Positions 1 to 64,000 of a DNA stretch of 64,000 nucleotides are shown piece after piece (positions within the stretch are counted from its first letter, which is position 1; the number at the start of each line of letters is the position of its first letter). The notes under the pieces are model-generated. The model was given only the letters and a program-made list of their open reading frames with translations, was not told the origin of the DNA and made no database searches. The stretch covers positions 299,944 through 363,943 of the IMG/VR virus record IMGVR_UViG_3300021963_000021. The stretch is one strand, 5' to 3'. The translations under genes were made by a program, and so were the position numbers.

Positions 1-212
1 GCGTGTCCAACATCAGTTTCATCGCTCTCTCGAGCTACTGCCTTATCGTTGATTATTACAGTAGTCGATCCGTGTAGTATACAAGAACCAGAAGCTGTGA
101 TAGATCCAGCAGTGGCCACGTAAGCATCATTTATGATCACGTTATCAGAACCACTTAATATGGTAGCATCTGCTGAATCAAAATTAACACGAGCAATAGC
201 TTTATCAGTCAT
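1..212 (-). CDS. PAAR-like spike tip protein (runs off window start)
   Basis: Not in ORF track; hand translation MTDKAIARVNFDSADATILSGSDNVIINDAYVATAGSITASGSCILHGSTTVIINDKAVARESD shows the duplicated GSxxVxIN/ARxxD PAAR pattern. Confidence 0.75.
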   Translation of the reverse strand, partial: MTDKAIARVNFDSADATILSGSDNVIINDAYVATAGSITASGSCILHGSTTVIINDKAVARESDETDVGH

Positions 213-214
213 TA

Positions 215-871
215 TTAGCCACCAGTTTTTGCTTTAACTTCAGTTTCAGTCTTAAGAGCATTAGCATTTGATTTTTGGTTCGTTGTGTTAATGCCAATTG
301 CCTCTAATCCGCTTTCGAATTTCTTTTTAATCCAACCTGTTCCTGCTTTTAGTCCAGCTGTTACACCTGTGACATTACCAAGATAAGAAGCAGTACCTGC
401 TATAGCACTAGTCACTGCTCCACCTGCTGCCGCCGCTGCCGCCACATTAGTCGCACCGGTCACTGACTTATTAATCTGAGTTTGAAGATTAGGAGCTGGT
501 ACTGTAACTTCTGGCAAGTTATTTCTCTTAAGTGCTGCCTGTGTAGCAGCTTTGTCAAATTCGTCTTTGTCTATCTGTTGTGCTACTGCGATCTGCTGAG
601 TGGCTAACATCTGTGCTAGTATAGCATTTGTTATTTGAAGACTAGCATCCAAATCAGCTATAGCAGATTGAATAGAAGTTAGACTTTCGGTTCCGGTATT
701 TTGTTGGTTGTTTACACCAACTAATGCGGTTGCTATAGCATTTAACGATGCGGCTGTAGATCCAGGAATGCCTTTTCCTAACGCTCCCATTGACTCTCTA
801 ATTGCCAACGGAGCATCATCGGCAATTACAAAGGTACCTGGACCTCCTGTAAAATTTGCTGTAGTTGTCAT
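215..871 (-). CDS. hypothetical Ala/Thr-rich protein, probable virion component
   Basis: 218 aa ORF with RBS GGAG, directly upstream of the PAAR gene. Confidence 0.55.
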   Translation of the reverse strand: MTTTANFTGGPGTFVIADDAPLAIRESMGALGKGIPGSTAASLNAIATALVGVNNQQNTGTESLTSIQSAIADLDASLQITNAILAQMLATQQIAVAQQIDKDEFDKAATQAALKRNNLPEVTVPAPNLQTQINKSVTGATNVAAAAAAGGAVTSAIAGTASYLGNVTGVTAGLKAGTGWIKKKFESGLEAIGINTTNQKSNANALKTETEVKAKTGG

Positions 872-881
872 TTATGGTCTC

Positions 882-1178
882 CTATAGTGCCAACTTAATG
901 CCTGTAGTATTTTGTATGTACGCATCGGCAAATGATTTGTCTGTGGCTTCCATGATCACTAACACTGATCTTGATATCTTTACTGTCTTATCGGGATTAA
1001 CTGTGAAAAGGTAGGGCATCAATCCAGGACCCTGTTGGCCCATGGCCACTACCATTGGTTTGGACATCTTTATATGACAGTCTGCTGATTCGTCTTCCAA
1101 TTTACCAATAATTTCTTCACCTGAGGTCAATTTTATAGTAACGACTTCGCCTACTGCTACACCCTTATCAATTAACAT
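882..1178 (-). CDS. Sm/LSm-like small beta-barrel protein
   Basis: VTIKLTSGEEIIGKL resembles the Sm1 motif; ends in TAG. Confidence 0.5.
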   Translation of the reverse strand: MLIDKGVAVGEVVTIKLTSGEEIIGKLEDESADCHIKMSKPMVVAMGQQGPGLMPYLFTVNPDKTVKISRSVLVIMEATDKSFADAYIQNTTGIKLAL

Positions 1179-1179
1179 A

Positions 1180-1422
1180 TTATCCCTTTAATGTTTCAAA
1201 AAAATCTTCTGGTTTACCTGCTAAACCCTGATACCCGCCTGGTAGTAGTACACCGTCTTTGAAAACTTGCGGTACTGAACGCAGTCCTTGATCAACAAGG
1301 AATTCACGAGCATCGGGTTCGTCTTCGATATTTACTGTTTTAAATCCTACGCCCTTTGATTCTAGGAGAGCCTTAGCTCTATCGCAAAATGGGCAGTTAT
1401 TCTTTGAATAAATTGTAATCAT
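1180..1422 (-). CDS. glutaredoxin
   Basis: CPFC active site, SVPQVF, GGY; adjacent to nrdB. Confidence 0.95.
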   Translation of the reverse strand: MITIYSKNNCPFCDRAKALLESKGVGFKTVNIEDEPDAREFLVDQGLRSVPQVFKDGVLLPGGYQGLAGKPEDFFETLKG

Positions 1423-1431
1423 ATTTGTCTC

Positions 1432-2532
1432 TTATAATGCTGGTAATTCGTCATAGTCAATGGTATCGCTCATGACACCTATAACATAATTAGTCGACTC
1501 GTTCTCTTGGAGCGCAGTTTGTTTCTTATGGGTATCACTGTGTTTATTGAACCAAGGTATTGGTGTTGTTTTTGGAGCAGGCTGTTGATACTTGATGCCA
1601 ATATCTTTTAGGGCGGCCGCAGCAGTATAGTCTACGAAGTCTTTTAGAATGTTAGCATTAAGTCCAATAACAGGACCTTTCTTGAACAAGTAGTCTGCCC
1701 ATTCTTTTTCTTCACGGATAACATCTTCATAGAGAGCATAAACTTCAGCTTCACATTCTTCTTTGGCTTTGACAAATCTAGGATCTTCTTTGACTACCTG
1801 ATTGATCAAATAAGCAGTCCAACCTTTGTGTAGCAGTTCGTCTTGTAGGATCAAGCTGATGATGTTGCCATTACCAATAAAGATCTTGTTCTCTACCATT
1901 GCCAAACTTGTGGCAAACGACACCATAAAGCGGAACGCTTCTAGAGCATAGCTGGCATGTAGTGCTAGCCAAATTGCTTTGATGTGTGTTGCTTCATTGA
2001 TTTTTTCGCCTGTTTCTTTACGGCAGTTAATCAAATGTAAATCATCGTAATAACGGCCGACACTTGATGCCATGTCTACAATTTCTTTAGTGTCGTGGAT
2101 TGTGTTAAACACTTCCTTAGGCACGTTGTATATGTTACGGATGATATGGCTGTATGAACGACTGTGGATGTTAGTCTCAAAGAAACCCCAGTTATACATC
2201 AGTGCTTCTACTTCCGGTAAACTACATACAGGAGTAAACACCTGAGTTGGTCCACGACCCTGGATACTGTCCAAGGCTGTCTGTCTTAATAGGTTACTGG
2301 TAAAGATATGTTTAACAGCATCGCTAGAATCTTTAAAGTCGCTGGCATCTTTGGACAAACTGATCTCTTCAGGTACCCAAAAGAACCCACGTGCGGTTGT
2401 TTCAAAATTCTGTACCTTAGGATACTTGACTTCTTCAAATCGTTGAATAGTCACTGGACCCTCTGGATCCAAGAACATCTTACGACTTAGGTAGTCTGTT
2501 TTAGTGGTTAGATTGTATTGTGCTGTACTCAT
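1432..2532 (-). CDS. nrdB: ribonucleotide reductase class Ia beta subunit
   Basis: FWVPEEI, LDSIQ, ETNIHSRSY, LEAFRF, DELLH diiron motifs. Confidence 0.97.
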   Translation of the reverse strand: MSTAQYNLTTKTDYLSRKMFLDPEGPVTIQRFEEVKYPKVQNFETTARGFFWVPEEISLSKDASDFKDSSDAVKHIFTSNLLRQTALDSIQGRGPTQVFTPVCSLPEVEALMYNWGFFETNIHSRSYSHIIRNIYNVPKEVFNTIHDTKEIVDMASSVGRYYDDLHLINCRKETGEKINEATHIKAIWLALHASYALEAFRFMVSFATSLAMVENKIFIGNGNIISLILQDELLHKGWTAYLINQVVKEDPRFVKAKEECEAEVYALYEDVIREEKEWADYLFKKGPVIGLNANILKDFVDYTAAAALKDIGIKYQQPAPKTTPIPWFNKHSDTHKKQTALQENESTNYVIGVMSDTIDYDELPAL

Positions 2533-2795
2533 TGTTTATCCTGTTTTGTTAATTCAGTAGTATTCCAAATATTTCTATTATGAACAACCTTGTCTTTTAG
2601 TATTCTTATAACTTTCTCTTTCTCAGTTTCGGTCCATATAAAATGTAAACTATTTAACGGCGGTCTACCTGTTGTTTCATCGTACAAAGACTTATGTTGG
2701 TAGTATGATTTTAACCACACCCATTGTCCACTAGTGACTTTGACAGGCTTCCATGCAAATAGTTTACTTTCCATAATTTCCAGAAGCCAGAACAA
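2529..2795 (-). CDS. hypothetical protein
   Basis: 88 aa, overlaps neighbours in operon fashion. Confidence 0.55.
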   Translation of the reverse strand: MFWLLEIMESKLFAWKPVKVTSGQWVWLKSYYQHKSLYDETTGRPPLNSLHFIWTETEKEKVIRILKDKVVHNRNIWNTTELTKQDKQ

Positions 2796-3426
2796 TCTTA
2801 CAAATGTGTTCTAATCTTTCAATATGTTCGTACGCTCGCCACGGAGTCGTATCGATAGCAACTACACCGTGTCCTTTAATGCCTACAATATCGTAGGCAA
2901 CATTACCGTCTCTATCTAGTTGAAGATTCGTGTGGCACTGATCCGCAAGCTCTTGACTAATAGGCGGAACATCTCCGACATTGGGTGCTACTCGAGTATA
3001 ACGGTTAAGCTCCGGAAAAGCATCACTGATAGTACTAAGGTCGATACCGGCATGCATAGCCGCAATACTGTAAGTAGGATGTACATGTACAACTACTCTT
3101 ACCTCGTCCTTATGCTGACCCATTTCTTTTTGTAGACCAAAATGTAATGGTATCTCTCCGCTAGGTACTAGATTTTTACTGATGTCAGTATAGGGTACAT
3201 CTTCCCAAGAGTAGTTGAATGCCGCTGTTCCATATCCACTATGGATGCTTCTGTGTATAGCTATCTTCTTAAATTGGTCAGGTTGTAGTGTTTGCTTACG
3301 CACACCGCTTGGAGTAATGTAGAAGTGATCACGATCATGATGACGGATGCTGACGTTGCCATCACGACTGGTAATCCAATTACGCTTATAAGCGTCTACC
3401 ATAATATCACATATCGTTTCTAACAT
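2764..3426 (-). CDS. class II aldolase/adducin family protein (MtnB/FucA-like)
   Basis: RDGNVS, ITPSG, PSGEIPLH, HVHP metal motif, GHGVV. Confidence 0.88.
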   Translation of the reverse strand: MLETICDIMVDAYKRNWITSRDGNVSIRHHDRDHFYITPSGVRKQTLQPDQFKKIAIHRSIHSGYGTAAFNYSWEDVPYTDISKNLVPSGEIPLHFGLQKEMGQHKDEVRVVVHVHPTYSIAAMHAGIDLSTISDAFPELNRYTRVAPNVGDVPPISQELADQCHTNLQLDRDGNVAYDIVGIKGHGVVAIDTTPWRAYEHIERLEHICKIVLASGNYGK

Positions 3427-3958
3427 TTACATAATCCCAGTTTATTATTTTCCATTGATTTTCTAAATACTTTTTCTTGTCGTGTTGATAATCCAACGCC
3501 CAAGCATGTTCCCACCAATCAACTAATACTACTATATCTTTTTTTATTTCGTGATTCTTTATAGTTTTAATTTCGCCAGACTTAGAAAGATATACCCACC
3601 CACTACCTTGTATGCTCATGGCCACTTTGGTAAATTCTTCTTTAAACTTATCAAAGGATTTAAATTTTTCTTCAATAAGTTCTAGGGTCTTGCCGGATGG
3701 CTTATTGCTAGATTTTGGTGCTTGATATTGTTGGAACAGTATGTTATGTAAGAACACGCCAGCTTCATTGAAGTCAGGGTCACCTTCGCCTTTGTTGTAT
3801 CTGTCAGCATAGGTATGAGCTAGTTTACCATAGTGATAATCGATAGTATCCTCTGATATCGACGGATCTAGATCATCCTTGTCGTATGGCAATGCTTTGA
3901 TTTCTAATTTCTCAGCTTTGCCCTCTAACAGAAAATTTCGTATAAAGTTATAGGTCAT
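3407..3958 (-). CDS. sod: Fe/Mn superoxide dismutase
   Basis: HYGKL, HNILF, QGSGW, DWWEHAW metal-ligand motifs. Confidence 0.95.
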   Translation of the reverse strand: MTYNFIRNFLLEGKAEKLEIKALPYDKDDLDPSISEDTIDYHYGKLAHTYADRYNKGEGDPDFNEAGVFLHNILFQQYQAPKSSNKPSGKTLELIEEKFKSFDKFKEEFTKVAMSIQGSGWVYLSKSGEIKTIKNHEIKKDIVVLVDWWEHAWALDYQHDKKKYLENQWKIINWDYVNVRNDM

Positions 3959-6291
3959 AACTTACACGCCTCGCAATCATCTTCTAGTTCTTCGTTATGA
4001 TACCCGTTGACTTCTTTTTCTACATAAGCAGGTTCAGCATCCTGTGCCTTAGATCCATGCTTGTTGATCAAGCTGTAATAGAATGTCTTCAATCCCCACA
4101 TCTGTGCTTGCATTAAATTCTTAGCAATCAATGTGGTAGGAACTTTTCTGTCAGCGAACCAAGCAGGATTGTAGAATGTGTTTGTAGAAATACTTTGGTC
4201 AACATATGCTGCCAATACTGCGGCAGTTTTTAGATATCCAACGCAGTCTTTCTGTTCCCACATTAATTGATACTTGTTCTTTAACTTGTGATAGTCTGGT
4301 ACTACCTGTGTAAATGATCCTGCCTTTGATTCCTTAGTAGAAATCAAACTCATCGGAAGTTCAATACCATTGGTAGAATTAATAACCACACTACTGCTTT
4401 CCACAGGAGCAATAGCCATAAGTGTCGCATTTCTAACACCATACTGTTTCATGTCCTTTCTTAGAGGTTCCCAATCTAGTTCAGGTTTGAAGTTAGTAAG
4501 CTCATTAACGCCTTTGGCACGTAGTTCCCAAGGAAACTTGCCTTGACCGTATCGTGTCTTATCGCTGTCTTTACATGGGCCACGTTCTTTGGCCAATTCA
4601 ACTGTAGCTTCAGTGAGATAGAACGCTTGGTGTTCCATCCAAGATTTAACATCTTGTAGAGCATCCTTGTCACCGTAACGTAGTCCACGTTTGGCATGCC
4701 AGTAGGCTAAGTTTGTAACACCAATGCCCAGTGGTTGTATCTCATCGTTAGACAGTTTGCTCTGTATCGACAGGAAGTCTTGATAGTCTAGAATATTACA
4801 TAGACTACGCTGTAATATGCGACATGCTCTACGCATGTCTTCTGGGTTACGGAACGCACCCCAGTTAATGGATCCCAGTGTACATAACGCTATGCGCCCC
4901 TCCGCGTCGTCTAATCTCTTAAATGGACGGGTTGGTAATAAGATCTCACAGCACAAGTTACTTTGATAGATGGTATGATACTCAGGATCGAAAGGACCTT
5001 GATTCATGACATTATCAATAAACACCAAATAGATGCGACCTGTGTCTGTACGTTCCTTCAAGATGCCGCTTTTGAATACTTCTTCAGCTGACATTGTTTT
5101 CTTGCGTAGGTCTTTACGCTTTTCATACTCTGTGTATAGTTTTTCAAAACGTTCTGTATTTTGATAAAACGCTTCATATAGTTCTGGTACTTCGTTAGGG
5201 TCGAAGAATGTTATGTTTTCTTTATTCCTGAATCGTCTCCAGAAAAATGCTGACAAAACAACTCCGTAATCCATATGTCGTACCCGTGTTTCGTCTGTGC
5301 CTTGATTATTCTTAAGAACAATAAGATCATCAAACTGATAATGCCAAATGGGATAAAACACAGTAGCACTAGCATTACGGATTCCTCCCTGTGAGCACGA
5401 ACGCAGATCACCAAACCATTTTTTAAGGAACGGAATCATGCCAGTGTGCATAATTTCACCACCTCTGATGGGGCTACCCAATGGACGTAGTCTGCCAATC
5501 TCCAAACCAATGCCAGCACGTTTGCTGGCATACTTGGCCATCATTTCGCCACTAGCAAAAATGGAGTCAAGATCATCATCACTACGAATGAGTACACAGC
5601 TACTGAACTGCTTAGTGGGAGTCCCAAGGCCAGCAAGAACAGGAGTAGCGAGAGTAAATAGACCGTCTGAAGCCGCATTGTAGTATTCCTTGATAAATTT
5701 CATTCGAGCACTGTTAGGCTCTTCTTTGTGAAACACTGTAGCCGCAGCTACCATATAACGAACCTGTGGTGTTTCGTAAATTTCTTTAGTAGCACGATTG
5801 CGTACTAGATATTTTTCTATTAGTTGTTCAATGCTGGCATAACCGTACTGCTCATCTTTTTCGTGATCGAGCATGGCATCCATTTTATCCCAATCGTCTT
5901 CGCTGTACCAAACAAGAAGTTCAGGAGTATAAAGACCTACTTCAATATTCTTTTTAATGATGTCGTAGAGGCGCGGAGGGGTATAGGTTCCATATACATC
6001 TTTTCTCAGCATACTAAGACGTTGCTTACCTGCTACATATTGGTAATTGGTATGTCCTACACCCGGATTAGATTCTACATCAATTAGGTCTACTATGGCT
6101 CTTAATGTTAGAGAATCAATTGCTTGTGTTGTGATGCCATCATAAAAATGCGGACTTGCTTTGATTTCTATCATTGACTGACTGACGTCAGCTATACCTT
6201 TACATACTTTTGCTACCTGCGCTTGCCACTTTTCGATCATTAGTGGTTCTTTTGTTCCATCTCTTTTAATTACTGTGATAATGTCGTTCAT
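3955..6291 (-). CDS. nrdA: ribonucleotide reductase class Ia alpha subunit
   Basis: N-terminal ATP cone (VIKRDG), SSCVL, SNLCCEI, GLKTFYY, C-terminal CEAC. Confidence 0.97.
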   Translation of the reverse strand: MNDIITVIKRDGTKEPLMIEKWQAQVAKVCKGIADVSQSMIEIKASPHFYDGITTQAIDSLTLRAIVDLIDVESNPGVGHTNYQYVAGKQRLSMLRKDVYGTYTPPRLYDIIKKNIEVGLYTPELLVWYSEDDWDKMDAMLDHEKDEQYGYASIEQLIEKYLVRNRATKEIYETPQVRYMVAAATVFHKEEPNSARMKFIKEYYNAASDGLFTLATPVLAGLGTPTKQFSSCVLIRSDDDLDSIFASGEMMAKYASKRAGIGLEIGRLRPLGSPIRGGEIMHTGMIPFLKKWFGDLRSCSQGGIRNASATVFYPIWHYQFDDLIVLKNNQGTDETRVRHMDYGVVLSAFFWRRFRNKENITFFDPNEVPELYEAFYQNTERFEKLYTEYEKRKDLRKKTMSAEEVFKSGILKERTDTGRIYLVFIDNVMNQGPFDPEYHTIYQSNLCCEILLPTRPFKRLDDAEGRIALCTLGSINWGAFRNPEDMRRACRILQRSLCNILDYQDFLSIQSKLSNDEIQPLGIGVTNLAYWHAKRGLRYGDKDALQDVKSWMEHQAFYLTEATVELAKERGPCKDSDKTRYGQGKFPWELRAKGVNELTNFKPELDWEPLRKDMKQYGVRNATLMAIAPVESSSVVINSTNGIELPMSLISTKESKAGSFTQVVPDYHKLKNKYQLMWEQKDCVGYLKTAAVLAAYVDQSISTNTFYNPAWFADRKVPTTLIAKNLMQAQMWGLKTFYYSLINKHGSKAQDAEPAYVEKEVNGYHNEELEDDCEACKL

Positions 6292-6343
6292 TCTCGCCTC
6301 AATACGTACAAATTTTTTTATAGTGAGAGTATTTATGGTACTC

Positions 6344-6748
6344 TTAGATTGACCAAATCTTAATTGAATTAGACGGCAGTTTGTCTATAGTAGACACTTC
6401 TCTGTAATCTAAATTCAAGACCGCTTGGTTATCCACTACAAGATTATATCGCCTCTCGCTGGGCGACATAGACATATGTATCTCGTATTTGGACTCCTTA
6501 AAGCGACTAGTTAATTGTAAAGTGTAGCACATTCCTAATGCGATAGCAAGATCGCAAAAGCGGTTATCCATGATTAATCGCCATGGATCAGGCCAATCTT
6601 TAGGATTGTAAGGGTCTAGATATTTGCTAACAAATGGAGCCTGCGCCCAAAAGACTGCTACATCATTCAAAGGATCGGGAGAAGTTTCTAGAGTGTCTCT
6701 AAACTCTTTCCAGGCTTTTAGTTTTTCTGTATAATGGAGATCAAACAC
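6344..6748 (-). CDS. conserved phage hypothetical protein
   Basis: 134 aa, overlaps stop of upstream gene. Confidence 0.6.
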   Translation of the reverse strand: MFDLHYTEKLKAWKEFRDTLETSPDPLNDVAVFWAQAPFVSKYLDPYNPKDWPDPWRLIMDNRFCDLAIALGMCYTLQLTSRFKESKYEIHMSMSPSERRYNLVVDNQAVLNLDYREVSTIDKLPSNSIKIWSI

Positions 6749-8333
6749 CGTAGTTAACGAAATAGGTTATCTTATGTGAGCCAGCTAACACAGGGTTTTT
6801 ATATTTTAGAATCATAGATTCAGAACCTGCGGTTGAGTCACTTCGGTCTACTAACGTTACTGAAAATTCCAATGCTTCAAAATCCGACGATGGTGCCACC
6901 GATGGTGGAAACGCAGCATCATCTTGTGAAACAGAGTAACTGTCGGTTAGTATAGGATCCATAAGATTATCACCTACCGTTATAGTCAGTGTGCCATATC
7001 TTGAATTACCTGTACTGAACGTCACAATATAATTTAGTATTGTCTTACGGTTCAGTGTGGAGAACATGGCTAGTGGAGTTGGGGTTATCTGTTGATACAG
7101 TGTCTGTGTGATTTCGTCATTGATATAGACATTGCCTGCGTTGAGTACTTCAGGATATGCTACTCGCTCATCGCCAATGATGACATCGGAGTAAGCATTT
7201 TGTTGTCTGTTAAATGAACAGTTTTCTACTATGTTGTTACCAGGTTGTTCAAATACCACAACACTCTGTTCTGGATTAGAAGCAAGGTTGGCGTTATTTC
7301 CGCAGTCAATGAACCTACTGGTTAAAATTTTAGTACCTGTGCCGTAGTCGGCGGTAAAAGCTCTGCCAGCTATTTCTTGGAATTCACAACCGTCAAATGT
7401 CCATTGGTTAACTTGATCAACTACACCGTTGATCTCAACGCCGCCAGTTAACACATGGAAGTGACAGGTATTGAAAGCTACTTTAGATTCATATGCGTCG
7501 ACTTGTGTAAAGTTAACTGCTCGATATGCTTTTTCAAAAGTACAGTTATCAAACTCTAAGTGATCAACTGTTGTGCCGATCTTTTCTGAATTCTCAAAAT
7601 ATACCAGTGCGTTTCCGCTGAGTGTTTGAGCTGCTGTGCCAAGGTTAGATATAGGGCCCTGGAAGGACACATATTCAAACTCACTGTTTTTGATACCAGA
7701 TAGATCTATATGACCTGTGGTAAATCTAAAACTTAAATTTCTAACTAGGATATTTGTCGGACGGTCAGAGCTTTCAAATGCTGCTTTCAGCGTACCGTCT
7801 GTGGATTGTAGTTCTACTGTTGAGCTGTTTACTAACAGTACAGATCCAAACTGTGATTCACCGTCTAGGATAGCGTATGATGGTATTCTTAGAGTTCCGG
7901 CGATTCTATAATGTCCAGTCGGTATGAACAACTGCTTGCGGAATTCTGTGCTGGTGTTTCTATATAACTGATCTAAGGCTGTTTGAAATGATTCAGTGTC
8001 GTCAGTGCTGCCGTCGCCTGTGGCGCCAAAATCTTTGACGTTAACACGATCGTCTAACTTTTGTTGTAGTGTTCTAAAAACAGAACCCGTGATGCTAGGC
8101 TCACTTCGACCCCAACGATAACTTTCGATAAGTTCTAGTAGGTTATCGTGTTCTGTTAGTACTTTGGTATTTCCAACATACGGAGACCCGTCTGCGACGG
8201 CTCCATTACCAATGTAAAGTTCTTGAGAATCTAAAGCCCAGGCAAGTTCGCCGCTGGATAGTTGCGGGATTCCTGATTCACCATTTTTTCGTCCTCTGCG
8301 GACTTGTATTTTCGATATCTGTACGACAGCCAT
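6741..8333 (-). CDS. virion structural protein with pectate-lyase-3-like beta-helix
   Basis: N-terminal QISKIQVRRG/GELAW tail-fibre-type motif; NVKDFGATGDGSTDDT beta-helix start. Confidence 0.75.
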   Translation of the reverse strand: MAVVQISKIQVRRGRKNGESGIPQLSSGELAWALDSQELYIGNGAVADGSPYVGNTKVLTEHDNLLELIESYRWGRSEPSITGSVFRTLQQKLDDRVNVKDFGATGDGSTDDTESFQTALDQLYRNTSTEFRKQLFIPTGHYRIAGTLRIPSYAILDGESQFGSVLLVNSSTVELQSTDGTLKAAFESSDRPTNILVRNLSFRFTTGHIDLSGIKNSEFEYVSFQGPISNLGTAAQTLSGNALVYFENSEKIGTTVDHLEFDNCTFEKAYRAVNFTQVDAYESKVAFNTCHFHVLTGGVEINGVVDQVNQWTFDGCEFQEIAGRAFTADYGTGTKILTSRFIDCGNNANLASNPEQSVVVFEQPGNNIVENCSFNRQQNAYSDVIIGDERVAYPEVLNAGNVYINDEITQTLYQQITPTPLAMFSTLNRKTILNYIVTFSTGNSRYGTLTITVGDNLMDPILTDSYSVSQDDAAFPPSVAPSSDFEALEFSVTLVDRSDSTAGSESMILKYKNPVLAGSHKITYFVNYGV

Positions 8334-8357
8334 AGATGTTTACCCTTGTTAGAGTAT

Positions 8358-9059
8358 TTATCTGGCAGCGTTATAGTATTCCTCTACCTTATTGAGCCAC
8401 AGATCTTGATATTTGTTAAAGTCCTGCGGCAGTAGATCAAATTGCTGATACTCAAAAGCACGACTACACATAAAAACGTGCCCTTCACGAATGTCAGTTC
8501 CGTAGACTTCATTATGTGCTAAGATATATGCTATAAGTTGTAATTTGTAATCTTCAACCCATTCTTCTTTTTTGGGTTTGTTAGTCTGCTTGTAGTCACA
8601 GACGCTGGGATTGTCTTTGTAGACAGCTACTAGATCAGTGGTTCCTGAATACAGACCTGGGAAGTAAAGACTCTGTTCCATGGCCCAAACTTCATTAACG
8701 TGTGCTAGGCCATTTTTAATAATCTCGTCTGCCATTTTGTTAGCCTGGACGTGAACAGGATTGTTGCCAGGCTGTCGCTGTATGCCTGCGATAAATCTTT
8801 CTAGATTGGCGTGCATAGCAGTTCCAACGCCCGCAGCCTCAGTGGTTATCTGTTGTGCTTTTTGTTCACCAATACGTTTCTTCCATTCGTTTAAATGTGT
8901 CATGTCCTTGGTTGCTGAAAGGATCGTTGTGACACTAGGAAGACTTTCTCCGTCCGGAGTAAGATATACACGTTTACGTGTTACAGGGTCATTGACCTGC
9001 TTACACTCTTTGTACTGTATTTTTTGGACGTACGGTGGTGGTTGGATTTCTATTAGCAT
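8358..9059 (-). CDS. PD-(D/E)XK exonuclease (Cas4/RecB-like)
   Basis: PSVTTIL, GTAMH, E...GTTD...DYKQ, QLIAY motifs. Confidence 0.88.
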   Translation of the reverse strand: MLIEIQPPPYVQKIQYKECKQVNDPVTRKRVYLTPDGESLPSVTTILSATKDMTHLNEWKKRIGEQKAQQITTEAAGVGTAMHANLERFIAGIQRQPGNNPVHVQANKMADEIIKNGLAHVNEVWAMEQSLYFPGLYSGTTDLVAVYKDNPSVCDYKQTNKPKKEEWVEDYKLQLIAYILAHNEVYGTDIREGHVFMCSRAFEYQQFDLLPQDFNKYQDLWLNKVEEYYNAAR

Positions 9060-9093
9060 ATTAGATACATTATAAATTAAAGTTATTAAGTTG

Positions 9094-9438
9094 TCAAGCA
9101 GTCATTTGCTTATAGGCATTTGCCGCAGCAGTCTGATTGACATTGTCTTTAGATTTATCTATATCTGAACCTGGCTCTTCTCGATCCCGGCTTGTACCAG
9201 GTACTTTGAGTTCTATGCCACGTGGAGTGAAATTTCTAACCATGTTTTGGATCATAGGTGAAGCATCATAAATGCCCTTGAAAGTTTCCTGATCCAATTT
9301 GATACCCTGGCGGGCTAACACTTGATTGAGGTATTCCCAATTGATGTTTGCTGGCTGTCCGCGACTACCTGATCGTCCTATAATATTCTTTAGGACAAGA
9401 GCGACCTGCGAACCATCATCGAATTCATATAATCTCAT
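9094..9438 (-). CDS. hypothetical late protein
   Basis: 114 aa, MRLYEF start. Confidence 0.65.
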   Translation of the reverse strand: MRLYEFDDGSQVALVLKNIIGRSGSRGQPANINWEYLNQVLARQGIKLDQETFKGIYDASPMIQNMVRNFTPRGIELKVPGTSRDREEPGSDIDKSKDNVNQTAAANAYKQMTA

Positions 9439-9917
9439 TTTAATCCAGCATTTTGTTTTAATCCTGCTAGGGCTTTTTCAAGTTCTGCTACTTGCCCTGC
9501 TAGATTACTTTGATAGTCTTGGTGTGCTTGTGCTACCTGTGCTACCTGTTGTACTGCCTGTTGATTTGGTTGTTGTGCCTGTGCTGTGCTACTGCCGCCT
9601 GTGCTACCACCACTGCTTGGTGATGTTAGTTTGTCTACGGCTTTGGTAGCCAGATTTGATACTACATCTTTGCCTATGTTTTTTGCTCCCTGTACTGCTG
9701 CCTGACCAACTGATCGAGCACCAGACGCTGCTGCGCGGCCAGCAGCAGAAGCTGCTGAACTCACACCTCTACCTACAGCAGATGCTGCAGTACCAAGGCC
9801 TCTAAGAGCAGTTCCACCTACTGCTACTGCGCCTCTACCGATAGCGCCGAGCACAGCTGGCAATATTTCATCTAACTTCTCTTGTTCCTTGTTAGAAACA
9901 ATTTCGTCTAATCTCAT
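9435..9917 (-). CDS. hypothetical low-complexity late protein
   Basis: 160 aa Ala/Gly/Gln-rich, MRLDEI start. Confidence 0.65.
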   Translation of the reverse strand: MRLDEIVSNKEQEKLDEILPAVLGAIGRGAVAVGGTALRGLGTAASAVGRGVSSAASAAGRAAASGARSVGQAAVQGAKNIGKDVVSNLATKAVDKLTSPSSGGSTGGSSTAQAQQPNQQAVQQVAQVAQAHQDYQSNLAGQVAELEKALAGLKQNAGLK

Positions 9918-10744
9918 CCTGCTAATACTTTTAGTAAGTTGCCTGAACGATCAATGCTTTCTCTTTTTGCGCGGCCTGCTTCTTCTGGTCCGCCTGCTGC
10001 TGGTTCTGCTGCGGCAAATGCGTCTTCACCTTCGTCGCCCATAGCAGCATCTGGATTCATAGCATCTGGTTCTGCTGGAGCACCTAGATCATCTGGAGCA
10101 CCCATGTCAGCTGCTGGATCTGGTGTTTCTGCTCCAAGCATTTCTTCCGGCTGTTCTTCGCCAGTTAGACCACGCACACCAGATGATAGTGTTTCACGTG
10201 TTTGCTTGAGTGTTTCTAATGCTGCTTGAATAGCTGGAGCCACTGCGCTTAAGAATGCCTTAGCTTGTTGTTGTCCCATTTCGTCACGGATGGTATCACC
10301 TAGTTCTAATAGCTGATCATTTTCCATGCCGGCTAGTTCTTCAATCCAGCGACCTACTCTATCTACCATCGTTTTGGCAGTTACCACTGCGCTGGCTTTA
10401 TCAGTGGCGCTTTCTTGAACTCTAGTTGTCATATCTTCTTCCTTTGTTGTTTCGTCGGTTTCCTGGATTTCTTCGCCACCCACAATGTTCTCACCGCGCT
10501 CAGAAATCTCTGCGTTGATCGCATCTAGCATCCATTGTGCTTTAGTGTAAGCATCATTCTCTACAGTTTCGTTAAAGCTAGAACTTTGCTTGTACTGATG
10601 TACTTGTGTGCGAAGTCTGTTTCTAGCGTCTTGTAATTGCTCTAGAGTGTATGATTCTAAGTTGAGCTTCTGCCCAAACGTTTTTTCAATGGTTTCGTTG
10701 ATTTTGCGAGAATCAACTTTCTTAAAAATGTCTGTTGTTTTCAT
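9914..10744 (-). CDS. acidic coiled-coil protein, possible prohead core/scaffold
   Basis: 276 aa, highly acidic; TAAATA box upstream near 10771. Confidence 0.55.
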   Translation of the reverse strand: MKTTDIFKKVDSRKINETIEKTFGQKLNLESYTLEQLQDARNRLRTQVHQYKQSSSFNETVENDAYTKAQWMLDAINAEISERGENIVGGEEIQETDETTKEEDMTTRVQESATDKASAVVTAKTMVDRVGRWIEELAGMENDQLLELGDTIRDEMGQQQAKAFLSAVAPAIQAALETLKQTRETLSSGVRGLTGEEQPEEMLGAETPDPAADMGAPDDLGAPAEPDAMNPDAAMGDEGEDAFAAAEPAAGGPEEAGRAKRESIDRSGNLLKVLAG

Positions 10745-10780
10745 GAGTCCTCATCCAGGAGTTATTGTTATATTTAGTAG

Positions 10781-11224
10781 TTATCTTGCCAAAAGCTCAG
10801 CCTGAGATTTCCAGTGGGCAGCAGTGTCTTTGGCATAGCACAGTCTAGCTAGATACAGATCGATGCGAAATTGATCTTGATCTACCCTAGCCTTATGATA
10901 CTTATCTTTGAATAATTGATAGTCATCAAGGGCTTGGCCAAATTTAGTATCTGCGTCTATTAGATTACGGATTTTTTCCTGATATTTCATAGGACTCAAT
11001 GCTATAAAGTTTGCTACTTTGATTGCTACTTTATTCAGAGAAATGTTTCTATAAAGTAATTCACCATTTTGGTATAGGTTTTTTATAGGACCTTGACTTT
11101 CGATCAAGACGCTGCCTACAAGGATACCTTGCTCTGTTTTTACAGGTACGAGGAATTCTTTTTTAGCTAGATCTTTGTGTACTTTGGAAATTACACGATC
11201 TAACTGTCTTTTAATTTCAGTCAT
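10781..11224 (-). CDS. hypothetical protein
   Basis: 147 aa ORF with TAAATA box upstream. Confidence 0.6.
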   Translation of the reverse strand: MTEIKRQLDRVISKVHKDLAKKEFLVPVKTEQGILVGSVLIESQGPIKNLYQNGELLYRNISLNKVAIKVANFIALSPMKYQEKIRNLIDADTKFGQALDDYQLFKDKYHKARVDQDQFRIDLYLARLCYAKDTAAHWKSQAELLAR

Positions 11225-11250
11225 AAAAAAAGGACCTATGGTCCTTTATT
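11225..11250 (-). terminator. intrinsic terminator hairpin
   Basis: aaggac-ctatg-gtcctt with U tract on minus strand. Confidence 0.6.
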
Positions 11251-11264
11251 TAAGTATGTATATT

Positions 11265-11585
11265 TTATAGACCAAAGAACTTGATAATCGTGTGTATGTT
11301 AAGCTGTCCTGTCATTCCTAGTCCTGCTAAAAATGCCATACCAATCATTCCATACATCATCATTTTGTCTTTGGATTTTTCTAATTCTTTGATTTTTCCA
11401 GCTAGCTCGTTGTGCTGGGCTGTGGATTCTACTCTCATATCACCGAGCGTCTTACTCAGTGTCTCGCCTGTGCGGTCCAAGCAGTCGTGCATCTCCTTCA
11501 CGTCTACTTTGATATCATCTAGTTTATTATCTAAATTAGCAACCTGTACTTCTACAACGCTAACTCGCTCTGCTACTGTAGGCAT
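11265..11585 (-). CDS. coiled-coil protein with C-terminal TM helix (holin/XhlA-like)
   Basis: Heptad repeats then YGMIGMAFLAGLGM; start likely MPTVAER at 11585 (GGAG ~10 nt upstream). Confidence 0.5.
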   Translation of the reverse strand: MPTVAERVSVVEVQVANLDNKLDDIKVDVKEMHDCLDRTGETLSKTLGDMRVESTAQHNELAGKIKELEKSKDKMMMYGMIGMAFLAGLGMTGQLNIHTIIKFFGL

Positions 11586-11678
11586 CTGGGCCATCTCCAA
11601 TGTTATAAGTCAAGTGCTCGCTCCGAGCCATGTGCCTAATGTATGATTGAATGCCTAATAATGTTTGCCTATATGTTT

Positions 11679-11686
11679 TATTTATA
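11679..11686 (-). promoter_or_regulatory. T4-type late promoter TATAAATA
   Basis: Exact TATAAATA; also at 12586-12593(-), 14896-14903(+), 44307-44314(-); TAAATA variants precede many other minus-strand genes. Confidence 0.75.
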
Positions 11687-11689
11687 TCA

Positions 11690-12085
11690 CTAGTACAGTT
11701 TTTGGATTATGGTATTAAATTTGTCACCCTTGGTTTTGAATACAGGAACATCAAAATTGGTACTATTATTTAATCCATCTACTATTGGAACACCGTCTAG
11801 ATCGTCTAGTAATAGGCCAAAAGGCGATAGGTCGTTGGCATAAGATTCGGATCTTTCTACTTCAAACTCATAGGTCCAATACCTAGCTTTGCCTTTCCAC
11901 GGTTCGGGCAATCGTCCCTCGTCAGATATAGGATCTCGATCAGCTGCCACTATGCCACGTAGATTTATGGCCTGTAGTAGAGCGTTGAAGTTTGATTGTT
12001 GTGCGTGTTTAAGTTCACTAGGGTCACTCCTGTGCGGTCGTGTCCGTGTGATGTCTACTAGTGTTGTTATTCGGAACTTTTCCAT
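11690..12085 (-). CDS. conserved phage hypothetical protein
   Basis: 131 aa, ITTLVDIT start; ends TAG TGA. Confidence 0.65.
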   Translation of the reverse strand: MEKFRITTLVDITRTRPHRSDPSELKHAQQSNFNALLQAINLRGIVAADRDPISDEGRLPEPWKGKARYWTYEFEVERSESYANDLSPFGLLLDDLDGVPIVDGLNNSTNFDVPVFKTKGDKFNTIIQKLY

Positions 12086-12107
12086 AATCTGCTGTTATTT
12101 AAGCAGA

Positions 12108-12137
12108 TAAAAAAAGGCCGGAATAAATCCGGCCCTT
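12108..12137 (-). terminator. intrinsic terminator
   Basis: ggccgga-ataaa-tccggcc followed by U tract on minus strand. Confidence 0.7.
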
Positions 12138-12158
12138 CCTTCCCATCCCTAGGAAATA

Positions 12159-12539
12159 TTAATAACCTGTGTTGAATGAAACTACTTCAGTGATTGTGTA
12201 GCCACTTGGTGCTGAACCTAGTGTACCAGTACCTTGTAGTGCTACATAGCAAGAAGCATCTGTAGAACCGTCCCAGCTGAAGCCGACAATAGTGAAAGCG
12301 TCTGGACCGTTTGTATCTGTACCGTTACCAGATCCACCTGCTGCTTCAAATGTCTTTAGAGCTGCTAGAAGTTGTGCTTCTGTTGCGTCGCCGGAATCTT
12401 TAACAAGAGTAGCGATGATTGTACGACCGCCAAGACCTTGTGTAAGACCGTTGTTTCTTAGGTTGCTATTGAATAGTGATTCGTAGTTAGCTGCTACGGT
12501 TGCTCCTGGTGAAGGAACGTTTGTATATGACCATGCCAT
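12159..12539 (-). CDS. small structural protein (capsid-decoration-like)
   Basis: 126 aa Gly/Thr/Ala-rich; own late promoter, strong RBS and terminator. Confidence 0.55.
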   Translation of the reverse strand: MAWSYTNVPSPGATVAANYESLFNSNLRNNGLTQGLGGRTIIATLVKDSGDATEAQLLAALKTFEAAGGSGNGTDTNGPDAFTIVGFSWDGSTDASCYVALQGTGTLGSAPSGYTITEVVSFNTGY

Positions 12540-12632
12540 GATAAGTTCTCCTTAAGTTATAATCCCGCTCCGGGATTGGCATGTTTATTTATATGGTTTT
12601 TGGAAAATCAAGCGGAATGGGCTTAAAATCGC

Positions 12633-13751
12633 TCAATCTGTGCGGAAAGGTGTCCAGCGATCGCGTGGAACTAGTTTTACAGCATCTGCTGTTTTAATGT
12701 AGCCTTCACCGCCACGCTGTCCGTTTGTGTGTGCTACAACATCACCCTCTGATTGATCTAGTTCACGGATTACTTCGTTTTTAGCTTTCATAAGCTCACG
12801 AACCAGATATAGTAGGCTTTCTAATACATCACCCTGCTGACTGTTCAAATCAGCTACTTTCTTTTGTTTTGGAGCACTGACCTTGCTGGTAGATAACCAA
12901 GTAAAGAAATCTTTGCTGCTTAGACTATCTAAGGCTTTGGCTTTGCTGCGTTGATTTACATATGTATAGATTATGTTCTGTAGATCGCTTAGACCTGCCT
13001 GCGGTGTAAGGAATTGATCTATACGCTTAGAGTTTTTGTTTACTGCTGCTTCTATCTGTGCTAGATTATCAGCATTTACTTCTGGCTGATGTGTGACATA
13101 GTTTTGTCCAGTAACAAATACTGTGCCACTGTTAAACATTCCTGGATCTGTAACAGGCTCACCGGAGGTCAACGGGTCACCGAAGTTTTCTAATATAAAA
13201 TGAGCAGCCACAGCTACCTTGGCGTTAGACATCAGTTTACCTATGTCACTGCTAGGGTCAACGGTATAGGTAGTTTGATTGGGAGTAAACACCAATTTAC
13301 CGGCTTGCGGTTGTGCTGGTTTGCCAGGATGAAACAGTATGTCAGCATAGACATATCCACGGAAGTCCGCAGGGGTTGCTGCTTCAAACAAGGGCCATAG
13401 GCCTGCCATATCACTGGCAAATTTTTCTCGCCAGTCTTCACCCTTGCCGCGGCTTAGTATAAACTGTTTTAGTTCTTGCGGACTTGTGCTACGGCCTTCT
13501 TCTCTGCCCCAGTTGTTCTTACCAACTAAACGGAATTGTCCATCTGGCTCGCGTCCCCATAGCACTGTAGGAGCGCCGTCCCATTTTACTGAAATGTCCT
13601 TGGCATCTTGAGCTATGTTTTTTAAGATAGCAACAGCACGAGCACCACCGTTGGGCTCTGTGAACACAAGATCCTCTAGATGATTGAACTCACGTCCTAC
13701 TTTCTTAGGAGCAGGCGCTGCGGATTCTGTTAAAAATTCAAATGCTCTCAT
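12633..13751 (-). CDS. ligase-like nucleotidyltransferase-fold protein (DUF6267-like)
   Basis: SVKWDGAP (KxDG), YADILF, GEGYIK, KLV resemble ligase motifs I/III/IV/V. Confidence 0.55.
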   Translation of the reverse strand: MRAFEFLTESAAPAPKKVGREFNHLEDLVFTEPNGGARAVAILKNIAQDAKDISVKWDGAPTVLWGREPDGQFRLVGKNNWGREEGRSTSPQELKQFILSRGKGEDWREKFASDMAGLWPLFEAATPADFRGYVYADILFHPGKPAQPQAGKLVFTPNQTTYTVDPSSDIGKLMSNAKVAVAAHFILENFGDPLTSGEPVTDPGMFNSGTVFVTGQNYVTHQPEVNADNLAQIEAAVNKNSKRIDQFLTPQAGLSDLQNIIYTYVNQRSKAKALDSLSSKDFFTWLSTSKVSAPKQKKVADLNSQQGDVLESLLYLVRELMKAKNEVIRELDQSEGDVVAHTNGQRGGEGYIKTADAVKLVPRDRWTPFRTD

Positions 13752-14533
13752 GATACTAGATTAATCAACTTTCTCATCCAACCTATACTACCAGTTTGAT
13801 AACTTTCAAAGGCTTCTTTTTGAGGCAATTCCATGCCCTGTTTACCTAGTGTTTCTCTAGCTGCTGATATTAGTTCTTCGTAGTTAGGTAATTTTTTAAT
13901 GTAGTTTAAAATACTTTCAACGGATGTTATATCTTTAGGTGTAGCTGTTTGACCAAGCAGATCTTTGGCCATCTTGTTAGGGTCTTTGGTAATTGTAGTG
14001 TCAGTTGCTGGATCTACAAGACCATTTTTGTAGCTGTATTTGAAGCCACGTGCTCTAGCTATACTGGCCAACAATATATGTCTATGTTCGCCTCGGTAGG
14101 GACTGTCTTCTAGCCCACCTCGAACACTGAACTGTTGCCACTGTGGATCCGGACTAAACATAAAATCTGTTTGTGCGTATCCATTAGAATCTTCACCGCG
14201 TATAGGAGTCATTAGGTGTACGCTGTCACCACTCATTTTTACTCTTGATTTATCAATGCCAGCTGACAGCAGAGCATTCATAAGAGTCTTTTTATCAATT
14301 TGTGTTTCATCTACGGACAAGTCTAGATCGCCACTGTCTGTTTTGCGTCCTGTAGTCCCTAGCCATTTAATAGGAACTCCTGCTTCATCTTTGTCAGTGG
14401 TAAAATCAAGACCTGTGAGTTTTTCAAGATAAGCGATAGTGGCTGGAATTTCATCACGCTTGATTCTGCGTGTTAAAGGCTGTTTGTCGGCACCTTTGAA
14501 TACATTGCCGCCTTCTAGTAACTTATTCTCCAT
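13748..14533 (-). CDS. Pol-beta-type nucleotidyltransferase-like protein
   Basis: LGTTGRKTDSGDLDLSV and QTDFM match the hG[S/T]x9-13DhD..D pattern. Confidence 0.6.
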   Translation of the reverse strand: MENKLLEGGNVFKGADKQPLTRRIKRDEIPATIAYLEKLTGLDFTTDKDEAGVPIKWLGTTGRKTDSGDLDLSVDETQIDKKTLMNALLSAGIDKSRVKMSGDSVHLMTPIRGEDSNGYAQTDFMFSPDPQWQQFSVRGGLEDSPYRGEHRHILLASIARARGFKYSYKNGLVDPATDTTITKDPNKMAKDLLGQTATPKDITSVESILNYIKKLPNYEELISAARETLGKQGMELPQKEAFESYQTGSIGWMRKLINLVS

Positions 14534-14813
14534 CTTCTTGTGATTCCAATAATTTCTTGTTGGCCTTACGTGATTCTGCTACTTTGCGTATACCGCGAGT
14601 AAACTTCGCAGGATCTGAGCCTTTGATAGCATTTAGTAGCCTACGCATTAACTCGTCTGCTACTTCTGGCTCATAGTTCTTGTTTATAGACTCTATAAGG
14701 TTAATGGCAGAATTAATAATATTTGTGGCACGGCTTTCAATCAGAGCATCTGTGTTTCTAGTTGATGCTACTTGATTAAGCTCTTGTAATATCGATCTTG
14801 TTTTAACTTTCAT
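14523..14813 (-). CDS. conserved phage hypothetical protein
   Basis: 96 aa, TAAATA box upstream. Confidence 0.65.
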   Translation of the reverse strand: MKVKTRSILQELNQVASTRNTDALIESRATNIINSAINLIESINKNYEPEVADELMRRLLNAIKGSDPAKFTRGIRKVAESRKANKKLLESQEDGE

Positions 14814-14931
14814 TTCAGCGTATCCTGATGTTATATTTACCCAAATTCTATTAAGCCAAATAGTTTCTTTTTTGTGCGGTGCGCAACGCTCTCAGTATAA
14901 ATACTAATACACAGAACAAGGACACACTTAG

Positions 14932-15096
14932 ATGTTAACACAACTAAAGAAATTTATCAATAGCTGGTTTTCCCAGCGAAATTATAGCTCCGATATGGAA
15001 CGCTATATCGTATCAAAAAACCCACAAAACAACGCTCATGTAGAAGAATTAGAGCGAGAATTTAACCAAAGACTACTGGAAGGGAGATTCTTATGA
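14932..15096 (+). CDS. small protein, DUF3563-like (not in ORF track)
   Basis: 54 aa MLTQLKKFINSWFSQRNYSSDMERYIVSKNPQNNAHVEELEREF...; RBS AAGGA; late promoter 14896-14903. Confidence 0.55.
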   Translation: MLTQLKKFINSWFSQRNYSSDMERYIVSKNPQNNAHVEELEREFNQRLLEGRFL

Positions 15097-15215
15097 GATC
15101 CGTTTGGAACTATCTCATTGGCATGTCTGATAACCTCTACAGAGCACGATCAGCATCGATCGCAGCTAGAATGGGCAACTATCAGAAAGCTAAAGAAATA
15201 ATGATGAGCAAGTAA
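15093..15215 (+). CDS. 40 aa hypothetical protein (not in ORF track)
   Basis: ATGA overlap with upstream stop, TAATG overlap with downstream start. Confidence 0.5.
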   Translation: MRSVWNYLIGMSDNLYRARSASIAARMGNYQKAKEIMMSK

Positions 15216-15421
15216 TGATCGAATTTAAAGAAATACCCTTTCATACGTGGGGGCCATGGCGTAATCAGTGGGGTTACATTACCACTGTGGCTCAGTTCGA
15301 TGAAGACGATATTATCTTAAAAAGCATTACACCCTACGACAGCAAGATCGTTCGCAGATTCACTGACTGGGAAGACTGCGAACGATTGATAGAATTAATA
15401 GAGCAGGATCGGAGATTTTAA
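15215..15421 (+). CDS. hypothetical protein
   Basis: 68 aa, coupled start. Confidence 0.55.
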   Translation: MIEFKEIPFHTWGPWRNQWGYITTVAQFDEDDIILKSITPYDSKIVRRFTDWEDCERLIELIEQDRRF

Positions 15422-15492
15422 CCATGTTTAATCTTGCTTATTCGCCTACAGAGCTATATAATAATACATACACTAACACACAAGGAGAACTT

Positions 15493-15714
15493 ATGTTTAC
15501 ACCGCATTTTTTCATCGACACCTTTCAGGGCACAAAGAAAATTGTCACTGATCAGATTTTCAAAGATCCTGCTCTAAACAAAGCAGCTCACGCATATATC
15601 GAAGCACAAACACAATTTGCCAAGATGGCCGTTAATAACACCATTGATATGGCTAAGTATTCAGTGGAAAGCATATCTAATGTATGGTTTCCTAAGAAGG
15701 AAGGTACCGCCTAA
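15493..15714 (+). CDS. phasin-like protein
   Basis: FIDTFQGTKK...AHAYIEAQTQFAKMAV amphipathic helical pattern; RBS AAGGAG before 15493. Confidence 0.5.
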   Translation: MFTPHFFIDTFQGTKKIVTDQIFKDPALNKAAHAYIEAQTQFAKMAVNNTIDMAKYSVESISNVWFPKKEGTA

Positions 15715-15750
15715 GGTACAAACAGACATACACACATAAAGGAGAATATT

Positions 15751-16023
15751 ATGTCATTCGAAACACCAAAAGTTCCAGAAGTAAAATTCAATAAAAATGG
15801 CTACGAAATTCGTACAGATATCCTACACTTGGCCAAGGATCTTGTTTCTCAAGATTTCCAAGTTAAGTTCCAAGGTTGGGAAATGACCGCTACTCGCGAT
15901 GAGAAGACCGGTCAAATCGTTAGCACCGTCGCTATGCCAGAATTTCCTGGACTCGATAAAGTATTAGAAACCGCCGAAAAGATGTACACATTTGTTAATC
16001 AAGGTGCTGGCGCGAAGAAATAA
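15751..16023 (+). CDS. conserved phage hypothetical protein
   Basis: KNGYEIRTDILHLAKD motif; RBS AAGGAG. Confidence 0.7.
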   Translation: MSFETPKVPEVKFNKNGYEIRTDILHLAKDLVSQDFQVKFQGWEMTATRDEKTGQIVSTVAMPEFPGLDKVLETAEKMYTFVNQGAGAKK

Positions 16024-16063
16024 CTATTAGCCCGTAGGGCTTTATTATATTTTAGTAAGTAAA

Positions 16064-16090
16064 GAAAAGCACCCTTCGGGGTGCTTTTTA
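16064..16090. terminator. bidirectional terminator
   Basis: aaaagcaccc-ttcg-gggtgctttt between convergent genes. Confidence 0.85.
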
Positions 16091-16732
16091 TTTGTCTAGA
16101 ATTTTTCTAACAGCCATTTGTCTACTGTCTGCTTTTACAAAAGATTTCAAATCCATCTTGGATGCTAGCCATGCTTTAATCATGCTGTATTCTAATATCA
16201 CATCTATGTTGTCTTTGTTTAACAGTGTCTTGTGTTCTTTGTCAAAGATCTTAGTGTCTATGCTGAGATTTTGAGCGTAACCTCCCCAATGAGGTTTCAG
16301 TCTTTCTAGATTGTCTTCAGTGATATATGATCTATCTACTACTAAAAATCTGTAATGTGTAATCTGTTGTGATTTCATTACCAATAGTCGATCTTTACCA
16401 GGATGTGCGTAGTAGTGGGTTTCGTTGTTTGGAATGGCTACAACAGGATCTCGCCAGCGTTGATTTTTATGCCAATATTGGTACAGTCTGATTATTTTTT
16501 CTAGTCTATAGAAAAAACGGAACTGCTGTTTGTTACGTCTGTTTAGAAAGTTTTCTTTTATGATATCACGGTGCTGATCAAAAGTATTAGCATCGTTGTG
16601 GCAGGTCCAATTGAAGATAACTGTGGCTAGGTCGGAGCCATAATCTTGTAGACAGTTATCATAGAAGTTAGATTCTATTAGAACATGAACCCAGCCCAGC
16701 GGCAGATTTTCATACCTAATATCATTAGGCAT
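16088..16732 (-). CDS. hypothetical protein
   Basis: 214 aa. Confidence 0.55.
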   Translation of the reverse strand: MPNDIRYENLPLGWVHVLIESNFYDNCLQDYGSDLATVIFNWTCHNDANTFDQHRDIIKENFLNRRNKQQFRFFYRLEKIIRLYQYWHKNQRWRDPVVAIPNNETHYYAHPGKDRLLVMKSQQITHYRFLVVDRSYITEDNLERLKPHWGGYAQNLSIDTKIFDKEHKTLLNKDNIDVILEYSMIKAWLASKMDLKSFVKADSRQMAVRKILDK

Positions 16733-16735
16733 CTA

Positions 16736-17869
16736 TCAGTCTGCGGCTCTTTCTACTCGCAGATCCTCTGGGGTTATAGTTGGGTGTCGTTCTATGACTT
16801 TGCGAATAACATCTTCGGCACTATCGCCTTCTATGCTGATAGTTCTATTAGATGGAACGTGTGTCACGTTGAATGTGCCAGGTCCTTCTTCAGCTTCTGG
16901 TTCAGCTGCTTCTGGTTCTGAATTGTAAGACAACGGAAATTTGGATTTGAGTTCGTTGATTTCAGCATCAATGTCATAGCCTTTGCCGCGAGTGATTTCT
17001 TTGCTCAACTCAACGATTTCTCCAGACTTGGCTTTCATTGCTGCGCCAATCTTTTTCAATAGGCCGGGAAATAATTCAGCAAACTTTTGATCACCACGTG
17101 AGTAGCTGATAGATTGGTTACCGTTGTTCATTTGATTAGTAGGAGCATGTATCTGCCACTTACCGTTTACGTCATCTTGATTTTGTTTGTCAATAACACT
17201 GATGATAGGACCATCTGGGGCATAACGATTGAACCATTGCATGCCGCTACTGGAACCTGTACAGAAGCTGGCTTGGAAACCTTCTGAATTGTTAAATGTA
17301 TAACATGAACCGTAGTTGTAGGGAACTACTACTAGGAATTTTTCGTCGTCAATTAGAGTTGTTTCTTTCTTTTCACGCTTGTGTTTTTCAATAACTTCAG
17401 CGTCTTTGATTTTACGCAGCTCGTCTCGATACTCTCTAGTCTGTACAATGGCCTGAATCTGGCGTAGATTTTTATATCTATTAAAGTCTTGATGTGCGGG
17501 TTGAAGCTTGTTACGTATGCTTAGAGCCTTCCACGCACCTAGCGCATCTCCACCTTCTCCATTGATATCTTCGTAGTCTAAAACACCCTGTGTGTACAAA
17601 CGTGTTAGCCACTCATCGAATTTACCATCGGCAGAAATATCACCATAGTCTGTAGATCTCAATGATTGATCTAACAGTTTGCTCCAAAGAGCCATGACCT
17701 CTTCATCTGTTGGTTTAGTACCTAGTCTAGCAATTTCGTTCTTAGGAACAGTGGAATCGTGACGCATGGCAATGGCCACCAGTTTGATCGTTTTAGGATC
17801 TTTGATCTTAGCAGCCACATTAGCTTCTGAGATAACTTGTAATTCGTCGATAACGTCTAGTAGTTTCAT
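16736..17869 (-). CDS. hypothetical late protein
   Basis: 377 aa, MKLLDVIDE start. Confidence 0.7.
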   Translation of the reverse strand: MKLLDVIDELQVISEANVAAKIKDPKTIKLVAIAMRHDSTVPKNEIARLGTKPTDEEVMALWSKLLDQSLRSTDYGDISADGKFDEWLTRLYTQGVLDYEDINGEGGDALGAWKALSIRNKLQPAHQDFNRYKNLRQIQAIVQTREYRDELRKIKDAEVIEKHKREKKETTLIDDEKFLVVVPYNYGSCYTFNNSEGFQASFCTGSSSGMQWFNRYAPDGPIISVIDKQNQDDVNGKWQIHAPTNQMNNGNQSISYSRGDQKFAELFPGLLKKIGAAMKAKSGEIVELSKEITRGKGYDIDAEINELKSKFPLSYNSEPEAAEPEAEEGPGTFNVTHVPSNRTISIEGDSAEDVIRKVIERHPTITPEDLRVERAAD

Positions 17870-18738
17870 CCTGATATCAATGTCCTTTTAAAGAATGCCA
17901 GTACAGTGCCTAGCTTTGATGTGTCGCCTTGGGCGATATCAGTTAATAGTAGTGTCATTCCTTCTGAACGTTCTGGGCTTTGTCGGCCATTATACGATCT
18001 TTGGAATGCTCCTGTTTGATCCGGATAGTAATGGCTAGCGGCCATCGCTACTGCTATCGATATTGCGTTTTCTAAATTGCTGCTAAGACTGCCAACGTCG
18101 CCGCCAGTTTCGATCACATCCATCATTTGTTGTAATTTTCTAACTTGATTTAATTTTTTTTCAGCTTTCTCGTAGGCATCGTTTTTGATCATATTAGTAA
18201 TCATGCCTTTGATATCTGCGATAGCTGCTTGAATGGCTTTGGCCCATAAAGGTTTAAATTTCATTAGCAGTTTGTCGTTAGACATAGACTTTTCAGCTGA
18301 TTTGTTAAGTTCAGCTCTGTCTTTTTGTTTTGTCCTAACAGCACCTGTTTCACGCCCAATATAGATGTGCGTGATCTTACCTATACTTCCTTTAAAGAAA
18401 TCTAATATATTGCCACCGCGATCGTTTCTAACAACCTGTGGATCGTCACCTGTGCTGGCCAGTGCTGTGTAACTGCCATTCTTCTGTTGTATAGCACCCG
18501 AGCCTTTTTGTCCTTTGACTAAGACCCAACCTCCACGACTCATGTCTTTCAACACACTCCAACTGATTTTTTCAGTTGGTTGATATTCTTGATTGTGTGA
18601 TAGGGCATATTCACTGTGAAGTTTTCTAATCACAGCGTCGCCACCTGGATACCCTTTGAACAGATCTATACTTGAGCTAGCTTCAAATACGATGCTTTCA
18701 CAAAGAGCAGCAAAATTTTTATAACCTTGTGTATTCAT
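17866..18738 (-). CDS. hypothetical late protein
   Basis: 290 aa, TAAATA upstream. Confidence 0.7.
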   Translation of the reverse strand: MNTQGYKNFAALCESIVFEASSSIDLFKGYPGGDAVIRKLHSEYALSHNQEYQPTEKISWSVLKDMSRGGWVLVKGQKGSGAIQQKNGSYTALASTGDDPQVVRNDRGGNILDFFKGSIGKITHIYIGRETGAVRTKQKDRAELNKSAEKSMSNDKLLMKFKPLWAKAIQAAIADIKGMITNMIKNDAYEKAEKKLNQVRKLQQMMDVIETGGDVGSLSSNLENAISIAVAMAASHYYPDQTGAFQRSYNGRQSPERSEGMTLLLTDIAQGDTSKLGTVLAFFKRTLISG

Positions 18739-18749
18739 AGTAGTATTTA

Positions 18750-19712
18750 TTACCTTCCTAAACGAGGACGATCTTGAGCGATTTGTTGTTGGTTTCTTTG
18801 TTGTACGCTGTCTTGTTCTGGCCAGCTGTAAATGTAGTTGCCAAACTCATCACGCACTAACAACCAACGGATGCCGCCTGCGCTGTATTGCCTTATATCT
18901 GCTTGATAGCCCGGAATCGTTGTGTCAAAATCAATATTGCCGTCACCTAGATCATCGCCGTGATTGCGTACCCAGTTAGCCACTGCGTTTACTTCTTGTG
19001 TAGAGTTAGGCCCTTGTCCATTTAGATTACCAATCATCCAAATATCATTTGTTTCGGTGCGAGTAAAAGCACGGAATAAGTGTCTGCCTAGTGTACGGAT
19101 AGCACGATTCATATTCCCTGGCAAGTTTGCTACCTGATGGAAGTCGGGATTTTGTACACCAGCTCTGGTAAGATTAGCACCTGCTACTGCTGGTAGGTTT
19201 TCAGTGTCTACACGTACAGCAGGCACGTCTGCGTCTTCTGGTTCTGGGTATCCGGGATCATCTGGATCATTTTCTATGTCACGCATACGTCCTAGTAGAT
19301 CACGCATACGATCATTAGGGGCTATGTTGCCCGCAGCACGTTGAGTGTCACGCTGACTAGCACGTTGTTGTTGTGGAGCAGCTGGTTCTCCACGAGGTTC
19401 ATCTCTAGGTTCCGGTTCTGGAGTAGGTGCTGCTGGAAGATTAGCATCACTGGGTTGGCCAAAATAGTTGTCAAACGCTGACCAATCAGTTTTATCTTTA
19501 GTTTTGGTTTTCTTTTTATCTTCGTCTGCTTCGCGAACGTTTCGTGAACCAGTCTTGACGTCTTTGCCCTGCTCCTTGCGGAATTTGGCTACAAGACCGT
19601 TCTTACCATAATTGATCTCATAATCATCGTCACTGGGGTCCATGTTGGTCTTGACACCACTTGGACTTATATGTGTCTCTGTTTCTCTTAGATAATCTTT
19701 AAATGTTTTCAT
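18750..19712 (-). CDS. hypothetical protein, probable head-internal protein
   Basis: Start MKTFKDYLRE at 19712 resembles the T4 internal-protein capsid targeting sequence. Confidence 0.65.
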   Translation of the reverse strand: MKTFKDYLRETETHISPSGVKTNMDPSDDDYEINYGKNGLVAKFRKEQGKDVKTGSRNVREADEDKKKTKTKDKTDWSAFDNYFGQPSDANLPAAPTPEPEPRDEPRGEPAAPQQQRASQRDTQRAAGNIAPNDRMRDLLGRMRDIENDPDDPGYPEPEDADVPAVRVDTENLPAVAGANLTRAGVQNPDFHQVANLPGNMNRAIRTLGRHLFRAFTRTETNDIWMIGNLNGQGPNSTQEVNAVANWVRNHGDDLGDGNIDFDTTIPGYQADIRQYSAGGIRWLLVRDEFGNYIYSWPEQDSVQQRNQQQIAQDRPRLGR

Positions 19713-20524
19713 TCTGCGTTTTTCCCACACTTGGCACGTTTAGCGTTAGTCAGTGCGCCAAAGTCCACGGGCCATTCCTGTCCTGGCTGTAATTCTTTTG
19801 CGTTAGCAGGAAACTTGTAGTATACTCCTGCCTGTTTCTGTATATCTGCGATAGGCATGCGGAACTTAGTTAGATCGTTGCCTAGGTTAACATATGGTTT
19901 GGTATGTGGAAACGCCCAACCTGCTACAGCACCTGTTTGTTGATCAATGACAATTTTATAGTAGCCATGTGGAACGATAACTCCGTTGCCGATTACACCA
20001 TCACCAGCTCCATACAATGCCCCCACGTAGATAGTAAACGGACGATTCTGCTGAACTACCCACCCACGTATCGAGGTTTCTAGTAGTTTCCATATGCCAC
20101 GATTTAATGACCCGTGTTGTGGGTACATATTTGTCATTAGGAAACTCTCATACTCCACAATCTGTGACCAACTTAGGTCACCATCGGGAGCGGCATGTCC
20201 TTTGTCGTAGCCTGTGCCTGCGTAGTCATTAGGAGTAGCACCTCCAGGAACTGACTGATCCGCAACGAATGCGTTCGTACGGGGAAAGCATCCTAAAGCA
20301 TTTTGTGGAAGTAATGTGTAAGCTACGTAAGCAGGAATCTTTACAGGAGCATCATATGCTACTAGATATGCTTCACGGCAAATTAAACCAGCCTGACGAG
20401 CAGTTTGAGCTAATCCGTATGGACTATGAACTTGGCAGGATTGTACTGGTAGTGGAGCCCGTTGTTCCCAAGCATAGACTTGCGTCGAACAGACTAGTGC
20501 CAATAATAGTAGCAGTTTTCTCAT
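19709..20524 (-). CDS. DNA/RNA non-specific endonuclease (NucA/EndA family) with signal peptide
   Basis: YDKGHAAP, FLMTNMYPQ, LNRGIWKLLE, VPHGYYK; hydrophobic N-terminus. Confidence 0.92.
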   Translation of the reverse strand: MRKLLLLLALVCSTQVYAWEQRAPLPVQSCQVHSPYGLAQTARQAGLICREAYLVAYDAPVKIPAYVAYTLLPQNALGCFPRTNAFVADQSVPGGATPNDYAGTGYDKGHAAPDGDLSWSQIVEYESFLMTNMYPQHGSLNRGIWKLLETSIRGWVVQQNRPFTIYVGALYGAGDGVIGNGVIVPHGYYKIVIDQQTGAVAGWAFPHTKPYVNLGNDLTKFRMPIADIQKQAGVYYKFPANAKELQPGQEWPVDFGALTNAKRAKCGKNAE

Positions 20525-20555
20525 GTGAAAAGCCTTTGATATAATAATGTAATAT

Positions 20556-21179
20556 TTAGTTGGCTTTTTCTAAATGTTCTGCTTTATCCCATCCTAGTAT
20601 ATGCTTGGCTTTCCAGTGGTTTTGTTCAAATCCTTTAAGATCCTGCCAGCTATCTCTGCGATTCCATATATCTTTGGCCACAGTCAACCAATCAGTGTGA
20701 CGAACAATGTAGTCAAAATTTAGCATATAATTTTTAAAATACTCGTAGCTGCGACTGTCAAACTCTACGTGTATAACTTCGTAGACTGTGCCATCGCTGG
20801 CAATAGCATTTAGATCGAAATCAAATCCCCATTTGGTTTTTATGTCTAACAGCTGACGTGCTAGGGGATGTGTTTCTTGTAGATCAGTGAGCTGATCTCG
20901 GGCTTGTCCGCCGTATTCACAACGGCAAAGAAACATGCTGTGGTCTAAGAAAAGTCCTAGATCGTTGCGTTCTAATTCAAACCAGGGTTCTTGCCAACAG
21001 CAGTGATTTAGTATGGGATGATCAATAGGATGATTCATGGCAGCATAGTACTTGCGTTCTATACCGTTGAGTTCAAATCCGTCCTTGTCGAAGTATTTGA
21101 AATCAGCTGCGTCAATATCTGTGATCGCTTTAAAACATCGAGGGTCGGACATAAGTGTTACATTATGTCTGCGGAACAT
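20556..21179 (-). CDS. conserved phage hypothetical protein
   Basis: 207 aa, FDKDGFEL...KWGFDF. Confidence 0.65.
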   Translation of the reverse strand: MFRRHNVTLMSDPRCFKAITDIDAADFKYFDKDGFELNGIERKYYAAMNHPIDHPILNHCCWQEPWFELERNDLGLFLDHSMFLCRCEYGGQARDQLTDLQETHPLARQLLDIKTKWGFDFDLNAIASDGTVYEVIHVEFDSRSYEYFKNYMLNFDYIVRHTDWLTVAKDIWNRRDSWQDLKGFEQNHWKAKHILGWDKAEHLEKAN

Positions 21180-21349
21180 TAGCGGTATTTCTCTGCTTGT
21201 TCTCTACAATCAAAACACTGGCATTCTACGCAATCGCAGTCGTCTGTCATACAGCTATGCCCGCAGTGTTTGCCGCACCTACAGGTACAGCCTAGATTCT
21301 TATAAGGTTTATATGAATCGTTGTTATCATTCTGTTCTATCTTTGTCAT
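21179..21349 (-). CDS. Cys-rich metallothionein-like mini-protein (not in ORF track)
   Basis: 56 aa MTKIEQNDNNDSYKPYKNLGCTCRCGKHCGHSCMTDDCDCVECQCFDCREQAEKYR; 10 Cys + 2 His; GGAG upstream; TAATG coupling to next gene. Confidence 0.7.
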   Translation of the reverse strand: MTKIEQNDNNDSYKPYKNLGCTCRCGKHCGHSCMTDDCDCVECQCFDCREQAEKYR

Positions 21350-21749
21350 CTATTGCTCCACCATGTACCCATGCTGTACAGCTACGTGTGCCAGCACATT
21401 TAAAATGTAAAAAATTACAGTATCCTAGATCTGATTTTTCAATAGTGGCCATAGCATCTACGTTTTTGTATTCGCCTTTGATACCTGCTTCGATACAGGC
21501 CCACATCTTGTCACTGACATCGAAAGCAGCGCAGTTGCTACACAGCATGGTCTTTGCTGTCTTTTCGTCTATCTTCCATTCTTTAGCGGCGTCTTTCCAA
21601 TAGCTGCCTGGCTCATCAGGATTGGCAGGTCCATAATGATATTCGTCTATAGCCTTTTGTCTATTCTTTAAGTTAACATCTATGTCGTGTGTGGCGATAG
21701 GACAGCCTTTGTTGGCTGCTTCTACTATGTTGATATACTTGCGATACAT
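21327..21749 (-). CDS. Cys-containing conserved phage protein
   Basis: CSNC ... CNFLHFKCAGTRSC. Confidence 0.7.
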   Translation of the reverse strand: MYRKYINIVEAANKGCPIATHDIDVNLKNRQKAIDEYHYGPANPDEPGSYWKDAAKEWKIDEKTAKTMLCSNCAAFDVSDKMWACIEAGIKGEYKNVDAMATIEKSDLGYCNFLHFKCAGTRSCTAWVHGGAIDDKDRTE

Positions 21750-23371
21750 TAATCCTCACTCCATGTCAACCCTGCGATACAAGGACTGATTGAGTTTGTG
21801 CTCTTTACAGCGATGCTCAACCAACTGCCGGGTGGTATAGTAATACGGTAAGCACTTAGATCAATGTTAATAGTTCCGTTGATACCACAGAAACCTGTGT
21901 AGATAGGTGTGTCTATAGAGTTGTTAAATGTACCCGTAACTGTGCTACGAATTTCATTACAGCGTGTGATGGCGTAGTACTCGTGCTGACCTGAAAAACT
22001 ACTAGGTTCAAAGTAAAGATACACTTCCACAGGGTCTGTGCTCTGTACTGATAAACTTAAACTTTTAACAATGGCTTCTTTGGCATTTAGAATATAGTTG
22101 CCGTTGTTAGCACCAGCATATCCGTTTGTGACCACAGAGTTTTTAATAGTCAACATATGATGTATGTTGTCTTTGTTCAAGCCTGTTTTGCTTGTTGAAT
22201 ATGAACGTGTAAGTTCGTTTAGGTGAATAGTACCTTCAACTGCGGCATAGATACTGGCACCATATACCGTTATATCTGTAGTGTTGGTTGTATTGACAGC
22301 ATTGTAGGTAATCTTAAAACTGGGATTGGCAGTATGCGGTGTTGTATGTTGATTTACATAGTGCTCGCGATGTACATAGACCAGTGTACCACTAGCTTGA
22401 TCTTCTATGGCAAAACTGACGACACCTGCTCCTAGCCAACGCATAGCAATCTGATAGACGTTTAGCTTGGTATGATCCAACAACATACCGCTAGGGTTAG
22501 CGTCAATTGTTCCACTACCATCTAGTTTATCTATGTTCCAATCTTCTTGATAGGTCCAGTTGTCTGTTTGTGCTACACCTGCCTGTACTACAGTAAATGT
22601 AGCAGTAGCATTGCCTGTGCTGGTAAAACTAAAAGTACCCGTCATTGGGCCTAATCTAGGTGCTAGCCATAACATAGCGCCGTCTGTTTGTTGTACTAAC
22701 CAACCACCATAGCCGCCCACACGATCCACAATGTCCGAGACTGTTTGTGCGGCTGTGCCTGCGGTCAGTGCTACTGTATAGGCAACACCGTTTAAGGTGA
22801 TAGTAGCAGTCTGTCCAGCGTTTGGTGCTGTTCCTATTACCAAGGTTAGGATAGTGGCCTTGCCACCTGATGAACGAACAATACCAAAGCGGTTGCCGTT
22901 CCAACCAAAGCCTACTTTGTTTTCTTGATTGGCCAATCCAGCAAACTGTGTACTACCTGCCACTCCTGTAGTAAAGCCTGCGGTCATACGACATACAATA
23001 CCTTGTCCTGGGCGATAACGAACGAAACGTTTACTACGCAGTAAACCATAGCCTCCTGCGTCAGTGCCGCTACGTACTCTAAACATACCGTCAACTGACC
23101 CAGCACTAGATCCTGTACCGTTAGTGTATGTTTGTATGACGTCTGATGTAGCACCATAGATACCGTCTAACTGTATAACTGCTGTGGGACTGATTGCCAG
23201 TGGTTCGCCAAATGCTGATACCTGCCCAGCAACACTTGGACCAGATAACTTAGCAGCCACACGTATCTGTGGTTTGCCTGCGAAATCATACTCCATAGCA
23301 TTGTGTAAATCAGCTAGGTTAGGTTCCCAGGGATGTTCGTAGTTAGTGCTGTTTGGTAATAAGATTGGCAT
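21749..23371 (-). CDS. virion structural protein (beta-rich)
   Basis: 540 aa Gly/Thr-rich, within the structural block. Confidence 0.65.
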   Translation of the reverse strand: MPILLPNSTNYEHPWEPNLADLHNAMEYDFAGKPQIRVAAKLSGPSVAGQVSAFGEPLAISPTAVIQLDGIYGATSDVIQTYTNGTGSSAGSVDGMFRVRSGTDAGGYGLLRSKRFVRYRPGQGIVCRMTAGFTTGVAGSTQFAGLANQENKVGFGWNGNRFGIVRSSGGKATILTLVIGTAPNAGQTATITLNGVAYTVALTAGTAAQTVSDIVDRVGGYGGWLVQQTDGAMLWLAPRLGPMTGTFSFTSTGNATATFTVVQAGVAQTDNWTYQEDWNIDKLDGSGTIDANPSGMLLDHTKLNVYQIAMRWLGAGVVSFAIEDQASGTLVYVHREHYVNQHTTPHTANPSFKITYNAVNTTNTTDITVYGASIYAAVEGTIHLNELTRSYSTSKTGLNKDNIHHMLTIKNSVVTNGYAGANNGNYILNAKEAIVKSLSLSVQSTDPVEVYLYFEPSSFSGQHEYYAITRCNEIRSTVTGTFNNSIDTPIYTGFCGINGTINIDLSAYRITIPPGSWLSIAVKSTNSISPCIAGLTWSED

Positions 23372-23374
23372 CTG

Positions 23375-23611
23375 TTACGCCCATGGTCGACCAACAAGTA
23401 GTCCACCAACGTTAGGATTGTCTACTACGTTGTTAGTGTCATTGTCACCTGTTTTGTAACGTGTTGGTAGCTGAGTAGCATCAGCAGATGTATCAGCATA
23501 ACGACCGGGCTCTACGACATTCTGTGCGGCCCTGTCATTGCCAGCTAAAGTCAGCTTGGCATCTTGTCTTTGTCTTTTGTAGGTTAGTGTTGAAATGCCG
23601 TTGTCTGCCAT
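23375..23611 (-). CDS. hypothetical protein
   Basis: 78 aa with RBS GGAG. Confidence 0.6.
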   Translation of the reverse strand: MADNGISTLTYKRQRQDAKLTLAGNDRAAQNVVEPGRYADTSADATQLPTRYKTGDNDTNNVVDNPNVGGLLVGRPWA

Positions 23612-23614
23612 TTC

Positions 23615-23908
23615 TTACTCCTCTGGATATATCGGGAAGCTGTTTCCTCGCAGATCTCTAGGATGTTTTGGACCGTTAACTCCGCCGCCGGCGTCTGTGG
23701 TTACCGCATCAATTGGCAAGACTTTTGGATCAGGTGCTGTGGAATACGGTTTAGTAGACACTAGATCCACTATGTGTTTGAATCTGTTAACATCGCCGTC
23801 GGGCGCAGTTATAGTCACGTCTGCGTTGATACCTTTATCGGCAGGCTCGCTGGCTTCGATGCTGTCGATCAAGTCTAGTAGGTCACGTATTATTTCGGTT
23901 GCTCTCAT
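23615..23908 (-). CDS. hypothetical late protein
   Basis: 97 aa, MRATEII start, TAAATA upstream. Confidence 0.65.
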   Translation of the reverse strand: MRATEIIRDLLDLIDSIEASEPADKGINADVTITAPDGDVNRFKHIVDLVSTKPYSTAPDPKVLPIDAVTTDAGGGVNGPKHPRDLRGNSFPIYPEE

Positions 23909-23927
23909 AGTGATATTTACCGTTCAA

Positions 23928-26900
23928 TTAATCCCAAGCACCGCCACTTTGTTGCCAAGCACCGTCTGTAAAGATTATTGTACAGAACGCAAGGCTGTCA
24001 ACGAAACTTGCGTTGGCGCTGTTGAATATCCTAAATGGAAATAATAGCCCATCGGTTCCTGTATAACTGCCAATTCTAAAATTAGCCACACCAACAAACA
24101 CAGCATTGGGTGTTATTCCATTTTGCGGAACGAGATACATGATCTGTCCTTCAACGCCATCTGCTAGTGTATAATTACCATCTGTGAGTTTGTTGATAGA
24201 TTTAGTTAGATCTATGGCTGTGTATGCTTGTGTGACTGTAACTACACTGATGTTAGCATTATGAGATCCACTGCCGCCCATATCTGCTGAGTTCAATGTT
24301 CCAATGGTATCACCTACTACGCTGTTTCCGCTAGTACTGATTACTGTGTAAGCAGGCACACCTGATGTAACTATCACAGTAAACGACACTGGACCTAGAG
24401 TAAATGGACCATAGTTTCCATCTATCAGATCGGTCCAACCTCCAGAATCTTGTAATGTAGCGGCTGGTCCAGTATCGTTGCCTGTGCCAGTCTTAGATAC
24501 TGTGCTTTTGACTACAGCACCTGGTAATGTTGTAGTACCGCTTGGTTCAAAACTCCAAGTTTTGTTGTTGGCAACAATTTGAACTTGACCTGCTGAAATT
24601 GCTCCACCGCCAGAACGGATACGAACATCACCGCCAGTGTAGGCGCTACTATATCCGCCGTCAATATGTACGTGGCCGCCTTCGTTGTAACCATTACCGC
24701 CTGCGATGTTTACATAACCACCGTATCCTGATGATACTCCATCAGCATCGCCCGCATAGATCTTAATGTCTCCACCATTGCTATCAGCATCACCTGCCCA
24801 TAGATAAACATCACCACCTTCACCTGCGCCATTGCCGCGTTGTCCTTGGATGATTAAACGTTGTGCGTTTTGATCAGTACCAGGAGTTGGTCCAGTGATA
24901 ATTACTTGTTGACTTGCGTCACCGAACTGTAAGACTTGACCAGATTGACTGCCGCCATTGTGTAAGTTCACTGTCAGAGTTGGGAATGTTACAGAACCGT
25001 TTTGACCAAATACCCAATCATATGACGTAGTAGTATCAGAGTTGTATGTGCGTATTTTAATATACCCCTGATGATTGATATCTACAAATTGAGTATCATC
25101 ACCCAGGATCAAGTCGCCTGTGCTGTCAGTACCTTTACCTGCGGCAATGTGTATGTGCGGAGCATCCTGAGCCAGCGTTGGGTAAATGTCGATATACTGT
25201 CCGTAGTTTCTAAAACTTTGACTAATACTATTGGTATCAACGTGTGGTATTATGCTGATGCGACCATAGGAGAAGTTTTCTTCAGCGGCGCCGTTTCCTC
25301 TAATTTCGTTACCACTGAAACTGATAGTTCCAGTGGCCTCACCTGGTCTGTACAAGGTAGGTATTAGGAATTCAGAGTTGTCAACATCTGCGCCAAGAGC
25401 AGTGATACTAATAGCACCACTGATGTCACTGTCTGTTTTACCAGCATCATCTATAGTAAGATCGCTGGCTGAACTGTTTAACAGTCCTGAGAATGATGCT
25501 GGTGTATAGTCCCAGTCGCCTACAGTAAATGTAGTACCTTCGGTGTTAAACTGTGCTATCAAGGCATGTACCTGTTGTCCAGGATCACCAACTCCGCCGC
25601 CGATGGCCACGTAGCCATTCTTGACCGCGATGTTGCTGCCGCTGCCAGTGTTAGTATAGAAGCCACCGGCAAATGTCCAACTAGTAGTATTGTCTAATAG
25701 ACGTTGCCATGCTACCTGTCCATTTTCTAGATACTTGGCTACAACACAACTAAAGTCAGAGGTATCACCGTTGCCAGCGATGCCTGCTAGGTATAGATAA
25801 TCATCTGGTCCTATCGCTACACTGGTCGCCCAAGTATCACAGTTACCTACTACACGACGACTCCACTGTGCTGTACCCGAAGAATCAAACTTGACTAGAC
25901 TCATTGCGGTGTTAGTGCCGCCTTGACCGTTATCCTTTTGATATTGTCCAACTACATAGATATTACCTGCGCTGTCTATGTCAGCATCTGCTCCGTTACA
26001 GTTATATCCTGTGTCAAACAATACTGCCTTTTGCCAAGCGATAGCGCCGTTGGTGTCATACTTGACTACCAGCATACGGTCTTCTGTGTCACCAGATTCG
26101 CCTAGTTGATCCATGTAACCAATGACTACGACTTCACCGCTGGGTCCAACAGCCATACCATAGGCTTCTTCGTCGGACTGTCCATCTAAGACCCTAGCCC
26201 ATAGTATTGTTCCGTCTTCAAATAACAGTTTAATAACAGTTACTTGATCATCTGTGCCATTATAAGCATAACCAACTATAACCGCGTCTCCGTTACTGCT
26301 TATGTCAATGACACCGTTGGTGCTTGAGTATCCAAAGTCATAGACACTACTCCAATTGATAGTACCGTCAATCAGGCTTAATTGTGTTACGGTCGTTCTA
26401 TCATAGTCTCCTGATATCTTACCAGTGACATAGATCACACCGTTAGAAGAATCTACTGCTACACCCCAGCCATCTGTTGATCCAGCACCTTGATATCTGA
26501 CCTGCCATAACTTTGTGCCTGTGCTGGTAAACTTGGCCACAGAAGTATAGTTGTTGCCGCCCTGTGGATTGTAATGTACAAACAGGGCAATGATATTACC
26601 GTCACTGTCATATTCTATGCTGTTGGCGCTGCCTGGAACATCGTTATTTGTATCATTTGACTCAAATGTTGCTATCCAAACATTTTGATCTGAGGCAGTA
26701 CCGCCTGTTGGATCAGCGTAGGTCATTTCACCTGTTGTGGTATTGTAGTACACAGCCTTAGCGGTATTTTCTACGTCTTCACGAACTGGTTTAACAAACA
26801 AACCAGCACCAGTTGGATCTAAATTCTCACCTGTTGCGTTCAGTGTGATGCTGTTGTCTTCAGCAAAAGTGTATGCGGCTCTTGCGCCAATAGCGATAGC

Positions 26901-27686
26901 GTTCTCACCTTGAGGTGCTTCTGTTTCATTCCAACCTGCTTTAGCACCAATGTACACACCACCTGCTTTACTGTTGTAACCAACATCGTCGTTACCGATA
27001 GCAATAACACCCGCACGATGTGGGTCATGGATACCCTGTCCTAGACTAATGCCAGGCCCTAAATCTGTTGGACCAACATTAACACCTTGATATATTCTTA
27101 GCGTGATATCTTCATTGATGTTTAACTCATAGCGAGTGTCGCCTTCTGCTTCTGGGGTAAAATCAGTGTTGGCTTGTAATCCGTCAATACCATTAACTGA
27201 GAGTCCCACTAAGCCAGGTTCTATTTCTGTAACTGTACCGTTGATTAAAATTTCTGTGACATTTTCTACGCTAGGACCTTGACCGTTACCTACTGATATA
27301 GATCCGCCACCGATTTGACTAGTAGCATTTGAATCTTCTGGGTCTTCTGCTTCATTTTCTTCGCCTGGATTGATAACTTTGGTAGCAACAAACTTGCCGT
27401 TAACGTTGGTAAGTTTAATATTGTCAAGATAGATACTGCCGCCTGCGGTGTAAACGTGACGCCACTGTTTTGTTGGAGATCCTAAATCGTAAGTATTATC
27501 TGCGTCTGGAACAATGTTTGTCTTGGGATCGTAAATGCTGGGTAACAATGACCATATAGTTGAACCGTCACCAATTTTTAATATACCGTTAGTGGTATCG
27601 TAACCTGGTTCACCTTGCGCTAGTACTGGATCTTCTGACGCCCAGTTAGCTGCTGTGTCTCTTCTTAATTTAATCTGCGTTGCCAT
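23928..27686 (-). CDS. long tail fibre/receptor-binding protein
   Basis: Mtd-like N-terminus IKLRRDTAANWASEDPVLAQGEPGYDT; beta-propeller repeats (KYDTNGAIAWQK); Gly-rich GGxVxIxGG repeats. Confidence 0.85.
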   Translation of the reverse strand: MATQIKLRRDTAANWASEDPVLAQGEPGYDTTNGILKIGDGSTIWSLLPSIYDPKTNIVPDADNTYDLGSPTKQWRHVYTAGGSIYLDNIKLTNVNGKFVATKVINPGEENEAEDPEDSNATSQIGGGSISVGNGQGPSVENVTEILINGTVTEIEPGLVGLSVNGIDGLQANTDFTPEAEGDTRYELNINEDITLRIYQGVNVGPTDLGPGISLGQGIHDPHRAGVIAIGNDDVGYNSKAGGVYIGAKAGWNETEAPQGENAIAIGARAAYTFAEDNSITLNATGENLDPTGAGLFVKPVREDVENTAKAVYYNTTTGEMTYADPTGGTASDQNVWIATFESNDTNNDVPGSANSIEYDSDGNIIALFVHYNPQGGNNYTSVAKFTSTGTKLWQVRYQGAGSTDGWGVAVDSSNGVIYVTGKISGDYDRTTVTQLSLIDGTINWSSVYDFGYSSTNGVIDISSNGDAVIVGYAYNGTDDQVTVIKLLFEDGTILWARVLDGQSDEEAYGMAVGPSGEVVVIGYMDQLGESGDTEDRMLVVKYDTNGAIAWQKAVLFDTGYNCNGADADIDSAGNIYVVGQYQKDNGQGGTNTAMSLVKFDSSGTAQWSRRVVGNCDTWATSVAIGPDDYLYLAGIAGNGDTSDFSCVVAKYLENGQVAWQRLLDNTTSWTFAGGFYTNTGSGSNIAVKNGYVAIGGGVGDPGQQVHALIAQFNTEGTTFTVGDWDYTPASFSGLLNSSASDLTIDDAGKTDSDISGAISITALGADVDNSEFLIPTLYRPGEATGTISFSGNEIRGNGAAEENFSYGRISIIPHVDTNSISQSFRNYGQYIDIYPTLAQDAPHIHIAAGKGTDSTGDLILGDDTQFVDINHQGYIKIRTYNSDTTTSYDWVFGQNGSVTFPTLTVNLHNGGSQSGQVLQFGDASQQVIITGPTPGTDQNAQRLIIQGQRGNGAGEGGDVYLWAGDADSNGGDIKIYAGDADGVSSGYGGYVNIAGGNGYNEGGHVHIDGGYSSAYTGGDVRIRSGGGAISAGQVQIVANNKTWSFEPSGTTTLPGAVVKSTVSKTGTGNDTGPAATLQDSGGWTDLIDGNYGPFTLGPVSFTVIVTSGVPAYTVISTSGNSVVGDTIGTLNSADMGGSGSHNANISVVTVTQAYTAIDLTKSINKLTDGNYTLADGVEGQIMYLVPQNGITPNAVFVGVANFRIGSYTGTDGLLFPFRIFNSANASFVDSLAFCTIIFTDGAWQQSGGAWD

Positions 27687-27697
27687 TTTTATATTCC

Positions 27698-27988
27698 TTA
27701 ATATACCGTTGCTGCGTTACCGCCGTCGATAATTGCCATTAACTCGCCATCAACTACAAGGTTTGATTTAAGTCTTATTGATTGTTCTACAATAATTGAA
27801 CTGCTGTCAGTGGTGCTAATAGTACTGCCATTAAATTCAAATGCTCCTAGATTCAAGGCAGTGCCGTCATTAATTCCTAAAGCTACGTACAGTTCGGTAA
27901 AATTGTCATTGATCTTACTAAACGCTAGGCGTAAAGGATCACCTTTACCGCTGTTTGGTGTCGATACATTTATTATTTGTTTTGCCAT
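27698..27988 (-). CDS. baseplate/fibre attachment protein (gp9/gp10-like N-terminus)
   Basis: QIINVSTPNSGKGDPLRLAFSKINDNFTELY. Confidence 0.7.
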   Translation of the reverse strand: MAKQIINVSTPNSGKGDPLRLAFSKINDNFTELYVALGINDGTALNLGAFEFNGSTISTTDSSSIIVEQSIRLKSNLVVDGELMAIIDGGNAATVY

Positions 27989-28212
27989 TATATTCCACCT
28001 AACCTTCTAATTGTGTCAAGCTCGTCCTCTTGCCCCTGTCGTTTCATAAACTCTACGATCGTATCGTAGTCTTTCATTGTGGCCACTCGATTTTGGCTTA
28101 ATTTTGTAACGATTTCTGTGACGTCATGTAGATCCATGTCGTTCTTAATGTCCTCTCTGGCCAATTCCATCAAACGCAGGAATAGGGGAACATCAACTTT
28201 GATTATATCCAT
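27988..28212 (-). CDS. conserved phage hypothetical protein
   Basis: DVPLFLRLMELARED. Confidence 0.65.
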   Translation of the reverse strand: MDIIKVDVPLFLRLMELAREDIKNDMDLHDVTEIVTKLSQNRVATMKDYDTIVEFMKRQGQEDELDTIRRLGGI

Positions 28213-28257
28213 AGCGGCAGCACCTTAAATAGCTTATTAGATATTTATCGGACAAAC

Positions 28258-29436
28258 ATGATTAACAAAGAACCATTTCAGAGACTGATTGATCGGCTAA
28301 AAGCTGAAGGAAAATATAGGGTTTTTAACGACATCCTGCGAGAAGCCGGAGACTATCCTTACGCTATTTGGTACGGTCCCTACAACATTAAAAAGATCGT
28401 AAATTGGTGTAGCAACGACTATCTAGGCATGGGACAGCACAAAGTTGTTCTAGATGCCATGCACACTGCGTTAGATCAAACAGGAGCAGGATCGGGCGGC
28501 ACACGCAATATCGCAGGCACTAGCCACTATCACGTTGCTCTAGAGCACGAGCTTGCTACTTTACATAAAAAGAGCGGAGCACTGTTGTTCAGTTCTGCCT
28601 ACGTTGCCAACGAGTGGACATTGATCGCCTTGGCTAAAATCATTCCCGACATAGAGTTTGTTTCAGATTCTAAGAATCATGCTAGCCTCATAGAGGGTAT
28701 GCGCCATAGCCGGGCGCCTAAACACATCTTCCGACACAATGATCTAGCAGATCTCAAAGAGAAACTAGAAACCGTCAAGGGCAAGGCCTGTGTCGTACTA
28801 GAATCTGTTTACTCTATGGACGGGGATATATCTAAACTACCAGAGATCATCAAGCTGTGTAGATTATATGCCGCTATTATCTACGTAGATGAAGTACACG
28901 CTGTAGGACTCTACGGAGAGCAAGGAGGCGGCATCATAGAAAAGCTAGAACTTGAGAACGATGTCGACATCATCAACGGCACATTGGGCAAGGCCTACGG
29001 AGTACAGGGTGGCTACATCGCTGCTGACAAATTGATCATCGATGCTGTGCGCAGTATCGCCAGCGGATTTATCTTTACAACTTCTATGAGCCCGGTGACC
29101 TGTGCGGGTGCGCTGGCTGCTGTGAAATATCTAAAACAACACGAAGAACTGCGTGTCAAGCATCAAGAGCGAGCAGCTAAATTAAAGCAGTTATTCAAAG
29201 ACAATGGCATTCCTGTTATGGATTCTGAAACGCATATCGTGCCAGTTATGGTAGGCGATGCTTTCAAATGTAAGAAGATATCAGACGAGCTGTTGAACGA
29301 GCATAACATTTATGTACAGCCTATCAACTATCCCACAGTACCAGTGGGCACTGAACGATTAAGGTTCGCTCCTACACCTTATCACACAGATGCTATGATG
29401 GAAGATCTTGTAGCTAAACTAAAGACTCTGTTATAA
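28258..29436 (+). CDS. hemA: 5-aminolevulinate synthase (C4/Shemin pathway)
   Basis: YRVFNDI, WCSNDYLGM, GAGSGGTRNI, DEVHAVGLYG, GTLGKAYG (PLP Lys), VQPINYPTV. Confidence 0.93.
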   Translation: MINKEPFQRLIDRLKAEGKYRVFNDILREAGDYPYAIWYGPYNIKKIVNWCSNDYLGMGQHKVVLDAMHTALDQTGAGSGGTRNIAGTSHYHVALEHELATLHKKSGALLFSSAYVANEWTLIALAKIIPDIEFVSDSKNHASLIEGMRHSRAPKHIFRHNDLADLKEKLETVKGKACVVLESVYSMDGDISKLPEIIKLCRLYAAIIYVDEVHAVGLYGEQGGGIIEKLELENDVDIINGTLGKAYGVQGGYIAADKLIIDAVRSIASGFIFTTSMSPVTCAGALAAVKYLKQHEELRVKHQERAAKLKQLFKDNGIPVMDSETHIVPVMVGDAFKCKKISDELLNEHNIYVQPINYPTVPVGTERLRFAPTPYHTDAMMEDLVAKLKTLL

Positions 29437-30234
29437 TCCTGGAGCTCTGCTGTAGCAGATAGGATACCAAGACATGCGTTCTTGGAATATTTCTGCCGAG
29501 TCTATCAGTTCAAGGTCTTTAAAAACTTCTATAGATTTCTCGCAGAATTCTTCATCTAGGCTCACAGAAAGATTAGGTAACAGATGTGTCTTTAACCAAA
29601 GGTAGTGCTGCTCAGGACCTGGATGGTGATCCCAGATAGTCTTGCTTTGATCTCTGAGAATGCCTATCATTCCTAGCATAGGATTCAGTTGATATATCTT
29701 TAACTGTTTGCCTTTGTATCCTAGATCATCTGTAAACTTCTGTATAGGATACAGCCAGTCTTGAGTTATGCTGTCGTAGAATCGTAGGTCATCGAAGTGT
29801 TTGTATTCGTCTTTGATATCATAGTGACTGGTAACTATGAGCTTACAGCCTGTGTTCTTTAGCAGAGCCATAGCCATATTGATAAAGTTTAGGCTGTGTA
29901 AGCAATAGCTCTTTTCACGCCAACTTTCTGTTACAAACTTACTTTCCCAAGGATTGGTATGTATGTTGCCTGAACAACGCCAGCGTGTGTTAGGCATGAT
30001 ATCTTCTGCGTGTTGATCGTATCTGTGAAAGTTAGTCCACTGGACAATAACTGTGTCTGTTGAACTAATTTGCTTTGACAGCACACATTCTGAAATACGT
30101 TCAGCTATGGCTCGATTACCTGTGCCTCGTATAGCCCAATTTTCAAATTCGTTGTAGCTACGACCTATCATGTCAGCCCAAGTGGGCCAATTCCAATCAG
30201 TGTAGCTACAACCAAATGTAAAAAGTCTACTCAT
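29431..30234 (-). CDS. SGNH-hydrolase-like protein
   Basis: FGCSYT ... GTGN ... DHHP block motifs. Confidence 0.55.
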
Positions 30235-30818
30235 GGACGTTTGTCAATGACTTGATCTACTAGACCGTAATCTAATGCTTCCTGAGCACTCATGAAATAG
30301 TCACGTTCCATGTCTGCGGCAAACTGATCATAGGTCTTGCCCTTGCTGTTATGTTTGACATAGATGTTGGTAAGGTTCTCTTTCATCTTCTGAATCTCAC
30401 GAGCTTGAATCTGGATGTCAGTGGCCTGTCCACGAGCGCCGCCACTGGGCTGATGAATCATATGTCGAGCATTGGGCAGCATAAAACGTTTGCCTGCTGC
30501 CCCTGCCTGTGCTAGCAGACTGCCCATACTACAGGCCTGGCCCATTACAAACGTAGCCACGTCACATTTGATAAACTGCATTGTATCATAGATGCTCATG
30601 CCTGCGGTAACTACACCGCCCGGACTGTTGATAAACAGTGAAATATCTTTGTCTGGGTTTTCACTTTCAAGGAACAGTAGTTGTGCCACAACCAAATTGG
30701 CCATGTGGTCTTCAACTTCTCCGTTGAGCATAACGATTCTCTCTTTGAGCAAACGGCTATAGATATCATAAGCACGTTCGCCACGTGAGCTGGACTCAAC
30801 TACCATTGGTACTAACAT
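30231..30818 (-). CDS. clpP: ATP-dependent Clp protease proteolytic subunit
   Basis: LVPMVVE, DIYSRLL, INSPGG, ACSMGS (Ser), MIHQP (His); start likely 30818. Confidence 0.96.
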
Positions 30819-30969
30819 TGTTTTATTCTCCTTGGATGATTTAACATTTATAATAGCAGACTTGTCTTTGTAGGTCAAGTGTTATTATCTATGTCAAAAA
30901 CACTTGCTCGAAGGTTAAAATGACTGTACACTTGTTTAGTTAAATACTCGTATTAAGAACGGTAAAATC

Positions 30970-31485
30970 ATGTCAGATACACTATTACTAAACGCAGACG
31001 CTCAACCAGTGAGCCTATTGCCATTGAGCACAATCAATTGGCAGGATGCCATACGTTATCTCGTTCTAGACAAGGCACGAGTATTAGAGTGGCACGAAGA
31101 TTGGGTCGTTAGATCTGCTCGCTGGGAAACTCGTGTGCCTGCTGTTCTGATGTTAAAAGAATACTACAAAAAGAAAGGCGTTAGCCGTTTGAGCAAACGC
31201 AATGTATTCTTGCGAGACAACTACAAATGCCAGTACTGCGGCACAGATGTCAACGAGGATTCAGCTACACTAGATCATGTGCTGCCAATTTCTCTTGGCG
31301 GTAAAAGCACATGGCTGAACTTGTCTACAGCCTGTAAACCCTGTAACTATCGCAAGGCCAATCATACCAAAATGAAACCTGTGCGTTTGCCTTACAAGCC
31401 AGATTATTTTGAATTGGCTGAAAAACGCAGATCTCGCGGGTTCCATATCGGGCATCCAAGCTGGAAAGATTATCTAGGTAGTTAA
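30970..31485 (+). CDS. HNH endonuclease (McrA-like)
   Basis: CQYCG, TLDHVLP, ACKPCNYRK. Confidence 0.92.
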   Translation: MSDTLLLNADAQPVSLLPLSTINWQDAIRYLVLDKARVLEWHEDWVVRSARWETRVPAVLMLKEYYKKKGVSRLSKRNVFLRDNYKCQYCGTDVNEDSATLDHVLPISLGGKSTWLNLSTACKPCNYRKANHTKMKPVRLPYKPDYFELAEKRRSRGFHIGHPSWKDYLGS

Positions 31486-31530
31486 TCAAATCTCTTGACA
31501 TTAAATCTACTCATGCGTATAATTAAACGC

Positions 31531-32214
31531 ATGAGTACACAATTCCATTCTGCTTTACAGAGCATACTTGCGATGCCCTATTTTAAAAATGAACACGCCC
31601 GTTCTGGCGGAGCGGTGTTTGGTCACGAAGAAGCTGTGGCTGAAAAGATCAAGGCCGCAGGCTTTACAGAAGTAGATAAGAAACAATATCCTAAACTCAC
31701 AAAAGGTCTTCTTAAAAAATGGGCCAACAGCGGAAATGATGTTGATCTTAGGAAAGCCACAGAGGGATTGCCCGAAGGAACTTATATCTTACAGCCAGCT
31801 GGCACACAGGGATTTCCAGATGTGCTGGTCAAAGATTGGGGAGATCGTTTTGTCTCAGTAGAATGTAAGAGCGGCATGAATGGGTTATGCCCTATGTGGA
31901 ACGATAATATTCCTAAACCTAATTCCGTATATGTATTGAGTTCTGGCATACGTAATGAAACAACAGTGTTTATGGGCAAGGATGTTATTAGTCCAGAAGA
32001 ACAACAGCTAATGGACGAACAAGAAGCCGCTATCGCTAAATTGGTAAAAGAATACAACGATAAATTAAAGGCCATAGACAAGTTTAATCGTGGATGGATA
32101 CAGAAGAGTCGTAAGCAACATTTTCAAGGTGGCGGCAATCTAAAGACTAATTACTTTACTCACAGTTCTAGAACAGAATGTGAAAAGAATGCGTTAGAAT
32201 TTGCCCAGCAATGA
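31531..32214 (+). CDS. PD-(D/E)XK restriction-endonuclease-like protein
   Basis: QGFPDVLV...VECKS; own sigma70 promoter at 31496-31523; directly upstream of an MTase. Confidence 0.6.
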   Translation: MSTQFHSALQSILAMPYFKNEHARSGGAVFGHEEAVAEKIKAAGFTEVDKKQYPKLTKGLLKKWANSGNDVDLRKATEGLPEGTYILQPAGTQGFPDVLVKDWGDRFVSVECKSGMNGLCPMWNDNIPKPNSVYVLSSGIRNETTVFMGKDVISPEEQQLMDEQEAAIAKLVKEYNDKLKAIDKFNRGWIQKSRKQHFQGGGNLKTNYFTHSSRTECEKNALEFAQQ

Positions 32215-33170
32215 CCAAACCCTTAAAGCCAGTTAACCTACATCTCAGCTCTGTGACTATCACAGATGTAGAGAATCACAAGAACGTCACAACCAAAGAG
32301 CTACAGCGAGACCTCAAGAACCTAAACAAGTTTGATGCTCTCAGCAATGCCAACAACTTTGCTGGCAATCCATTCTTGTATCATTTCCAATTTAAAAATC
32401 TGTTGAAGTGTCGCAGGCAAGATGGCAAAACTATCTACGACATCTATAATGATTCCGCAGAGTGGGACAAGCTGATAGAGCAGACAAAGCTGCGTAATAG
32501 AGGCGGACGAACTGCTGCTGGCAATGTCTTTGAGTGCTTTCGTATCAACCTAGGCTCTGTTGTGATGTTCAAAGCAACCACAGCCAAATACCTATACAAA
32601 AAGTATAAGGCCAAAGCTGTGTTAGATCCCACAGCAGGGTGGGGTGGTCGTATGCTAGGTGCTTGGTCGTTGGGCATAGATTACACAGGCATTGATACTA
32701 ACGTTGAAATGATTCCTGCCTATGATGCTATGATGGCATTCTTAGATGCTGAACTAGAATCAGTCAATGGCATAGACAGCAATCTGTTTAGAATGGACAG
32801 AGACTTTGATCTAAAGATGATTTGGCAAAGTTGCTTAGATGTAGACTTTAGCCAAATCAACTATGACTTTGTATTAACTAGCCCTCCTTACATCAACTTA
32901 GAACTCTACGAACACATGGAGCCTTGGGAAACGGACAAGGCATTCTACGAACTGTTCTTCATTCCGCTTTGGCAAAAGTGCGTAGACAACATCCAAAAAG
33001 GTGGGCATGTAGCATTTAACATCTCGCCCAAAATGTATGCGGACGCACTCAAATACGGACTCACACCCTGCGACGAAGAAGAAGACCTATTACAACAAAT
33101 GGGTCAAAAAGTAGATGCTCTTAAAAAGGGCAAAAAGAAACAGGATAAGATCTACGTTTGGCATTGTTGA
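32211..33170 (+). CDS. amino-type DNA methyltransferase (m4C/m6A)
   Basis: VLDPTAGWGG (motif I), YTGID, TSPPY (motif IV). Confidence 0.88.
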   Translation: MTKPLKPVNLHLSSVTITDVENHKNVTTKELQRDLKNLNKFDALSNANNFAGNPFLYHFQFKNLLKCRRQDGKTIYDIYNDSAEWDKLIEQTKLRNRGGRTAAGNVFECFRINLGSVVMFKATTAKYLYKKYKAKAVLDPTAGWGGRMLGAWSLGIDYTGIDTNVEMIPAYDAMMAFLDAELESVNGIDSNLFRMDRDFDLKMIWQSCLDVDFSQINYDFVLTSPPYINLELYEHMEPWETDKAFYELFFIPLWQKCVDNIQKGGHVAFNISPKMYADALKYGLTPCDEEEDLLQQMGQKVDALKKGKKKQDKIYVWHC

Positions 33171-33269
33171 TCTTGACTTATAACTAAACCTTTAGTAAAC
33201 TGTAGTTACTTGTTAATCAAGTAATCACAGTCGTTTGTTAATCAAACGCATTAACTATAGGAAATTGTT

Positions 33270-34469
33270 ATGTATCATAAAAAGATAACCGATAAGTTCA
33301 GTACGGACTTGTTTGATGTTTTGGGTCCAAAAGAAAATCGTGTTCCTTGGAACTCACTTAGTCTCACAGAGCAAACAGCTCGAATCAATAGAATCCCCGA
33401 ATATGTTAATACTCGTTCGTTAGGTTCGCATCCAACGTTTGTAGACATGCTGATTTTCTGTTTTCAGAAATTAGTTAACATGGGAGATGAAAACCCGTTA
33501 AGGGGTATTGACCTACCTGAGTTTAGTTCACTCGGTGAAGCGGCAGAACAAATGAAAATGCCCGCTATGAACTACGATCCTACAAACTTACACGACATTG
33601 TAATTTTAGTTAAGAACGCTGCCAAGCAACGAGATATTTTCCTGCGTCACATCTTTGCTGATATTGTTTTCCGTTTCAATCCAGGACTTGTATTTCCAGG
33701 TATTGGCCGTATGAATTCAAAAGGTCAGTTATTTGTAAACGATGCTCAACATCGAACACTGGCATGTATGATTCTTGGCATTGAACAAGTGCCATTGAGC
33801 TTTATTCGTTCCGACGACGAGTATTGGGATGTTGCTCAATACGCTGCTATTAATATTCACAGTCTAAGTGCTAGCCCATTTGATCATTATCGTATTCGTG
33901 TACAACGAGCAAATGCCAGCGAAGAAGCAAATATGCCTGTAGAGAAAGAAGATATTATCTGTAGAGAAATGGATACACTGTTCAACGAACTTGAAGTTGT
34001 TGTAGTTGAAAAGAAAGACACAGTGGGCTCTAATTCTAAAGTGCTTACAGGCATTGGTAACATGGTCAAGTATCGTAAAGACTATTCTAAAGATGCCTTT
34101 GAGCGAGCAGTTACAATCAATGCTATTCTGTTTCCAACTTGTGTGTTTCAAACTGCTAATAGTTGGGGACTCATGGAGTTCTTAGAACATCAAGATAAGA
34201 AAGTAGACAAGAAAGAGTTTGATTACAAACTTCGTAATGCTTTACGCAAGGCTTGGCAAAAACCAAACCAAGGCAATCGTTTACACAAAGATATCAAAGA
34301 CTGTTACAAAGATCAAACAGACTCCGAAGCAAACAATAGTCGTGTCCCAGAGCCTGTGATCATCGCACACGGTATTTGGCAAGTGTGTAAAAAGTACGAG
34401 CCAGAAGGCAATTGGATTGAACCCCCGTGGCCTGCTAAAATGCAAAAGTTTACTATGGACTTGGTATGA
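33270..34469 (+). CDS. ParB/DndB-like DGQHR-domain protein
   Basis: FVNDAQHRTLA resembles the DGQHR motif. Confidence 0.55.
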   Translation: MYHKKITDKFSTDLFDVLGPKENRVPWNSLSLTEQTARINRIPEYVNTRSLGSHPTFVDMLIFCFQKLVNMGDENPLRGIDLPEFSSLGEAAEQMKMPAMNYDPTNLHDIVILVKNAAKQRDIFLRHIFADIVFRFNPGLVFPGIGRMNSKGQLFVNDAQHRTLACMILGIEQVPLSFIRSDDEYWDVAQYAAINIHSLSASPFDHYRIRVQRANASEEANMPVEKEDIICREMDTLFNELEVVVVEKKDTVGSNSKVLTGIGNMVKYRKDYSKDAFERAVTINAILFPTCVFQTANSWGLMEFLEHQDKKVDKKEFDYKLRNALRKAWQKPNQGNRLHKDIKDCYKDQTDSEANNSRVPEPVIIAHGIWQVCKKYEPEGNWIEPPWPAKMQKFTMDLV

Positions 34470-34942
34470 AGAACTGGACTATTGTAAACGAGTCTATCAA
34501 CGCTCGTGAACCATACACTAGTCCAGACGAGGGCACATACTATAATAGAGAACTGTTTAAACATTTTTGTAGGAACAGAGACTATAAGTATGTGGCTATA
34601 TTTGGTTACTATAAAATCAAATACAATTGGTCTGAAGAACAAGCTCAAAGCATGTATGACAAAAGTCCGGACGGATGGACGGATGGACTAGGTGTATATC
34701 GATTGTTTGACTGGGGCAAAGGCGAAAACAAACTTAAAATTGGTGATGATTGGGAATGGCACGAACCTCAGTTGGATCATATTATTCCTAGATCAAAAGG
34801 CGGGCAAGACACTCCTGAAAACTTTCAAGTGTTGCCTGCGATCATCAATAGGATTTTGAGTAACCTTACAGACGAGTCAGCACCCGCAGTGTTGCCTATT
34901 GTTTTAGCACAATTTTCAGCGGTTGACAATCTAGTAAAGTGA
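34466..34942 (+). CDS. HNH endonuclease domain protein
   Basis: QLDHIIPRSKGG...NFQVL...IN. Confidence 0.8.
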   Translation: MKNWTIVNESINAREPYTSPDEGTYYNRELFKHFCRNRDYKYVAIFGYYKIKYNWSEEQAQSMYDKSPDGWTDGLGVYRLFDWGKGENKLKIGDDWEWHEPQLDHIIPRSKGGQDTPENFQVLPAIINRILSNLTDESAPAVLPIVLAQFSAVDNLVK

Positions 34943-34982
34943 GCATATAATATACAAATAATAATAACAACAGGAGAAGTAA

Positions 34983-35156
34983 ATGGATACTATTTTGGTG
35001 CTATGGGCGTTAGCTTGGGGCAACAATGCCTACAACGAACTAACACAACCTCCTCCTGTTGTTAAAGTTGAAAAGCTAGAAGTGGATCCAAAATTGTATT
35101 ATCCAGATCTAGCAGAAGACATGTGGGACCCAAATTGGATTAATAAGAAAGGTTAA
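34983..35156 (+). CDS. 57 aa hypothetical protein (not in ORF track)
   Basis: Promoter TTGACA/TATAAT at 34922-34950, RBS AGGAG. Confidence 0.55.
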   Translation: MDTILVLWALAWGNNAYNELTQPPPVVKVEKLEVDPKLYYPDLAEDMWDPNWINKKG

Positions 35157-35157
35157 G

Positions 35158-36474
35158 ATGCGTACACAGCCCGAAAAGATCATACAGCAACTAGAAGCAG
35201 ACAACAGCCGTTTGGCCAAGGAAGCTATTTTAGAACAGGCAATGACCGAAGGGTTAGACGAGTTCTTTGAAGGGCTTCGAATGTGCTACGACACACTCTA
35301 TACCTTTGGAGTCAAGCAGGTTCCTATCAGCAAAGCCGACGGCCAAGGTCTGCCTTGGGATGCTTTCAAACAACTAGCAGAAGCATTGTATAAAAGAGAC
35401 CTCACAGGTCACGATGCTCGTGATGCTATTCAGTTAGCTATGGATGTTGCTACCAAAGAGCAATGGAACGATTTCTATCGACGCATCCTTATCAAAGACA
35501 TGCGAGCAGGCTTTAGCGAAAAAACAATTAACACCGTAGTTAAGAAAACAGGCAAAACTCAATACAAGGTTCCAGTGTTTGAGTGTATGCTCGCACACGA
35601 CGGAGCCAATCATGAAAAGAAAATTACGGGTGTTAAACTGCTCGAACCAAAGTTGGACGGAGTACGTTGTATCACAGTCGTCGATTACGAAAATAGAACA
35701 GTCGTTCAATACACACGCAATGGCAAAGTATTGGAGAACTTCGGTCACATTACTAGTGGCCTTCTTGAGCATATTGATGCTCTTGGTAGATCTTATGTAT
35801 TGGATGGTGAAGTAGTTTCTAACAGCTTCCAAGATCTAATGAAGCAGGTACATCGTAAGAGTGATGTACAGGCACAAGACGCACGACTGATGCTGTTTGA
35901 TATCATTCCATTAGTAGAGTTCAAACAGGGTGTCAGTGTCATGGGCCAACGTCGTCGTAGCAACTTCCTTAGGACATTTAAGGCTGTGTTTGACGAGATT
36001 GGTTCTATCGATATCATTCCGCAGAAAGAAGTCAATCTAGACGAATTTGTGGGAGATCTCGAATACAAAGAATACAACAAAGAAATGGTTAACGCAGGCT
36101 TCGAAGGGATCATGATCAAAGATCCTGAAGCCAAGTACGTGGCCAAAAGAGATACTGCTTGGCTGAAGCAGAAACCATTTATTGAAGTCAGCCTTACTGT
36201 TAAAGACATCGAAGAAGGCACAGGTCGTAACGAAGGACGCCTTGGTGCTTTAATATGCGAAGGAGAAGACGATGGAAAGTTTATTATGGTTAATGTTGGT
36301 AGTGGCTTCAGTGATGCCGATCGTGATTCTTTATATTCTAGCAAGGATCTCGTACTAGGACAGGTAGTAGAAGTACGTGCTGATGCTATCACACAGAATC
36401 AAGACGGTACCTACAGCCTGCGTTTTCCGAGATTCTTGAAGTTCCGTGGATTTACCAAAGGAGAAAAGATTTGA
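35158..36474 (+). CDS. lig: ATP-dependent DNA ligase
   Basis: EPKLDGVRC, LDGEV, EGIMIK, WLKQK, SLRFPRF. Confidence 0.96.
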   Translation: MRTQPEKIIQQLEADNSRLAKEAILEQAMTEGLDEFFEGLRMCYDTLYTFGVKQVPISKADGQGLPWDAFKQLAEALYKRDLTGHDARDAIQLAMDVATKEQWNDFYRRILIKDMRAGFSEKTINTVVKKTGKTQYKVPVFECMLAHDGANHEKKITGVKLLEPKLDGVRCITVVDYENRTVVQYTRNGKVLENFGHITSGLLEHIDALGRSYVLDGEVVSNSFQDLMKQVHRKSDVQAQDARLMLFDIIPLVEFKQGVSVMGQRRRSNFLRTFKAVFDEIGSIDIIPQKEVNLDEFVGDLEYKEYNKEMVNAGFEGIMIKDPEAKYVAKRDTAWLKQKPFIEVSLTVKDIEEGTGRNEGRLGALICEGEDDGKFIMVNVGSGFSDADRDSLYSSKDLVLGQVVEVRADAITQNQDGTYSLRFPRFLKFRGFTKGEKI

Positions 36475-36938
36475 AAGCACAGACACCTGCTGAAGGCATC
36501 CTAATACATAAAGATTATGGAGATGCCAAACAATACATTATCACGTGTGAATGTTGTGACGAAGGTCACAGCCATCATATTTGGGTAGAAGCCGAAGACG
36601 TTGGAGTTACTGTAACTACCTATGTAGATGTAAAGACCGACTATTGGTCAGAAAAAGTAGAACAGAGATATGATATCGACAATGAAATCTATCAGAACAT
36701 CCACTGGTATTTTGTTGGACTGTTTAATGATTGGCATCGTCGTTTTAAATTGATATGGCAGATACTGACTAAAGGTTATATCCAATATCAAGCTTCACTG
36801 ATCATGAGCCAACAGCAGGCTCTTAACTACGCCGAAACTCTTAAGAAAGCTGTAACTGATGTAGAAAAGTTTCGTGCCAGCAAAGATCCTAAAAACAAAG
36901 AAGCAGTCAAGGCCGCTCAGGAAGGAGATTGCGTATGA
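36471..36938 (+). CDS. hypothetical protein
   Basis: TTG start overlapping the ligase stop; CECCD motif. Confidence 0.65.
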   Translation: MKAQTPAEGILIHKDYGDAKQYIITCECCDEGHSHHIWVEAEDVGVTVTTYVDVKTDYWSEKVEQRYDIDNEIYQNIHWYFVGLFNDWHRRFKLIWQILTKGYIQYQASLIMSQQQALNYAETLKKAVTDVEKFRASKDPKNKEAVKAAQEGDCV

Positions 36939-37153
36939 ATTCTGTAGAGATGGCAAACGATTTAATCAATCGTGCTAAAAATCTTAAATTGTTTGAAGTG
37001 GAACGAGACATCAGCGATAGTAGTATTTTGTTTGATGGCCCGGTTCCGTTTGATCTACGTGCTAATCAAACAACTGCTTGGTTCAAAGTCTATGCTGTTA
37101 CTTTGGAAGAAGCAGAAGCACAAGTCGATAACTGGTTAAGCTGGAGGATATGA
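36935..37153 (+). CDS. hypothetical protein
   Basis: ATGA-coupled. Confidence 0.6.
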   Translation: MNSVEMANDLINRAKNLKLFEVERDISDSSILFDGPVPFDLRANQTTAWFKVYAVTLEEAEAQVDNWLSWRI

Positions 37154-37674
37154 TGTCTAGAGTATATAGGATCAAACCTTTACACAAGAAGAGTATCTGT
37201 TGGCACATAGAACTGTTCCGCGAAAACTCAGATGGATCTATCAGTTGGGTCAATATTGATGACCACTATCGTTGGGGGCAGGGCTTTGTCGAAGAAGACA
37301 TGTCCTGTAATCTGCCCTACGAAGGAGACACACAGGCAACTGCTCGTACAGATGTAGGTTGGGGAGCAGAACTAGATGACCAACACGCCTGCTGGTTTGA
37401 ATACAGCGAAGACTTTACTGACGAACAAAAAGAAGAGTTTGAATCATCCTATCACGATGGTAGTGCGGCATGGGTGTTCGACGGAGAACATGATTGGCAA
37501 ATTGAAGATGATTATCTAATCATTGATAGTCCTTTCCAGATAGATCTCTGCGATGAAGATGGCACAGTCATTGAAGAAAACGTAAAACTACGGACTCGTC
37601 CTGAACCTAGAACTAGCTGGCCGTTTAGCCCAGAAAATCCTGGTCCTGACAGCGAAGGTGGGGAGACAGACTAA
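37150..37674 (+). CDS. acidic hypothetical protein
   Basis: 174 aa. Confidence 0.65.
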   Translation: MMSRVYRIKPLHKKSICWHIELFRENSDGSISWVNIDDHYRWGQGFVEEDMSCNLPYEGDTQATARTDVGWGAELDDQHACWFEYSEDFTDEQKEEFESSYHDGSAAWVFDGEHDWQIEDDYLIIDSPFQIDLCDEDGTVIEENVKLRTRPEPRTSWPFSPENPGPDSEGGETD

Positions 37675-37862
37675 TGAGTGGACGAGGAATCATCTCACAA
37701 GAAGCAGAACAAGTCTGCGAACTCTGTGGCAAGATCGATGAGTGTAGACCTTACGGTGCTAATGATGAACAAATCTGTTTTGACTGTGCTACATCTACAC
37801 CAGAAGCAACTGCTATATCAGAAAAGAAAATGGCTGCTTATATCTTTGGAGAAACAGAATGA
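37674..37862 (+). CDS. small zinc-finger protein
   Basis: CELCG...ICFDC. Confidence 0.65.
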   Translation: MSGRGIISQEAEQVCELCGKIDECRPYGANDEQICFDCATSTPEATAISEKKMAAYIFGETE

Positions 37863-38035
37863 TAAGACTTTGGTTGGTATTTGCTATCCTTGCTGTTCTT
37901 ATTCACTTTGGCATTTCAACGTGGAGAAAGATGGAAGGCAAAGAGCGTCTGTCATTGACAAAATCCATTGCCTATAGTATAATTGTTTCATTGCTAGCGT
38001 TGCTGGTAATGACCACCCTTGTTATTTTATTTTAA
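37859..38035 (+). CDS. 58 aa two-TM membrane protein (not in ORF track)
   Basis: MIRLWLVFAILAVLIHFG...IIVSLLALLVMTTLVILF; precedes the SPFH gene. Confidence 0.6.
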   Translation: MIRLWLVFAILAVLIHFGISTWRKMEGKERLSLTKSIAYSIIVSLLALLVMTTLVILF

Positions 38036-38044
38036 GGAAACATA

Positions 38045-38854
38045 ATGAAGCGTATTTTCACCCTTTCTATTCTCGCCGCCGCTGTTTTGGCAACGGGTTG
38101 TACTCGTATCGAAACTGGTGAAGTTGGCCTCCGTGTTGGTTTTGACAAGCAGGTTAAGAACGAGGAATTGCTGCCTGGTTCGTTTAATCAAACAATCATC
38201 GGTGATGTTCTTACATTCCCTGTGAAAGAAGTTGCTGTCAAAGTCGATGACATTACTCCACAAGCCAGCGACAACTCGACAATGAAAGACTTTGATTTGA
38301 CTGTTATCTATAACATCAATCCAAGTCAAATCGCTGAGATTTATAATACAAAGAATAAGAGTTTCCACGCTAATCACAATGGTGACACTTATTTGATGTA
38401 CAACTACATTTTCAATGCCGCACGTAACGCAACCTATAAAGCTGCTCGTAAGTACGAAGCGTTGAATATGGGTGATAACCGTGCTACCATGGAAGCTGAT
38501 ATCAAAGATGGCGTTACCAAAACGCTAGCCGATGAAAAGCTAGACGGTACTATCACTGTTACGCAAGTATTAATTCGTAGCATTATTCCAGCAGACAGTG
38601 TTGTTGCCAGTGCTAACGAGTTAGTTCGTGCTAAGAACGAAACCAAGCAGAAAGAAGCAGAAGTTCGTACTGCTCAACTTGAAGCACAGCGTATCCAAGC
38701 ATTGGCACAAAACGCTGGTGCTATCCAATACATGGACGCACAGGCTCGCATGAAGCAGGCAGATGCTGCTCTTAAGGTTGCCGAAGCTATCGCTAATTTC
38801 AAAGGTCAAACTTTGGTAATCGGTGCTGGTGCTAACGTAAACGTTGGCAAGTAA
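38045..38854 (+). CDS. SPFH/band 7 (prohibitin-like) lipoprotein
   Basis: Lipobox LATGC, IETGEVG, coiled-coil AEVRTAQLEAQR. Confidence 0.88.
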   Translation: MKRIFTLSILAAAVLATGCTRIETGEVGLRVGFDKQVKNEELLPGSFNQTIIGDVLTFPVKEVAVKVDDITPQASDNSTMKDFDLTVIYNINPSQIAEIYNTKNKSFHANHNGDTYLMYNYIFNAARNATYKAARKYEALNMGDNRATMEADIKDGVTKTLADEKLDGTITVTQVLIRSIIPADSVVASANELVRAKNETKQKEAEVRTAQLEAQRIQALAQNAGAIQYMDAQARMKQADAALKVAEAIANFKGQTLVIGAGANVNVGK

Positions 38855-38855
38855 T

Positions 38856-39305
38856 ATGAAGCTGTTCGGACGTAGTAGTGGATACTACCTATTCTGGACA
38901 GGCTTTGTATATTTCTGGGTGGGCATGTATCTTGCGTTCACGCAGGCTGCTCGCCCAGAAATTGCCACACTAGGATTTATACTGGCTCTTAGTGTACCGC
39001 TTTGGTGTCCGCCAGTTGCTCGTCATTTCAATATGGAGCCTTTGATGTTTGATTTTTTTAAGAAAAGAGATTATTCTAACGTAGTCAAGTTTCCAGAAGC
39101 TAAAGAAGTTCCCTACGTCGAACCTCCTAAGGAAAAAGAAAAACCTACCCATACGTACTATCGGTTAGGACTTACTGACAATAACCGTGTTAGCTTTACG
39201 ATGGGCTATAGTGAAATTACTATGAATGCCGCAGGTATTGACAGTATGATTAAACTGCTAGAAACCTATCGAGATATGTTAAACGAAGAGCATGATGGTG
39301 AGTAA
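38856..39305 (+). CDS. membrane protein
   Basis: Two N-terminal TM segments. Confidence 0.6.
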   Translation: MKLFGRSSGYYLFWTGFVYFWVGMYLAFTQAARPEIATLGFILALSVPLWCPPVARHFNMEPLMFDFFKKRDYSNVVKFPEAKEVPYVEPPKEKEKPTHTYYRLGLTDNNRVSFTMGYSEITMNAAGIDSMIKLLETYRDMLNEEHDGE

Positions 39306-39592
39306 TGCTACAACTAAGATTTGAACTAAAGAATCCTTGGTCTAAAGATCGTTTTAAGAATCTAGGCTGTGTCAGCGGACGCATTTCCAAGAATAAAGCG
39401 TGGGAATTAGAACACACATTCTATGATGGTCTCATAGCAGACTGTGAGTTTAAGTTCACGACCAAAGAAGATCATGCTGGTCTAAACATTATGATAGGTG
39501 TTCTAGGCTACGCTGTTCATTTCAGCATCTACGATACTAGACACTGGGACTACGAAAACAACTGTTGGCAAGTTTATGAAGATTTGCGCTAG
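39305..39592 (+). CDS. hypothetical protein whose TAG stop lies inside the tRNA
   Basis: 95 aa; ends GATTTGCGC-TAG, with GCGCTAG as the tRNA acceptor 5' strand. Confidence 0.7.
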   Translation: MLQLRFELKNPWSKDRFKNLGCVSGRISKNKAWELEHTFYDGLIADCEFKFTTKEDHAGLNIMIGVLGYAVHFSIYDTRHWDYENNCWQVYEDLR

Positions 39593-39660
39593 AAGCCTAA
39601 TGGTCAGGCACGGGTCTCTAAAGCCCAGGATAGCAGGTTCGATTCCTGTCTAGCGCACCA
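39586..39660 (+). tRNA. amber suppressor tRNA (anticodon CUA)
   Basis: Acceptor GCGCTAG/CTAGCGC + ACCA; D-arm GCCT/AGGC; anticodon arm GGGT-CTCTAAA-GCCC (CTA at 39618-39620); T-arm GCAGG-TTCGATT-CCTGT. Confidence 0.85.
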
Positions 39661-39666
39661 CAAATT

Positions 39667-39876
39667 ATGGAAGTGACACGCATATATGACGGAGCAGATT
39701 GTTACCCCTGGCGAGAAGTTCGTGCTTGGTGGCCAGTTAAAACAATCGGTGGCCGATACATTTGGGGCAGCAAAGTCTACAAGCGTAGATTCTGGGCAGT
39801 ATGGGGTACAGGGTTCCATATGGAGCCAGAAGTTGAGTACGCAGAACTATTTGAGATATTAAAATATGAAGATTGA
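39667..39876 (+). CDS. hypothetical protein
   Basis: AWWPVKTIGG motif similar to ORF 2529-2795 (FAWKPVKVTSG). Confidence 0.55.
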   Translation: MEVTRIYDGADCYPWREVRAWWPVKTIGGRYIWGSKVYKRRFWAVWGTGFHMEPEVEYAELFEILKYED

Positions 39877-40324
39877 AACAGCCGAAATAACTCACATCTT
39901 TCCTACAGAAGTTTGGTTTGAAAAAGACTTCATGGGAACTGTTCATATTAAGATACAACACATGGCTCCTGGTACTGAGCCATTTACCTTTGTCACTATC
40001 AACTATGACTATGCCTATACCAGCAATAGTCACCAACGAGACTTTGCTAAAAAGATTGGCGAACTACTAGGACAGCCAGATATACAAGAGCGACCCTGGG
40101 TCATGCCCGATAGCTGGAAACAGGACCTGGAAGACCTACAGGATGTTGAATGCCATTGTTATAACTGTAACAAAGATGTAAAAACTAAATCTGGGTGGCC
40201 TTTGGTTATGACGCAGATGATCGTTTGTCCCGAGTGCGGCAATAAACGTTGTCCACACGCAACCGATCACAGTCTAGAATGTAGTAAATCAAACGATCCA
40301 GGACAGCCCGGAAGTAGATACTAA
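39866..40324 (+). CDS. hypothetical protein with C-terminal Zn-finger
   Basis: CHCYNC, CPECGNKRCPHA. Confidence 0.65.
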   Translation: MKIETAEITHIFPTEVWFEKDFMGTVHIKIQHMAPGTEPFTFVTINYDYAYTSNSHQRDFAKKIGELLGQPDIQERPWVMPDSWKQDLEDLQDVECHCYNCNKDVKTKSGWPLVMTQMIVCPECGNKRCPHATDHSLECSKSNDPGQPGSRY

Positions 40325-40572
40325 TGAATGTTCTAAAGATGACTCCCGAAGAAGCACAAGCCTTTATTAGAAGAATAATGGGTCCACCTAAGCGTAGACT
40401 CGAAGGCTCAGAACATGACAAGGTATGGCTGCTGTTACAAATGACAGAACCTGTGCGTGAAACCAACAATCAACACAGCTGGTGTGCTGAATATAACATT
40501 GGAGGAATAATGTATGATGTACATTATTTCCCAAACCAAGATCCGTTCATTGAGGTGTATCTAAATGATTGA
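40324..40572 (+). CDS. hypothetical protein
   Basis: Coupled ORF. Confidence 0.55.
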   Translation: MNVLKMTPEEAQAFIRRIMGPPKRRLEGSEHDKVWLLLQMTEPVRETNNQHSWCAEYNIGGIMYDVHYFPNQDPFIEVYLND

Positions 40573-40876
40573 TTATTTCGAAGCACTGAAAGAAATGCAT
40601 CAAGGCAAGGTTGTCAAATATGTTGGCACTGTAAATGGCAATGTGATGAGCGACCGTGGTGCCAGTTTCTGTATGTGCCGTGGTTGTATCTTTTTATTCG
40701 ACAACGGTGTAATCAAATGGAACAAGTTGGGATACATGGTTTACGATCCAGATTACAGATATGAACTAACCGGCGAAACTGTAGATCCAAGAGCGTGGAA
40801 ACCAGAAAAGAAAACGGACCGTAAAGAGATTAAATCAAAGTTAGGCTACAGTCGTATAGGAAGGAACAATGTATGA
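40565..40876 (+). CDS. hypothetical protein
   Basis: Coupled ORF. Confidence 0.55.
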   Translation: MIDYFEALKEMHQGKVVKYVGTVNGNVMSDRGASFCMCRGCIFLFDNGVIKWNKLGYMVYDPDYRYELTGETVDPRAWKPEKKTDRKEIKSKLGYSRIGRNNV

Positions 40877-41172
40877 ACGAACGAATCAAAGAACTCTGGG
40901 TCAAGGCTGCTGACTCTACAGCCGCTTTTCCTAGTGGACAAAATAATTCTTGGGAAACTCAGGTAAATTTTATGGAAAAGTTCGCCGAGTTGATTGTTCA
41001 GGAATGTGTTTCTATTGTAGATGATGCCGAACGAGGCGGTAGCAATGAAATCTGGGACAATGCGGTGAAGTTTATTAAACGAGATTTACAAGAACATTTC
41101 GGACTTGGATTGGCAACTGAAGATAAAAAGACCCTAATCAAAGAATTACTAGGAGTGAAAAATGTTCAATGA
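40873..41172 (+). CDS. hypothetical protein (MNERIKEL...EKFAELIV family)
   Basis: Recurrent phage motif. Confidence 0.6.
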   Translation: MNERIKELWVKAADSTAAFPSGQNNSWETQVNFMEKFAELIVQECVSIVDDAERGGSNEIWDNAVKFIKRDLQEHFGLGLATEDKKTLIKELLGVKNVQ

Positions 41173-41347
41173 ACACTTTAAAAATCAAATAGAGCAAGGT
41201 GCTAAAGAGATGTTTTTCTATGCACTTGAAAATGCAGATCAAACTCGAGTAGAAATCAAAAGCCATAAAGGCACTATTGATACGTTTCCCGATCTAGAAT
41301 ATATTCGCCATTTAAGTGATGGCGTGCCGTTATTCAAGAATAAATAA
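41162..41347 (+). CDS. hypothetical protein
   Basis: 61 aa. Confidence 0.5.
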   Translation: MFNEHFKNQIEQGAKEMFFYALENADQTRVEIKSHKGTIDTFPDLEYIRHLSDGVPLFKNK

Positions 41348-41423
41348 ATTTGTAGCGGGTGCTACAAACCAACACTCTTTAAACACTAGGTACTTAGAGT
41401 GTGTACCGTAACAAGGAGAAAAC

Positions 41424-42146
41424 ATGATGTATGAATCAAAGCTCGCCGCGGCTATCAAAGTAAACGGCAAAGTCCTCCGTGAATTCAAGGACACAGTCTA
41501 TATTCCATTTGCCAGTGAATATAGCATTCTACTAAAAAATCTCAATACAACTAGAGCAGTGGTCAATGTGTTCATTGATGGCGAAGATATGGTGCCTGGT
41601 GGTATCGTTCTTAACGCTGGACAGGAAGTTGATCTAGAACGTTCTGTAAAAAACGGCAATCTCAACGAAGGCAACAAGTTTAAGTTCATCGAGCGTACAG
41701 GTGCTGTAGAACAGCATCGCGGAGTTAAACTAGAAGACGGTCTTGTTCGTGTAGAGTTCCAGTTTGAACAGCCGTATCGCCCAATCTGGAATACTTCTAA
41801 TATCTCAGGAGGTATCTATCCACAGGGCAGCATCTTAAGAAGCAGCGATGTTTCTTACAGCACCAACGCTTCACTGAACTCTGTGACGGCTTCTGCTACA
41901 TCTGCTACCTTCGATGCTGGCATCACTGTGCCAGGCTCAAAGAGCGAACAGAAGTTTTCTACTACCTATGTAGGCACATTAGAAAGTGTTAAACATAGCA
42001 TAGTATTCCGTCTACTAGGCGGAGAAGCTGTTAAAGAAGCTGTGACTGTTAAGCATAAACCAAAATGTGTTACCTGCGGCAAACAGAACAAAGCCACTGC
42101 CAAGTTCTGTACCGAATGTGGCACTGCTTTGGAAATATTCGCTTAA
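41424..42146 (+). CDS. hypothetical protein with C-terminal zinc ribbon
   Basis: CVTCG...FCTECG; RBS AAGGAG. Confidence 0.75.
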   Translation: MMYESKLAAAIKVNGKVLREFKDTVYIPFASEYSILLKNLNTTRAVVNVFIDGEDMVPGGIVLNAGQEVDLERSVKNGNLNEGNKFKFIERTGAVEQHRGVKLEDGLVRVEFQFEQPYRPIWNTSNISGGIYPQGSILRSSDVSYSTNASLNSVTASATSATFDAGITVPGSKSEQKFSTTYVGTLESVKHSIVFRLLGGEAVKEAVTVKHKPKCVTCGKQNKATAKFCTECGTALEIFA

Positions 42147-42153
42147 AAATCAC

Positions 42154-42192
42154 GCAGCGGGTCTTGACAGGTCCGCTGCTTTCACTTATACT
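42154..42192 (+). promoter_or_regulatory. terminator hairpin whose loop is the -35 box of the next promoter
   Basis: GCAGCGGGTC-TTGACA-GGTCCGCTGC then TTT; -10 TATACT at 42187-42192. Confidence 0.7.
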
Positions 42193-42226
42193 GTATAGAC
42201 ATAAACAACTTCATAGAAAGACACAC

Positions 42227-43294
42227 ATGACTTACTTTCTTAAAATGGGCACCACTTTCCGTGTCAGCACCAAAGAAGCTCTTGACCTACATGAGCAACT
42301 GCCTGCTGGCAACTACGTGGTTAAGAAAGACGAAATGACTGGACAACTGTTCTTGGAACAGATTGACAAGTTCGAGTTCAAAGGCAAGATCTACGGCGAT
42401 GCTAATCGTCGTGCTGAACGTATCCTTAACACATTTATGGATCGAGATAACAGCACTGGCGTTATGCTCAACGGTGAGAAAGGTTCAGGCAAGACTCTGT
42501 TGGCTAAGACGCTGAGTATCAAAGGCTACGACATGGGCATTCCTACTATTGTTATCAATGCTCCTTGGTGTGGTGACAAGTTCAATGCGTTCATTCAAAT
42601 GATTGAACAGCCTGTGATTATCATCTTTGACGAGTTTGAAAAGGTCTACGATGAGCAGGAACAGGAACAGATGCTGACATTGTTGGATGGTGTTTACCCT
42701 TCAAAGAAAATGTTTGTATTAACCTGTAACGACAAATGGCGTGTAAACAGCCATATGCGTAATCGTCCTGGTCGTATCTTTTACTCACTGGAGTACAAGG
42801 GTCTTGAAGAAGACTTTATTCGTGAGTACTGCGAAGACAATCTCAATGCTAAAGAGCACATCGAAAAGATCGTGGGCATCGCTGGCACGTTTGATCAGTT
42901 CAACTTCGACATGCTGAAAGCCATGGTCGAAGAAATGAATCGATACAACGAGACTCCGCAAGAAGTCATGATCATGATCAATGCTCGTCCTGAGTACAGC
43001 AACACCAGCCGTTACGCTGTCAAGTTGGTGCGCAATGGTGAAGAGCAGGACATCGAGTTCCGCGAGTGGGAAGGCAATCCTTTGACCAAACACATTTCTA
43101 TCGACTACAAGGTCGTGGAAAACAAAGGTACAGAGGAAGAAGAATGGGACTGGAACAATGTTCGATTCACTCCTGCGGATCTCAAGAAGATCGACGATGC
43201 TGGACAGAAGTTTGTGTTTGCCAACGCAGATGGGTCACAACTGGTGCTTCAGAAAGCCAAAGAGAAAGAATACCGTTACTGGGACGCTTTCTAA
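42227..43294 (+). CDS. AAA+ ATPase
   Basis: GEKGSGKT, IIFDEFEK, RNRPGR; start MTYFLK at 42227 after RBS GAAAG. Confidence 0.9.
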   Translation: MTYFLKMGTTFRVSTKEALDLHEQLPAGNYVVKKDEMTGQLFLEQIDKFEFKGKIYGDANRRAERILNTFMDRDNSTGVMLNGEKGSGKTLLAKTLSIKGYDMGIPTIVINAPWCGDKFNAFIQMIEQPVIIIFDEFEKVYDEQEQEQMLTLLDGVYPSKKMFVLTCNDKWRVNSHMRNRPGRIFYSLEYKGLEEDFIREYCEDNLNAKEHIEKIVGIAGTFDQFNFDMLKAMVEEMNRYNETPQEVMIMINARPEYSNTSRYAVKLVRNGEEQDIEFREWEGNPLTKHISIDYKVVENKGTEEEEWDWNNVRFTPADLKKIDDAGQKFVFANADGSQLVLQKAKEKEYRYWDAF

Positions 43295-43296
43295 TA

Positions 43297-43319
43297 AAAG
43301 CCCCGCAAGGGGCTTTTTT
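43297..43319. terminator. bidirectional terminator
   Basis: aaagcccc-gcaa-ggggcttt. Confidence 0.8.
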
Positions 43320-43491
43320 ATTCTCTACCCCAATTGATGTTTAACCATGCTCTTTCGTGTATGTAATGTAATACAGTCAATACAATGTTGGCCATGATTG
43401 CTCCGCTCCATCCTGCCCATATCGCAGTAATCAGTGTTGCTATGATTCTCCAGCATATTGCTCTTGCTATAGTCCGTTTGTGTGTTTCCAT
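43318..43491 (-). CDS. DUF2061-like small membrane protein (not in ORF track)
   Basis: METHKRTIARAICWRIIATLIT...YIHERAWLNINWG. Confidence 0.75.
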   Translation of the reverse strand: METHKRTIARAICWRIIATLITAIWAGWSGAIMANIVLTVLHYIHERAWLNINWGRE

Positions 43492-43528
43492 TTATACTCC
43501 AATAAAAAAGCCCCTTCCGGGGCTTTGA

Positions 43529-44203
43529 TTAATTTTTCTTTCTTATCTCTGTTCGGTAATACTGTTTAGCAGTAAGAATAACAGCACCAACAAATGGTAA
43601 TATCTTTTCTACAAAATCATGTAGTGGGTCATTCCATTTGTCAATAAAAGGTTCGTGTACTATCATATTGCCTGCCACATAGTATAAAACAAAAGCACCA
43701 ATGTAAATTGTGCTAGGATATTTATCAAGTATGTTAGCGACTAACGTGCTACCAAACAAGATGATAGGTACACTAATTAGTAGTCCAGCGATGATTAAAA
43801 TCCAATTACCACTTGCGGCACCTGCGATTGCTAGTGCGTTATCTAAGCCCATGACAGCATCTGCCATTACGATTGTGCCCATTGCTCCCCAGAATGTTGT
43901 AGCAGCTCTGACATTACTATGATCGTTGTTGTTAGAAGTTAACTTCCAAGCGATGTAGATCAACGCAAGTCCGCCGACTAGTCTTAGCCCAGGAATCATT
44001 AGCAAATATGTAAGAGCCGCAACACAGGCAAAGCGAACACCTACAGCACCAAAGGTACCCCAAAGCATAGCTCGTTTACGTAGGGGTTCTGGTAGTTGTT
44101 TAGACGCCATTGCTATAACCAGTGCGTTTTCGCCTCCTAGTACAACGTCTATTAAGATGATGGCTATTAAAGCCCATAAGAATTGAAGTGAGAGAATTTC
44201 CAT
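43529..44203 (-). CDS. TerC/YjbE family membrane transporter (putative Mn2+ efflux)
   Basis: IDVVLGGENALVIA, ADAVMGLDNALAIAGAA, multiple TM helices. Confidence 0.92.
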   Translation of the reverse strand: MEILSLQFLWALIAIILIDVVLGGENALVIAMASKQLPEPLRKRAMLWGTFGAVGVRFACVAALTYLLMIPGLRLVGGLALIYIAWKLTSNNNDHSNVRAATTFWGAMGTIVMADAVMGLDNALAIAGAASGNWILIIAGLLISVPIILFGSTLVANILDKYPSTIYIGAFVLYYVAGNMIVHEPFIDKWNDPLHDFVEKILPFVGAVILTAKQYYRTEIRKKN

Positions 44204-44220
44204 AAGTTTCCTTTAAATTT

Positions 44221-44306
44221 ATGGTCTCGTCTCTTTGTCTACACACCGGGCTTGCGCCGTGATGACGATGTATAAAACCTTTTCAGGTTGACTACTCCCC
44301 AGGAAA
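44221..44306 (-). ncRNA. yybP-ykoY manganese riboswitch
   Basis: Minus strand TGGGGAGTAGTC...ATCGTCATCACGG-CGCAAG-CCCGGT...GACGAGACCA matches the GGGGAGUAG/CGUCA/CGGU/CRAGACC landmarks; sits between TATAAATA and the TerC RBS. Confidence 0.82.
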
Positions 44307-44349
44307 TATTTATAATAAGTAACATAGACATTAACAAAAGGAGATTAAC

Positions 44350-44928
44350 ATGTCAAAATAGATTGAATATGCTTGTAAGGACATAGTGTTTCACTTTAAC
44401 AAGAAGCACTTAGAAGATCAGACCATTCCCATGTGGGTCTTAAAATTCCATGGCGAAACCCTGTATGTAAATCACGTTGATTGTACTGTTGCTTGGTCAA
44501 CAAAAGAAACGCCTGATAACACACATACCAAAGGCAGCATCAAAGTCAAAGACGTACTGCTACGTATCAATGATGCCAACGAAGCCCAAATATCTCAATT
44601 AACACTGGTAGACAAGTTTAGGTTACGAAACCAAAAGCTGGGTATCACACGAGTGATGTTTAGCCCTAATGTCGCATTCCATAAAGCTCTACAGAACAAC
44701 GAGTTCAAGCATGGTCCGTTGAAACACATCCGTGGTGCTTGTGCCAGTTCGTTCGTGATCACTGATCTCACTGTGAAATCAGAAGTCACTATGGCCCTGT
44801 TAAAGTACAGCAACCAATTTAGGATTGTACAGCCCAACGAAACTTATTATCAGCAGTATGACAATGTCAAGGGCGAGAACCTACATGTGGATTATGGACA
44901 TCCTAGCACACCTTTTGAGTACAGTTAA
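44350..44928 (+). CDS. conserved phage protein with in-frame TAG at codon 4 (MSK*IEYACKDIVFHFNKKH...)
   Basis: RBS AAAAGGAG 7 nt before ATG 44350; TAG 44359-44361; same frame as ORF-track GTG 44386, which has no comparable RBS. Confidence 0.7.
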
Positions 44929-44991
44929 CTTGACAGTTTGATAATATGAGCATATAATTAAACATCGTAACAAATCTTTGAAAGGTACATC

Positions 44992-45441
44992 ATGGCCAGA
45001 GGTCGAGCACAACTTCCTGAAAAGCTAGAACGCATTATGGTACAGGCCACTCTCACAGGCTTGACCACTGCTGACATGATCAAGATCGCTAATCGTATGC
45101 GAGCCCTAGACGAAGAACGTCGTCAACGTGCTGACATCGATGAAACTATTGCGGGCTACACCTGGACAGCGATCAAAAGTGGTTGGCGAATTGTTGGCAC
45201 TGAAGGCCATGTGTTCGACTGTATCCGTAGTGTCAAGCGTCGACGTGAGCAATGGCGTGGACTAGAAACAGTTTGGACTATCACTGTGACTAAACCAGGA
45301 ACTCGATACAAGACCCGCGAGATCAAGGATAGATCACTGCGCATTGGCCACGACTGGAAGAAGCATATGATGCCCGAAACCAGCAAAGATCTCTATGCGT
45401 TGATCAGATTCATCGGCGGCACTAACTGGAGTCAAGAATGA
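44992..45441 (+). CDS. hypothetical early protein
   Basis: Promoter TTGACA/TATAAT at 44930-44958, RBS GAAAGG. Confidence 0.7.
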   Translation: MARGRAQLPEKLERIMVQATLTGLTTADMIKIANRMRALDEERRQRADIDETIAGYTWTAIKSGWRIVGTEGHVFDCIRSVKRRREQWRGLETVWTITVTKPGTRYKTREIKDRSLRIGHDWKKHMMPETSKDLYALIRFIGGTNWSQE

Positions 45442-45541
45442 ACGGCGATGGAGCATTTTTTGGCACAATCTTAGCTATGATGGCTCTGCTGTTTGGGCAC
45501 CCTGTTGCTGCGGTGTTTATTTTTCTAATCGGAGTGCTGGT

Positions 45542-45772
45542 ATGAACATCAAGATCGAAGGACTGACTAAAAAGCAGAAGGCTATCATGGAGATCCTTTG
45601 GAACTGTAACAGCATGGACCAAGCACAGTTGTTCATACGCAGTATGCCCACACATCGTGATCGCTGTGACGCACAGAGCCTTATGATGCTGGCTCTTTGG
45701 GAAACACTGGAGTCCAAAGGCGGCCTAGATGAGTGGGCTGAGTTTGCCAACGAATGGATAGCCACACTATGA
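45542..45772 (+). CDS. hypothetical protein
   Basis: 76 aa. Confidence 0.6.
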   Translation: MNIKIEGLTKKQKAIMEILWNCNSMDQAQLFIRSMPTHRDRCDAQSLMMLALWETLESKGGLDEWAEFANEWIATL

Positions 45773-46116
45773 TCAATTGGGCACAGGGTGTGGAAGATCT
45801 CAAATATGTGGGAATGGTTATTCCGCCAGAATGCCAGCAGAGTCTAGAAAGCTATCTAGTACGAGGATGGGCACCTGGGGGTTTCTTGACCAGTTGCCTA
45901 GCTGGAGATATGTTTCGTGCTGTGCGTGTAGCAGACACAGGCAATCGTCGTATGCTGTGGGCTATCGTTACTTGGATCATGGACAATGCGCCTGAGCATA
46001 GTTGGGGAAGTTATGAACTTGTGGAAGATTGGCAGAACGATAAAGATGGCCGTCGTTCGAATTATGCCTTGGCCTGTGAAAAAACTCGTGTATGGGAGAT
46101 TCTTAAAGATGGATAA
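45769..46116 (+). CDS. hypothetical protein
   Basis: PGGFL...APEHSWGS. Confidence 0.65.
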   Translation: MINWAQGVEDLKYVGMVIPPECQQSLESYLVRGWAPGGFLTSCLAGDMFRAVRVADTGNRRMLWAIVTWIMDNAPEHSWGSYELVEDWQNDKDGRRSNYALACEKTRVWEILKDG

Positions 46117-46348
46117 AGCATTCTGTAAAGACCTATTGTATGCGGGCATAACTGAGCTGATGGAAAACCGCAGATACTACTATACCAGCACTGTGGGTGT
46201 CAACTACAGCCATTGGACCGAAGAAGGCAAACAAGCAGTCAATGAATTGTTGGAGTTGATGACGCCTAAGATACAACAAGCACAGCACAACGAACTAGAT
46301 CGTCGTGCCAAAGATATGGTTATGAAAGAACTTAAGAAATCCAGTTAG
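46109..46348 (+). CDS. hypothetical protein
   Basis: Start MDKAF at 46109; ends TAG. Confidence 0.6.
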   Translation: MDKAFCKDLLYAGITELMENRRYYYTSTVGVNYSHWTEEGKQAVNELLELMTPKIQQAQHNELDRRAKDMVMKELKKSS

Positions 46349-46908
46349 AACCAGTTTGTCACAGCCTGTTTGGCTGATTCCTGTACAGCCCAATCCCACA
46401 TGTTTTCAGGGTCTGTTTCGTAGACAAAGTCTATGCTGGGCTGTGACAGTGTCAGCCAACTGTGACTGGGCTTCCAAGGACCTTCCCCTGATAGCTCGCC
46501 TGTGAGCTGCCCTGGTGCCCATCCAGCATGTCCAAAGTAGGCCTGCCAGTATTCGGGCTGTTCACCAGTCATCATGTATTCAAACATCTTGACATCTGAA
46601 GTCAAACCCAAACGTCCGTCAATGACCTGTGTTTTGTTGGTCTGCCAGTCTAGACTGTGTAGTAGGAACACCACGTGAGGCTGTACAGGTCCACCCCAAT
46701 AGAGCTGATGCTCTGCGATGTTGTCAGTCATGCCATCTACTAGACTGCCCACACAGTGTTCTGAGGGTCTGTTTAGCACTATGCCCATGCTGCCCTGATT
46801 GTCACTGTGATCTGTGAGCATGACCACAGTCTTGTGAAATCTAGTGTCTTTGTTAGTTGGGGGTGCGATCAAACAATCGCCAGGTTTGAGTTGTTGTGTT
46901 TTAATCAT
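46345..46908 (-). CDS. YqgE/AlgH (DUF179) family protein
   Basis: RFHKTVVM, GSMGIVLNRP, WGGPV, GHAGWAPGQL. Confidence 0.9.
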   Translation of the reverse strand: MIKTQQLKPGDCLIAPPTNKDTRFHKTVVMLTDHSDNQGSMGIVLNRPSEHCVGSLVDGMTDNIAEHQLYWGGPVQPHVVFLLHSLDWQTNKTQVIDGRLGLTSDVKMFEYMMTGEQPEYWQAYFGHAGWAPGQLTGELSGEGPWKPSHSWLTLSQPSIDFVYETDPENMWDWAVQESAKQAVTNWF

Positions 46909-47150
46909 TAAGACCAATCTGGTAGGGGACCACCATACTTTTTGCCCTTGATTCGCTTGCCGCGAACCTTGATGCGATCACTGCCGATCTTGTGACTCTT
47001 GCCACCCTCACGACTGCGATAGCCCTGACTCTTACAGCTAGCTAGGTTACTGGCACCCAGAGCTGAGTCAGGCTTGCCCGAAGTGCACAGAGCACGACTG
47101 GCCTTTTCTTCATCTACTGTGAGATCTTGTATGACTTCTGATATACGCAT
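46908..47150 (-). CDS. basic hypothetical late protein
   Basis: MRISEVI start; TAAATA upstream. Confidence 0.65.
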   Translation of the reverse strand: MRISEVIQDLTVDEEKASRALCTSGKPDSALGASNLASCKSQGYRSREGGKSHKIGSDRIKVRGKRIKGKKYGGPLPDWS

Positions 47151-47161
47151 ACAGTTATTTA

Positions 47162-47386
47162 TTAGCCCACAGCAGTTGCGGCCACACTGACCGCAGCCAC
47201 GACCAATCGCATGGCTGTTTCGTTGCCAGCCAGTCGTTCAGCAGCCACAACATCACGCAGTTCTGTGAGTAGATATTCATACTCTGATCTGCTGATCTCT
47301 TTGGCTAGAAAAGTCTGTGTTATCTGATCTAACTGCTCAGCTATGTGTGCGTCAGCTTCTCTTAGTTCTTGGAATACATCTGTCAT
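47162..47386 (-). CDS. hypothetical protein
   Basis: 74 aa. Confidence 0.55.
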   Translation of the reverse strand: MTDVFQELREADAHIAEQLDQITQTFLAKEISRSEYEYLLTELRDVVAAERLAGNETAMRLVVAAVSVAATAVG

Positions 47387-47387
47387 G

Positions 47388-47759
47388 TTATCGCCCCTCC
47401 CAGGCTGATCTAGCAGCAGCTAGTCTTGCTTCTGCGGTTTTTATGCCCAGCTTACAGAACGCTGGTTTAGTAGCAGGTTCACTCATCTTTTGCGCATGTT
47501 CGTAGAGGCCCCGCATGTTCTTGCTCTGTGGATCTCTACGGAACTCTGTGTAGTCAGCCAATCGTTGACTGTGATCAGCTACCCTGGCCCAGCCTGTGTC
47601 TTTACCGTCACAGTTGACACGACCCAGGGCTATGCGGGTGTCAACCCACAGTTCAACCATCACAGGGTCATGTGCTCGGGGCCATACTTCACGTACACGA
47701 TCTATGACAGCACAGCCCGAGACAGTGGCTGCTAACAACACTAGAGCTATGATTCTCAC
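47388..47759 (-). CDS. lipoprotein
   Basis: Lipobox VSGC. Confidence 0.65.
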   Translation of the reverse strand: MRIIALVLLAATVSGCAVIDRVREVWPRAHDPVMVELWVDTRIALGRVNCDGKDTGWARVADHSQRLADYTEFRRDPQSKNMRGLYEHAQKMSEPATKPAFCKLGIKTAEARLAAARSAWEGR

Positions 47760-48004
47760 TTCTTAGCTGCCTTGTCTGCAGGTTTCTTACATTTGGCTAG
47801 CGTGGGATCTGCTCGACACTCTGCTTGCCGTTTACTGAGACTGTTGTTTTTCCATTTAGGATCGTTCTTGGGTTTAGCAGCAGCTTTCTTGTTATCGTCG
47901 GCTTTCTTAGCAGCTTCTTTCTTTTGCTGAGGTGCTTTATCTAATGCGAAACTTGGTGTAACTACCGCAACTGCGACGAGGGCAGCTAGTATATATTTGA
48001 TCAT
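47756..48004 (-). CDS. small Lys/Ala-rich exported protein
   Basis: Signal peptide SFA; RBS GGAG; TAAATA upstream. Confidence 0.6.
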   Translation of the reverse strand: MIKYILAALVAVAVVTPSFALDKAPQQKKEAAKKADDNKKAAAKPKNDPKWKNNSLSKRQAECRADPTLAKCKKPADKAAKK

Positions 48005-48043
48005 TGGTATATCTCCATAAACAGCAACAGTGCTGTTGAGTAT

Positions 48044-48298
48044 TTAACCTGATCCTGCCCACTTAAGGAGAAATAGGCATTGATCCTGATCCCAACGAAA
48101 AGCCACAGCCATTTCCCAACTAGCATTAGCATTAGCCCATGCCCAACGTGTCCAATGATCGCCTATATTACTATTAAGCCACGACTCCATATGACTAACA
48201 CTGCTGACCCAATCCAATTGATCCTGACCTAGATTGGGCCAAGGTAAACGTGCTATGTGTGCGAAGTCGTGCCATTCCGGCAGGTAGAATGATCTCAT
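48044..48298 (-). CDS. Trp-rich hypothetical protein
   Basis: Start MRSFYLPEW, TAAATA just upstream. Confidence 0.55.
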   Translation of the reverse strand: MRSFYLPEWHDFAHIARLPWPNLGQDQLDWVSSVSHMESWLNSNIGDHWTRWAWANANASWEMAVAFRWDQDQCLFLLKWAGSG

Positions 48299-48422
48299 GA
48301 TAATATTTACTGTTTGGACGAGGATCAAGAGTCCATGGCTGCTCGAAGAGCAGCGCGAAGCGCAATTTTTAGCAAAAATTCTCAGCTTGACCAATACTGT
48401 ATTTCCAGTGTATAATAAGCTA

Positions 48423-48743
48423 ATGAAAAGACCTCGCAGATGGCTGGAAGCACGTCAAACACTCACAGGTAAAACACACTGGCATTTGACTGATCACGCA
48501 CATAAGATGTTGACCTACTGGTGTTTGGGTTTAGCTGCTGTGTTCTTTACCATAAGTGTCACATGGGCTGTGGTCAGCTGTGCAGTATTCAAAGACTGCG
48601 GAGTGGGTCAAAGACAACCCGTTAAACCTGCTGCTGACACAGATCCTCACATTCGACAATGGCAGCGTCAGCAACAGCAGATCGAACAGTTCCGTGAGCA
48701 ACTGCGTAAGCAACAACAGCAACAACAACAAGAAAAGCAGTAA
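48423..48743 (+). CDS. membrane protein with poly-Gln tail
   Basis: TM segment and CAG/CAA run. Confidence 0.5.
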   Translation: MKRPRRWLEARQTLTGKTHWHLTDHAHKMLTYWCLGLAAVFFTISVTWAVVSCAVFKDCGVGQRQPVKPAADTDPHIRQWQRQQQQIEQFREQLRKQQQQQQQEKQ

Positions 48744-48788
48744 ATATCACAGACACTGGGAACAAGATCTCCGAGTGGGGAGCGAACA

Positions 48789-48989
48789 ATGACCTATAGA
48801 GATTACATACGCACAGAGCTGTTAGAACGAGCAGCTAAAAGATACCCTAATAACACACGACTACAGATGCTGTATCAAATTGGATTCTTACAAGCACAGC
48901 TGGCTGAGGCAATTAGAGCTGACAACTATAATTACTATAGATTTAAACAAGCATTGGCTCGATCTGAACACTGGGAGCGGGAACTATGA
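48789..48989 (+). CDS. hypothetical protein
   Basis: RBS GGAGCGAA. Confidence 0.65.
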   Translation: MTYRDYIRTELLERAAKRYPNNTRLQMLYQIGFLQAQLAEAIRADNYNYYRFKQALARSEHWEREL

Positions 48990-49104
48990 ACACGTTATTA
49001 GCTATAGTGGAAGATGACTTATACTACGTGATACTGCTATTAACAGTCTCCGTGTGGAGTTTCTTCGCGGGCATGTCGTTAGGCTGGCTTTGGTGTATAT
49101 TACT

Positions 49105-49260
49105 ATGACAGTGCTATGGCTATTAGTGGTATACACACTACAGGGTGAACCTAGAGTACTGGCAGCTTATACAGATCGCAGCTACTGCGAATCGCAGGCA
49201 CAACAATGGATTGATCAGGGCAGTCACGCAGAATGCCGCAGTAAACTCACTCAGAGCTAA
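49105..49260 (+). CDS. small hypothetical protein
   Basis: MTVLWLLVVY...C...C. Confidence 0.5.
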   Translation: MTVLWLLVVYTLQGEPRVLAAYTDRSYCESQAQQWIDQGSHAECRSKLTQS

Positions 49261-49261
49261 A

Positions 49262-49481
49262 GGCCCCGCTGCAGCATATAGCCGGGGAGTCTAGGGTGGG
49301 AGATCATTTTGGACTGTTGAGAGAGTATTTTTACTAAGCCTCACATACCACACTCTTTTGAATCGTTTTACCACAGTGATCACTGCCCCGACCACAGTCT
49401 TTTGAACCATAAACCACCATTTACCACCGTAGGCCAGTAAATCTGATCCTTAAAACGGTTCTCTCACAGTGGCCCCGCTGC
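49262..49481. repeat. non-coding phased repeat array flanked by GGCCCCGCTGC direct repeats
   Basis: ACCAC at 49347, 49370, 49391, 49413, 49423; ACCACA(C/G)TCTTTTGAA twice; 11-mer at 49262 and 49471. Confidence 0.65.
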
Positions 49482-49548
49482 GACTGAATTGACATTTGTC
49501 TAGAATGATCGTATAATATATGTACATTAACACTCAGTGAGACACACG

Positions 49549-49710
49549 ATGACGAGACTTATACTACTAGCACTCTTAGCTACACAGCTGGCAGCATGTA
49601 TGACACCTTTGACTGTGGCAAAGCAGCATCGTGCGCCATGGGACCCGGATCCCAGCGAAGGTGGTTCACTGTTGAATCAGCGTAGACCTACCTGTAACGG
49701 TCACTGCTGA
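49549..49710 (+). CDS. 53 aa lipoprotein-like peptide (not in ORF track)
   Basis: LAAC lipobox; promoter at 49489-49517. Confidence 0.5.
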   Translation: MTRLILLALLATQLAACMTPLTVAKQHRAPWDPDPSEGGSLLNQRRPTCNGHC

Positions 49711-49753
49711 TCTCTGCATGCAGTAGAAAGGCCCCGCTGCTAGGACGTAGACT

Positions 49754-50014
49754 ATGACATTACCCGACGAAAGATATCGTGCTGTATCGCAGACTCGCAG
49801 GTTTCTTCTGGATCTCTGTAACCCTGAACACACGCCCAGAGTGCCTAGGCTGGTAAGGGAAACTGCTCGCAGCATGTTGAGACACTATCCCTCTGACTGG
49901 GAACTAGATCAGCTAGCTGCTGCTGCGCCTGAGCTTTTACAGCAGCGTATGGAACCTTTGTATAGGATGATCAAGCAATATGAACTGGACTCTGACCACA
50001 CAGATCCCACATAA
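49754..50014 (+). CDS. conserved phage hypothetical protein
   Basis: MTLPDERYRAV...TPRVP...LRHYP. Confidence 0.75.
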   Translation: MTLPDERYRAVSQTRRFLLDLCNPEHTPRVPRLVRETARSMLRHYPSDWELDQLAAAAPELLQQRMEPLYRMIKQYELDSDHTDPT

Positions 50015-50612
50015 GTGCGTCGTAGCTGTGTCGGGCGGTGCGGACAGCATGGCTCTGTTACACTTTGCTGCGCAGGACTCACGTAGGGAAGTCACTGCTG
50101 CTGTATACGATCACGGCACGGGTGCTCACACTAGTGCGTTTCCACTAGTAGAGGCCCTGTGTGATCGACTAGGGATTGATGTTGTAACTGCCCGGCTAGC
50201 AGCTGAGAGATCACGTGGGCAATCTAGGGAAGATCACTGGCGCCAGCAACGTTACAGATGGTTGCGCACATTGGGTCAGCCGGTGTTAACTGCTCACAAT
50301 CTAGATGATGTCGCTGAGACCTGGCTGTGGAGCACGTTACATGGTCAGCCCACATTAATGCCAGCAGAGAACCAGGCGGTGCTGCGTCCACTGTTGGCGG
50401 TCCGGCATGCGGAGCTGGCTAAGTACTGTGAGCAGCATTCAATTGACTACTGGCTGGACCCTGCGAACACAGATCACGATCAGTTCGCGAGACCCCGTGT
50501 ACGATATGTGCTCAAGCCCGCAGCAGAGTACGTCCACCCAGGATTTTTCACTGTCTTGCGCAAAAAACTGTTGACACGTCGGCAGTTAGATCATATACTA
50601 GAACACTGTTAA
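49980..50612 (+). CDS. tilS: tRNA(Ile)-lysidine synthetase, N-terminal catalytic domain only
   Basis: AVSGGADSMALL PP-loop, TAHNLDDVAET, RPLL, DPAN, R.RVR; directly upstream of tRNA-CAT. Confidence 0.9.
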   Translation: MNWTLTTQIPHKCVVAVSGGADSMALLHFAAQDSRREVTAAVYDHGTGAHTSAFPLVEALCDRLGIDVVTARLAAERSRGQSREDHWRQQRYRWLRTLGQPVLTAHNLDDVAETWLWSTLHGQPTLMPAENQAVLRPLLAVRHAELAKYCEQHSIDYWLDPANTDHDQFARPRVRYVLKPAAEYVHPGFFTVLRKKLLTRRQLDHILEHC

Positions 50613-50620
50613 GAGATAAC

Positions 50621-50697
50621 GCCCCTATAGCTCAATAGGTAAGAGCACCCGACTCATAATCGGTAGGTTCCTGGTTCAAATCCAGGTGGGGGCACCA
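50621..50697 (+). tRNA. tRNA-Ile2 (CAU, lysidine-modified)
   Basis: Cloverleaf with CCGA-CTCATAA-TCGG anticodon arm typical of ileX, CCA end, adjacent tilS. Confidence 0.88.
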
Positions 50698-50700
50698 AAT

Positions 50701-50784
50701 GCCCGCGTGGTGGAAGTGGTAGACACAAGAGACTTAAAATCTCTCGCTTATGGCGTGCCGGTTCGAGTCCGGCCGCGGGCACCA
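50701..50784 (+). tRNA. tRNA-Leu (UAA)
   Basis: AGAGA-CTTAAAA-TCTCT, long variable arm, CCA end. Confidence 0.93.
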
Positions 50785-50873
50785 TTGACGAGTTGGAGTG
50801 CCTAGGCATTGACCCTGGAGCCGTTAGGGTCTTTGTTTCTGTGCTATAATACGTTTTTTAACTAGGAGCGAGT

Positions 50874-51056
50874 ATGAAGATGGTTTTTGTAGTACAAGCA
50901 CAGGGATTCGGAGACGACGAAGCTGCCTTTGAGAACATTGCTGCTTTCACTCGTAGACCACTGGCCCAGCAGTATGTTGCTGATCTCCAGGAGCAGGATC
51001 TAGTGGACGACATGGAGCATGTGTACAGAGTAGAAGAAATAACCCTACAGGCCTAA
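50874..51056 (+). CDS. hypothetical early protein
   Basis: AGGAGCGA RBS. Confidence 0.65.
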   Translation: MKMVFVVQAQGFGDDEAAFENIAAFTRRPLAQQYVADLQEQDLVDDMEHVYRVEEITLQA

Positions 51057-51134
51057 GGGCTTGCGAAAATAGGGGTTGACAAACTCTACAGACGTGCTAT
51101 AATACACACTCAACAACACACACAGGAGCGCACT

Positions 51135-51488
51135 ATGCAAGAAGATCAGAAGCAGTATTTTGTCCGTCGTCTCAACGAGATCGCACGTGAAAAGATCAAC
51201 GCTAAGGCTGTAGCATTGTTTGGACCCGCAGGACGTCCAGAGCAACCCACTTGGGGCCAGGTCTTTGCTGCGATCAAAGCAGGCGAGATCACCCTGCGCG
51301 AAGACAAGGTGGACTACACCGGCGCTTACCTTAACCCCTCTGATGTCGTGTGGCCTGCTATGGAAGCAAAGAAAGCAGAGCTCGCAGACTATCGCAAGAC
51401 CGTAGAAGCAGAACGTCAGCGTGCAGAAGATTCTGTGATGTTGGACGCAGACGCACAACAAGCCCTGACTGCTTTCCAGGGTATTTAA
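51135..51488 (+). CDS. hypothetical early protein
   Basis: Own promoter and RBS. Confidence 0.7.
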   Translation: MQEDQKQYFVRRLNEIAREKINAKAVALFGPAGRPEQPTWGQVFAAIKAGEITLREDKVDYTGAYLNPSDVVWPAMEAKKAELADYRKTVEAERQRAEDSVMLDADAQQALTAFQGI

Positions 51489-51553
51489 CGAGTGGTTGAC
51501 AGGGCCTTCGGGCCCTGTTATAATATGGCTATATTAACACTAAGGAGCGAGCT

Positions 51554-51985
51554 ATGGGTACACGTTGTTTGACTTTTGTCTACGAGGGCGCGACGCCTGT
51601 GGTCAATCTCTATCGTCAGTACGATGGTTACCCTGAGGGTCACGGTCGCGAGCTGGCTCTGCTGCTGACCCGCGGTGAATTGATCAATGGGCTCACAGGT
51701 GAAGATCGCCCCGCATTCAACGGCATGGGCTGCTTGGCTGCGCAGGTCGTAGCACACTTCAAACAGAGTGTGGGTGGCTTCTATATCTACTCTGTAGAGC
51801 AGACTGACTGCGGTCAGGACTACGAGTATCACGTCTATGAGCAGGAGCAGCAGCTGATGGTCCGTGTGGTGAACCGTGGCTGCAACATGTTTGGGCTCAC
51901 TATGAGCGATACCAACACGGTGATCTTTGAGGGCACAGCACAAGAGTTCTATAGTTACTGTGAACCCAAAAAACAATCTGCATAG
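51554..51985 (+). CDS. conserved phage protein (MGTR...YRQYDGYP family)
   Basis: 143 aa; ends TAG. Confidence 0.75.
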   Translation: MGTRCLTFVYEGATPVVNLYRQYDGYPEGHGRELALLLTRGELINGLTGEDRPAFNGMGCLAAQVVAHFKQSVGGFYIYSVEQTDCGQDYEYHVYEQEQQLMVRVVNRGCNMFGLTMSDTNTVIFEGTAQEFYSYCEPKKQSA

Positions 51986-52047
51986 GGGTTGACAAACGGT
52001 CAGCGACGTGCTATAATACATTTTTTAACACACATAGGAGCGAACTT

Positions 52048-53118
52048 ATGCCAGCAATCATCGAACTTCGTAGCGGTACGTACCGTATCCGTGGGCAGGA
52101 AACGTCCATGGCGGGCTTCCGTTTCGAGCTCGTAGAAGGTTTCAAAGAGGGTGCCCAAGGGGGCTTTGTTACTGTTAACGGTGGTTCAGTACAGCCCGCA
52201 AACGCAGGTATCCCAGATCGAAGCATCCGTATCCGTTGCGCATCAGCTCAGGACTATGTTGTGGTCACGGGTACTGCTCCAGCAACTCCAGCAGGCGATA
52301 AGAGCCTAGAGCAGATCAAAGTCTCGGACGCTGTGGTAGCACATGAGACTGACGAAGAGATCATCGAACGACTGCGTGGCCGTTTCGAAGTACTCAAGGA
52401 CATGACCAAAGCTGTGAAAGAGGGTACAGTACGTGCCATGATCGTCACAGGCCCTCCAGGTGTGGGCAAATCCTTTGGCGTAGAAGAAGTACTCAGCAAG
52501 GATGATCTGTTCGATACCCTGGGCCAGCGCAAGCCCAAATACGAGATCGTCAAGGGCGCAATGTCAGCCGTGGGTTTGTACAGCAAGCTCTATCACTACA
52601 GCGAGAAAGGCAATGTTATCGTGTTCGATGACTGCGACTCTGTGCTGTTAGACGATCTGTCGCTGAACATCCTTAAGGCTGCTTTGGATAGCTCTAAGAA
52701 GCGTACCATCTCGTGGAACACGGACTCACGTGTACTGCGTTCAGAGGGTGTGCCGGACAAGTTCGAGTTCAAGGCGGGTGCCATCTTTATCACCAACATC
52801 AAGTTCGAGAATGTACGCTCTAAGAAGCTACAGGATCACTTGGCTGCTTTGGAATCACGTTGCCACTACATCGACCTCCAGATGGACACAGACCGTGAAA
52901 AGGTACTGCGCATCAAGCAGATCACCACAGACGGCATGTTGGACAGCTACGAGTTCGAAGACTGCGTCAAGGACGAGATCACAGACTACATCGTCGAGAA
53001 TCGTGCTAAGATGCGTGAGCTGAGCCTGCGTACTGTACTGAAAGTCGCTGACCTGCGCAAGAGCTTTCCTACAACTTGGAAGAGCATGGCTGAAGTAACT
53101 GTCATGAAGCGAGGTTAA
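52048..53118 (+). CDS. AAA+ ATPase
   Basis: GPPGVGKS, VFDDCD, LESRC. Confidence 0.9.
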   Translation: MPAIIELRSGTYRIRGQETSMAGFRFELVEGFKEGAQGGFVTVNGGSVQPANAGIPDRSIRIRCASAQDYVVVTGTAPATPAGDKSLEQIKVSDAVVAHETDEEIIERLRGRFEVLKDMTKAVKEGTVRAMIVTGPPGVGKSFGVEEVLSKDDLFDTLGQRKPKYEIVKGAMSAVGLYSKLYHYSEKGNVIVFDDCDSVLLDDLSLNILKAALDSSKKRTISWNTDSRVLRSEGVPDKFEFKAGAIFITNIKFENVRSKKLQDHLAALESRCHYIDLQMDTDREKVLRIKQITTDGMLDSYEFEDCVKDEITDYIVENRAKMRELSLRTVLKVADLRKSFPTTWKSMAEVTVMKRG

Positions 53119-53119
53119 T

Positions 53120-53362
53120 ATGATAGACGGACCCAGCAGGACATGTACGTGGATTGGGCCCGATCAGGACCCACTGATCCATCACCCGATCCACTACTGT
53201 GGGGCGCCCAGCGTCCAGGGCAAGAGCTACTGCCATGAGCACTACCAGCGAGTCTACATTGGCGGCACAGCTCTAACAGGCAAGAAGAAGCTGAAGAATC
53301 TTCTTAAAGAAATCGACAGGGCTCACGATCGTGACCCTGAACTGGAGATGGTAAATGAATAA
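53120..53362 (+). CDS. small Cys/His zinc-binding protein (GcrA C-terminus-like)
   Basis: CTWIG...YCGAP...SYCHEH. Confidence 0.55.
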   Translation: MIDGPSRTCTWIGPDQDPLIHHPIHYCGAPSVQGKSYCHEHYQRVYIGGTALTGKKKLKNLLKEIDRAHDRDPELEMVNE

Positions 53363-53552
53363 AGGTTTGGTTGCGTTGTTCTTGATCATAGCCCTGGTTG
53401 TGGCCGTGATCGTGGGTCCGATCTTAACGATTTGGGCATTGAACCAGCTGTTCCCTGTGTTGGCTATTCCCTACACGGTTTGGAACTGGTTGGCTGTTGT
53501 GATCATCGGTGCGTTCATCCGCGCTAAGGTCAGCATCAGCAAAAATGGTTAA
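53355..53552 (+). CDS. small membrane protein
   Basis: Two TM helices. Confidence 0.65.
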   Translation: MNKGLVALFLIIALVVAVIVGPILTIWALNQLFPVLAIPYTVWNWLAVVIIGAFIRAKVSISKNG

Positions 53553-53642
53553 CCTCAGGGTTGACTTTGTGATAGTAAGGTAGTAAACTGTATAAACGCT
53601 GAAGACATTCAGCCATTTAACTTAAATGAAAGGTACACACAC

Positions 53643-53918
53643 ATGAAGTATTTGTTCTCGAAGGACTCTAAGACGTTCAAGATCCAGTCAGCTCTTAAGG
53701 CTGGTGAAACTCTAACCCAAGCACAGGCTACTAAGCGTTTCGGCGTTAAGAACCTGTCAGCAGAAGTAAGCCGCATTCGTCAGAACGGCTATGCTGTCTA
53801 CAGCAACACTCGTGTCGCTGGCAATGGTGTTAAGGTTACTGAGTACGCTATCGGTACACCGTCACGTGAAATCGTTGCTCTTGGCTATGCAGCTAAGGCA
53901 ATGGGCATGACTGTTTAA
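53643..53918 (+). CDS. winged helix-turn-helix protein
   Basis: LKAGETLTQAQATKRFGVKNLSAEVSRIRQNGY. Confidence 0.7.
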   Translation: MKYLFSKDSKTFKIQSALKAGETLTQAQATKRFGVKNLSAEVSRIRQNGYAVYSNTRVAGNGVKVTEYAIGTPSREIVALGYAAKAMGMTV

Positions 53919-53946
53919 TCACAGTCTGTACTAGTTCAAACAACTG

Positions 53947-54003
53947 ATCCGATTCGCTCCCGGGGATGCTGTTTGGGGAAGGGCCTTTAGGGCCCTTTCT
54001 TTT
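53947..54003 (+). other. 3' hairpin with anti-RBS loop (TCGCTCC) followed by terminator
   Basis: TCCG-ATTCGCTCC-CGGG, then AAGGGCC-TTTAG-GGCCCTT-TCTTTT. Confidence 0.55.
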
Positions 54004-54117
54004 TGGCCCTGGTGGCACTCCGCTCAGTCACTGTGGCAAAAATACAACAGATATTTTGGTTGACAGCCCTGAGTAAATACCGTATAATAGAGGCATAGTT
54101 AAACAAAGGAGCGAACT

Positions 54118-54750
54118 ATGTTTACAGCTGATCAAGTTTGGGGTCTTGCCATAGCAGCAGATCGTATCAATGGGGGATACCTCAAAGAGCCCGTCTATGA
54201 CTTTGAAGTGGATCAGCGTAATCCTGTCAAAGAAGCCAACAAGGCCATCGTCAAGCGTTGGCTGCGTGAACAGGACTTCTCAGCAGCAACAGCTGAAGAT
54301 ATCGACCGTGGCCGTGTAGTTCGACACTACTTCAACGGCTTCCTACTCAAAGAACTCTCTGGAAAGATCAACGACTTCGAGCGCCAGGCTTTGAAGATCG
54401 CACAGAAGGACGAGTTCACGGGCCGCGATATGCTGGACTTCTCCATCGTCAGCTGCTTGCCCTCAGTGATGCTGCGTGATCAGGCTCGCAACGAGATCGC
54501 ACGTGAGATCCGCGTCAGTGAACAGCTGGCCGCCAAGGAAGGGGACGCTGTAGTCATGGACATCGAAGTGATCAGCAGCCGCTTCAACCCTGAGTATAAC
54601 AAGCATCGAGTCACTGCTCGCGCAGGGGAAAGCTTCGTGGACTTCTGGATCGGCACAGAGCTCAAGGGCACACACCGCATCAAGGCCAAGGTCAAACGGC
54701 ACCGTGGCGATAATACAACACAGCTTAACTATGTGAAAATCATCGGTTGA
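54118..54750 (+). CDS. hypothetical protein with possible C-terminal OB-fold
   Basis: Own promoter and RBS. Confidence 0.7.
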   Translation: MFTADQVWGLAIAADRINGGYLKEPVYDFEVDQRNPVKEANKAIVKRWLREQDFSAATAEDIDRGRVVRHYFNGFLLKELSGKINDFERQALKIAQKDEFTGRDMLDFSIVSCLPSVMLRDQARNEIAREIRVSEQLAAKEGDAVVMDIEVISSRFNPEYNKHRVTARAGESFVDFWIGTELKGTHRIKAKVKRHRGDNTTQLNYVKIIG

Positions 54751-54824
54751 CAGACCGATTAACTGAGCATATAATAGAAGCATAGTTAGAAACAACTGGG
54801 CACAAATTTTACTAGGAGGTCTCA

Positions 54825-55913
54825 ATGGCAAAAAGCACAGAAGCAAGCAACATCCGCACCGTAGGTCCTAAGGGTGCTATCAAGGCAATTAGCAAGGCTA
54901 TTGCCAAGCGTCGTCCACTCTTCCTCTGGGGTCCCCCCGGCATTGGTAAGAGTGATATCGTCAAGCAGATTGGCGATACAGCAGGCCGCGAAGTCATTGA
55001 CATTCGCTTGCCACTTTGGGAGCCCACTGACATCAAGGGTATCCCTTATTACAACTCAGACAGCAAGAGCATGGTGTGGGCACCTCCTAGTGAATTGCCT
55101 ATGGACCCAGATAGCAACGCTATCATCTTCTTGGACGAGCTTAACTCTGCTCCTCCGGCTGTCCAGGCTGCGGCCTATCAGTTAGTTCTGAATCGCCGTG
55201 TTGGCACCTATGTGCTTCCCAAGGGTGTAGATATTGTAGCGGCAGGTAACCGTGACGGTGACCGTGGTGTTACCTATCGTATGCCTAAGCCACTGGCTAA
55301 CCGCTTCCTACACTTGGAAATGAAACCTGACTTCGATGACTTCCAAGAGTGGGCTGTTATGAACAAAGTCCACGCAGAGGTTGTGGGTTACCTGGGCTTT
55401 GCCAAGCAGGACTTGTTCGACTTCGATCCTAAGTCTAGCTCACACGCATTCGCAACTCCTCGCTCTTGGAGTTTCGTTAGCGATCTGTTGGCAGACGACG
55501 ATGTCGACACTGACACGCTGACTAACTTGGTCGCAGGTGCTGTAGGTGACGGCCTCGCACACAAGTTCATGGCTCACCGTAAGGTTGCGGGCAAGATGCC
55601 TAAGGCCGCAGACATTGTCGACGGCAAAGAGAAAGAGCTTAAGATCAAGGAAGTGTCTGCGATGTATTCCTTGACCGTTAGCCTGTGCTATGAGCTCAAG
55701 GATCGTGCGGACAAGAAGGTCAAGGGTTGGGACTCTATGGCAGACAACTTCTTCCGCTACATGATGGATAACTTCCCAACAGAGTTGGTAGTGATGGGTG
55801 CCAAGGTTGCCCTTACCAACTACAACTTGCCCTTGGACGCTTCGAAGATGAAAAACTTCGACGAGTTCCATCAGCGTTTTGGCAAGTATGTTTTGAAAGC
55901 CATGGAGAACTGA
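54825..55913 (+). CDS. MoxR-like AAA+ ATPase
   Basis: WGPPGIGKS, FLDELN, AAGN, PLANRF. Confidence 0.9.
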   Translation: MAKSTEASNIRTVGPKGAIKAISKAIAKRRPLFLWGPPGIGKSDIVKQIGDTAGREVIDIRLPLWEPTDIKGIPYYNSDSKSMVWAPPSELPMDPDSNAIIFLDELNSAPPAVQAAAYQLVLNRRVGTYVLPKGVDIVAAGNRDGDRGVTYRMPKPLANRFLHLEMKPDFDDFQEWAVMNKVHAEVVGYLGFAKQDLFDFDPKSSSHAFATPRSWSFVSDLLADDDVDTDTLTNLVAGAVGDGLAHKFMAHRKVAGKMPKAADIVDGKEKELKIKEVSAMYSLTVSLCYELKDRADKKVKGWDSMADNFFRYMMDNFPTELVVMGAKVALTNYNLPLDASKMKNFDEFHQRFGKYVLKAMEN

Positions 55914-56026
55914 GACCTCGCTATGGCGTTCAGGGTGGAGTGCCAGCCCAGGTGCTCCGCCCACCTATTCGGTTGACAAGCAGGGCAGATGATAGTATAA
56001 TATATACATACTAAGGAGAGCGAACA

Positions 56027-57232
56027 ATGGATCCAATCGTAGAGAAACTAACAACTGCCCGTATCGGCCTTCTTCTCAAGCACCCTTTCTTTGGCAACAT
56101 GGCTACTCGTATGCGTCTTATCGACGCCAGCGACTGGTGCCCTACAGCGGCAACTAACGGCCGTGACTTTATGTATAACAAGGACTTCGTTACCAAGCTC
56201 AGCGAAAAGAAGCTGGAGTTCCTGTTCGCACATGAGATCTGCCATGGTATCTTTGATCACTTTGGTCGTGTTGGTAGCCGCGATCGGCAACTGTCTAACA
56301 TCGCACAAGACTACGCTGTGAACCAGATCCTTGTGGACGAGCGTATCGGCGACAAGATCACTGAAGTTAAGATCTGCTATGATCCAAAGTATCGTGGCAT
56401 GGCTTGGGAAGAGATCTACGATATCCTTTGGGAGAAGGCAGAGAAGATTCCTATGGATCAGCTCTTGGCTCAGTTGGGTGACCTGCTTGACGAGCATATC
56501 AAAGAGCAAGAGGGTGCGGGTGCCGGCGATGACAAGACCAAAGACGGCAAAGACAAGCCTACTATGAGCAAAGAAGAAGCTCAGAAGATCCGTGATGAGC
56601 TCAAAGAAGCCATGATCCAATCCGCACAGGCCGCAGGTGCTGGTAAGGTGCCCGCAGGTATCCAGCGTATGATCAAGGACTTGACTGAGCCTAAGATGAA
56701 CTGGCGTGAAGTGCTACAGATGAATATCCAAAGCATTATCCGCAACGACTACTCCTTCCAACGCCCTAACCGCAAGAGCCAGCACAGTGGTGCTATTCTT
56801 CCAGGTATGAAGAACGATCAGACTGTGGATGTGGCTATTGGCATTGATATGTCAGGCAGTATCGGGCAAGAGGATGCTACCGTCTTCTTGAGTGAGGTCA
56901 AGGGCATCATGGAGCAATACGAAGACTATGCTATCGATATCTGGTGCTTTGACACAGAGATCTACAACCACAAGCGTTTCACACACGACGACGGTGACGC
57001 TCTGTTGAGCTATGAGCCTCAGGGTGGTGGTGGCACAGACTTCGAAGTCAATTGGGAGTTCATGAAGGACATTGACTTGGTACCTAAGAAGTTCATTATG
57101 TTTACTGACGGTTACCCATGCGGTGGCTGGGGTGACGAGGACTACTGCGATACCCTGTTCATTGTCAAAGGCTCTAACAACGAAGCACCGTTTGGACAGA
57201 CTGTGATCTATGATGAAAAGGTTACTGCGTAA
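56027..57232 (+). CDS. metallopeptidase + vWA domain protein (DUF2201-like)
   Basis: HEICH (HExxH); DMSGS MIDAS, GGGTDF, FTDG. Confidence 0.88.
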   Translation: MDPIVEKLTTARIGLLLKHPFFGNMATRMRLIDASDWCPTAATNGRDFMYNKDFVTKLSEKKLEFLFAHEICHGIFDHFGRVGSRDRQLSNIAQDYAVNQILVDERIGDKITEVKICYDPKYRGMAWEEIYDILWEKAEKIPMDQLLAQLGDLLDEHIKEQEGAGAGDDKTKDGKDKPTMSKEEAQKIRDELKEAMIQSAQAAGAGKVPAGIQRMIKDLTEPKMNWREVLQMNIQSIIRNDYSFQRPNRKSQHSGAILPGMKNDQTVDVAIGIDMSGSIGQEDATVFLSEVKGIMEQYEDYAIDIWCFDTEIYNHKRFTHDDGDALLSYEPQGGGGTDFEVNWEFMKDIDLVPKKFIMFTDGYPCGGWGDEDYCDTLFIVKGSNNEAPFGQTVIYDEKVTA

Positions 57233-57824
57233 GTTCTGGGGGCGGAGTGCCCCTAAGGTAGACCTAGACGCTTTCAGCTCGAGTCAAGTAGGCAGCAAAC
57301 TATGGCTGACCGAACGGCTCGAGTCTGTGCTTGCGGATCAGGTACAGGCTCCCGTGGCTGGCTACAAGATCTGGATCTACGGTGGTTGGTACGGCATCAC
57401 TAATCTGATCATGCGGGTACGCGGAGTTATCCCGGTCGAGTATGTGCGCTGCATTGACCGGGATCCCGCATGTGAACCTATCGCTGATAAGATCAACAAG
57501 TTCTGGGAATGGCAGGACTGGCAGTTCAAGAGCATAACAGGTGACGTCAACGAAGTCAACTACAGCCAAGACAACCCCCATATCGTAATCAACAGCAGCG
57601 TAGAACATATGGGGCCAGGGAAGTGGTTTGATATGATTCCAAAGGGAACTATCGTGGTCTTACAGGGCAGCGATTTACCCCACCCTGATCACGTGCGACG
57701 CATACATAGCGTCGATGAATTACGGAGTGCCTGCCCGATGTCCAGCGAGTTCTACTCTGGATCAATGACCTTTAACTACCCTGGGCTAGAGCTAAAAAGG
57801 TTCATGATCATAGGGATCAAGTAA
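57210..57824 (+). CDS. class I SAM-dependent methyltransferase-like protein
   Basis: IYGGWYG, IDRD, INSSVEHM. Confidence 0.6.
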   Translation: MMKRLLRKFWGRSAPKVDLDAFSSSQVGSKLWLTERLESVLADQVQAPVAGYKIWIYGGWYGITNLIMRVRGVIPVEYVRCIDRDPACEPIADKINKFWEWQDWQFKSITGDVNEVNYSQDNPHIVINSSVEHMGPGKWFDMIPKGTIVVLQGSDLPHPDHVRRIHSVDELRSACPMSSEFYSGSMTFNYPGLELKRFMIIGIK

Positions 57825-57917
57825 ACGGCCCCGCTGCATATGTGTGCGTACAACCCGGTTGACAACAACATAAACTGAGCATATAATACATACATCATAA
57901 CAGCATAGGAGCGACAC

Positions 57918-58286
57918 ATGCGATACTACGATACACTGCTTGAGACCAAGCGCGGGCCCTACACTGTGATCGTGGACAAGACCTGGGAAGATCTACACCC
58001 TAGGGACTGCTTCGATGACACTGTCACAGACATCAACGAGATCTGTAAAGACATCGATCGTGGTCATCTTGAATGGTTTATGCTGCGCACTCGAGTGTTC
58101 TACGAAGGGGTAGAACTCAGCTGTGAATACCTCGGCGGCATGCTCTACGAAGATCCTTCGGAGTGCCTCACAGACGGATCAGCAGAAGATCAGATCTGGA
58201 TGGCCCTGGATTCAGCTAAGAAAACTGCGCTAGAATACAAACAAAAGTTCGCGGACCTTGATGTAAATATTGAGGAGACCGCATAA
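57918..58286 (+). CDS. hypothetical early protein
   Basis: Promoter + GGAGCGA RBS. Confidence 0.7.
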   Translation: MRYYDTLLETKRGPYTVIVDKTWEDLHPRDCFDDTVTDINEICKDIDRGHLEWFMLRTRVFYEGVELSCEYLGGMLYEDPSECLTDGSAEDQIWMALDSAKKTALEYKQKFADLDVNIEETA

Positions 58287-58660
58287 TGGAAACACTAACA
58301 ATCATGGCCCTAGTGGCTATAGCATTCTATCTAGGCTGGAGAGCCAATGAATTCATGACTAAGATCATGATTAGATCTTTGATGGACGACATGGGCATCA
58401 CTCCAGATCAACGGCAGCAACTGATCGAACGCTGCGCTGAAGAGATCAAAGAGATGAACAGCGAGGAAGACGATCTAGCAGAGATCAGCATCAAACTCGA
58501 GCAGCATCAGGGCGTGATCTTCGCCTACAGCGAGGATGACGGCATGTTCATGGGTCAAGGCAAGGACCGCGAAGAACTGTTCAAGAATCTAGGAGATCGC
58601 TTCAAGAATCTACGCTGCGTGGTCAAGGCCGAGAATGGGGCGGAGCTAATCCGTGGTTGA
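58286..58660 (+). CDS. hypothetical protein with N-terminal TM
   Basis: TAATG-coupled. Confidence 0.65.
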   Translation: METLTIMALVAIAFYLGWRANEFMTKIMIRSLMDDMGITPDQRQQLIERCAEEIKEMNSEEDDLAEISIKLEQHQGVIFAYSEDDGMFMGQGKDREELFKNLGDRFKNLRCVVKAENGAELIRG

Positions 58661-58691
58661 CAGATTGGAAAAATGGTTGTACAATACGATC

Positions 58692-58907
58692 ATGAATACA
58701 GACTTTTACCTAAAATGGACAGCTTGCGCAGCTACACTCGTAGGGGCGTTGTTTACTTCGCTGCGATGGGATCCGTTCAACATTTGGTTCCTCAACGTGG
58801 GTGCGCTGCTGTACTTGATCTGGTCGCTGAGGATCCGCGAATGGAATCTCGTGGCTATCAACGGAGGACTGTTAACCATATACTTCGTAGGGTTATTCCT
58901 TCGATAG
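58692..58907 (+). CDS. small membrane protein (PnuC-like fragment)
   Basis: KWTACAATLVGAL...WNLVAIN; ends TAG. Confidence 0.55.
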   Translation: MNTDFYLKWTACAATLVGALFTSLRWDPFNIWFLNVGALLYLIWSLRIREWNLVAINGGLLTIYFVGLFLR

Positions 58908-59239
58908 GTTGACAGATTGAGCAACTGGACGTATACTACACACACTAAACACACAGAAGGAGAGCGCAATGGGTTATGTAATCGCATTTGTTTTCGGTAT
59001 CATCGTGGCAACTGTGGGATTCACAGGCATCGCTAAGATCGGCGATCAGGCCGTGGACAAAGTTCAAACCATCACCAAGGAAGCCGCAAAATGAGCTATC
59101 CTGGTCAACTCTTCGAAGATCCCTTCTACGATGATGATGGTGTTCTCGTTGACGAGGACGCTGAGTTATCGCCCGAGGAACAGCTGGCCATCATTGAAGA
59201 TGTGCTTGCGGACTTTGATCCTTTCAGCACAGTCAACTC

Positions 59240-59473
59240 ATGATCGCAGAGTGGGTCTTGATCCTAGAACTCATGAGTCCCGGTGGGGATTTCATGGGCA
59301 AGATCGCACTGCCCTTCCACGATCAGAAGTCATGTAAGTTCGTACTAGATCAGGTTAAAAAACCTGTGGATACAGAGTATCCATTAGCGCCAAAAGCACG
59401 TGGAATCGTCTGCGTAACTAGGGATCATTGGACGGGCAAGAAGCTGATGCCCGGAGTTCCCTTAGACTACTAA
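59240..59473 (+). CDS. hypothetical protein
   Basis: 77 aa. Confidence 0.55.
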   Translation: MIAEWVLILELMSPGGDFMGKIALPFHDQKSCKFVLDQVKKPVDTEYPLAPKARGIVCVTRDHWTGKKLMPGVPLDY

Positions 59474-59560
59474 GTCACTGAATTCATTGACGAATCTTTC
59501 CGGTTGACAGGGTGGGCAACTGCTGCTATTATAGGCACAGTTAGCAAGAGGAGCACAGCA

Positions 59561-59698
59561 ATGCGCAAGTTCAAGTTCATTATGGATAACCAGGAAGTCT
59601 TCCACGTGGTCGCTCGTGACTTCCGGGCTGCATGCCTAGCTTGGGAACAGTTCGGCAAAGACCCTAGAGACATCTGGGCTATTGAACAAACTGGTTGA
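59561..59698 (+). CDS. small hypothetical protein
   Basis: RBS GAGGAG. Confidence 0.55.
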   Translation: MRKFKFIMDNQEVFHVVARDFRAACLAWEQFGKDPRDIWAIEQTG

Positions 59699-59746
59699 CA
59701 GTTTGGCTAACTGGTGCTATAATATACACATACTAAGGAGAGCGAC

Positions 59747-59965
59747 ATGGGTTATTTTAAAGATCTAGAAATCGAAGTAATGACCATGGCCCACGAGATG
59801 GGTGATGACTTTGGCGATGACGCTATGACTGTGATCACCATCGCTAGAATCCTTGAAATGTCACCAACGGATGTCCAGGATATCCTCGCCGCAGACTTCG
59901 ATGAAGATCCACGTGAGTTTGCCGAGAGAGCCGCAGACTTGGACGCGGAGTATTACGGTGCCTAA
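59747..59965 (+). CDS. acidic hypothetical protein
   Basis: Promoter + RBS. Confidence 0.65.
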   Translation: MGYFKDLEIEVMTMAHEMGDDFGDDAMTVITIARILEMSPTDVQDILAADFDEDPREFAERAADLDAEYYGA

Positions 59966-60188
59966 GTTCAAATACATCCTAGTCAGGGCCGCTGTGATCG
60001 ACGAATACTACGAGGTCGAAGCGGATTCCGAAGAAGAAGCCCTGAGCATGGCCTACGATGGCAACTTGGGAGATCCTGTAAAGACCGAATTCATCGATTG
60101 GCGTGATGATGAGTATCAGATCGCTGACACAGAGGAGATCGAGCCCTTGTATCAAATGGTTAAAGACTATGACACCACAAGAACTTGA
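59958..60188 (+). CDS. acidic hypothetical protein
   Basis: GTG start; YEVEADSEEEA. Confidence 0.55.
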   Translation: MPKFKYILVRAAVIDEYYEVEADSEEEALSMAYDGNLGDPVKTEFIDWRDDEYQIADTEEIEPLYQMVKDYDTTRT

Positions 60189-60357
60189 ATACATCCGTAA
60201 GGCCAACTTGGTCCTAGCTGACCCCGAGACTACACCCATGGCTGCTGCCAAGATCTGTAGAGTGATCAGTCAGATCTACAAGAAGCAGGCAGAGAACCTG
60301 GAGTTTGCTTTGGTTGACAAGGTGGAGAATCGGTTGTATAATACGATTACTGATTAA
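60169..60357 (+). CDS. hypothetical protein
   Basis: MTPQELEY start. Confidence 0.55.
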   Translation: MTPQELEYIRKANLVLADPETTPMAAAKICRVISQIYKKQAENLEFALVDKVENRLYNTITD

Positions 60358-60372
60358 CAAAAGGAGCGACTT

Positions 60373-60993
60373 ATGCCAAATTGGTGCAACAACAACTTGA
60401 CCCTACATCACGAAGATCCAGCAATGATCCAGCGAGCCTATGATGCTCTGGAACGCGGAGAGTTCTTACAGGAATTCATTCCAGTGCCAGAATCACTCAA
60501 GATCGTCGCGGGGTCCGTTGGTGATCCTGATGAACAACGCAAGTTAGAGGAAGCAACTGCTCGCAATGTAGAAGTCTACGGTTATGGCAACTGGTATGAC
60601 TACTGCGTGGGCGAATGGGGCACCAAGTGGGATGTAGGCGAGCAGGGTGCCAGCGATATCCATCCAGATGGCCGGCTCTTACACACCTCGTTCGACTCAG
60701 CATGGTCGCCACCGATCGAAGCCTATGTGAAGTTGAAAGAGATGGGCTTTACCGTGGGTGCGTTCTACTACGAACCCGGCATGTGCTACGCAGGCCACTG
60801 GGACGATGGCGATGATTGCTACTTCGATCTCTCTGAGATGAAGAGCCATGAGGTAGCACAGACATTGCCCAGTGATCTAGATGAGGCTTTTGCCATCTCA
60901 GAATCTATGGCTGAGTATGAGGCTGAGAACGAAGAAGAGCTCACACAGTGGATCCGTGAGGGAGTGGAGGCCAAGAATGGCACGGACTCTTAA
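60373..60993 (+). CDS. DUF1281/YubB ferredoxin-like protein
   Basis: MPNWCNN, WYDYC..WGTKWD, FDSAWSPP, YYEPGM. Confidence 0.82.
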   Translation: MPNWCNNNLTLHHEDPAMIQRAYDALERGEFLQEFIPVPESLKIVAGSVGDPDEQRKLEEATARNVEVYGYGNWYDYCVGEWGTKWDVGEQGASDIHPDGRLLHTSFDSAWSPPIEAYVKLKEMGFTVGAFYYEPGMCYAGHWDDGDDCYFDLSEMKSHEVAQTLPSDLDEAFAISESMAEYEAENEEELTQWIREGVEAKNGTDS

Positions 60994-61180
60994 GTATCTA
61001 CTGACCATAAAGACTGGAACAGACGGCCCGGGTGATCTCGCCCAGGTCGAGAACTTGATAGCCTTGGCTTTCAAGGATCTGCTCTACGATGACGAATTCG
61101 TGGAAGCTCTTGGGGAGACCCAGAGCATCTCGAGTCAGGTAACACCCATTTTGGACAATCAACCGCCACAAAGTGGTTGA
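60977..61180 (+). CDS. hypothetical protein
   Basis: RBS GGAGG. Confidence 0.55.
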   Translation: MARTLKYLLTIKTGTDGPGDLAQVENLIALAFKDLLYDDEFVEALGETQSISSQVTPILDNQPPQSG

Positions 61181-61265
61181 CAATTGGCTAGGATGATGTT
61201 ATAGTTAATATACTACCAATAGTGGTAGATGTACACAACACACACACTTTGAAAGGCAACTTAAA

Positions 61266-61568
61266 ATGGCAACTGAAAAAATGTTCTCCGTCGCTGGTGT
61301 TTCCACCCAAGCTGGGAAGACCAAGATCCGTTTCGCAAACGACACCATGCGCATCAAGATCCTGGCCAAGAATGGCCACACTGACATCGACCTCGTGGAG
61401 CTGCCCACAGCTATGACCAAGGGTGAGATCGCAGAGCATCTTAAGACCGTCGAATTCGGCAAGGGCAATCCAGCTGTAGAAGCTGCCATCGCTTACATTG
61501 CCAAGAAGAATCCCGTGGCAGTAGCCACGGTGAAGGCCACTGCTAAGACAGCGGCCGTTGCTGCCTAA
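61266..61568 (+). CDS. conserved phage hypothetical protein
   Basis: FSVAGVS...KIRFAND..RIKILAKNGH. Confidence 0.75.
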   Translation: MATEKMFSVAGVSTQAGKTKIRFANDTMRIKILAKNGHTDIDLVELPTAMTKGEIAEHLKTVEFGKGNPAVEAAIAYIAKKNPVAVATVKATAKTAAVAA

Positions 61569-61569
61569 A

Positions 61570-61636
61570 TATCCGACTCGCTCCCGGATAGCAGCAATCC
61601 TTTGCCCTGTTGTGTAAAAGCAACAGGGCTTTTTTT
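61570..61636 (+). other. 3' hairpin with anti-RBS loop (TCGCTCC) followed by terminator
   Basis: TATCCG-ACTCGCTCC-CGGATA, then GCCCTGTTG...CAACAGGGC-TTTTTTT. Confidence 0.6.
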
Positions 61637-61695
61637 TGGTTGACAACTGACTGTTTTGGCCGTACAATAGAGTCATAGTTAGATAAGGAGCGAAA

Positions 61696-61956
61696 ATGAT
61701 CATAGAACAAACAGAACAACAGCGTGTAGTCCAAGCCCTCAAGGGATGGCAATTTGTCAGAGGTACACACGGCTGCTTGTATGATCGTGGTTCAGCAGAC
61801 AGCTACTACGGCCGACCACGTAATCCGCACTATGGCGGTGTGGGTGGTGACAGTGGTCCGCGTGTTGACCAAGGCTTGAGCATAGACGAAATTAAAGAAT
61901 ACTACGCCGGCTATGAATACAACGAACGCTTCGGTGACAAGAAGGACTATCGGTAA
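61696..61956 (+). CDS. hypothetical early protein
   Basis: YDRGSADSYYGR motif. Confidence 0.7.
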   Translation: MIIEQTEQQRVVQALKGWQFVRGTHGCLYDRGSADSYYGRPRNPHYGGVGGDSGPRVDQGLSIDEIKEYYAGYEYNERFGDKKDYR

Positions 61957-62183
61957 TGGGCTGGGTAGTCTACGATGATCAGTACCGCTTGGTCAAGTAC
62001 CACAAACGGGCTTCCACGGCCCGGGCTGCTGTGACTCGATACCGGAACGAACTGGAGAAAGGATATCGAAGCTATCCTAGGATCCTGGGCTGCTGCTCAT
62101 ATCAAGACTTCGAAGGGATCCTGATGGGCTTACGCGGTGATCAGTTCAAGATGTGGCAGTTTTGTAACAGTCAAATTGGTTGA
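61956..62183 (+). CDS. hypothetical protein
   Basis: TAATG-coupled. Confidence 0.6.
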   Translation: MGWVVYDDQYRLVKYHKRASTARAAVTRYRNELEKGYRSYPRILGCCSYQDFEGILMGLRGDQFKMWQFCNSQIG

Positions 62184-62652
62184 CATTTTGGACAAAGCAC
62201 AGTATAATACACACATGAACAAAGCAAAACTTTACCTACTACTGGCCCTGATCTGCACACTACAAGTCCTGGCCATCTTCACACTAACCTAAGGAGCTGA
62301 CAATGACACTAGCAGAAGCCTGCGAAATCATCCGAATCAAAGCCTATGGCGCTGATCAACCCTTCCTGGAGCAGCTGATGGCCATCAAGGCCCGTCCAGA
62401 GGAATACAATCTTGAAACTCTCAAAGCCTACTACGTGGTCATGGATGCTGGCCAGAAGATGTTTGCGCCGGCATGATGCCCTACACTGTTGTTTACCCAA
62501 ATGGCCGTCAACAGCAGTTCTACATCAGATCAGTGGCTGACATGTACGCAGCAGTCAATGGGGGACGTGTTGTAGGGCCGCCACAGTTGAAATTGGTTGA
62601 CAAACGGGCTGCTTGATCATATAATACACACACTGAAACAAAGGAGCGAACC

Positions 62653-62862
62653 ATGAAGAACCCAATACAGAAAAACGGCTTTTTTGCCACTCCAGACTCA
62701 ATGCAGGCCCTGGAAGATCAGATCATGGCATTCACTGGTCAGGAACGTATGGTAGCAATGACCGCAGCACTGATGGCTCTGAATCTAGCCAGCAAAATGG
62801 TTGACGAAGCTATCCAAAACCAGTATAATACAAACACTGAAACACGCACACAAGGAGCCTAA
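62653..62862 (+). CDS. hypothetical early protein
   Basis: Promoter + AGGAGCGA RBS. Confidence 0.65.
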   Translation: MKNPIQKNGFFATPDSMQALEDQIMAFTGQERMVAMTAALMALNLASKMVDEAIQNQYNTNTETRTQGA

Positions 62863-62863
62863 C

Positions 62864-63049
62864 ATGTCAGAACGTTCAGCAATGTTTCTCTTGGTCACGG
62901 GCATACTGGTAACAGCATTCGGCGTAGGCGGCATTGAGTCTAGCTTGGATGATCAAGGACTGTTAGCTGGGGTAGCTGTCAGTGCCGTGGGCCTATTGAT
63001 CATGTGGTCGGGCACACTGGGTCTGCGCAACGCAGATCTTTATCGTTAA
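62864..63049 (+). CDS. small membrane protein
   Basis: Two TM helices. Confidence 0.6.
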   Translation: MSERSAMFLLVTGILVTAFGVGGIESSLDDQGLLAGVAVSAVGLLIMWSGTLGLRNADLYR

Positions 63050-63058
63050 GGAGCTGCT

Positions 63059-63346
63059 ATGAGACAACTGATCACAGCGATCATCCTCGCAACAGTAGCG
63101 GTAACAGCACAGGCGGCAGAACTTACCCCTACTCAGCAGCGTTGGTTGTATGTATATAACGAACAGATAGCCAAAGTTAAGTTTGCTATTCAAGTACAGA
63201 ACAATGATGCGATCTGTATGGGGATGAATGTAGCTAAAGAGGCGGCGCTGAACATAGGAGATAAATCCTTCTATGAGAGTCACATTAAGCTAATGAAGAA
63301 TCTACGTGATCGCGGGGCCCTATGCTACGGGTGGAGTTCGTTGTAA
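63059..63346 (+). CDS. exported hypothetical protein
   Basis: Signal peptide AQA. Confidence 0.6.
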   Translation: MRQLITAIILATVAVTAQAAELTPTQQRWLYVYNEQIAKVKFAIQVQNNDAICMGMNVAKEAALNIGDKSFYESHIKLMKNLRDRGALCYGWSSL

Positions 63347-63424
63347 AAATACAACAACAAATTGGTTGACAGGGTGCCTGTTTGAGCTTATAATATACGC
63401 ATACTAAGAAATTAGGAGCGAACT

Positions 63425-63739
63425 ATGAAGCTGGAGAACCGCAGGCACATCGTGTATGCTATCAACATAGCAGGTGCTCAGTACATAGGCTGTACCAATG
63501 TAGAGCCCCGTCTGGGAGTAGCTGGTAGCCTAGCACGACGCATAGCCAAGCACTGGTATAGACTCAAGGATGAGCGCAGAAGCAAGTGGGCACTGTATCA
63601 GGCATTGGCCACACTGCCCTGTAAGGAAGCAGTACCAGCAGAAGTCATAGTGGTAGCCGCTAGCAAAGCAGAGGGCCATGCTGAAGAGCAAAGGCTAATT
63701 AAGTTATTGGATCCCAAATTGAATTCAGACAAGGACTGA
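63425..63739 (+). CDS. GIY-YIG-like nuclease
   Basis: IVYAINIAGAQYIGCT...H...E...LN. Confidence 0.65.
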   Translation: MKLENRRHIVYAINIAGAQYIGCTNVEPRLGVAGSLARRIAKHWYRLKDERRSKWALYQALATLPCKEAVPAEVIVVAASKAEGHAEEQRLIKLLDPKLNSDKD

Positions 63740-63740
63740 T

Positions 63741-64000
63741 ATGAATGACAAAGACTACACCGAGTACGACAATCAAGAAGAAGCAGAGATAGCACAGATA
63801 GCTAACTTGAATGCCAACACTGCTGCTATCAACGCAGCACGTAGACAGCTAGCCAAGCAGGCCGAGCAGCCCAGCGCAGAAGAGTGCGAGGACTGCGGCG
63901 AGGACATCCCCAAGGCACGTCGAGAGATGATCTTAGGCGTACAACGCTGCGTCTCATGCCAGGACATATGGGAACGACGCCGAAGGATGTACGGCACTGG
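63741..64000 (+). CDS. TraR/DksA C4 zinc-finger protein (runs off window end; not in ORF track)
   Basis: MNDKDYTEYDNQEEAEIAQ...CEDCGEDIPKARREMILGVQRCVSCQ. Confidence 0.88.
   Translation, partial: MNDKDYTEYDNQEEAEIAQIANLNANTAAINAARRQLAKQAEQPSAEECEDCGEDIPKARREMILGVQRCVSCQDIWERRRRMYGT

What the first reader, a model, noticed from the sequence alone, without database searches (positions are those of the whole stretch)
44338..44928. Candidate amber-gated gene: strong RBS + ATG with in-frame TAG at codon 4
Seen: AAAAGGAG-attaac-ATG TCA AAA TAG ATT GAA TAT GCT TGT AAG GAC ATA GTG TTT CAC... The frame stays open for about 190 codons after the TAG. The ORF finder had to start at GTG 44386, which has no comparable RBS. 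Inference: full-length protein would need the CUA tRNA 4.8 kb away, making an early amber codon an on/off switch timed by tRNA expression. The N-terminal position would abort translation cheaply without the suppressor. Together with the tRNA this is the best candidate for an undescribed system here.
Basis: partly seen in the sequence, partly recalled or inferred. Interest (0 to 1): 0.85.

Follow-up and report, generated by a model that had tools for sequence, protein, structure and literature searches.

The report
Phage gene gated by early amber codon
A jumbo-phage gene carries a stop codon (TAG) at its fourth codon that is kept in essentially all relatives and sits next to a phage tRNA able to read TAG, so this stop is most likely a deliberate gate on making the full-length protein and suggests what the so-far targetless suppressor tRNAs of large phages are for.

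Summary
In detail: strong SD, ATG 44350, TAG 44359-61, then 188 open codons; tRNA-CUA at 39586-39660. The TAG cannot be an error. It is present in 136 of 137 related loci (102 distinct sequences, down to 56% identity), and that position never holds TAA, TGA or a sense codon. The eight codons after it vary only synonymously, so they are translated, and 20% of relatives have no other start before Met24. A conserved, covarying tRNA-CUA lies on the same strand in 36 of 38 loci with at least 10 kb upstream, often under 500 nt away. The "Gln" in database homologues is an artefact: those contigs were translated with TAG=Gln.

The same architecture recurs on an unrelated gene, PTH2 peptidyl-tRNA hydrolase, in other large phages. 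There the stop type follows the suppressor anticodon (Phosso TAG/tRNA-CUA, Atu_ph07 TGA/tRNA-UCA).

Caveats: an internal AAGGA-N4-GTG start co-evolves in about two-thirds of members, including the window, so the gate may choose between a long and a short isoform rather than on/off. The protein's function and the inserted amino acid are unknown. Nothing is experimentally shown.

Verdict: a real, apparently undescribed variant of suppressor-dependent recoding.

The parts
39586..39660 (+). Phage tRNA with anticodon CUA (amber suppressor type; ARAGORN labels it 'Pyl' by default). Canonical cloverleaf, short variable loop, encoded CCA.
   Evidence: ARAGORN. Rfam RF00005 57.2 bits. 62 distinct family members, 59 of them with G1-C2-G3...C70-G71-C72, A73 and CCA. 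13 of 18 stem pairs show compensatory changes and pairs 1-3 are invariant.
44288..44316 (+). Sigma-70-type promoter-like site TTGACT-17-TATAAT (11 of 12), 34 nt upstream of the ATG.
   Evidence: A site matching at least 10 of 12 lies within 130 nt upstream in 29 of 98 distinct relatives, against 19 of 306 random pieces. This is a consensus match only and function is not shown.
44336..44343 (+). Strong Shine-Dalgarno sequence AAAAGGAG, 6 nt before the ATG.
   Evidence: An SD-like motif lies within 18 nt of the ATG in 98 of 102 distinct relatives.
44350..44358 (+). Leader codons ATG TCA AAA (M-S-K). Length and sequence are not conserved among relatives: 1-4 sense codons after the ATG, 27 variants.
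44359..44361 (+). Conserved in-frame amber codon TAG (codon 4).
   Evidence: TAG in 136 of 137 loci and 102 distinct sequences; that position never holds TAA, TGA or a sense codon.
44362..44925 (+). Coding region after the TAG: 188 codons for a two-domain protein of unknown function. The conserved N-terminal ~80-residue domain carries the motifs FHFNKKH, PMWVLK, YVNH and TKGS.
   Evidence: 1354 homologues. Synonymous-only variation in codons 1-8. Coding potential +0.23 overall and +0.42 for the first 8 codons. AF2 mean pLDDT 82, with residues 2-13 forming the first strand. No Pfam, PHROG, NCBIfam or PDB match.
44377..44388 (+). Internal SD-like AAGGA (44377-81), spacer cata, and GTG (44386-88): a probable secondary start that does not depend on suppression and would give the 180-aa form.
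   Evidence: Both elements in 69, neither in 20, one only in 13 of 102 sequences. On phylogenetically independent pairs they change together (5.9 same / 0.1 opposite, median p 0.03; reverse direction 6.8 / 0.0, p 0.016). Control Lys/Val codon pairs show no co-variation.
44926..44928 (+). The gene's own terminator, TAA.
   Evidence: In relatives the terminator is TAA 62, TGA 38 and TAG 0 of 100.

Best explanation
The ORF 44350-44928 is a genuine, widespread gene of freshwater jumbo phages. The window is the last 64 kb of a 364 kb IMG/VR contig.

Ribosomes load at a strong SD/ATG, translate a 3-codon leader and meet UAG at codon 4. The full-length 192-residue protein is made only if the phage's own tRNA-CUA (39586-39660), charged by an as yet unidentified synthetase, decodes that UAG in competition with release factor 1. 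Otherwise translation stops after a tripeptide.

The nonsense codon is therefore a conserved translational gate. It couples synthesis of the long form to the presence and activity of the phage suppressor tRNA. In about two-thirds of family members, including this one, a weaker internal start (AAGGA-N4-GTG, 44377-44388) probably allows a shorter form lacking the first 12 residues, so there the gate may set the long/short ratio rather than act as a pure on/off switch.

Shown by sequence comparison: conservation and exclusivity of TAG, translation of the codons right after it, and linkage to a functional-looking tRNA-CUA. Inferred: actual read-through, its efficiency, and the purpose. My preferred purpose is licensing the protein only once the phage's tRNA/tmRNA translation module is working. 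The recurrence of the same gate on PTH2 peptidyl-tRNA hydrolases points to a link with translation quality control.
For: (1) TAG at the same place in 136 of 137 loci from IMG/VR, JGI/ENA metagenomes and a MAG: 102 distinct sequences, 56-100% protein identity. That position never holds TAA, TGA or a sense codon, although TAA is the commonest stop in these genomes.
(2) Codons 1-8 after the TAG show almost only synonymous variation (for example GAC 48 / GAT 48; GCT, GCA, GCG). The leader before the TAG varies freely in length and sequence.
(3) 20 of 102 sequences have no ATG, GTG or TTG in the 23 codons after the TAG. The V9 codon is GTT, GTC or GTA in 25 of 102.
(4) A tRNA-CUA lies on the same strand in 90 of 137 loci, and in 36 of 38 loci with at least 10 kb upstream. 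It is upstream in 89 of 90, at a median of 1.2 kb. Two contigs that seemed to lack it carry it elsewhere. In the reciprocal test, of 30 loci chosen by the tRNA alone and having at least 5 kb downstream, 21 contain the gene.
(5) The tRNA family shows covariation and invariant acceptor-end identity positions.
(6) The gene's own stop is never TAG (0 of 100).
(7) The architecture is specific: in 1.48 Mb of related DNA there are 128 TAG hits in this family, against 1 other TAG, 3 TAA and 6 TGA hits that look like noise.
(8) Independent parallel: PTH2 genes in Atu_ph07-like jumbo phages have TAG within codons 3-8 in 12 of 13 loci, 8 of them with a tRNA-CUA 2-5 kb upstream. Phosso has TAG plus tRNA-CUA. 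Atu_ph07 has TGA and its published sole suppressor is tRNA-UCA.
(9) The cultured Rhizobium phage RHph_I1_18 has a short homologue with TAG at codon 6 and a tRNA-CUA 12 nt downstream.
(10) The codon after the TAG is ATT in 98 of 102 sequences, against 45% for Ile codons elsewhere in the gene. A at +4 is the context reported in E. coli genetics to favour amber suppression (that last point is from my own knowledge, not tested here).
Against: There is no experimental evidence of read-through: no proteome, ribosome profiling or reporter data.

The co-evolving internal SD+GTG means a functional protein might be made without suppression in most members.

The strong ATT preference after the TAG would also fit initiation or re-initiation at AUU.

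The link to the tRNA is not exclusive. 9 of 30 tRNA-selected loci with at least 5 kb downstream lack the gene. An ungated relative (L277, direct ATG start) still sits 1.1 kb from a tmRNA and a tRNA-CUA, though of a different, G73 type.

In many loci the tRNA is probably co-transcribed with the gene, which weakens a simple timer model.

The amino acid inserted and the charging enzyme are unknown. The function of the protein is unknown, so the purpose of gating is inference.
Confidence: 0.75

Rival explanations
1. Leader mini-ORF with termination and re-initiation. The 3-codon ORF (ATG TCA AAA TAG) only serves to load ribosomes. These terminate at the TAG and restart at the adjacent AUU or at the internal GTG, independently of any suppressor, and the tRNA-CUA serves other purposes.
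For: The internal AAGGA-N4-GTG is present in 69 of 102 sequences and co-evolves as a unit. ATT is strongly enriched right after the TAG (98 of 102). An ungated relative keeps a nearby tRNA-CUA.
Against: It does not explain why the stop is always TAG and never TAA or TGA in 102 distinct sequences, when TAA is the usual stop. It does not explain the same-strand synteny with tRNA-CUA. It does not explain why residues between the TAG and the GTG are conserved as amino acids, nor the 20% of members that lack any canonical start before Met24. In the parallel PTH2 case the stop type switches with the suppressor anticodon. Ile after the TAG is also ATA or ATC in a few members.
Confidence: 0.12
2. Artefact or dead gene: a sequencing or assembly error, a minority variant, a pseudogene, or a laboratory-style amber mutant.
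For: A single in-frame stop near a start codon is what a random nonsense mutation or base-call error would look like in one sequence.
Against: The TAG is present in 136 independent assemblies from many samples and in 102 distinct sequences. There is purifying selection on both sides and intact coding potential.
Confidence: 0.01
3. Genome-wide TAG reassignment (a 'code 15' phage), in which TAG is simply a sense codon throughout the genome and this gene is one of many.
For: A tRNA-CUA is present. TAG is a rare terminator, 7 of 93 long ORFs. Some gene callers chose a TAG=Gln code for short contigs carrying this gene.
Against: The window is densely coding under the standard code. No other gene in the window or in 1.48 Mb of related loci shows the N-terminal TAG architecture. 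Same-frame ORF pairs split by TAG (27) are fewer than those split by TAA (91) or TGA (35), though at 18% of such pairs TAG is somewhat over-represented against its ~8% share of terminators. TAG does terminate some ORFs.
Confidence: 0.03
4. Minigene function. Before or without suppression, the strongly expressed 2-4-codon ORF acts like a lambda bar minigene. It would release short peptidyl-tRNAs and perturb host translation, and read-through later converts it into a normal gene. The recurrent gating of peptidyl-tRNA hydrolases would be part of that circuit.
For: Strong SD plus a 2-4-codon ORF, most often ATG AAA TAG. The same architecture recurs on PTH2 and PTH2-like hydrolases in at least three phage lineages. 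The domain gene lies about 1 kb downstream of the gated PTH2 in 12 Atu_ph07-like loci.
Against: This is purely inferential and no toxicity or drop-off data exist. It does not by itself explain the exclusivity of TAG. It is compatible with, rather than alternative to, the suppression gate.
Confidence: 0.08

Closest known systems
Stop-codon recoding in phages (TAG or TGA reassigned, with phage suppressor tRNAs; crAss-like, Lak and other gut phages: bioRxiv 10.1101/2021.08.26.457843, PMC9523058)
   Same: A phage-encoded suppressor tRNA reads an in-frame stop codon in phage genes while the host uses the standard code. Regulation of translation by the availability of the suppressor has been proposed.
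   Different: There, in-frame stops occur in many genes, mostly late, structural and lysis genes, and coding density collapses under the standard code. Here there is one gene per ~64 kb, a single codon always within the first few codons, in an otherwise standard-code genome and behind an early-type promoter. The tRNA is not Gln-like.
Suppressor tRNAs without known targets in standard-code jumbo phages (XacN1 PMC5852040; Atu_ph07 PMC6102473; RsoM2USA PMC8504454)
   Same: Large phages with big tRNA sets and one or two suppressor tRNAs (CUA or UCA).
   Different: Those papers found no target. XacN1's authors tested only read-through beyond annotated terminal ambers and state that they could not identify target genes. 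Here a specific target class is identified, N-terminal nonsense codons hidden by downstream-start gene calls, including Atu_ph07's own PTH2 gene.
Programmed stop-codon read-through (Q-beta A1 protein, retroviral gag-pol)
   Same: A stop codon is decoded as sense at a set frequency to give a second product.
   Different: Those stops end a complete protein and are misread by ordinary near-cognate cellular tRNAs at low frequency to add a C-terminal extension. Here the stop follows a 2-4-residue leader and is paired with a dedicated cognate tRNA encoded by the same genome.
prfB (release factor 2) autoregulation
   Same: An early in-frame stop codon acts as a sensor, with competition between termination and an alternative decoding event. 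An internal SD-like element lies nearby.
   Different: prfB uses a +1 frameshift and its product is the factor that reads the stop. Here the reading frame is unchanged and the product is not a release factor.
Lambda bar minigenes
   Same: Strong SD, ATG, one to a few codons, then a stop. There is a link to peptidyl-tRNA hydrolase biology.
   Different: bar minigenes are not followed by an in-frame conserved protein and have no suppressor partner.
Laboratory amber mutants with suppressor tRNAs, and engineered amber-gated expression
   Same: The logic is identical: a gene carrying an amber codon is expressed only where a suppressor tRNA is supplied.
   Different: This is a natural, conserved arrangement with gene and suppressor on the same genome.

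Membership tests
Bona fide tRNA (Rfam RF00005) | Scores above the family's gathering threshold and has a cloverleaf supported by covariation | tested here: met
   57.2 bits against a gathering score of 29. 13 of 18 pairs show compensatory changes in 45 sequences.
Amber suppressor tRNA | Anticodon CUA in a standard 7-nt anticodon loop | tested here: met
   Loop CUCUAAA or UUCUAAA in 61 of 62 distinct family members.
Amber suppressor tRNA | Is aminoacylated and decodes UAG in vivo | not testable with these tools
   Inferred only from conservation of the identity positions (G1-C72, C2-G71, G3-C70, A73) and from the paired conserved TAG.
supE-type tRNA-Gln suppressor / TAG=Gln (code 15) | Gln-type identity elements (weak 1-72 pair U1-A72, discriminator G73; from knowledge of E. 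coli GlnRS) | tested here: not met
   G1-C72 and A73 in 59 of 62 members. Gln is among the least similar isoacceptors.
Pyrrolysine system | Atypical tRNA-Pyl architecture and pylS/pylBCD genes | tested here: inconclusive
   The tRNA matches the general tRNA model over its full length and has an ordinary cloverleaf. Pfam on 13 neighbouring ORFs showed no Pyl genes. The other 300 kb of the genome could not be examined.
Genome-wide stop-codon-recoded phage (code 15 / code 4 type) | Many genes with in-frame recoded stops; low coding density under the standard code | tested here: not met
   93 long ORFs tile the window under code 11. Only this gene shows the architecture in the window and in 1.48 Mb of relatives.
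Genome-wide stop-codon-recoded phage (code 15 / code 4 type) | Phage-encoded suppressor tRNA cognate to the recoded stop | tested here: met
Programmed C-terminal read-through (Q-beta A1 type) | The stop terminates a complete functional protein and read-through adds an extension | tested here: not met
   Only 3 sense codons precede the TAG, and the leader is not conserved.
Programmed C-terminal read-through (Q-beta A1 type) | Stimulatory downstream RNA structure or context | tested here: inconclusive
   There is no convincing conserved structure within 87 nt (consensus -4.5 kcal/mol against -1.3 +/- 1.4 for shuffled columns, and far from the TAG). The 3' codon is strongly constrained to ATT.
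prfB-type frameshift autoregulation | The coding frame changes (+1) at the in-frame stop | tested here: not met
   The conserved protein continues in the 0 frame directly after the TAG.
PTH2 peptidyl-tRNA hydrolase (PF01981), for the window's protein | Sequence or profile similarity to PTH2 | tested here: not met
   No Pfam hit. hhalign A1 against A2 gives probability 0.06%. The relation to PTH2 is by gene neighbourhood and shared gating only.
Ribosomal protein uL10-like (lead from the ESM Atlas) | Profile or structural similarity to Ribosomal_L10 | tested here: not met
   Atlas scores of 0.78-0.83 are below its 0.9 guide value. No Pfam, PDB-sequence or Foldseek support.

The most novel reading that the evidence does not exclude
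Large phages that use the standard genetic code keep dedicated suppressor tRNAs in order to license a very small, specific set of genes through a nonsense codon placed within the first ~10 codons. Those genes are this FHFNKKH-domain protein and PTH2 or PTH2-like peptidyl-tRNA hydrolases. The device evolved more than once: with different suppressor tRNAs (an A73 type here, a Trp-like G73 type in Atu_ph07-like phages), with different stops (amber and opal), and in different gene families. It ties production of translation-quality-control factors to the state of the phage-remodelled translation apparatus. This would explain the so-far targetless suppressor tRNAs reported for jumbo phages.
Probability: 0.45. 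Interest if true: 0.9.

Novelty: new variant of a known kind. Interest (0 to 1): 0.8.

Why it matters
Suppressor tRNAs have been reported in several standard-code jumbo phages (XacN1, Atu_ph07, RsoM2USA) with no identified target. This result supplies a concrete and testable one. Look at the first codons of genes, where gene callers hide the stop by choosing a downstream start.

It also extends phage stop-codon recoding from genome-scale code change to a minimal form: one codon, one gene and one tRNA.

It exposes a systematic annotation error. More than 1300 database proteins of this family are either N-terminally truncated or carry an assumed Gln.

Finally, it names cultured systems in which the mechanism can be tested directly: Rhizobium phage RHph_I1_18, Sinorhizobium phage Phosso, Agrobacterium phage Atu_ph07 and Yersinia phage fHe-Yen9-04.

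Tried and rejected
(1) Megablast of the region against GenBank phages found no match.

(2) Gln at the TAG position in homologues turned out to be an artefact of TAG=Gln gene calling.

(3) Isoacceptor origin of the tRNA by similarity to 172 other phage tRNAs was not decisive; Thr, Leu, Arg and Phe scored highest.

(4) Function of the protein: Pfam, PHROGs, NCBIfam, a PDB profile search, and Foldseek against PDB and BFVD gave nothing beyond uncharacterised phage homologues. The ESM Atlas uL10 lead was not supported. hhalign against PTH2 was negative. A deep profile search with the N-domain found only 155 clusters, all small phage-type proteins plus weak hits to large repeat proteins that I did not follow.

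(5) The second architecture hit in the window, at 21037, is spurious by coding potential.

(6) Mid-gene TAG read-through candidates in related loci (L006, L042, L049, L050): Pfam gave no hits on either side, so they remain unresolved.

(7) A conserved RNA structure next to the TAG: none convincing.

(8) The first hhalign of the PTH2-like set was inflated by a shared sequence. Redone with disjoint sets it gives only E 4.4e-4 and 33% probability.

(9) Contigs for one ungated relative (P0135) could not be read because the file was too large.
Full report
**1. The observation**

- AAAAGGAG lies at 44336-44343, followed by six bases and ATG at 44350.
- The next codons are TCA, AAA and TAG (44359-44361).
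- After the TAG come ATT GAA TAT GCT TGT AAG GAC ATA GTG…, and the frame stays open for 188 codons to TAA at 44926-44928.
- The mechanical ORF list starts at GTG 44386.
- ARAGORN finds a tRNA with anticodon CTA at 39586-39660 on the same strand. Rfam scores it as a tRNA at 57.2 bits against a gathering score of 29.

The window is the last 64 kb of a 363,943-bp IMG/VR contig, so this is a jumbo phage (L001 at 100% identity). Under the standard code the window is tiled by 93 long ORFs that end in TAA 51, TGA 35 and TAG 7 times. This is not a globally recoded genome.

**2. The TAG is a conserved feature**

A search with the post-TAG translation found 1354 homologues in three length classes.

Fetching three of their contigs showed that the underlying codon is TAG. 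The gene callers had translated these short contigs with TAG=Gln, and the tool reports that the gene does not translate to the query. The ~180-aa and ~165-aa classes are calls that start at the Val9 or Met24 equivalents.

At the DNA level, all 52 IMG/VR loci have SD, ATG, one to a few codons, then TAG-ATT-GAA. I added 80 metagenome loci and 2 genome-bin contigs. In total 136 of 137 loci carry the TAG, in 102 distinct sequences, and that position never holds TAA, TGA or a sense codon. The one exception, L142, is a divergent N-domain-only relative on a 2.2-kb contig.

**3. The stretch after the TAG is translated**

- **Synonymous variation only.** In the 102 distinct sequences, the eight codons after the TAG vary almost only synonymously: GAA 94 / GAG 8; TAT / TAC; GCT / GCA / GCG; TGT / TGC; AAG / AAA; GAC 48 / GAT 48.
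- **The leader is free to vary.** The leader before the TAG has 27 variants that differ in length and sequence.
- **The GTG is not a conserved start.** The Val9 codon that ORF finders use as a start is GTT, GTC or GTA in 25 of 102 sequences. Twenty of 102 have no ATG, GTG or TTG anywhere in the 23 codons after the TAG.
- **Structure and coding potential agree.** In the AlphaFold model (mean pLDDT 82) residues 2-13 form the first β-strand. Coding potential of the first eight codons is positive.

So ribosomes must enter this stretch at or through the TAG.

**4. Linkage to the tRNA**

A tRNA-CUA is found on the same strand in 90 of 137 loci. Most loci without one have little upstream sequence. 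Among loci with at least 10 kb upstream it is present in 36 of 38. It lies upstream in 89 of 90 cases, at a median of 1.2 kb. It is within 500 nt in 34 loci and within 150 nt in 12.

Two contigs that seemed to lack it carry it elsewhere (L190 and L217).

In the reverse direction, I picked 80 IMG/VR loci only by a pattern for this tRNA type. Of these, 44 contain the gene, as do 21 of the 30 with at least 5 kb downstream of the tRNA.

The tRNA family has 62 distinct sequences.
- G1-C72, C2-G71 and G3-C70 are invariant.
- A73 is present in 59 of 62, and the CCA end is encoded.
- The anticodon loop is YUCUAAA.
- 13 of 18 stem pairs show compensatory changes.

These features fit a working tRNA with fixed identity elements. 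They are not those of tRNA-Gln, and similarity to other phage tRNAs does not settle its origin. From E. coli suppressor genetics (my own knowledge, not tested here), CUA suppressors with A73 are often charged with Lys or Gln. The inserted residue is unknown. It probably matters little, because the TAG sits in a variable tail and is shifted by one codon in L030, L064 and RHph_I1_18.

**5. Specificity and supporting details**

The architecture "SD-ATG, a few codons, stop, long open frame" occurs 128 times with TAG in this family. It otherwise occurs once with TAG, 3 times with TAA and 6 times with TGA, all looking like noise, in 1.48 Mb.

The only other hit in the window, at 21037, is antisense to real genes and has negative coding potential.

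The gene's own terminator is TAA 62, TGA 38 and never TAG.

The codon after the TAG is ATT in 98 of 102 sequences, although Ile elsewhere in the gene is ATT in only 45%. That is a 3′-context constraint. It fits the reported preference of amber suppression for A at +4 (my own knowledge), but it would also fit AUU initiation.

I found no convincing conserved RNA structure next to the TAG.

In the window the gene has its own promoter-like site, TTGACT-17-TATAAT, at 44288-44316. The next gene has a perfect consensus site.

**6.

The Lys6-Asp7 codons AAG GAC spell AAGGA, 4 nt before GTG 44386.
- Across the family, AAGGA and GTG occur together in 69 sequences, neither occurs in 20, and only one in 13.
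- On a tree built without these columns, each trait changes about 15 times.
- On phylogenetically independent pairs they change together: 5.9 pairs the same way against 0.1 opposite, median p 0.03. In the reverse direction it is 6.8 against 0.0, p 0.016.
- No control pair of other Lys(AAG) and Val(GTG) codons co-varies. G-ending codons are enriched at exactly these two positions.

Most members, the window included, therefore seem to maintain a second, weaker start. The gate may set the ratio of a long (192-aa) to a short (180-aa) form rather than switch the gene fully off.

**7. The same device on another gene**

Distant relatives of the N-terminal domain occur in cultured phages.

*Rhizobium phage RHph_I1_18.* This phage has an unannotated ~80-codon version with TAG at codon 6, followed 12 nt later by an annotated tRNA(cta).

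*Atu_ph07 and Phosso.* Here the domain is the C-terminal half of an uninterrupted protein. Two genes upstream lies a PTH2 peptidyl-tRNA hydrolase with the same N-terminal-stop architecture.
- Phosso has ATG AAG TAT TAG, and its annotated start truncates the Pfam domain.
- Atu_ph07 has ATG…TTT TGA at codon 7, with no canonical start before the annotated one.
- The Atu_ph07 paper reports a single suppressor tRNA with anticodon UCA (PMC6102473).
- I predicted a tRNA-CUA in Phosso and found it 4.4 kb upstream of the PTH2 gene, annotated only as "tRNA-OTHER".

*Uncultured relatives.* In 13 IMG/VR PTH2 loci of this phage group, 12 have TAG within codons 3-8, and 8 of these show a tRNA-CUA 2-5 kb upstream. 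The thirteenth locus is Atu_ph07 itself. These suppressors have G73 and a Trp-like loop, so they are a different tRNA family from the window's.

*PTH2-like family.* A distant PTH2-like family also carries an N-terminal TAG. Its Pfam hits are sub-threshold, and hhalign with disjoint sets gives E 4.4e-4 and 33% probability. It occurs in Yersinia phage fHe-Yen9-04, which has a tRNA-Sup-CTA, and in four loci selected by the tRNA alone.

*Synteny.* In the Atu_ph07-like loci the domain gene lies about 1 kb downstream of the gated PTH2. In two of them it is joined by 4-nt overlaps.

**8. Limits of the link**

Some more divergent relatives start directly with ATG where the TAG would be.
- L275 has no tRNA in the 6.7 kb upstream.
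- L277 and L278 keep a tmRNA and a tRNA-CUA of a different, G73 type 1.1 kb upstream, although the gene there is ungated. No other N-terminal TAG gene was seen within 10 kb.

The tRNA is therefore not tied exclusively to this codon.

**9. What it is like, and what is new**

The closest known concept is stop-codon recoding in gut phages, in which suppressor tRNAs read many in-frame stops, mainly in late and lysis genes. Here there is one codon in one gene, within the first few codons, in a standard-code genome.

Papers on XacN1, Atu_ph07 and RsoM2USA report suppressor tRNAs without identified targets. XacN1's authors state this explicitly, having tested only terminal ambers.

Four full-text searches found no description of single-gene N-terminal nonsense gating in phages.

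**10. Function**

The protein has no match in Pfam, PHROGs, NCBIfam, PDB sequences or PDB folds. The best viral fold hit is an uncharacterised homologue, and the ESM Atlas uL10 lead is unsupported.

Its neighbourhood often includes a phage tmRNA (32 of 137 loci) and tRNA arrays. Its domain is syntenic with PTH2 in another lineage. A role connected with translation is therefore plausible but not shown.

**11. Verdict**

The finding is real and its core interpretation holds on comparative evidence. The "timer / on-off" detail is unproven and is probably too simple. Everything here rests on sequence comparison, and read-through itself still has to be demonstrated.

Noticed in passing
L058:1884-2378 (Phosso), L057:1932-2381 (Atu_ph07), L143-L155, L274:5984-6059: PTH2 peptidyl-tRNA hydrolase genes of Atu_ph07-like jumbo phages carry an in-frame stop within codons 3-8: TAG in 12 of 13 loci, TGA in Atu_ph07. 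The stop type matches the phage's suppressor tRNA (CUA in Phosso and relatives, UCA published for Atu_ph07). GenBank annotations start these genes downstream and truncate the Pfam domain.
   Followed up: yes
L056:2977-3225 and L056:3237-3314 (Rhizobium phage RHph_I1_18, MN988519): An unannotated ~80-codon homologue of the window protein's N-domain has TAG at codon 6. It is followed 12 nt later by the annotated tRNA(cta).
   Followed up: yes
L059:16585-16923 (Yersinia phage fHe-Yen9-04); L167:4548; L181:9283; L183:2864; L199:2483: A distant PTH2-like family (motif RxD(L/I)..Q..Q..HA) has TAG after 2-8 codons, in phages that carry a tRNA-CUA. L183 has no canonical start anywhere in its 106 codons. 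The Yersinia copy lies in an unannotated gap.
   Followed up: partly
L183:3193-3798; L165:7206-7901 (- strand): Two further genes next to this tRNA type have an early TAG: an unknown 198-codon ORF (ATG ACG TAG) and an HNH/NUMOD3 homing endonuclease with TAG at codon 10.
   Followed up: no
Database proteins P0001-P0120: Systematic annotation problem. Family members are stored as truncated calls (~180 or ~165 aa), or as ~191-aa proteins with an assumed Gln where the DNA has TAG.
   Followed up: yes
32 of 137 related loci, e.g. L004:11449-11889, L025:6666-7065, L032:10540-10955: Phage-encoded tmRNA genes lie close to the gene and the tRNA-CUA, and large tRNA arrays often follow a few kb downstream. 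ARAGORN found no tmRNA in the window itself.
   Followed up: partly
window 39305-39592 / 39586-39660: The upstream ORF ends in a TAG (39590-39592) that lies inside the acceptor stem of the tRNA-CUA, so ORF and tRNA overlap by 7 nt. Many family tRNAs begin GCGCTAG.
   Followed up: no
window 44930-44958, 42164-42192: Consensus or near-consensus sigma-70-type promoter sites (12 of 12 and 11 of 12) precede the neighbouring genes, suggesting a block of early-type single-gene units.
   Followed up: no
window 43529-44203 (-), 42227-43294 (+), 38045-38854 (+), 46345-46917 (-): Neighbouring genes encode a TerC-family membrane protein, an AAA ATPase (PHROG 2376), an SPFH/Band-7 protein and an AlgH-like (DUF179) protein.
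   Followed up: partly
L274:3972-7143 (Phosso record 169971-173142): Phosso's tRNA-CUA is flanked by genes annotated as cysteinyl-tRNA synthetase and a short 'serine-tRNA synthetase'. A phage-encoded charging enzyme for the suppressor is conceivable.
   Followed up: no
L060:19995-20072 (Sinorhizobium phage phiN3): The annotated 'tRNA-TERM' has anticodon UUA, an ochre-type suppressor. No target was looked for beyond a quick scan.
   Followed up: no
L277:7585-8873 and 10001-10597; L275:6688-7293: Natural ungated relatives start with ATG where the TAG would be. L277 still has a tmRNA and a tRNA-CUA of a different, G73 type 1.1 kb upstream. L275 has no tRNA nearby.
   Followed up: partly
L006:3207-3209 (-), L050:17154-17156 (-), L049:14744-14746 (-), L042:8171-8173 (-): Same-frame ORF pairs are separated by a single TAG with no nearby restart codon. 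These are possible mid-gene or C-terminal read-through clients of the suppressor. Pfam gave no hits on either side.
   Followed up: partly
P0244, P0247, P0257, P0258: Residues ~29-53 of the domain profile match repeatedly (4-10 stretches) in very large proteins of 1171-2640 aa, hinting at a repeat-like β-hairpin unit.
   Followed up: no
window 21037-21603 (+): A second 'SD-ATG-3 codons-TAG-long ORF' pattern. It is antisense to two real minus-strand genes and has negative coding potential, so it is spurious.
   Followed up: yes

Follow-up and report, generated by a model that had tools for sequence, protein, structure and literature searches.

Two small RNA hairpins located at the 3′ ends of early genes of an uncultured 364-kb jumbo phage belong to a conserved, previously undescribed RNA motif, whose exposed loop is the exact complement of the ribosome-binding site (RBS) used by many of the early genes of the same phage. 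This suggests, without proving it, an RNA-based brake on early protein synthesis. We analyzed a 64,000-nucleotide stretch (hereafter, the window) corresponding to positions 299,944 to 363,943 of IMG/VR record IMGVR_UViG_3300021963_000021. A first-pass annotation, made from the sequence alone, had reported that the same element follows two ORFs of the window, each time just before an intrinsic terminator, and that its loop is perfectly complementary to GGAGCGA, the RBS of many early genes. What it described in the sequence proved to be correct. The first element, TCCGATTCGCTCCCGG, lies at 53948-53963, 30 nt after the TAA ending at 53918, and the second, TATCCG-ACTCGCTCC-CGGATA, lies at 61570-61590, 1 nt after the TAA ending at 61568. 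They precede intrinsic terminators at 53976-54000 plus a U-run and at 61604-61629 plus T8, respectively. RNA folding showed that both elements form a hairpin with a 9-nt open loop followed by the terminator (z = −2.7 and −4.2). The relevant features, all on the + strand, are as follows.

53643-53918 (+), carrier gene 1, encoding a 91-aa winged helix-turn-helix protein (PF14090 HTH_39, E = 8e-7; phrog_4973), RBS GAAAGG
53937-53975 (+), motif hairpin 1, with outer stem CAAACA/UGUUUG (53937-42 / 53970-75), inner stem UCCG/CGGG (53948-51 / 53961-64) and loop AUUCGCUCC (53952-53960)
53976-54004 (+), intrinsic terminator 1, with an 11-bp GC-rich stem, loop UUA and a U-run
61266-61568 (+), carrier gene 2, encoding a 100-aa orphan protein without Pfam or PHROG hit, RBS GAAAGG
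61570-61590 (+), motif hairpin 2, with stem UAUCCG/CGGAUA and loop ACUCGCUCC (61576-61584)
61604-61637 (+), intrinsic terminator 2, with a 10-bp stem plus T8
50865-50873 (+), RBS GGAGCGAGU of ORF 50874-51056, a perfect 9-nt complement of loop 2 (predicted duplex −16.6 kcal/mol with loop 2)
51544-51550 (+), RBS GGAGCGA of ORF 51554-51985
52037-52044 (+), RBS GGAGCGAA of the NrdC.10-like ATPase gene (52048-53118), a gene family that carries the motif in a sister clade
54108-54115 (+), RBS GGAGCGAA of ORF 54118-54750 (predicted duplex −13.1 kcal/mol)
57908-57914 (+), RBS GGAGCGA of ORF 57918-58286
60363-60369 (+), RBS GGAGCGA of ORF 60373-60993
61687-61694 (+), RBS GGAGCGAA of ORF 61696-61956
62643-62650 (+), RBS GGAGCGAA of ORF 62653-62862
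63415-63422 (+), RBS GGAGCGAA of ORF 63425-63739
48779-48786 (+), GGAGCGAA before the ATG at 48789 (66-aa ORF), a less certain target

To determine whether these matches exceeded chance, we counted TCGCTCC/GGAGCGA in the window and found 14 occurrences against 4.2 expected, a number reached in 0 of 100 shuffles. Nine of the minus-orientation copies (GGAGCGA on the + strand) were located 9-11 nt before the ATG of the ORFs at 50874, 51554, 52048, 54118, 57918, 60373, 61696, 62653 and 63425, and a tenth was located at 48779. The 16-mer with up to 3 mismatches occurred twice against 0.22 expected. In the whole 363,943-bp genome only these two hairpins were found; a third look-alike at genome position 282488 turned out to be a minus-strand RBS followed by an ATG, and degenerate extra copies were at background level. 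The two carrier proteins are unrelated and their flanks do not align, showing that the shared motif is not a duplication remnant. A covariance-model scan of 46-64 kb against Rfam 15 at E ≤ 1 returned only two tRNAs, and thus no known RNA family matched the motif.

Next, we examined whether the element was conserved in relatives, since its absence there had been named beforehand as grounds for rejecting it. There were no near matches among GenBank phages, and PA5oct, the best ATPase hit at 48%, lacks the motif. By contrast, related IMG/VR jumbo-phage contigs carry the invariant loop (A/G)UUCGCUCC downstream of three unrelated gene families, namely 87 of 112 carrier-1 homologs, 25 of 65 carrier-2 homologs (homologs of carrier 2 were found in 64 IMG/VR loci) and about 45 loci of the NrdC.10-like ATPase. 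In carrier-1 homologs the outer and inner stems are conserved with compensatory changes, while in carrier-2 homologs the motif is conserved directly after the stop codon. Across 115 unselected sites the loop was invariant and the stem covaried, with 57 double-change cells against 16.4 ± 3.3 in shuffles (0 of 500 shuffles reached this value) and a covariation score of 0.416 against at most 0.193 for slid controls. The motif was always on the sense strand, and 93 of 129 sites had a T-run within 90 nt. Some relatives have 2-3 copies in one UTR, and in the sister clade the motif can form the apex of the terminator. The 7-mer is also conserved unstructured right after stop codons, so an exposed sequence is what is selected. 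These conclusions rest on the loci fetched by protein homology; the raw count of more than 120 exact 16-mer hits in IMG/VR is not evidence in itself, because part of it is expected by chance and about 30 sites have no upstream ORF or an unrelated context.

We then compared RBS usage with the presence of the motif. GGAGCGA made up 441 of 1274 GGAG-type RBSs (35%) in motif-bearing loci against 9 of 234 (3.8%) in others, and in the present genome it accounted for 15 of 35 in the early region against 6 of 120 elsewhere. This co-occurrence may reflect a single evolutionary event, so that it is confounded by phylogeny. In a de novo word search, the most enriched word before start codons (AGGAGCG, 23-fold) and the most enriched words after stop codons (CGCUCCC/GCUCCCG, about 7-fold) were reverse complements. 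Predicted duplexes between the loops and TIRs such as that of the 54118 or 62653 gene (AAGGAGCGAAC) ranged from −12.3 to −16.6 kcal/mol, against −6.5 to −8.5 for the same TIRs with the 16S tail; as inferred from the anti-Shine-Dalgarno (anti-SD) sequence, CGAA cannot pair with the canonical 16S tail. Thirteen of 29 TIRs reached −10 kcal/mol or lower, against a mean of 0.9 for shuffled loops. When we looked for covariation between the −1 base of the loop and the +8 base of the RBS, neither varied, which left this comparison without power.

The first-pass annotation had inferred that the elements are 3′-UTR-derived anti-SD sRNAs that shut off a whole class of early mRNAs, or decoys for a regulator, and that both carrier genes would escape because they use GAAAGG. 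Our results support this inference only in part. The complementarity is exact, clade-wide and far above chance, the hairpin-plus-terminator 3′ end is the architecture of 3′-UTR-derived regulatory RNAs, and in this genome the two GAAAGG carriers have the weakest predicted pairing of the 29 TIRs. However, escape of the carriers is not general, because the ATPase carrier uses the GGAGCGA RBS in 32 of 44 motif-bearing cases. Moreover, a distant relative (G002) keeps two motif copies, although its early RBS is AACAAGGAG plus a variable spacer, with GGAGCGA at background level, and a search for an alternative partner of the motif in G002 found none. Considering that there are two motif loci against about 14 target mRNAs driven by consensus σ70 promoters, simple stoichiometric shut-off is doubtful. 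The failure of searches of the phage genome to find a chaperone or an RNase III also counts against the inference. No stable 50-70-nt RNA was seen in the metatranscriptome contigs, which are assemblies rather than reads and come from libraries in which small RNAs would be lost. The contigs over carrier 1 were 5-8 times deeper than neighbouring contigs, so that its RNA is abundant, and showed a drop in depth across the hairpin; the only hint of such a small RNA is that these contigs ended at 53942 or 53928, just 5′ of the hairpin.

Our preferred but tentative interpretation, held with less than even confidence, is that the elements are copies of a structured RNA motif found in a clade of uncultured freshwater and marine jumbo phages distantly related to PA5oct and T4. 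The motif is a short stem of variable sequence that presents the invariant loop, placed in the 3′ UTR of a few early genes either between the stop codon and the intrinsic terminator or as the apical loop of the terminator. The loop is an 8-9-nt complement of AAGGAGCGAA(C), the extended Shine-Dalgarno (SD) tag that marks a large share of early genes in the same phages. In this view, the 3′ UTR, either as part of the mRNA or as a stable 3′ fragment left after mRNA decay, would base-pair through the loop with the RBSs of tagged early mRNAs, in trans, and in cis for the ATPase mRNAs that carry both elements. It would thereby compete with 16S rRNA for the SD, damp or time early translation, and possibly alter mRNA stability. 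The analysis itself establishes the motif, its structure, conservation and position, its complementarity to the RBS and the co-occurrence of the two, whereas pairing in vivo, the existence of a processed RNA, and any change in target expression and its direction are inferred.

Other explanations must be weighed against this one. The main rival, which we regard as possible but somewhat less likely, is that the hairpin is an operator or decoy for a sequence-specific RNA-binding protein of the phage or host, which would control the 3′-end stability, processing or translation of the carrier mRNAs; multi-copy 3′ UTRs in the sister clade would then act like CsrB/RsmZ-type sponges, and the RBS complementarity would be secondary or coincidental. 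An invariant 9-nt loop on a variable stem is the classic form of a protein operator, some UTRs carry 2-3 hairpins with identical loops, and the motif persists in G002 without the RBS class. In addition, a flanking (U)AAGUCC word recurs next to the motif, which pairing with the RBS does not explain, and terminator loops of sRNAs can act in regulation, apparently without base-pairing (PMC11979758). On the other hand, no candidate protein was found: searches of the phage genome revealed no CsrA, Hfq or ProQ homolog, and no match to RegA (PF01818) or RegB (PF10715), for which the control genomes were also silent. The predicted model of carrier 2 had no fold match, which gave no support to a role as an RNA-binding regulator. 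The protein model also leaves unexplained why the strongly enriched RBS extension is the exact complement of the loop, a chance match over the CGA(A) extension being estimated at roughly 1/64 to 1/256, and the motif also occurs unstructured.

The remaining possibilities are less likely. The hairpin could be a nut-like or termination-control element that recruits a factor to RNA polymerase and sets read-through into the next early transcription unit. The order gene, hairpin, terminator resembles cro-nutR-tR1 of lambda, the motif is tightly associated with terminators, and CGCUC of the loop is shared with the boxA sequence CGCUCUUA. However, a lambda-type nut site has the boxA consensus CGCUCUUUA next to a boxB hairpin with a GNRA-like loop, and here only the 5 nt CGCUC are shared and the 9-nt loop has another sequence. 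Furthermore, every early gene has its own consensus promoter, so that read-through seems dispensable, linear copies abut stop codons far from any terminator, and the complementarity is not explained; we therefore consider this model improbable. Very unlikely is an action in cis on read-through transcripts, in which the loop would mask the RBS of the next gene unless that gene is transcribed from its own promoter. Both hairpins of the window are followed by genes with the exact RBS AAGGAGCGAA, and the downstream gene has GGAGCGA more often than baseline (11 of 55 against 20 of 243, p = 0.015), but only 20% of motif-bearing UTRs are followed by such a gene and many relatives have other RBSs downstream, which largely refutes masking as a general mechanism. 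Equally unlikely is a double-stranded DNA site, GGAGCGAA/TTCGCTCC, read in either orientation by a DNA-binding protein such as the winged helix-turn-helix carrier 1. The same duplex word does occur at early leaders and at 3′ ends, but the motif orientation is strictly tied to the transcribed strand, the flanking stem covaries, which a duplex site does not require, and G002 lacks the leader sites.

Post-transcriptional control in lytic phages is known almost entirely from protein factors of a few model phages, and a 2025 review of phage-derived sRNAs lists nothing comparable (PMC12197685). If our reading is right, this is a phage-encoded anti-SD RNA aimed at the phage's own early gene class, and it would show how an extended SD can serve as a regulon address. 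A bolder version, which the data allow and which we regard as possible but less likely than not, is that a clade of jumbo phages defines its early regulon by the 8-nt tag GGAGCGAA and reads it with the UUCGCUCC loop carried in the 3′ UTRs and terminator loops of abundant early transcripts. This would be an RNA-only counterpart of T4 RegB/RegA that times or damps early translation, the regulon having expanded from one or a few targets in distant relatives to a third of early genes in this lineage. Even if the function is different, the hairpin is a new, covariation-supported RNA family that is widespread in uncultured freshwater and marine jumbo phages and sits in an unusual place, in 3′ UTRs and terminator apices. 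Since the promoters and terminators are of the standard σ70 and intrinsic types, the hypothesis is testable without culturing the phage.

The motif can be compared with several known systems. CsrB/RsmZ protein-sponge RNAs are arrays of hairpins with identical loop motifs, as in some relatives, but the loop here is UUCGCUCC and lacks GGA, no CsrA was found in the genome, and this genome has single copies. In hok mRNA, fold-back inhibition involves 5′-3′ pairing within one mRNA, and in the sister clade a single ATPase mRNA carries both the GGAGCGA RBS and complementary 3′-UTR loops, which would allow pairing in cis, although without a toxin context and over 8 nt with a loop instead of an extended duplex. 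In T4, an early-gene-specific extended SD is the handle for inactivating early mRNAs by RegB and RegA, strong RegB sites being GG*AGRAYARAA in early TIRs (PMC3014915); there the reader is a protein nuclease or repressor, while the candidate reader here is an RNA loop. The 3′-UTR-derived base-pairing sRNAs of enterobacteria (CpxQ, DapZ, SroC type) lie at the 3′ end of an mRNA, share its intrinsic terminator and U-tail, and have a conserved exposed seed upstream of the terminator hairpin. The motif described here likewise lies at the 3′ end of a protein-coding transcript, shares its terminator and has an invariant, accessible UCGCUCC in a loop or unstructured context. It differs in being encoded by a lytic jumbo phage, in having the phage's own early genes as a class as proposed targets and an anti-SD in a hairpin loop as its seed, and in that a processed species and Hfq dependence are not part of the present evidence. 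Finally, the C-rich-loop sRNAs that pair with SD sequences (S. aureus RNAIII and RsaE, Bacillus RoxS) and the OxyS-fhlA kissing complex display short C-rich motifs in hairpin loops, sometimes in several copies, that are complementary to SD regions, as is the loop UUCGCUCC to GGAGCGAA at 9-10 TIRs in the window. By comparison, the present motif is UCGCUCC rather than UCCC, is embedded in mRNA 3′ UTRs and terminator loops, and reads a 3-4-nt extension beyond the SD core, which would give class specificity.

The region under study is the last 64 kb of a single 363,943-bp contig, an IMG/VR virus record rated 100% complete, which is found in marine and freshwater metagenomes and metatranscriptomes. 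From about 48 kb to the end of the window, and on into the first 1.5 kb of the contig, the + strand carries a dense array of about 25 near-consensus σ70 promoters of the form GG-TTGACA-N17-TATAAT, almost one per small gene, each followed by a short G-poor leader, an RBS and a small gene. Twenty-one promoter-like sites scored 11-12 of 12 in 18 kb and, in all, 41 sites were found against 18.5 expected. The GC content rises to about 50% in this region. The first 2 kb or so of the contig (genome 1-2052) is an 89-95% identical direct repeat of its last 2 kb (window 62000-64000), with rearranged blocks, which could represent diverged terminal redundancy, paralogous early genes or a strain-mixed assembly. 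ARAGORN called a tRNA with anticodon CUA (labelled tRNA-Pyl) at 39586-39660 (+), an amber-suppressor-type tRNA in a jumbo phage that could point to stop-codon recoding of some genes. Based on an NrdC.10-like ATPase, the closest cultured relative is the Pseudomonas jumbo phage PA5oct, at 48% identity; more distant T4-like phages also match.

The first-pass annotation had reported two 3′-UTR hairpins whose loops are complementary to the RBS of many early genes, and this observation was confirmed, with both elements at the positions assigned to them:
53948-53964, site 1, UCCG-AUUCGCUCC-CGGG, inside a longer helix (CAAACA at 53937-42 with UGUUUG at 53970-75)
53976-54000, terminator, directly following site 1
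61570-61590, site 2, UAUCCG-ACUCGCUCC-CGGAUA, starting one base after the stop codon
61604-61629 plus U8, terminator, following site 2
RNAs that end at the U-tracts were predicted to fold as two hairpins with the 9-nt loop open (z = -2.7 and -4.2). The 7-mer UCGCUCC and its complement occur 14 times in the window against 4.2 expected, and nine to ten copies of GGAGCGA sit 9-11 nt before start codons. The proteins encoded by the genes that carry the elements are unrelated, one being a 91-aa wHTH protein (PF14090; carrier 1) and the other a 100-aa orphan (carrier 2), and the two intergenic regions do not align outside the motif and the generic promoter. The two carrier genes share leader features that the GGAGCGA class lacks (53590-53642 and 61206-61265), namely a small hairpin, AACTTAAA, GAAAGG and a CACACAC run, and carrier-1 homologs keep AAAGGAAAC(TTAAA); these genes may form a separate expression class. 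The genome has no further copies of the motif. A look-alike at genome position 282488 is a minus-strand RBS; this RBS, GGAGCGAAAU, is itself displayed in the loop of a 4-bp hairpin (ACCG/CGGU; genome 282485-282506, minus strand, outside the window) directly before an ATG, which would allow loop-loop contact with the motif or may be a coincidence.

To determine whether the motif is conserved, we fetched homologs of both carrier genes from IMG/VR by protein similarity. UCGCUCC lay within 130 nt of the stop codon in 87 of 112 carrier-1 homologs and 25 of 65 carrier-2 homologs, at protein identities down to about 55-65%. The loop (A/G)UUCGCUCC was invariant, whereas the stem changed (CCG/CGG, UCG/CGA, CUG/CAG, GUG/CAC, AGG/CCU, UGG/CCA and GCG/CGC). 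On 115 unselected sites, the three inner pairs showed 57 compensatory double changes against 16.4 +/- 3.3 in shuffles (0 of 500 reached it), and the covariation score was 0.416, against at most 0.193 when the partners were slid. A third and more frequent carrier, a P-loop ATPase of about 290 aa homologous to window gene 52048-53118, appeared among loci fetched by the motif itself. In that sister clade the ATPase stop codon is followed by a structured 3′ UTR of 100-200 nt with 2-3 copies, of which one abuts the stop (UGA-UUCGCUCC), one is an internal hairpin whose 6-bp outer stem covaries extensively, and one forms the apical loop of the intrinsic terminator. More distant relatives carry an unstructured copy 3-4 nt after the stop codon. 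What is constant is therefore an exposed UCGCUCC on the sense strand in 3′ UTRs, usually next to a terminator; of 129 sites, 93 have a T-run within 90 nt. No matching family was found in Rfam 15.

Other conserved elements were observed. GGCACTCC lies just after the site-1 terminator (54014-54021), and the same word (CCGGCACTCC) recurs at this position, before the next promoter, in many carrier-1 relatives, although it is not enriched genome-wide here (9 against 5.5 expected). Recurrent hairpins of the type (C)UGUUGUAAAAAUACAACA(G) lie just upstream of early promoters (54033-54052, also about 62150 and 63340, and many related loci); they look like terminators but have a conserved stem and loop sequence across relatives. 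In distant carrier-2 homologs (loci L150-L184), a different conserved hairpin, GAGGCAGUGCCAAUAAGUCCUC-like, follows about 5-45 nt after the stop codon and shares the AAGUCC word seen next to the UCGCUCC motif.

We next examined the complementarity between the loop and the RBS. Among GGAG-type RBSs, the three bases after GGAG were CGA in 15 of 35 cases in the early region of this genome, against 6 of 120 elsewhere. In loci that carry the loop motif the figure was 441 of 1274, the next most common triplet having 53, whereas in loci without the motif it was 9 of 234. A de novo word count on loci fetched by protein homology gave AGGAGCG as the most enriched 7-mer before start codons (23-fold) and GCUCCCG and CGCUCCC as the most enriched after stop codons (about 7-fold); these are reverse complements over GGAGCG. 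In large related contigs, GGAGCGAA occurred 11-23 times against 0-4 for the control, and the copies clustered in one region, with 2-4 in the opposite (motif) orientation. The leaders differ outside the RBS, indicating that the CGA(A) extension is itself under selection, and this extension cannot pair with the canonical 16S tail, as inferred from the known anti-SD sequence. Predicted loop-TIR duplexes were -12.3 to -16.6 kcal/mol, against -6.5 to -8.5 for the same TIRs with a canonical 16S tail, and 13 of 29 TIRs reached -10 or lower, against a mean of 0.9 for shuffled loops. The two carriers had the weakest values (-1.0 and -3.1). The rare C variant of loop 2 is a perfect 9-nt complement of GGAGCGAGU at 50865.

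Transcription of the region was analyzed using assembled metatranscriptome contigs. In two runs the contig over carrier gene 1 was 5-8 times deeper than its neighbours (387 against about 50, and 26 against 2-5). Those contigs end at 53942 (followed by adapter sequence) and at 53928, just 5′ of the hairpin, and depth across 53955-54151 falls to 12 and 0, whereas a third run has a contig that reads through. This pattern fits an abundant carrier mRNA and possibly a 3′ end or cleavage site ahead of the hairpin, but contigs cannot establish either, and a 60-nt RNA would be lost from such libraries. The site-2 region was uninformative. In three runs, contigs join 59961 to 60167 with TTGAT in between, which looks like a strain variant that lacks 205 bp (59962-60166).

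The interpretation put forward in the first-pass annotation, that the hairpins give rise to anti-SD sRNAs that shut off a class of early mRNAs while the carriers, with a different RBS, escape, or else are decoys for a regulator, was only partly supported. The ATPase uses the GGAGCGA RBS whether it carries the motif (32 of 44) or not (41 of 48), indicating that carriers do not generally escape and that in that clade one mRNA holds both partners. A distant complete relative, G002 (354,680 bp), keeps two tandem motif copies after its carrier-1 homolog, but its early cassette is GUUUUUAACAAGGAG plus a variable spacer and GGAGCGA is at background; only GGAGC is shared, and there is one GGAGCGAAU RBS two genes downstream. 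The motif is therefore older than, or independent of, the expanded RBS class, and its co-occurrence with GGAGCGA across motif-bearing loci may reflect a single evolutionary event. In addition, two loci would face about 14 targets that are driven by consensus promoters. A test for covariation between the variable loop base and the RBS had no power, and masking of the RBS of the next gene on read-through transcripts is not general (11 of 55).

Considering these results together, we tentatively rank an anti-SD RNA first, although with less than even confidence. It would act in trans, and in cis for ATPase-type mRNAs, from the 3′ UTR or from a stable 3′ fragment. This is the only model that explains why the selected RBS extension is the exact complement of the selected loop, and it also fits the exposed-seed plus terminator architecture. 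The main rival, which we consider somewhat less likely still, is a protein-binding hairpin. It explains the invariant loop, the multi-hairpin UTRs, the recurrent flanking AAGUCC word and the G002 case, but not the complementarity, and our searches found no candidate protein. We consider nut-like termination control, a cis mask and a double-stranded DNA site unlikely. The conserved motif, its covarying stem and its complementarity to the RBS are established by sequence analysis, whereas pairing, a stable 3′ fragment and any regulatory effect are inferred.

We regard the element as a new RNA family with a so far only inferred function; a 2025 review of phage-derived sRNAs describes nothing comparable (PMC12197685). 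In architecture it resembles 3′-UTR-derived sRNAs, and terminator loops of sRNAs have recently been shown to matter in regulation (PMC11979758). In seed logic it resembles the C-rich-loop sRNAs that pair with SD sequences, and the OxyS-fhlA kissing complex. In its proposed biological role it parallels T4 RegB and RegA: in T4, strong RegB sites are an extended early-gene SD, GG*AGRAYARAA (PMC3014915), whereas here the candidate reader is an RNA.
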